From positions 1 through 14,701 of the forward strand of contig CAZJVP010000046.1 of the NCBI GenBank assembly GCA_964549615.1: DNA of 14,701 nt, in the 5' to 3' direction. This DNA comes from an uncultured Thermococci archaeon. Lineage in GTDB: Archaea; CAYQAE01; CAYVLA01. The notes beneath the pieces were generated by a model, which did not search any database, was not told the DNA's origin, and worked only from the letters and a program-made list of their open reading frames with translations. Position numbers and translations under genes: made by a program. Within the stretch, counting starts at the first letter, position 1. Each line of letters opens with the position of its first letter. Shown here piece by piece: positions 1 through 14,701 of the stretch.

Positions 1-690
<690 letters not shown>

Positions 691-759
691 TAGCGGTCCA
701 GCCCACCCTGCGGCGGAGCCAATTCCGCCGCCAAGAGGGGGCCGAAATCCGTGCAATGC

Positions 760-832
760 GGGCCGGTAGCTCAGGCGGTAGAGCACGGCCTTTGCGAGGC
801 TGAGGCCCCGGGTTCAAGTCCCGGCCGGTCCA
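760..832 (+). tRNA. tRNA-Ala(UGC), intronless, CCA not encoded
   Basis: Cloverleaf: acceptor GGGCCGG/CCGGTCC with the G3:U70 Ala determinant, anticodon stem CGGCC/GGCTG with TGC at 793-795, T arm CCGGG-TTCAAGT-CCCGG, discriminator A832. Confidence 0.98.
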
Positions 833-937
833 CTCCGGCCCGCGAGGAATGTGCAGCTCGGGAGGAAACAGGTCCTCGGACCTGGGCTCACGAGCCAAGA
901 TCTTATCCCCTCTTCCGTTCGAGGGTTCGGTAAGTCA

Positions 938-967
938 TAGGCCCAGTTCGGAGCAATCCGAAGAAGC
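938..967 (+). other. 5' strand of the pre-23S bulge-helix-bulge processing stem
   Basis: TAGGCCCAGTTCG-GAGC-AAT-CCGAAGAAGC pairs with 4029-4058: 13 bp, 3-nt bulge, 4-bp helix, 3-nt bulge, 10 bp. Confidence 0.93.
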
Positions 968-981
968 AAAACTAGTGAGTA

Positions 982-3900
982 GACGCCTTAGGCAATACGC
1001 CGTCTAGGGGATGACTTAGCTCGAGCGTCGACGAAGGGCGTGGCAAGCTGCGATAAGCCCCGGCGAGGCGCAAGCAGCCTTCGAACCGGGGATCCCCGAA
1101 TGAGACTTCTCGCGAGTCCTCTTTCGAGAGACCCGCACTCCGTGAGGAGGGAGAACCCCCTGAAGTGAAACATCTTAGTAAGGGGAGGAAGAGAAAGCAA
1201 TAGCGATGCCCTGAGTAACGGCGAGTGAAAAGGGTAGAGGGCAAACCGAACCCCTTCGGGGGAATGTGGTGTTTGGGCGATCCTCAAGGCTCATCTTGCT
1301 GAAGCTGAAGTTCGCTGGGACGCGACGCCGAAGAGGGTGAAAGCCCCGTAGGCGCAAGGCAGGATGGGTCGGGTCGTTCCAGAGTACCGCGCATCGGATA
1401 TTGCGTGGGAATATGGGAGGCATCAACTCCTAACCCTAAACACGTCTCGAGACTGATAGCGCAGTAGTATCGCGAGAGAAAGATGAAAAGAATCCCGCAA
1501 GGGAGGCGAAAAGAGCCTGAAACTAGACGGCAATAATTTGGCACGGCTCTCAAGAAATGATTCTGGCCGAAGGAGAGGCGCGCGAGCGCCGCGTACGAGG
1601 TCAGATGATCGGGGTTGTGCCGTCCGTTTTGTACCACGGGGCAGGGAGTTTGTGCTCGTGGCGAGGCTAAGAGGATAATCCTCGGAGCCGCAGGGAAACC
1701 GAATGTCCGCAGCCGCAAGGCGAGGGACGGGGTCTGAATAGGGCCCCCAGTCACGGGCACCAGACCCGAAACCGGTTGATCTAGCCCTGGGCAAGGTGAA
1801 GCCAGTCGTCAGATTGGTGGAGGCCTGAAGGGGTTCTGACGTGCAATTCGTTCCCATGACCTGGGGCTAGGCGCGAAAGGCGAATCAAAACCGGAGACAG
1901 CTGGTTCCCCCCGAAGTGTCCCGCAGGACAGCCTGGTGCGAGAGTGGCGGCGATGTAGAGACACTGTTCGGGAAGTCTGGGGAGGAAACTCCTCAGCACC
2001 CTTACAAACTCCGAAGTCGTCGTCCTCGTAGACCACCGGAGTTAGGGGCTGTGGGGTAAGCTTCAGTTCCGAAAGGGGACGAACCCGGACCGGGGTTAAA
2101 GCCTCCCAATGCCGGCTAAGTACAAACTGAAAGGCGTCCCTAGCCACAGACAGCGGGAAGGTAGGCTTAGAAGCTGCCATCCTTTAAAGAGTGGGTAACA
2201 CCTCACCCGTCGAGGTTGGGGGCCCTGAAAATGGACGAGGTTGAAGCCGGCTGCTGATACCCCGGAGCCGCGAAAGCGGTTGGTAGGGGGGCGTCCTGCG
2301 CGGGAAGAAGTTCGGTCGTGAGATCGAGTGGACCGCGTGGGAATGCAGATCCTGCTGGTAGTAGCAGCAAAGCGGGGTGAGAATCCCCGCCGCCGAAAGG
2401 GCAAGGGTTTCGTGGCAATGATCGTCAGCCACGAGTTAGTCGGTCCTAAGGGAAGCCTTAATACGGCCAGCCCGAAAGGGAAACCGGTTAATATTCCGGT
2501 ACCACGTGGGTACGTGCGGCAACGCTAAGCCCGGTGCCTGACGCCTCCGGATAGGCTGAGTGGGGCCGTCGCTCCATCCAATGGATCAAACCTGGGGAGT
2601 ACCGTAATGGTGAGAACCAGGCGAAGTCCTGAGTGGCTCCTCGCCCTTATAGAGGAGTTCGGCTGATTCCAGGGGCCCGTGAAAAGGGAACCGGGAAGGA
2701 TCCCACGTGACCGTACCAAGATCCGGCACAGGTGCCCCTAGGTGAGAAGCCTAAGGCGTGTCGGGAGACACCAGCCGAGGGAACTCGGCAAACTGGCCCC
2801 GTAACTTCGGGAAAAGGGGTGCCTGCCCCGCGAGGGACAGGTCGCAGTGACCAGTGCAGTCCGACTGTTTAATAAAAACACAGGTTCCGGCAAGCCCGAA
2901 AGGGTGTGTACCGGAGCTGAGTCGTTCCCACTGCCGGAATGTCAAGCGCGGTTCCAACCGCGTTAAGCACCGGTGAAGGGAGGGGATAACTATGATCCTC
3001 TAAAGGTAGCGTAATCCCTTGTCGCTCAATTGGCGACCCGCATGATAGATTAACGAGACTGCAGCTGTCCCCGGCTGGAACCCGGCGAACCACACGAATC
3101 CGGAAGAACACGCCGGATACCCCCAAAGGGTCACTAAGACCCCGTGGAGCTTTACTGCAGCTTTCTGCTGTGATGCGGATTTTGATGCAGAGCGTAGGTA
3201 GGAGCCGTCTGACGTCCGCGCTTTCGGGCGCGGTCTAGGCGATAATGGAACACTACTCTTCAGTATCTGCATCACTAACCCGGCCAAAAGCCGGGGACAC
3301 CAGGAGGTGGGCAGTTTGGGTGGGGCGCCACGCCCCTGAAAAGATATCAGGGGCGCCCAAAGGTCGGCTCAGGCGGGACAGAACTCCGCCGTGGAGTGCA
3401 AGGGCAAAAGCCGGCCTGACTGGATTCCGCCCAGCAAGGAATCCAGACGTGAAAACGTGGCCTAGCGATCTTCACTGCCTCATCGATGGGGGCGTGAAGT
3501 GTCAGAAAAGCTACCCCGGGGATAACTGGCTTGTCGCAGGCAAGAGTTCATATCGCCCCTGCTTGGTTGGTACTTCGCTGTCGGCTCTTCCTATCCCGGA
3601 CGTGCAGCAGCGTCCAAGGGTGGGGTTGTACGCCCATTAAAAGGGAACGTGAGCTGGGTTTAAACCGTCGCGAGCCAGGTTGGATGCTAACCGTTGGGGG
3701 TGCTGGTCGTCTGAGGGGAAGGTGCCCCCAGTACGAGAGGAACAGGGCGCCGGCGCCACTGGTGTACCGGTTGTCCGACAGGGCACTGCCGGGTAGCTAC
3801 GCGCCAGCAGATAAGAGCTGAAAGCATCTAGGCTCGAAGCTGCCCCCGAACAATAGACGGCCAATCGGGCCAATAGCTCGGGATCGGCGACGATCACGAG

Positions 3901-4015
3901 GGCCAAAGACGAAGGTTCTCGCCAGAAGACGAGGTTGATGGGGCAGGGGTGTACGCACCAAGGGCAACCGAGGTGTTCAGCCCACTGCTACCAATCACCT
4001 GAGCGCCGCCGCGTC
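982..4015 (+). rRNA. rrl: 23S rRNA, archaeal (ends approximate), no obvious intron
   Basis: GCAAGCTGCGATAAGC near the start, GAAGTGAAACATCTTAGTA, PTC GGGATAAC (~3519-3526), GTGAGCTGGGTTTA, sarcin-ricin loop AGTACGAGAGGAAC (3730-3743). Ends estimated from GACGC(982-986)/GCGTC(4011-4015) pairing. Confidence 0.98.
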
Positions 4016-4028
4016 GAAAGCTGGTCGA

Positions 4029-4058
4029 GCTTCTTCGGGCTCTGACGAACTGGGCCTA
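4029..4058 (+). other. 3' strand of the pre-23S bulge-helix-bulge processing stem
   Basis: GCTTCTTCGG-GCTC-TGA-CGAACTGGGCCTA is complementary to 938-967 apart from the two 3-nt bulges. Confidence 0.93.
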
Positions 4059-4061
4059 CGA

Positions 4062-4080
4062 TTCGTTTTTCTCGGTTCTC
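4062..4080 (+). terminator. Putative pyrimidine-rich (T-tract) terminator of the rRNA operon
   Basis: TTCGTTTTTCTCGGTTCTC immediately after the processing stem; archaeal termination occurs at U-rich tracts. Confidence 0.45.
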
Positions 4081-4419
4081 GGTCGCGATCTTGCTCCATG
4101 AGTGGCACACCCAGCCTCCGAAAACTTCCTTGGAGACCTTGGAGGTAGCGCACACAAGAAGCGGGAGGCGATGCAAACGACCCCGTTGCTACCCTCGGCA
4201 GATGAAACCGTCGAGACGAACCTCTAGGCAGGCTTTCTAGGAAGGTGGACGCGGGGTAGGATCTCTAGTGCGTAGAACGTTTTGTGCCGCATCTTGCGTG
4301 GCCATCCGCACGTAGATTGGATCCCATCGACCGAGAGGCAGGATGCTGAGGCTCCCTGTCCATCTTTGCCATCGACCTCGGAATTTCGTCCGTTTCCCCG
4401 CAGAGAGGTGTGCTTCCTG

Positions 4420-4450
4420 GGAAAAGCTAATAAGTACCTGTACGTATATT
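4420..4450 (+). promoter_or_regulatory. Putative BRE/TATA promoter of vapBC with a near-palindromic operator candidate
   Basis: GAAAAGCTAATAAGTA ~25 bp upstream of ATG 4456 (suggests leaderless mRNA); TGTACGTATA near-palindrome at 4439-4448. Confidence 0.5.
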
Positions 4451-4455
4451 GCCTT

Positions 4456-4728
4456 ATGGTCCATATGACGCTTGATATTCCAAAGGACCTCCACGATCGG
4501 ATGAAGAAGCACCCGGAGATCAAGTGGAGCGAGGTCGCAAGAAGATCCATCACGGAATACCTGGCGGAACTCGCCGATAAGATCAGCGGCGGCGAATTGG
4601 CTGACCTGCTGAAGAAGGATACTGTTGAAGCCATCAAATCCCTCAAGGAGGACGAGATAGCGGAAACTTATCGCGAGGCGGTGAGGCTCGAATGGGAGAG
4701 AATGAAATCCTTGACACGAGCCTGTTGA
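4456..4728 (+). CDS. vapB: Ribbon-helix-helix (CopG-like) antitoxin, 90 aa
   Basis: MVHMTLDIPKDLHDRMKKHPEIKWSEVARRSI is a typical archaeal RHH antitoxin N-terminus; acidic C-terminus; overlaps a PIN gene. Start moved from 4282 to ATG 4456. Confidence 0.85.
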   Translation: MVHMTLDIPKDLHDRMKKHPEIKWSEVARRSITEYLAELADKISGGELADLLKKDTVEAIKSLKEDEIAETYREAVRLEWERMKSLTRAC

Positions 4729-5006
4729 TCGAGGGTGAGAGGGGCACCGCCACCATCTTCAGCGCGGTTGAGTATCCCAAGGCAGTCCAACCGGATAATG
4801 ACTTCATCTTCCCGACGAAGAGAGATTTCCTACTCTCAATCGAGATTGCCACCGCCCTCCTCCGCAAGGGAAAGCCCCTGCCAGCGGTTGACGTGGTCGT
4901 GGCATCCATGTGTCTAAACCGGAATGCGGCCCTGAGGACTCGGGACTCGCACTTCAAGGTGATCCAAGAGCTGTATCCCGCCTTCGAGCTTCGGCTCGAG
5001 GAGTAG
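4692..5006 (+). CDS. vapC: PIN-domain ribonuclease toxin, 104 aa
   Basis: PIN acidic motifs ILDTS, AVEY, LPAVDVVVA and LRTRDSHF; overlaps the antitoxin by 37 bp. Confidence 0.88.
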   Translation: MGENEILDTSLLIEGERGTATIFSAVEYPKAVQPDNDFIFPTKRDFLLSIEIATALLRKGKPLPAVDVVVASMCLNRNAALRTRDSHFKVIQELYPAFELRLEE

Positions 5007-5474
5007 GTCGGAGCCCGGTCGCATGATGTGGTGGTCCGGTAGATGCTCATATCGCATCGGCACTCGCGCCGACCTCTTGGCACCCGGTCAGGGGAGTGTG
5101 TATCCGTTGCTGATTCTCCTTGGCCAAAGGGCCACAGCGATGTTCTTGAGGAAGAGCAAGACGTGCTACAGCAGCGCGCCATAGCTTGGTCAAAGTGGAT
5201 CTGCATGGCCCGCCTGGTCTCAGCCCATGGACAAGACCGACTAGGGCCGGGTCGGCATCGCAGGGGGATGTGTTGAGGATTCGGCGGTGAACCAGCCTAG
5301 GAGCGCCTGCATGCCCGTACCATCCCCGTGAGCGGGGCACCGATCCTCCTGGCACCCTCCCCGCCCGGGCGAAACTGCACAAGAACCTGAACGTCGCGAC
5401 ACGCAGCCGAACTTCTTGGCACGATCACGGGGCCCAGATGCATTCCGCTTGCATTCCCGCCTGCTTGGGTGCCG

Positions 5475-5506
5475 TTCACGACTGCATGCCTTCACGACTG
5501 CATGCC
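5475..5506. repeat. Perfect 16-bp tandem duplication
   Basis: TTCACGACTGCATGCC at 5475-5490 and 5491-5506. Confidence 0.9.
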
Positions 5507-5541
5507 ATCCATCCCGGGCTTGATCCCGGGCGCGGATCTTG

Positions 5542-5890
5542 GGCCGGGTCGGAGGAGTAAGCCCCCTTCTGTTCCCCGCGGAGGGTTGCCCCGCCGCGGC
5601 CTGCGGCATTGAACTGCGCGCCGTACCCAGGCCTCATCCGGCGCTCATCGGCCTCGTTTCGGCTTGCTCCTGCGAAGGTTCGCCGTTCCATCGAATCCGC
5701 CGACGTCGTCCGGGGCGTTTCCCTGGTCGCCCTGGGATCTATCCCCATCATGCCCACCTGCCGGCGGCCGTGTCGTTTCTGTTCCAGAGCTCGGGATCTC
5801 TCCCGGTGGCTTTCCTCCACTCGCATCTCCGGACGGAGGGGGGACTTTCCTCGGTGCACATGCCCGATGGCCGCTCTCTCCCTCCCGGCC
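5542..5890 (-). ncRNA. rnpB: RNase P RNA (archaeal, type A-like, ~349 nt)
   Basis: Minus strand shows CR-I GAGGAAAGUCCCCC, CR-II ACAGAAAC, CR-III UGGAAC, GGAGCAAG, CR-IV-like AGUUCAAUG and CR-V GAACAGAAGGGGGCUUA; P1 ends GGCCGGG/CCCGGCC; P2 GCGGC/GCCGC. Confidence 0.94.
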
Positions 5891-5914
5891 ATGATCGGAT
5901 TGGCATCCGGGTAC

Positions 5915-7273
5915 TTATCTGTTGCGTTTCCTGCGTTTGGAAACCGCCTTCGAGGGGCGTGCTTGAAGCTTCCCCACACACGCCCTGACGTGAGCCGGCA
6001 GGCCCTCGGCGGTTCCGAGCAGCGAGACGATCTCGCAAACGCCTCTGAGTGCCTTCGGATCCAGGGCCCCGATCGTGCTGGCTTTGAGGAAGTCCCTGGC
6101 CGTCAAGCCTGAGAACGCCCTCGCCGATCCCCCCGTAGGAAGGACGGCGGTCAGGCCCATGGCGTAGTTGGCGGCGGAAAAAGGTGTCGACTGGCCCAAT
6201 AGGATCTCGCCCGCGTTTCTGATCATGCCGAGCATCCTCATGCTTTCTCGCCTGCCGAGCGCGATCTGCAGGTGCTCTGGGGCGTAGGAGTTGACGAACT
6301 CGGCCGCCTCGGACTTGGACGATACAAGCACGATCATACCACGCGCGGAAAGGGCCTCCTCCACGTATCCCTTCCTGGGCTCGTCCAACTCCTGAGCAAG
6401 GCGAGCGATCTCGGCCGAAACCTGTGCGGCAAGCCCGGGGGAGTCGGTGACCAGGACGGCCGACGAGTCGGGTCCGTGTTCACACTCGTTCAGAAGGTCC
6501 GCCGCAACCTGGCCCGGGTCGGACGACTCGTCCGCAATCACCATGCACTCGCTGGGACCCATGAGCGGGCCCGTCCTCACGCCGTAGATGCCCACGTACC
6601 CCATGGCAGCGTTGATCGCCGGGGGCCCCGGACCGTAGATAGCATCGACCCGCGGTACCGACTCGGTTCCAAACGCCATAGCGGCGATGAGCGCAACCCC
6701 ATTCCCCCTGAACACGCGCGAAACGCCCGAGATTGCAGCTGCTGCGAGGGTCGCCGGGTCCATGCTTCCGTCCTTCCTCGGAGGCCCGGCAGCCACGATC
6801 TCCTCAACGCCCGCAACCGATGCGGGAACCGCGAGCATCAGCATCGTCGAGGCGAGAGGGCCTTTCCGACACGGAACCCACAGCCCCGCCGAGGAAAGGG
6901 GAGTCCACTTCTCGCCCACCTCTATCCAGGGATCCAACGCGTCCATCCACTGGGAGCGCCCCCGGATCAGCCTCCTGTTCAGCTTGGCAATCCTGCCCCT
7001 CGCCTTTCGCATGGCCCAGGCCAGACGGGCAGGAAGGCCGGCCTTGGCCGATTCGATCTCGGATGCCTCAACTTCCAAGGAGGAAAGCTCCACCGAGTCC
7101 CACTTCGCCGTGGCGTCGTACACGGCGCGATCCCCCCTCTTCCGCACGTCCTCGACGATCTGAGCGACGGACTGTATGAGCTCGGGAGTCACCTGGGAGG
7201 ATCGGCTGGCCATCCTCGTCGCTATTTCCTCTCGGTCGCGCCTGTGATCAAGGATCTTGACTAGGTCCTTCAC
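5915..7273 (-). CDS. Histidinol dehydrogenase-like protein (non-canonical HisD paralog)
   Basis: HisD fold motifs VRKRGDRA, GPSE, DLLxxxEHG, APEHL, VLPTGG and AEGLPAH, but several substrate/Zn ligands are substituted; GTG start. Confidence 0.88.
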   Translation of the reverse strand: MKDLVKILDHRRDREEIATRMASRSSQVTPELIQSVAQIVEDVRKRGDRAVYDATAKWDSVELSSLEVEASEIESAKAGLPARLAWAMRKARGRIAKLNRRLIRGRSQWMDALDPWIEVGEKWTPLSSAGLWVPCRKGPLASTMLMLAVPASVAGVEEIVAAGPPRKDGSMDPATLAAAAISGVSRVFRGNGVALIAAMAFGTESVPRVDAIYGPGPPAINAAMGYVGIYGVRTGPLMGPSECMVIADESSDPGQVAADLLNECEHGPDSSAVLVTDSPGLAAQVSAEIARLAQELDEPRKGYVEEALSARGMIVLVSSKSEAAEFVNSYAPEHLQIALGRRESMRMLGMIRNAGEILLGQSTPFSAANYAMGLTAVLPTGGSARAFSGLTARDFLKASTIGALDPKALRGVCEIVSLLGTAEGLPAHVRACVGKLQARPSKAVSKRRKRNR

Positions 7274-7316
7274 GCCTCTTTGCTTCCGTGAAGGCTTTTC
7301 AGCTTCCAGGCCGGCG

Positions 7317-8279
7317 TCAGGCCCACCACATTGCCCCTGCCTTCTCTGCTATGACCGCTTCCTTGAGGGCGGTGAAGGCCTTCCTGAAGCCCTCCTCGGC
7401 CGACATCAGGCTGTCCTCGTGTTCGATGCTCAGGACGTAGTCGTAGCCGACGAGCCTCAGCTCGCTCACGAACCTCCTCCACCAGTCAACGGGGTGCCCG
7501 TAGCCAACGGTCCTGAATATCCATGAGCGGTCGATCTCCCGGCCGTAGGGCTTGGTGTCAAGGACCCCGTTGACCTCGGTATTGACGGGATCGATTGCGG
7601 TGTCTTTGGCGTGGACGTGGAATATCGCCTTCCCAAGGGCCCTGACCGCCCGCAGGGGATCTATGCCCTGCCAGAAGAGGTGCGACGGGTCAAGGTTGGC
7701 GCCGACCACCCTGCCGACCTCCTTCCTCAGACGCAGGAGGGTTTCGGTGTTGTAGACCACGAAGCCTGGATGCATCTCGAAGCAGAGCTTGACGCCGTGC
7801 GCCTCCGCGAAGTCGGCCGCCTTCTTCCAGTAGGGGATGACCTTCTCCTTCCACTGCCACTCCACGATCTTGGAGAAGTCGTCCGGCCAGGGGCAGGTAA
7901 CCCAGTTGGGGTACTTCGAGCCCTCGGGGTCGCCCGGGCACCCGGAGAAGCCGATCACGCGGTCCACGCCGAGCTTCTCGGCCAGCAACACGGTGTCCTC
8001 GAACACCGCGTGATGCGCCTTCGCAATCGCATCCTGTGGGTGGAGGGGATTGCCGTGGCAGCTCAGCGCGCTGATGATCATGCCTCTGTCCTTGACCGCC
8101 TTCAGCAAAGCTTGAGCCGCCGAATCGTTTGCCAGGAGCTTCTTCGGATCGCAGTGCGCGTTTCCGGGATAGTTGCCGGTTCCGAGCTCCACCGCCTCAG
8201 CACCGACATTCCTGATGTAGTCCAGCGCCTTCTCCAACGGCATTTGTTGGAAAAGGACGGTCAGAACGCCTATCTTCAA
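7317..8279 (-). CDS. Sugar phosphate isomerase/epimerase family (xylose-isomerase-like TIM barrel, AP_endonuc_2), 320 aa
   Basis: Metal-binding motifs EMHP, NLDPSH, HVHAKD and SIEHED; SCHGNPLHP, FSGCPG and C-terminal MWWA. Start moved to TTG 8279, which is preceded by SD GGAGGAG. Confidence 0.9.
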   Translation of the reverse strand: MKIGVLTVLFQQMPLEKALDYIRNVGAEAVELGTGNYPGNAHCDPKKLLANDSAAQALLKAVKDRGMIISALSCHGNPLHPQDAIAKAHHAVFEDTVLLAEKLGVDRVIGFSGCPGDPEGSKYPNWVTCPWPDDFSKIVEWQWKEKVIPYWKKAADFAEAHGVKLCFEMHPGFVVYNTETLLRLRKEVGRVVGANLDPSHLFWQGIDPLRAVRALGKAIFHVHAKDTAIDPVNTEVNGVLDTKPYGREIDRSWIFRTVGYGHPVDWWRRFVSELRLVGYDYVLSIEHEDSLMSAEEGFRKAFTALKEAVIAEKAGAMWWA

Positions 8280-8326
8280 GCCATCTCCTCCCCGCTTCTC
8301 GAGCGTCAGGGCGATCCCCCGCGCCC

Positions 8327-8445
8327 GCAATATATCTTTTTTGTTTTGGTTTTGATTCAAGATCCGGGTTGCAGGCTCCGCCTTGAATCCTCCCGAGGGC
8401 AAAACGTGCCCAGTCGAATCCCAAACGGGCAAAGATATCAACGGG
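8327..8445. promoter_or_regulatory. Divergent promoter region between the epimerase and dehydrogenase genes
   Basis: AT-rich island CAATATATCTTTTTTGTTTTGGTTTTG and AAAGATATCAA within GC-rich DNA, between head-to-head genes. Confidence 0.5.
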
Positions 8446-8463
8446 GCGGTCGGACCGAATCCG

Positions 8464-9459
8464 ATGTTGGCGGCGTTCTCAGGCGGAGGGAAGATCTCAC
8501 TTCGAGAAACCCCGCTTCCAGTTCCCGGGCAAGGGGAGGCCCTGATCGCAGTGAGAGCGGTGGGCATCTGCGAGACCGATGTGCACATCACGCTCAGAGA
8601 TCCGGCCGCGCAGCCGAGGATCATGGGGCATGAGTGGTCAGGAGTCGTCGAGGAGGCGCCCAGCGTTCAGGGGGTCAGGCGTGGATCCCGGGTGGTCGGC
8701 GAGGGGATGGTCTACTGTGGAGCCTGCCGCATGTGCCTCAAGGGAAAGGTCAACCTGTGCGATTCCTACAGAGAGATCGGATTCAGCCTGCCGGGAGCCT
8801 ATGCCGAGTACTTGACGGTGCCGGCGCGCAACCTTCATGAGATTCCGCCAAGCATGACCTTCGAGCAGGCGGCAATGGTCGAACCCACCGCGGTGGCGCT
8901 CCATGCCCTACAGCTGTCCGGCATTTGTGCGCACGATAGCCTGGCCGTCCTTGGCCCGGGCCCGATAGGGCTGTTGGCGATCCAGATCGCCTCCGCCAAG
9001 GGTGCAGCCCCCATCGTGCTTACCGGCACGAGGGAGAACCGGCTTTCTCTGGGATCCAAGCTCGGGGCAGACAAGACCATCAACGTGACCCAAACCGATC
9101 CCGTGCAGGGCGTGAGGCGCGAGACCGGGGGAGGCCCGGACATAGTCCTAGATGCCGCAGGGACCCGATCGTCATTCGATCAAGCGGTGAGAATGGTGAG
9201 GAAGGGCGGCACGGTCGTCCTGGTCGGCGGATGGGAGGGGGTTGAGTTCGAGCCAGGGGTGCTCATCGCGAAGGAAATGACCCTGAAGGGATCGCTGGCA
9301 AGCCCTAGGGCATGGAGGGAGTCGATAGAGCTCGTTTCATCGGGGAGGGTGAAGGTTGAGCCGCTCATAACCCACAGGTTCAGGCTCACCGAGATCGCCC
9401 AAGCCTTCGACGTCGTCCAACGAAAGCAGGACGTCATCAAGGCCATCGTGCTGCCCTAG
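8464..9459 (+). CDS. Zn-dependent medium-chain dehydrogenase (sorbitol/threonine dehydrogenase-like), ~331 aa
   Basis: GICETD, GHE, structural Zn motif CGACRMC-x7-C, VEP and Rossmann GPGPIG. Start placed at ATG 8464. Confidence 0.92.
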   Translation: MLAAFSGGGKISLRETPLPVPGQGEALIAVRAVGICETDVHITLRDPAAQPRIMGHEWSGVVEEAPSVQGVRRGSRVVGEGMVYCGACRMCLKGKVNLCDSYREIGFSLPGAYAEYLTVPARNLHEIPPSMTFEQAAMVEPTAVALHALQLSGICAHDSLAVLGPGPIGLLAIQIASAKGAAPIVLTGTRENRLSLGSKLGADKTINVTQTDPVQGVRRETGGGPDIVLDAAGTRSSFDQAVRMVRKGGTVVLVGGWEGVEFEPGVLIAKEMTLKGSLASPRAWRESIELVSSGRVKVEPLITHRFRLTEIAQAFDVVQRKQDVIKAIVLP

Positions 9460-9896
9460 AGGACCCGTATCCTGTGCCTGCGGATAAGCCGCGGAAGCCT
9501 GACCGTCAAGATCCCCCTCCTGAAGTCCGCTTTTGCCTGCTCCGGGTCGACCTCGGCGGGAAGGGGGATGACTTTGCGGTAGCACTCGAAGTCGGCCTCC
9601 CTTTGCACGGTTCCCCACCTCCTGAAACAGATCGGCCGACTCATCTTGGCCCTGATCTCAACGGAGTTCTCCGTGCAATGGACCTCCAGGTCGTTCTTGT
9701 CGCGGACGCAGGGTAGGTCTACGGTCACCACTATCTCGTTCTCCAGCTCGAGCACCTCGTGAAGGGGCTCCAGGGTCTTCTCGGCCAGGTCCCAGGTCGG
9801 ACCGAACCCCTCCCTGAGCATCTGCATGAGGCGCTTCTCCAGCCTTGCCATGCGCCTTTCGATGAGCTCGAACGGATCCTCGTCCACGGAGACCAC
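9456..9896 (-). CDS. hsp20: Small heat-shock protein (Hsp20/alpha-crystallin)
   Basis: EPLHEV...VTVDLP, IPLPAEVDPEQAKADFRRGILTVRLP and C-terminal IxI-type IRV; GTG start abuts the upstream TAG. Confidence 0.93.
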   Translation of the reverse strand: MVSVDEDPFELIERRMARLEKRLMQMLREGFGPTWDLAEKTLEPLHEVLELENEIVVTVDLPCVRDKNDLEVHCTENSVEIRAKMSRPICFRRWGTVQREADFECYRKVIPLPAEVDPEQAKADFRRGILTVRLPRLIRRHRIRVL

Positions 9897-10637
9897 CTAG
9901 ACGTACATCGAGGGGAGTTCGTATTCGCGTTCCTTGCCCGAGTCCCGCATGACCTTCTCGGTGCTCCTCATCAGATCCCTCAGCTTCACCCTGATCTCCT
10001 CCGCCTTCTCCATGAGAGGCTGCACGTCGATCCTTCTGCCCAAGACGGTCGAGGCCGCCTTGAGAGCCTCAGCCGCAGCGCCGGGGTCAGGATATTGAAG
10101 ATGGGACTGGGCGAGCAGAGTGAGATTGGGGGCGCCCGTCCTCCTGCAAGCCTCCAAGATGGCCGCATAGGGACCGACCAGCATCGCCTCCTGCAGCCGG
10201 TCCACGCCCATCTTGGCGAGAAGATCGTCCTTGACGTTGACCGAAATGCCGTAGACGCGCGGAACGTCGATGTCAACCCTGTTGGGCACTGGGGCCCCGG
10301 AGAGGCTGATCGATAGGGAGCTGCCCATCGCCCCCATCCAGCCAACAAGGTCCCTAACCACGTCGCGTATGGAGGAAAGCTGGATTGCAATCTCGGATAT
10401 GACGACCACCAGATCGCCCTTGGAGTACGCCCTCATCGGCGACTTGGGTGCGCCGTCGTGAAGGACCACTATCGGCGGGAATGCGTCCGAGTCGAACGAG
10501 ACCGCCTCCTCCATCGAGAGCGATTCGATCAGATGGGATGCGGAGATGAGGCCGACCAGCCCGGCATCGGGTATGCCGACGATCACCTTCGCGTTCTTGG
10601 GAAGCTTCCCGGTCTCCTGGATCTCAAGTCTGGCCAA
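9897..10637 (-). CDS. PAC2-family proteasome assembly chaperone/activator (PbaA/PbaB-like), ~246 aa
   Basis: VGIPDAGLVGLIS, YPDPGAAA, IDVQPLMEKAEEI and C-terminal HbYX motif MYV. Start moved to TTG 10637. Confidence 0.9.
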   Translation of the reverse strand: MARLEIQETGKLPKNAKVIVGIPDAGLVGLISASHLIESLSMEEAVSFDSDAFPPIVVLHDGAPKSPMRAYSKGDLVVVISEIAIQLSSIRDVVRDLVGWMGAMGSSLSISLSGAPVPNRVDIDVPRVYGISVNVKDDLLAKMGVDRLQEAMLVGPYAAILEACRRTGAPNLTLLAQSHLQYPDPGAAAEALKAASTVLGRRIDVQPLMEKAEEIRVKLRDLMRSTEKVMRDSGKEREYELPSMYV

Positions 10638-10729
10638 GCTGGCACCAGATTTAGCTATCCGCGAAACCCTGAAATAGCTATCGCAGGCCGGCTGGAGAGG
10701 GCCCAAACATGACCACCGGCGGGAGCCGC

Positions 10730-11287
10730 CTAGGACTGCCCGCCCTCGACCTTCTCCTCGTATGCAGACTCGACTATCAGCCTCGCCTTCTCGGTTTCAC
10801 CGAGCCTGATGAGCAGCTCCACGTACTCCCTTTCGGCGGGCGTAAGGAGGTGCTGGGCGCGGTCCTTCTTCTTGGCCTCGTACTGCTGCTGCACGAATTC
10901 CTTGGCCCTCTCCGTCTCTCCCATCGATATCAGGAGCTGGACGTACTCCCTGTCAAGATCCGTCAGGAGCCTCTCCTCGGATTCCGCCCTCGCCTTGTAG
11001 GCCGCCTCCACCATCTGGAGGGCGCGCTCGTTCTCCCCCCGCTCGATCAGGCTCTCCACGTGCTCGCGGTCCTTGGGCGAGAGGAGGGCTGTGTCGGATC
11101 GGGACCTGCGCTTGTATGCCTGCTCCACCAGCCTGAGCACTTTCTCCTTTTCCCCAAGCTTGACCATGAGCTCTGCGTATTCGGCCTCGATCGGGTCCAG
11201 GAGTTTGGTGAGGGGCCTTTCCTCGTCCTTCTCGGACTTCTCCAGCTCGTGCCGCTTTCTTCCCAGGAGCGCCAAGTCGGTGCCCAA
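10730..11287 (-). CDS. Hypothetical helical protein with four ~39-aa internal repeats
   Basis: Clear protein-level repeats with degenerate DNA, coding-like composition, TTG start preceded by GAGG and by TTTTTAA ~25 bp upstream. Confidence 0.85.
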   Translation of the reverse strand: MGTDLALLGRKRHELEKSEKDEERPLTKLLDPIEAEYAELMVKLGEKEKVLRLVEQAYKRRSRSDTALLSPKDREHVESLIERGENERALQMVEAAYKARAESEERLLTDLDREYVQLLISMGETERAKEFVQQQYEAKKKDRAQHLLTPAEREYVELLIRLGETEKARLIVESAYEEKVEGGQS

Positions 11288-11306
11288 CCTCTCGTGCGGT
11301 GCAGGC

Positions 11307-11316
11307 TCTTAAAAAC
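11307..11316 (-). promoter_or_regulatory. Putative TATA box of the repeat-protein gene
   Basis: Minus strand GTTTTTAAGA about 20-30 bp upstream of start 11287. Confidence 0.5.
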
Positions 11317-11550
11317 ATGCGCGGCGGGCGGTCAGGAGATTTCGATGGCTGATGAAGGCGATTCCTACCACATGTCGAGACGTCCAAGAGCGCGTCGTTG
11401 CGCTCCTAGGAATCATTGTAGCGAAAAACCCCGCACCTTCCCGACGTTGTCGATCCAAGCGAGGGTGGTCTGGGTTTGGAGCGGCCAATGCAGGGCGCAA
11501 CCGGGAGGCAGGGATGCCTGCTTCTGGGCAGATTTCATGCGGCGGGCGCG

Positions 11551-12276
11551 CTACGTGAGCCTTCCGCCCGGCATGATCTCTATCCCGCTCTTGGTGATCT
11601 CGTAGGGAACGCGGGCCAGGGAATGGTTGGTCTCCCTCATCTTCCTGATGAGCAAGGTCCGCCGCAGCCGCCCTCCTTCCTCCTCAAGGGAGAGCGTGAT
11701 GACGCCGCGGGTCAGGTACTCCTCGAAGCCATAGGTGCCGAGGTACCCCTGCATGGGCTTCTCGGTCGTCATGAGGGCGGTGACACCCATCTCAAGGAGC
11801 AGGTTTGAGAGCTTGAACAGGTTGCGCCTGAGCTCCCCCCTACTCTCGTATCTTAAGCCAAGGGCCGGGATCGAGTCTATGGCGACCCGGGAGGCGCCTA
11901 TCTCCTTGCCTATCTGGTAGACCGTGGTTATCAGGGCCTCCACGCTCATGTCCCTAGGCCCAACGTAGTGCTCCCGGCTGGGCGCGCCCGATCTCGTGGA
12001 TGTCACATCAACGATGGCGAGCTTGCCAGCCGCCTCCACGGGAGCAAGATCCCATCCGAACTGTAGGCACTCCCGCCTCAGGTCTTGGGGACGCTCCTCG
12101 AAGGTCACCATTATCCCCGGCTCGTCCCACTTGGCAGCCCCCGCGTAGAGGTACTGCATGCAGAAGATGGTCTTGCCGGTGCCGGAGTCGCCCGAGAGGA
12201 GTATGGTGGCCCCCCTGGGGAACCCTCCTCCCAGGAGATCGTCCAGAGACGGTATGCCGGTCTTGACTCTATCCAT
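11551..12276 (-). CDS. Single-domain KaiC/RAD55-like (RecA-superfamily) ATPase, ~241 aa
   Basis: RVKTGIPSLDDLLGGG, Walker A GDSGTGKT, FEE, Walker B VAIDS, EEYLTRGVI and RKMR. Start moved to ATG 12276. Confidence 0.93.
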   Translation of the reverse strand: MDRVKTGIPSLDDLLGGGFPRGATILLSGDSGTGKTIFCMQYLYAGAAKWDEPGIMVTFEERPQDLRRECLQFGWDLAPVEAAGKLAIVDVTSTRSGAPSREHYVGPRDMSVEALITTVYQIGKEIGASRVAIDSIPALGLRYESRGELRRNLFKLSNLLLEMGVTALMTTEKPMQGYLGTYGFEEYLTRGVITLSLEEEGGRLRRTLLIRKMRETNHSLARVPYEITKSGIEIMPGGRLT

Positions 12277-12406
12277 CCTTACACCGCTGCCGAGTGAGGC
12301 ATTTTGGCGAATTTGCCCGGGAAACTCGACGATCATGCGATACTAATAACTCTTTCGTACTGCTTTTGGAATACTTGGAACACGCGGGCGCCGAAGAGTG
12401 CGATAT

Positions 12407-12426
12407 TCTCAAATAAAAATTTGAGA
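12407..12426. promoter_or_regulatory. Perfect 8-bp inverted repeat (operator or terminator candidate)
   Basis: TCTCAAAT-AAAA-ATTTGAGA in the AT-rich gap between two KaiC-like genes. Confidence 0.5.
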
Positions 12427-12438
12427 CGTTTGCCCGGA

Positions 12439-13398
12439 TTATTGCTCCCACCGGAATGGTTCCTCGGTGACAAGCCCCCTTCCCGTGATCTGGAAGAGAA
12501 CCCAGTGCTTGGCGTGGTCGCCGAGCCTGGTCTTGTAGACGCGGAACTTGCGCCTCAACTCGTCGTCCCGATCCAGCCTGAACTCGTAGATATCGTTTGC
12601 CAAGAAGCGCATGGTCTCCCTGTATTCGGGCGGGTGGATGTCCTCGAGCACGTAGACCCCGGTCGTGTGGTTGATCTTAAGCCTCGCCGAAAGCTTCTCG
12701 CAGAAGTAGACCACCTCTTCAAGCGGATTGTGCAGGAGCAGCTCGGACACCGAGTCCAGAAAGAAGACGCACTCGGACGGGTCCCCCTTTCGGACCGCGC
12801 TGTCTATAACCGCCAATAGCTTGGCGAGGTCCGTGATGCTCTCGGTCGTGAAGTCCTCGCTGCTCTTGTAGGTCTCGCCCAGGCGCCACGAGTACAGATC
12901 GACCACGGAAAGCTTGGCTGCGGTATGGCCGTCCTCGATCAGCGCGATCTTCTCGCGCAGCTCGTCCGGGGTCTCGTTGGTGCAGAGGTAGACGGCGTTC
13001 AGGCCATCCTTGAGGGCTTTCGCGGACACCTGGACGCAGAAGCTGGTCTTACCCGCACCGACATCGCCCTCGACGAGCACGGTGTCCCCCCGGGTCATGC
13101 CCCCCCGCGTCATGGCGTCGACGAACCCTATGCCGGTGGGAACCTTCCTCCTCTTGGTTTCCAAGGCGCGCAGAAGCTCATCCCGGGTGGGAACCCGGGT
13201 GAACCTCAGCGACTCATCGACTATGATGGTCGGAACCTGGGTCACGCGGAACTTCCGCGCGATCCTCCTATCCCTATCCACGTCGAATATCTGTAGGCTT
13301 ATCCTGCCAGGATTCTCCCTCTTGATCTCCTCCAGGAGGGCCTGTGCGTCGTCGCAGTAGGCGGCGACGTCGGCCCGGAAGAGGTATACCTTCGTCAT
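12439..13398 (-). CDS. Thioredoxin-fold domain fused to a KaiC-like ATPase, 319 aa
   Basis: aa ~1-80: VYLF-x-AAYC (degenerate CxxC), FDVDRD, cis-Pro loop VPTIIV. aa ~85-319: VPTGI, Walker A GDVGAGKT, Walker B FFLDS, YKTR. Confidence 0.88.
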   Translation of the reverse strand: MTKVYLFRADVAAYCDDAQALLEEIKRENPGRISLQIFDVDRDRRIARKFRVTQVPTIIVDESLRFTRVPTRDELLRALETKRRKVPTGIGFVDAMTRGGMTRGDTVLVEGDVGAGKTSFCVQVSAKALKDGLNAVYLCTNETPDELREKIALIEDGHTAAKLSVVDLYSWRLGETYKSSEDFTTESITDLAKLLAVIDSAVRKGDPSECVFFLDSVSELLLHNPLEEVVYFCEKLSARLKINHTTGVYVLEDIHPPEYRETMRFLANDIYEFRLDRDDELRRKFRVYKTRLGDHAKHWVLFQITGRGLVTEEPFRWEQ

Positions 13399-13408
13399 CC
13401 CGTCCCCG

Positions 13409-14128
13409 CTACACGATCTGCAGCTCTATGCCGTTGTTCGTGATCTGGTAGGGATACCGGTTCACGGCGTGCCTCGTCCCTCGCATCTTCAGTATCATGA
13501 GGTTCTTGGTCATCTTGGTGCCAGTCTCGGCGTACGTCATCACGATCACGCCGCTTGCCACGAACTCCTCCACGCCGAAGCGGCTGACGCCCTTCGTGAA
13601 ATCCGTGGTCTCGCTCACCAGCACCACGTTGCAGCCGAGCTCAAGCAGGAGGTTGTTTATCTCGTGGATCGCGTTCCTTATCTCACCCACGTCTGCGAAG
13701 TGGAAGGTGAGGGCGGGCAGGGAGTCTATGACCACCCTCTTGATGTCGTTCTTGCTGATGATCTCGTAGAGCTTGTTGGCAAAGGTCTCAACCTTGAACT
13801 CGGTCTGGATCGAATACTTCTCCTTGCTGGGCATCCTGGCCCTGGGGTTGGCCACGTCGAGCACGAAAAGGGACCCTTCCTTCTCAAGCTTGGCGAGGTC
13901 CCAGCCGAAGCGGGTCATCTCGCGCCGCACATCGCAGGGCCGTTCCTCCAACGCGACGTACAGGCCTCTTTCGCCCTTGTTGGCGCCGTGGACCAGGTAC
14001 TGCAGGCAGAAGATCGTCTTCCCAGTTCCGGAGGGGCCCGTCACCAGTATGCTGGAGTTTGCAGGAAACCCTCCCTCGATTAGGCCGTCGAGCCTTGGTA
14101 TCCCCGTTTCAATCCTTTCTATCTCCAT
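13409..14128 (-). CDS. Single-domain KaiC/RAD55-like ATPase, 239 aa
   Basis: RIETGIPRLDGLIEGG, Walker A GPSGTGKT, LEE, VVIDS, GVEEFVASGVI and LKMRG. Confidence 0.95.
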   Translation of the reverse strand: MEIERIETGIPRLDGLIEGGFPANSSILVTGPSGTGKTIFCLQYLVHGANKGERGLYVALEERPCDVRREMTRFGWDLAKLEKEGSLFVLDVANPRARMPSKEKYSIQTEFKVETFANKLYEIISKNDIKRVVIDSLPALTFHFADVGEIRNAIHEINNLLLELGCNVVLVSETTDFTKGVSRFGVEEFVASGVIVMTYAETGTKMTKNLMILKMRGTRHAVNRYPYQITNNGIELQIV

Positions 14129-14168
14129 CTGACCTTCCCCGCGCCTTGGAAACCCTCATTCGGCACAG

Positions 14169-14220
14169 TATTTATAAATAGCATTGCATAATCTATAACA
14201 TCGGCCGGTAATATATGAAT
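14169..14220. promoter_or_regulatory. Divergent promoter region with palindromic TATA box
   Basis: Perfect palindrome TATTTATAAATA (14169-14180) and a second TATA-like TAATATAT near 14209-14216, between head-to-head genes. Confidence 0.7.
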
Positions 14221-14251
14221 ATGGGACAAGCCGGCAGATGGAGCGTTGGGC

Positions 14252-14701
14252 ATGGACGAGCGCGATAGGAGCATTCTGAAATGTTTGGATAGGGACGCGA
14301 GGATGAGCCTCACGGACATAAGCAAGGAGCTCAAGATCCCCGTGACGACGATCAAGTTCAGGATCGAGAAGCTCATCGAGGAGGGGGTGATCCAGCAGTT
14401 CACCACGCTTCTAAACCCGGATGTGTTAGGTTACCAGGTCTTCGCCTTAGTGACGCTGGAAACCGAGCGCTTCTTGGTGGACGAGATAGGTAGAAAAATG
14501 GTGGATGAGCTCTCGAAGGTGCTCGTGGCGGAGCCCTGCGTGCAGTTCGCGGGCGTGACCCAGGATGGACAGGTAAGGATGATTTGCGTCTTCAAGAGCG
14601 TTGCCGATCTTGAGAAGTTCGTTTCGGACCTTGAGTCCAGGTCGGCCGTGAAGAAGGCCAGCTTTGAGATATTCAATAGGGTTGCCAAGGGCAGAGGAAT
14701 A
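14252..14701 (+). CDS. Lrp/AsnC-family transcriptional regulator (3'-truncated by window)
   Basis: Manual translation MDERDRSILKCLDRDARMSLTDISKELKIPVTTIKFRIEKLIEEGVIQQFTTLLNPDVLGY is a canonical AsnC HTH; the frame is open to the window end and is not in the ORF track. Confidence 0.92.
   Translation, partial: MDERDRSILKCLDRDARMSLTDISKELKIPVTTIKFRIEKLIEEGVIQQFTTLLNPDVLGYQVFALVTLETERFLVDEIGRKMVDELSKVLVAEPCVQFAGVTQDGQVRMICVFKSVADLEKFVSDLESRSAVKKASFEIFNRVAKGRGI

Follow-up and report, generated by a model that had tools for sequence, protein, structure and literature searches.

The cyanobacterial clock and certain archaeal gene neighbourhoods already offer pairings of a thioredoxin fold with an ATPase of the KaiC family, and PMC4858521 documents precedent for such pairs. 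According to a preprint (bioRxiv 10.1101/2020.06.17.158394), fold-switched KaiB and the thioredoxin-like domain of SasA bind to the B-loop of the CI domain of KaiC; an earlier note on the DNA studied here had likewise named both as thioredoxin folds that bind the CI ring. Outside cyanobacteria, KaiB occurs only together with 'full-length' KaiC, as stated in PMC5520375. KaiC-like ATPases are cited as proposed archaeal signalling hubs, and REC/KaiC fusions are described as narrow in phyletic range (PMC5847659). The gene described here is a one-piece version of these pairings, in which a thioredoxin fold without its redox motif and a KaiC-type ATPase reside in one polypeptide. The architecture is rare and archaeal.

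The window, which is the whole stretch of DNA that was analysed, comprises 14,701 nucleotides from an uncultured Thermococci archaeon. It occurs, wholly or in part, in two DNA sequencing runs, X1 with 0.95 and X2 with 0.07 of the words sampled; no RNA run containing it was found. The fusion is encoded by the middle one of three KaiC-like genes, and the following features are referred to below:

11551..12336, minus strand: K3, canonical single-domain KaiC-like ATPase of 261 aa (Pfam KaiC, 250.5 bits), downstream of the fusion gene
12439..13398, minus strand: fusion gene of 319 aa with an ATG start
12439..13146, minus strand: divergent single-domain KaiC-like (RecA-superfamily) ATPase, aa 85-319 plus stop codon (Pfam, PDB and Foldseek)
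12754..12756, minus strand: Walker B aspartate D215 in F-F-L-D-S (conservation in alignments)
12973..12978, minus strand: N141-E142 at the site of the catalytic EE pair of KaiC (alignment with K1, K3 and PDB 8zn5_B)
13045..13068, minus strand: Walker A motif G111-D-V-G-A-G-K117-T118 (conservation in alignments)
13147..13398, minus strand: predicted thioredoxin-fold N-domain, aa 1-84, of the MJ0307/Thioredoxin_3 type with a degenerate active site (HMMs, AlphaFold2 and structure searches)
13228..13236, minus strand: V55-P56-T57, the loop that bears the cis-proline in thioredoxins (V55 and P56 invariant in 9/9 rows of alignment A3)
13354..13365, minus strand: A12-A13-Y14-C15, remnant of a CxxC motif with the second cysteine only (alignment with CPHC/CPYC)
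13409..14128, minus strand: K1, canonical single-domain KaiC-like ATPase of 239 aa (Pfam KaiC, 233.7 bits), directly upstream of the fusion gene
14246..14701, plus strand: divergent regulator of the Lrp/AsnC type (HTH_24, HTH_AsnC-type and C-terminal AsnC-type domain), running off the contig end

The gene at 12439..13398 is real and conserved, and it lies exactly where the earlier note had placed it. The fusion in cis of a thioredoxin-fold domain to a KaiC-like ATPase, which that note had proposed, is borne out by HMM scans, AlphaFold2 models and Foldseek searches. The AlphaFold2 model of the full-length protein reached a pLDDT of 93.5 and a pTM of 0.88. The last thioredoxin helix (residues 72-83) ends at residue 83 and the Pfam KaiC match begins at residue 86; the 'short basic linker' of the earlier note is thus basic (K82-R83-R84-K85), but it is scarcely a linker. 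The join is tight, and the whole-chain pTM gives a hint, but no more, of a defined arrangement of the two domains in the predicted structure.

Judged by its sequence, the N-domain resembles thioredoxins of the MJ0307/Thioredoxin_3 type rather than KaiB. The Pfam model Thioredoxin_3 scored 28.2 bits when the domain was scanned alone, 27.3 bits in the genome scan and 24.4 bits in the scan of the whole protein (cut-off 24.8). NCBIfam TIGR00411, which describes the MJ0307 family of thioredoxins, matched the fusion with an E value of 1.7e-11 and a score of 44, which is below its equivalog cut-off of 92.75. A single-sequence query retrieved the thioredoxin 1fo5 from the PDB (E 1.2e-7), and the identity to four stand-alone archaeal thioredoxins is 24-29%. 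The AlphaFold2 models of the full-length protein and of the isolated N-domain (pLDDT 87.5) show a beta-alpha-beta-alpha-beta-beta-alpha succession over residues 2-83, and the best Foldseek matches of the domain are thioredoxins, with query TM scores of 0.81-0.88 and rmsd values of 1.3-2.0 A. The thioredoxin fold with its conserved proline loop is therefore present in the predicted N-domain.

The residues A12-A13-Y14-C15 match the CPHC/CPYC motifs of the four stand-alone thioredoxins column for column, so the cysteine kept, Cys15, corresponds to the second one of the CxxC pair. It lies where the first thioredoxin helix begins. The CxxC active site is absent from the fusion and also from P0020, a distant fusion protein which reads D-V-A-S at this place. 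In alignment A4, whose fusion rows are 12 of the close family and P0020, AAYC is kept in all 12 close rows, and the stretch A-[DE]-V-A-A-Y-C-D was conserved enough to be chosen automatically as a locus search pattern; no part of the N-domain is better conserved than this remnant of the active-site loop. All 13 fusion rows share VPT, and V55-P56 is invariant in alignment A3, whose nine rows include true thioredoxins. Invariance within the close family is weak evidence, because its members are at least 70% identical overall. Rough pairwise dN/dS estimates point to purifying selection on both domains, resembling that on K1, the values being 0.02-0.26 in the N-domain and 0.05-0.22 in the ATPase domain (15 pairs, 14 of them computable for the thioredoxin part, with synonymous sites close to saturation). 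In view of these values, the conserved motif stretch and the invariant VPT, the N-domain appears to be constrained rather than decaying. The thioredoxin-fold N-terminus with a lone active-site cysteine and a VPT loop, as read from the letters in the earlier note, is confirmed by models, HMMs and alignment.

The remainder of the protein is related to single-domain KaiC-like ATPases. Pfam KaiC (PF06745) matched residues 86-310 with 74 bits (E 1.5e-20, cut-off 26.6), and DUF7504 (PF24336) matched residues 104-262 with 37 bits against a cut-off of 27; the latter match is common to many members of the ATPase clade, non-fused or otherwise fused. Searches of the PDB retrieved KaiC, SSO2452 and PH0284 with E values of 1.9e-15 to 5e-13, and Foldseek retrieved 2dr3_F (E 2.6e-18, target TM score 0.86) and chains of KaiC CI (target TM score about 0.8). 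The 319 residues hold one ATPase domain, whereas circadian KaiC carries a tandem pair in about 500 aa, and the fusion scored far below the cut-offs of the circadian KaiC equivalogs (NF006799, 54.9 versus 408; TIGR02655, 23.7 versus 546.25).

In an alignment of 61 rows, the Walker A residues G111, G114, G116 and K117 and the Walker B aspartate D215 each reach a conservation of at least 90%; the Walker A residues are invariant in 13/13 fusion rows, and D215 is invariant in the six rows of alignment A5. N141-E142 stand opposite the EE pair of K1 and K3, and in a HMMER alignment also opposite that of the solved KaiC structure 8zn5_B, so that this pair is not kept. E142 is invariant in all 13 fusion rows, and position 141 varies, with asparagine in 11 rows, threonine in P0010 and aspartate in P0020. 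The alignments thereby uphold the earlier observation of intact Walker motifs with NE in place of EE. HMMER further aligns the segment D167-L191 with the B-loop region of KaiC. The FGWD motif is absent from the close family owing to a deletion of four residues, and the K289/R291/H295 motif is kept. Since the first catalytic glutamate is replaced by asparagine and FGWD is lost, the ATPase may be slow or may bind nucleotides only.

The fusion was found in all four genomes of family f1 and in 0/1 of family f2, the phylum having five genomes in the collection. Its uninterrupted frame is shared by 12 database relatives of 67-90% identity and recurs in related loci of two collections (L024, L025, L028, L029 and L030); one genome has the gene in two pieces, interrupted by contig ends, and these pieces overlap at residues 107-110. 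P0020, which is 28% identical and comes from another deep archaeal lineage, keeps the whole architecture; it is a singleton on one contig, and its phylum is represented by one genome in the collection. Among the best 150 of 2012 matches, the thioredoxin-KaiC architecture was restricted to the fusion's own family and P0020; further distant fusions may exist beyond these 150. All 11 matches of a word-based search with the N-domain region belonged to the own family, and among 74 matches to P0020 the combination of Thioredoxin_3 and KaiC was seen in P0020 alone. An Atlas search yielded leads only: the whole protein retrieved solely non-fused KaiC-like clusters (score 0.86), and residues 1-85 retrieved clusters of small thioredoxins or glutaredoxins (score 0.82-0.83). 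No description of a fused thioredoxin-KaiC form was found in the open-access texts searched, from which its absence from print does not follow.

In a free tree of the ATPase domain (107 rows, quick method), the backbone was mostly open (54 of the 104 inner branches) and P0020 fell outside the family clade. When all eight fusion rows were held together as one clade, the likelihood exceeded that of the free quick search by 74.5 lnL (p-AU 0.968), so a single origin of the fusion is not rejected. It is not claimed either, because both fusion groups sit on long branches.

In the window, the divergent Lrp/AsnC regulator is followed by K1, the fusion gene and K3. K1 and the fusion gene are separated by 10 nt (13399-13408), and by 9-11 nt in L028, L029 and L024; owing to this short gap, both genes are probably co-transcribed. 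The spacer between the fusion gene and K3 measures 102 nt and contains a T/A-rich stretch, and K3 is present in all related loci long enough to include its position. The regulator occupies the same place in L028, L029, L030, L024 and L026. The complete set of Lrp regulator, K1, fusion and K3 was found in all four related loci with both flanks, and the four partial loci are consistent with it. This conserved synteny lies within one family and may reflect mere shared ancestry. The contig of P0020 carries no K1, K3 or Lrp neighbours, so a partnership with K1 and K3 is not general to the fusion. A role in proteostasis, considered on account of the conserved PAC2 and Hsp20 genes downstream, was rejected, since that synteny is present in close relatives only and is uninformative.

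We suggest that a KaiC-like signalling ATPase has acquired a redox-dead thioredoxin fold, which serves it as a built-in module for interaction or regulation, a reading to which we give about an even chance. The protein would be a paralogue, confined to its lineage, of the single-domain KaiC-like signalling ATPases of archaea; a small MJ0307-type thioredoxin would have become permanently joined to its N-terminus, and the redox chemistry would have been lost afterwards by a change from CxxC to AxxC. Because Walker A and B, E142 and K289/R291/H295 are kept, ATP is most likely still bound by the ATPase part and probably hydrolysed as well, presumably in a ring-type oligomer. The thioredoxin-fold part would most likely sit on the N-terminal face of this ring and serve interaction or regulation there, its old active-site and cis-Pro surface holding a partner or gating its own ATPase. 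This role would be that of KaiB and the SasA N-domain on KaiC CI, by function though not by descent, and also that proposed for the separate thioredoxin-family genes beside archaeal KaiC-like genes. The fusion probably works with K1 and K3 under the divergent Lrp/AsnC regulator. A prediction of the complex between residues 85-319 and 1-84 gave no answer (both scores 0.00, the mark being 0.32, with controls left unfolded) and weighs neither for nor against docking. Of the built-in KaiB-like or redox-sensing input subunit envisaged in the earlier note, the thioredoxin fold fused in cis thus stands, but the kinship to KaiB and the monothiol sensing are not supported.

The invariance of Cys15 and its flanks in the 12 close relatives would suit a thiol-based role too, and in this respect speaks against a mere interaction module. 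As a redox sensor, the protein would carry Cys15 in an oxidised form or in a mixed disulfide, be it to a partner or to a cysteine of the ATPase domain, thereby switching the ATPase in response to redox state. We regard this as unlikely. The stretch A-D/E-V-A-A-Y-C-D is invariant in the 12 close rows, although the N-domain elsewhere falls to 58-64% identity, and the cis-Pro loop that shapes the substrate groove of thioredoxins is kept. Peroxiredoxins with a thioredoxin fold work with a cysteine in the second position only (TxxC), which counts in favour of a sensor; in thioredoxins and monothiol glutaredoxins, however, the attacking cysteine is the first one of the pair, and this position is an alanine in the fusion. 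Moreover, the only distant fusion lacks the motif cysteine while its architecture is whole, and the genome already encodes three stand-alone Thioredoxin_3 proteins above the cut-off. Since Cys15 is the second cysteine of the pair and P0020 has no cysteine there, monothiol redox sensing is not favoured over the interaction module.

A shade less probable is that the fusion is a degenerate pseudo-enzyme, which would serve as a structural or stoichiometric subunit in rings of K1 and K3, its N-domain having neither a sensing nor a regulatory role. N141 and the FGWD deletion in the close family would fit such a protein, as would the position of the ATPase domain on a long stem branch (1.18 in a quick tree), its KaiC HMM score (74 bits, where K1 reaches 234 and K3 250), and the lower conservation of the fusion gene across the same loci (71-90% identity, versus 83-93% for K1 and 80-88% for K3). 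Against this, Walker A, Walker B, E142 and K289/R291/H295 are all kept, purifying selection acts on either domain at a level similar to K1, and it is the remnant of the active-site loop that is best conserved in the N-domain.

The interaction-module reading can be extended. In an independent second recruitment of the thioredoxin fold, of MJ0307 type and not from KaiB, the N-domains might form a cap ring on the hexamer at the KaiB/SasA-type surface and, together with K1 and K3, constitute a 'KaiBC-like' switch or hourglass of minimal, single-chain form in one deep-branching lineage of archaea; we consider this extension doubtful.

Very improbable, in our view, is that the fusion is a single-chain timer of the KaiBC type, in which an N-domain descended from KaiB switches its fold to bind the ring. 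The N-domain model can be superimposed on fold-switch-stabilised KaiB bound to KaiC CI (5jwr_D, Z 13.0, rmsd 1.9 A over 81 residues; 5jwo_B, Z 12.8), and in the scan of the genome with the KaiB HMM it was the only match with an E value of at most 1 (13 bits). Yet 5jwr_D ranks 30th among ordinary thioredoxins at Z 12.6-15.3, and in the unbiased structure search KaiB of Legionella (Z 11.3, rank 32) and SasA-N (Z 11.0, rank 41) stand below thioredoxins of up to 14.7. Because ordinary thioredoxins score as well or better, the likeness to fold-switched KaiB is one of fold only. Pfam KaiB (PF07689) gave the isolated N-domain 14 bits (E 0.044), well below its cut-off of 27 and in contrast to the Thioredoxin_3 and TIGR00411 matches. 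The comparison with KaiB, SasA-N and Thioredoxin_3 proposed in the earlier note thus places the N-domain closer to thioredoxins than to KaiB, and the KaiB-like identity suggested there is not upheld. The company of KaiB also argues against this origin. KaiB exceeded its cut-off in two of the 41 genomes searched, in both of them beside KaiC-like frames, namely a two-domain KaiC frame of 477 aa in one and a KaiC-like match in adjoining frames of 280 and 200 aa in the other. The fusion has a single-domain ATPase far below the circadian KaiC cut-off, whereas non-cyanobacterial KaiB would accompany 'full-length' KaiC, according to PMC5520375.

The earlier note had raised an assembly or frameshift artefact as a possibility. 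That a small thioredoxin gene and a KaiC-like gene were run together in this way, or through an overlooked stop codon, is already refuted as far as the sequence data reach: although a split arrangement exists elsewhere (locus L042, see below) and an 81-aa protein comprising the N-domain only (P0021) is on record, the frame is uninterrupted in the 12 relatives, in the loci from two collections and in the 28%-identical P0020, and the passage from helix 72-83 to the KaiC match at 86 leaves no space for a stop and a restart.

Archaea possess many single-domain KaiC-like ATPases, for which a function as signalling hubs has been proposed, and the fusion bears on their partners and mechanisms. As evidence of the Rosetta-stone type, it suggests that the products of thioredoxin-family genes beside archaeal KaiC-like genes are physically associated with the ATPases as partners. 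A compact protein of 319 aa with a fixed 1:1 ratio of both parts would suit structural work on the control of a KaiC-type ring by a thioredoxin fold outside cyanobacteria. If the N-domain descends from a thioredoxin independently of KaiB, the solution found by KaiB and SasA would have evolved in parallel. What limits the finding is that the fusion, known from sequence and models, extends to no more than one archaeal family and one singleton so far.

Among separate genes, the closest counterpart is locus L042, where a thioredoxin/glutaredoxin-like gene of 99 aa overlaps by 8 nt the start of a gene for a KaiC-family ATPase of 478 aa, next to a helix-turn-helix regulator. The gene order matches the domain order of the fusion. 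The two proteins of L042 are separate, however; the thioredoxin-like one keeps its CxxC (C-I-I-C), and the ATPase consists of a KaiC domain and a GvpD basic region. Because the thioredoxin-like protein showed no BLASTP similarity to the N-domain, L042 represents an analogy and not an orthologue. Of 12 loci retrieved around thioredoxin/KaiB-like matches in 40 further archaeal genomes, nine had no KaiC-like ORF within about 1.5 kb, and at loci L010-L016 no thioredoxin-like ORF was found beside the KaiC-like matches.

With the MJ0307-type thioredoxins (1fo5, 1nho; TIGR00411; Thioredoxin_3), the N-domain shares its length, the four-strand, three-helix fold and sequence kinship; it differs from them in that the first active-site cysteine is missing, the equivalog cut-off is not reached and an ATPase is attached. 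The nearest structural matches of the ATPase part are PH0284 (2dr3), PH0186 (2zts) and SSO2452 (2w0m), with which it has the Walker motifs in common. Unlike these proteins, the fusion possesses an N-terminal thioredoxin fold, N141 and the FGWD deletion, as well as the motif D-x-Y-S-W-R-x-G-E typical of the clade that scores with DUF7504. Other members of the same clade carry a REC domain (P0161) or TPRs and a zinc ribbon (P0115 and P0147) at the N-terminus, so the possession of an N-terminal accessory domain appears to be a habit of this ATPase clade; compared with REC-KaiC and TPR-KaiC, the accessory domain here is a thioredoxin fold. KaiB and SasA-N on KaiC CI likewise pair a thioredoxin fold of about 85-90 aa, devoid of redox chemistry, with an ATPase domain of the KaiC family. 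There, the partners are separate proteins and KaiC consists of CI and CII, whereas the fusion unites both parts in one polypeptide with one ATPase domain, and its N-domain, unlike KaiB, fails the KaiB HMM and is closer to MJ0307-type thioredoxins.

The interval singled out in the earlier note, 12439..13398, corresponds exactly to one open reading frame. The window is one entire 14.7-kb contig of a 3.2-Mb genome (104 contigs, 99.5% complete), and the frame lies between the genes of two canonical single-domain KaiC-like ATPases, K1 and K3:

11551..12336: K3, 261 aa, KaiC 250 bits; downstream of the fusion gene, with a 102-nt spacer including a T/A-rich stretch
12439..13398, (-): fusion gene, ATG start, 319 aa
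13409..14128: K1, 239 aa, KaiC 234 bits; 10 nt upstream of the fusion gene
from 14246, divergent: Lrp/AsnC regulator gene

Pfam assigned residues 86-310 to KaiC (PF06745, 74 bits) and gave a DUF7504 match (37 bits). Thioredoxin_3 (residues 13-78) scored marginally below its cut-off with the whole protein (24.4 against 24.8 bits) and passed it when residues 1-85 were scanned alone (28.2 bits). The NCBIfam model of the MJ0307 thioredoxin family, TIGR00411, matched residues 3-80 with an E value of 1.7e-11 and a score far under the equivalog cut-off, and the single sequence found the PDB thioredoxins 1fo5 (E 1.2e-7) and 1nho (E 1.5e-6). AlphaFold2 modelled the whole fusion with a pLDDT of 93.5 and a pTM of 0.88, and the N-domain alone, from a 9-row alignment, with a pLDDT of 87.5; the N-domain has the topology beta-alpha-beta-alpha-beta-beta-alpha. 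Thioredoxins were its top PDB matches in Foldseek (TM (query) 0.81-0.88; Z 12.6-15.3 upon re-scoring of the best 999 chains) and in a Foldseek-independent search of 48,161 representatives (Z 14.7). Since matches of sequence, model and structure all lead to thioredoxins, the fold proposed in the earlier note was right.

The active site was compared in nine rows comprising the N-domain and four stand-alone archaeal thioredoxins from other genomes. The CPHC/CPYC of the latter stands opposite A12-A13-Y14-C15, which means that the first, attacking cysteine is replaced by alanine and only the second is left; the VPT loop keeps V55-P56 in 9/9 rows. The reading of AAYC with one active-site cysteine and a VPT loop is thereby borne out. 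AAYC is kept within a longer A-[DE]-V-A-A-Y-C-D in all 12 close relatives, as might be expected of a redox switch based on Cys15; the corresponding motif of P0020, a distant fusion from another archaeal lineage, is D-V-A-S, without cysteine. Such a switch, and with it the monothiol redox sensing considered earlier, is unlikely. The N-domain is better regarded as a probably redox-dead thioredoxin fold of MJ0307 descent.

The ATPase domain retains Walker A (G111..K117-T118), Walker B (D215), E142 and the K289/R291/H295 motif in alignments. N141-E142 stands opposite the EE of K1, K3 and a solved KaiC, confirming the NE for EE noticed previously; in related clade members this pair reads DE, DC, DK or ND. 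The FGWD motif is gone from the close family via a 4-residue deletion. The fusion carries a D-x-Y-S-W-R-x-G-E motif, common to non-fused clade members. In HMMER alignments, whose residue correspondence is approximate, this segment, together with the invariant D190 that follows, aligns with the part of KaiC that holds what is described in 10.1101/2020.06.17.158394 as the B-loop, with the key residues F122 and D123. PH0284 and SSO2452, two archaeal proteins with a single domain, gave the best structural matches to the ATPase part, followed by KaiC CI. A purely structural pseudo-enzyme subunit, weighed between the altered EE pair and the retained Walker motifs, is unlikely; the preferred reading is an ATPase predicted to be still nucleotide-competent.

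Twelve database proteins (315-349 aa) share 67-90% identity across both domains. An exhaustive HMMER search over 1.84 billion cluster representatives gave 2012 matches, of which the best 150 were listed; E values of 1e-30 or lower were reached by two alone, the fusion's own cluster and P0020, a 329-aa protein of 28% identity in which both domains are present. The same pass returned P0021, an 81-aa record of the N-domain only, which may be a fragment or a stand-alone gene. Two records look irregular: P0012, one of the twelve and from a 1.2-kb contig, equals P0006 as far as about residue 220, after which it departs in a frameshift-like manner, and P0028 contains an exact, assembly-artefact-like internal repeat of about 85 residues. 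The genome set that was searched includes five species genomes of the window's phylum. All four from family f1 have the fusion, the gene of one being split over two contig ends with overlapping pieces; it was not found in the sole genome of family f2. An erroneous joining of two genes is excluded by the same architecture in close relatives and P0020. P0020 itself is a singleton: among its 74 matches, both domains occur in P0020 alone, and its phylum contributes one genome to the set. Its N-domain is 36-41% identical to stand-alone thioredoxins, as against 26-33% to the close-family N-domain. A tree built from 107 ATPase-domain rows showed the close family as a clade with full support and a long stem branch (1.18); the backbone of the tree was without resolution. 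When all eight fusion rows were constrained to one clade, the likelihood exceeded that of the unconstrained quick search (+74.5 lnL, p-AU 0.968); by these sequence comparisons, a single origin is not rejected, and long branches bar a firm claim. Rough Nei-Gojobori estimates of dN/dS, with synonymous sites close to saturation, were 0.02-0.26 for the thioredoxin domain, 0.05-0.22 for the ATPase domain and 0.06-0.16 for K1; purifying selection acts on both fusion domains.

All four related loci having both flanks (L024, L028, L029, L030) keep Lrp, K1, fusion and K3 in this order, and 4/4 partial loci agree with it. Across related loci, the gap between K1 and the fusion gene is 9-11 nt, and identity amounts to 83-93% for K1, 80-88% for K3 and a lower 71-90% for the fusion gene. 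The P0020 locus has no Lrp, K1 or K3 neighbour; the genes on either side encode an ABC-ATPase and an aminotransferase-like protein. The remainder of the window contains the following features:

1-689, (+): 16S rRNA, 3' part, cut by the contig end
760-832, (+): tRNA-Ala(TGC)
983-4014, (+): 23S rRNA, complete
5546-5886, (-): archaeal RNase P RNA (Rfam RF00373, 174.5 bits, full length), directly 3' (downstream) of the next gene
5915..7273, (-): histidinol dehydrogenase gene
7317..8624, (-): xylose-isomerase-like TIM-barrel protein
8383..9459, (+): zinc alcohol dehydrogenase
9456..9896, (-): Hsp20
9897..10706, (-): PAC2-family protein

The contig begins inside a ribosomal RNA operon (1-4014, (+)). 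The numerous ORFs called in this stretch do not represent genes, and it gave no match to 5S rRNA. With the listed TTG start, the zinc alcohol dehydrogenase gene would share about 240 nt with the preceding gene, and the true start is therefore probably later. In four related loci, PAC2 and Hsp20 likewise lie downstream of the KaiC-like genes. The only ORFs that separate PAC2 from K3 (10709-11550) have no family match, an example being 10709..11605 (+), of improbable composition; related loci have two small genes at this place (239 and 183 aa in L024). The genome as a whole encodes three stand-alone Thioredoxin_3 proteins and has 12 PF06745 matches. On its contig C20 (about 259900-261300; L005, L021), a thioredoxin-like domain with C-D-E-C forms the N-terminus of an otherwise membrane-protein-like 371-aa frame, adjoined by a separate 105-aa Thioredoxin_3 gene.

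N-terminal accessory modules are usual in this ATPase family, as other members of the clade carry REC or TPR-plus-zinc-ribbon domains; REC/KaiC fusions of narrow range are described in PMC5847659, which also refers to Makarova et al. 2017 for the hub proposal. A two-gene counterpart of the fusion architecture occurs in an unrelated archaeal genome (L042, 1049-3151 (+)): after a PadR-like gene come a gene for a 99-aa thioredoxin/glutaredoxin-like protein and, overlapping it by 8 nt, the gene of a 478-aa ATPase with a KaiC domain and a GvpD basic region. The thioredoxin-like protein retains CxxC (C-I-I-C), scores below the KaiB cut-off (23.6 bits) and had no BLASTP similarity to the fusion N-domain. 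The fusion is best explained as the joined form of a pairing, known from archaea, between thioredoxin-family and KaiC-like proteins, and it may do no more than a separate thioredoxin-family partner would. It is a rare, lineage-restricted Rosetta-stone fusion and a convenient structural target.

KaiB exceeded the cut-off in two of 41 genomes (L032, L033; 72.9-76.6 bits), both of one other archaeal genus, adjoining a 477-aa two-domain KaiC frame in L032 and a KaiC-like match read as two adjoining frames (280 and 200 aa) in L033. According to PMC5520375, non-cyanobacterial KaiB accompanies full-length KaiC only. An HMM scan of the window's genome gave no KaiB above cut-off; residues 1-85 scored 14 bits (E 0.044), where the cut-off is 27. 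Among the 999 re-scored chains, fold-switch-stabilised KaiB on KaiC CI fell within the range of the thioredoxins, at ranks 30 (5jwr_D, Z 13.0, rmsd 1.9 A over 81 residues) and 42 (5jwo_B, Z 12.8); among the 48,161 representatives, Legionella KaiB ranked 32 (Z 11.3) and the SasA N-domain 41 (Z 11.0). The N-domain does resemble KaiB and SasA, but in a way general to the thioredoxin fold; true KaiB descent of the N-domain is highly improbable. The fusion, fold and motifs of the earlier note stand, and its interpretation is supported in part only. The best-supported reading is that the N-domain would be redox-dead and serve a predicted nucleotide-competent ATPase as a built-in module for interaction or regulation, that the protein may work beside K1 and K3, and that the fusion could be a functional analogue of KaiB or the SasA N-domain on KaiC CI.
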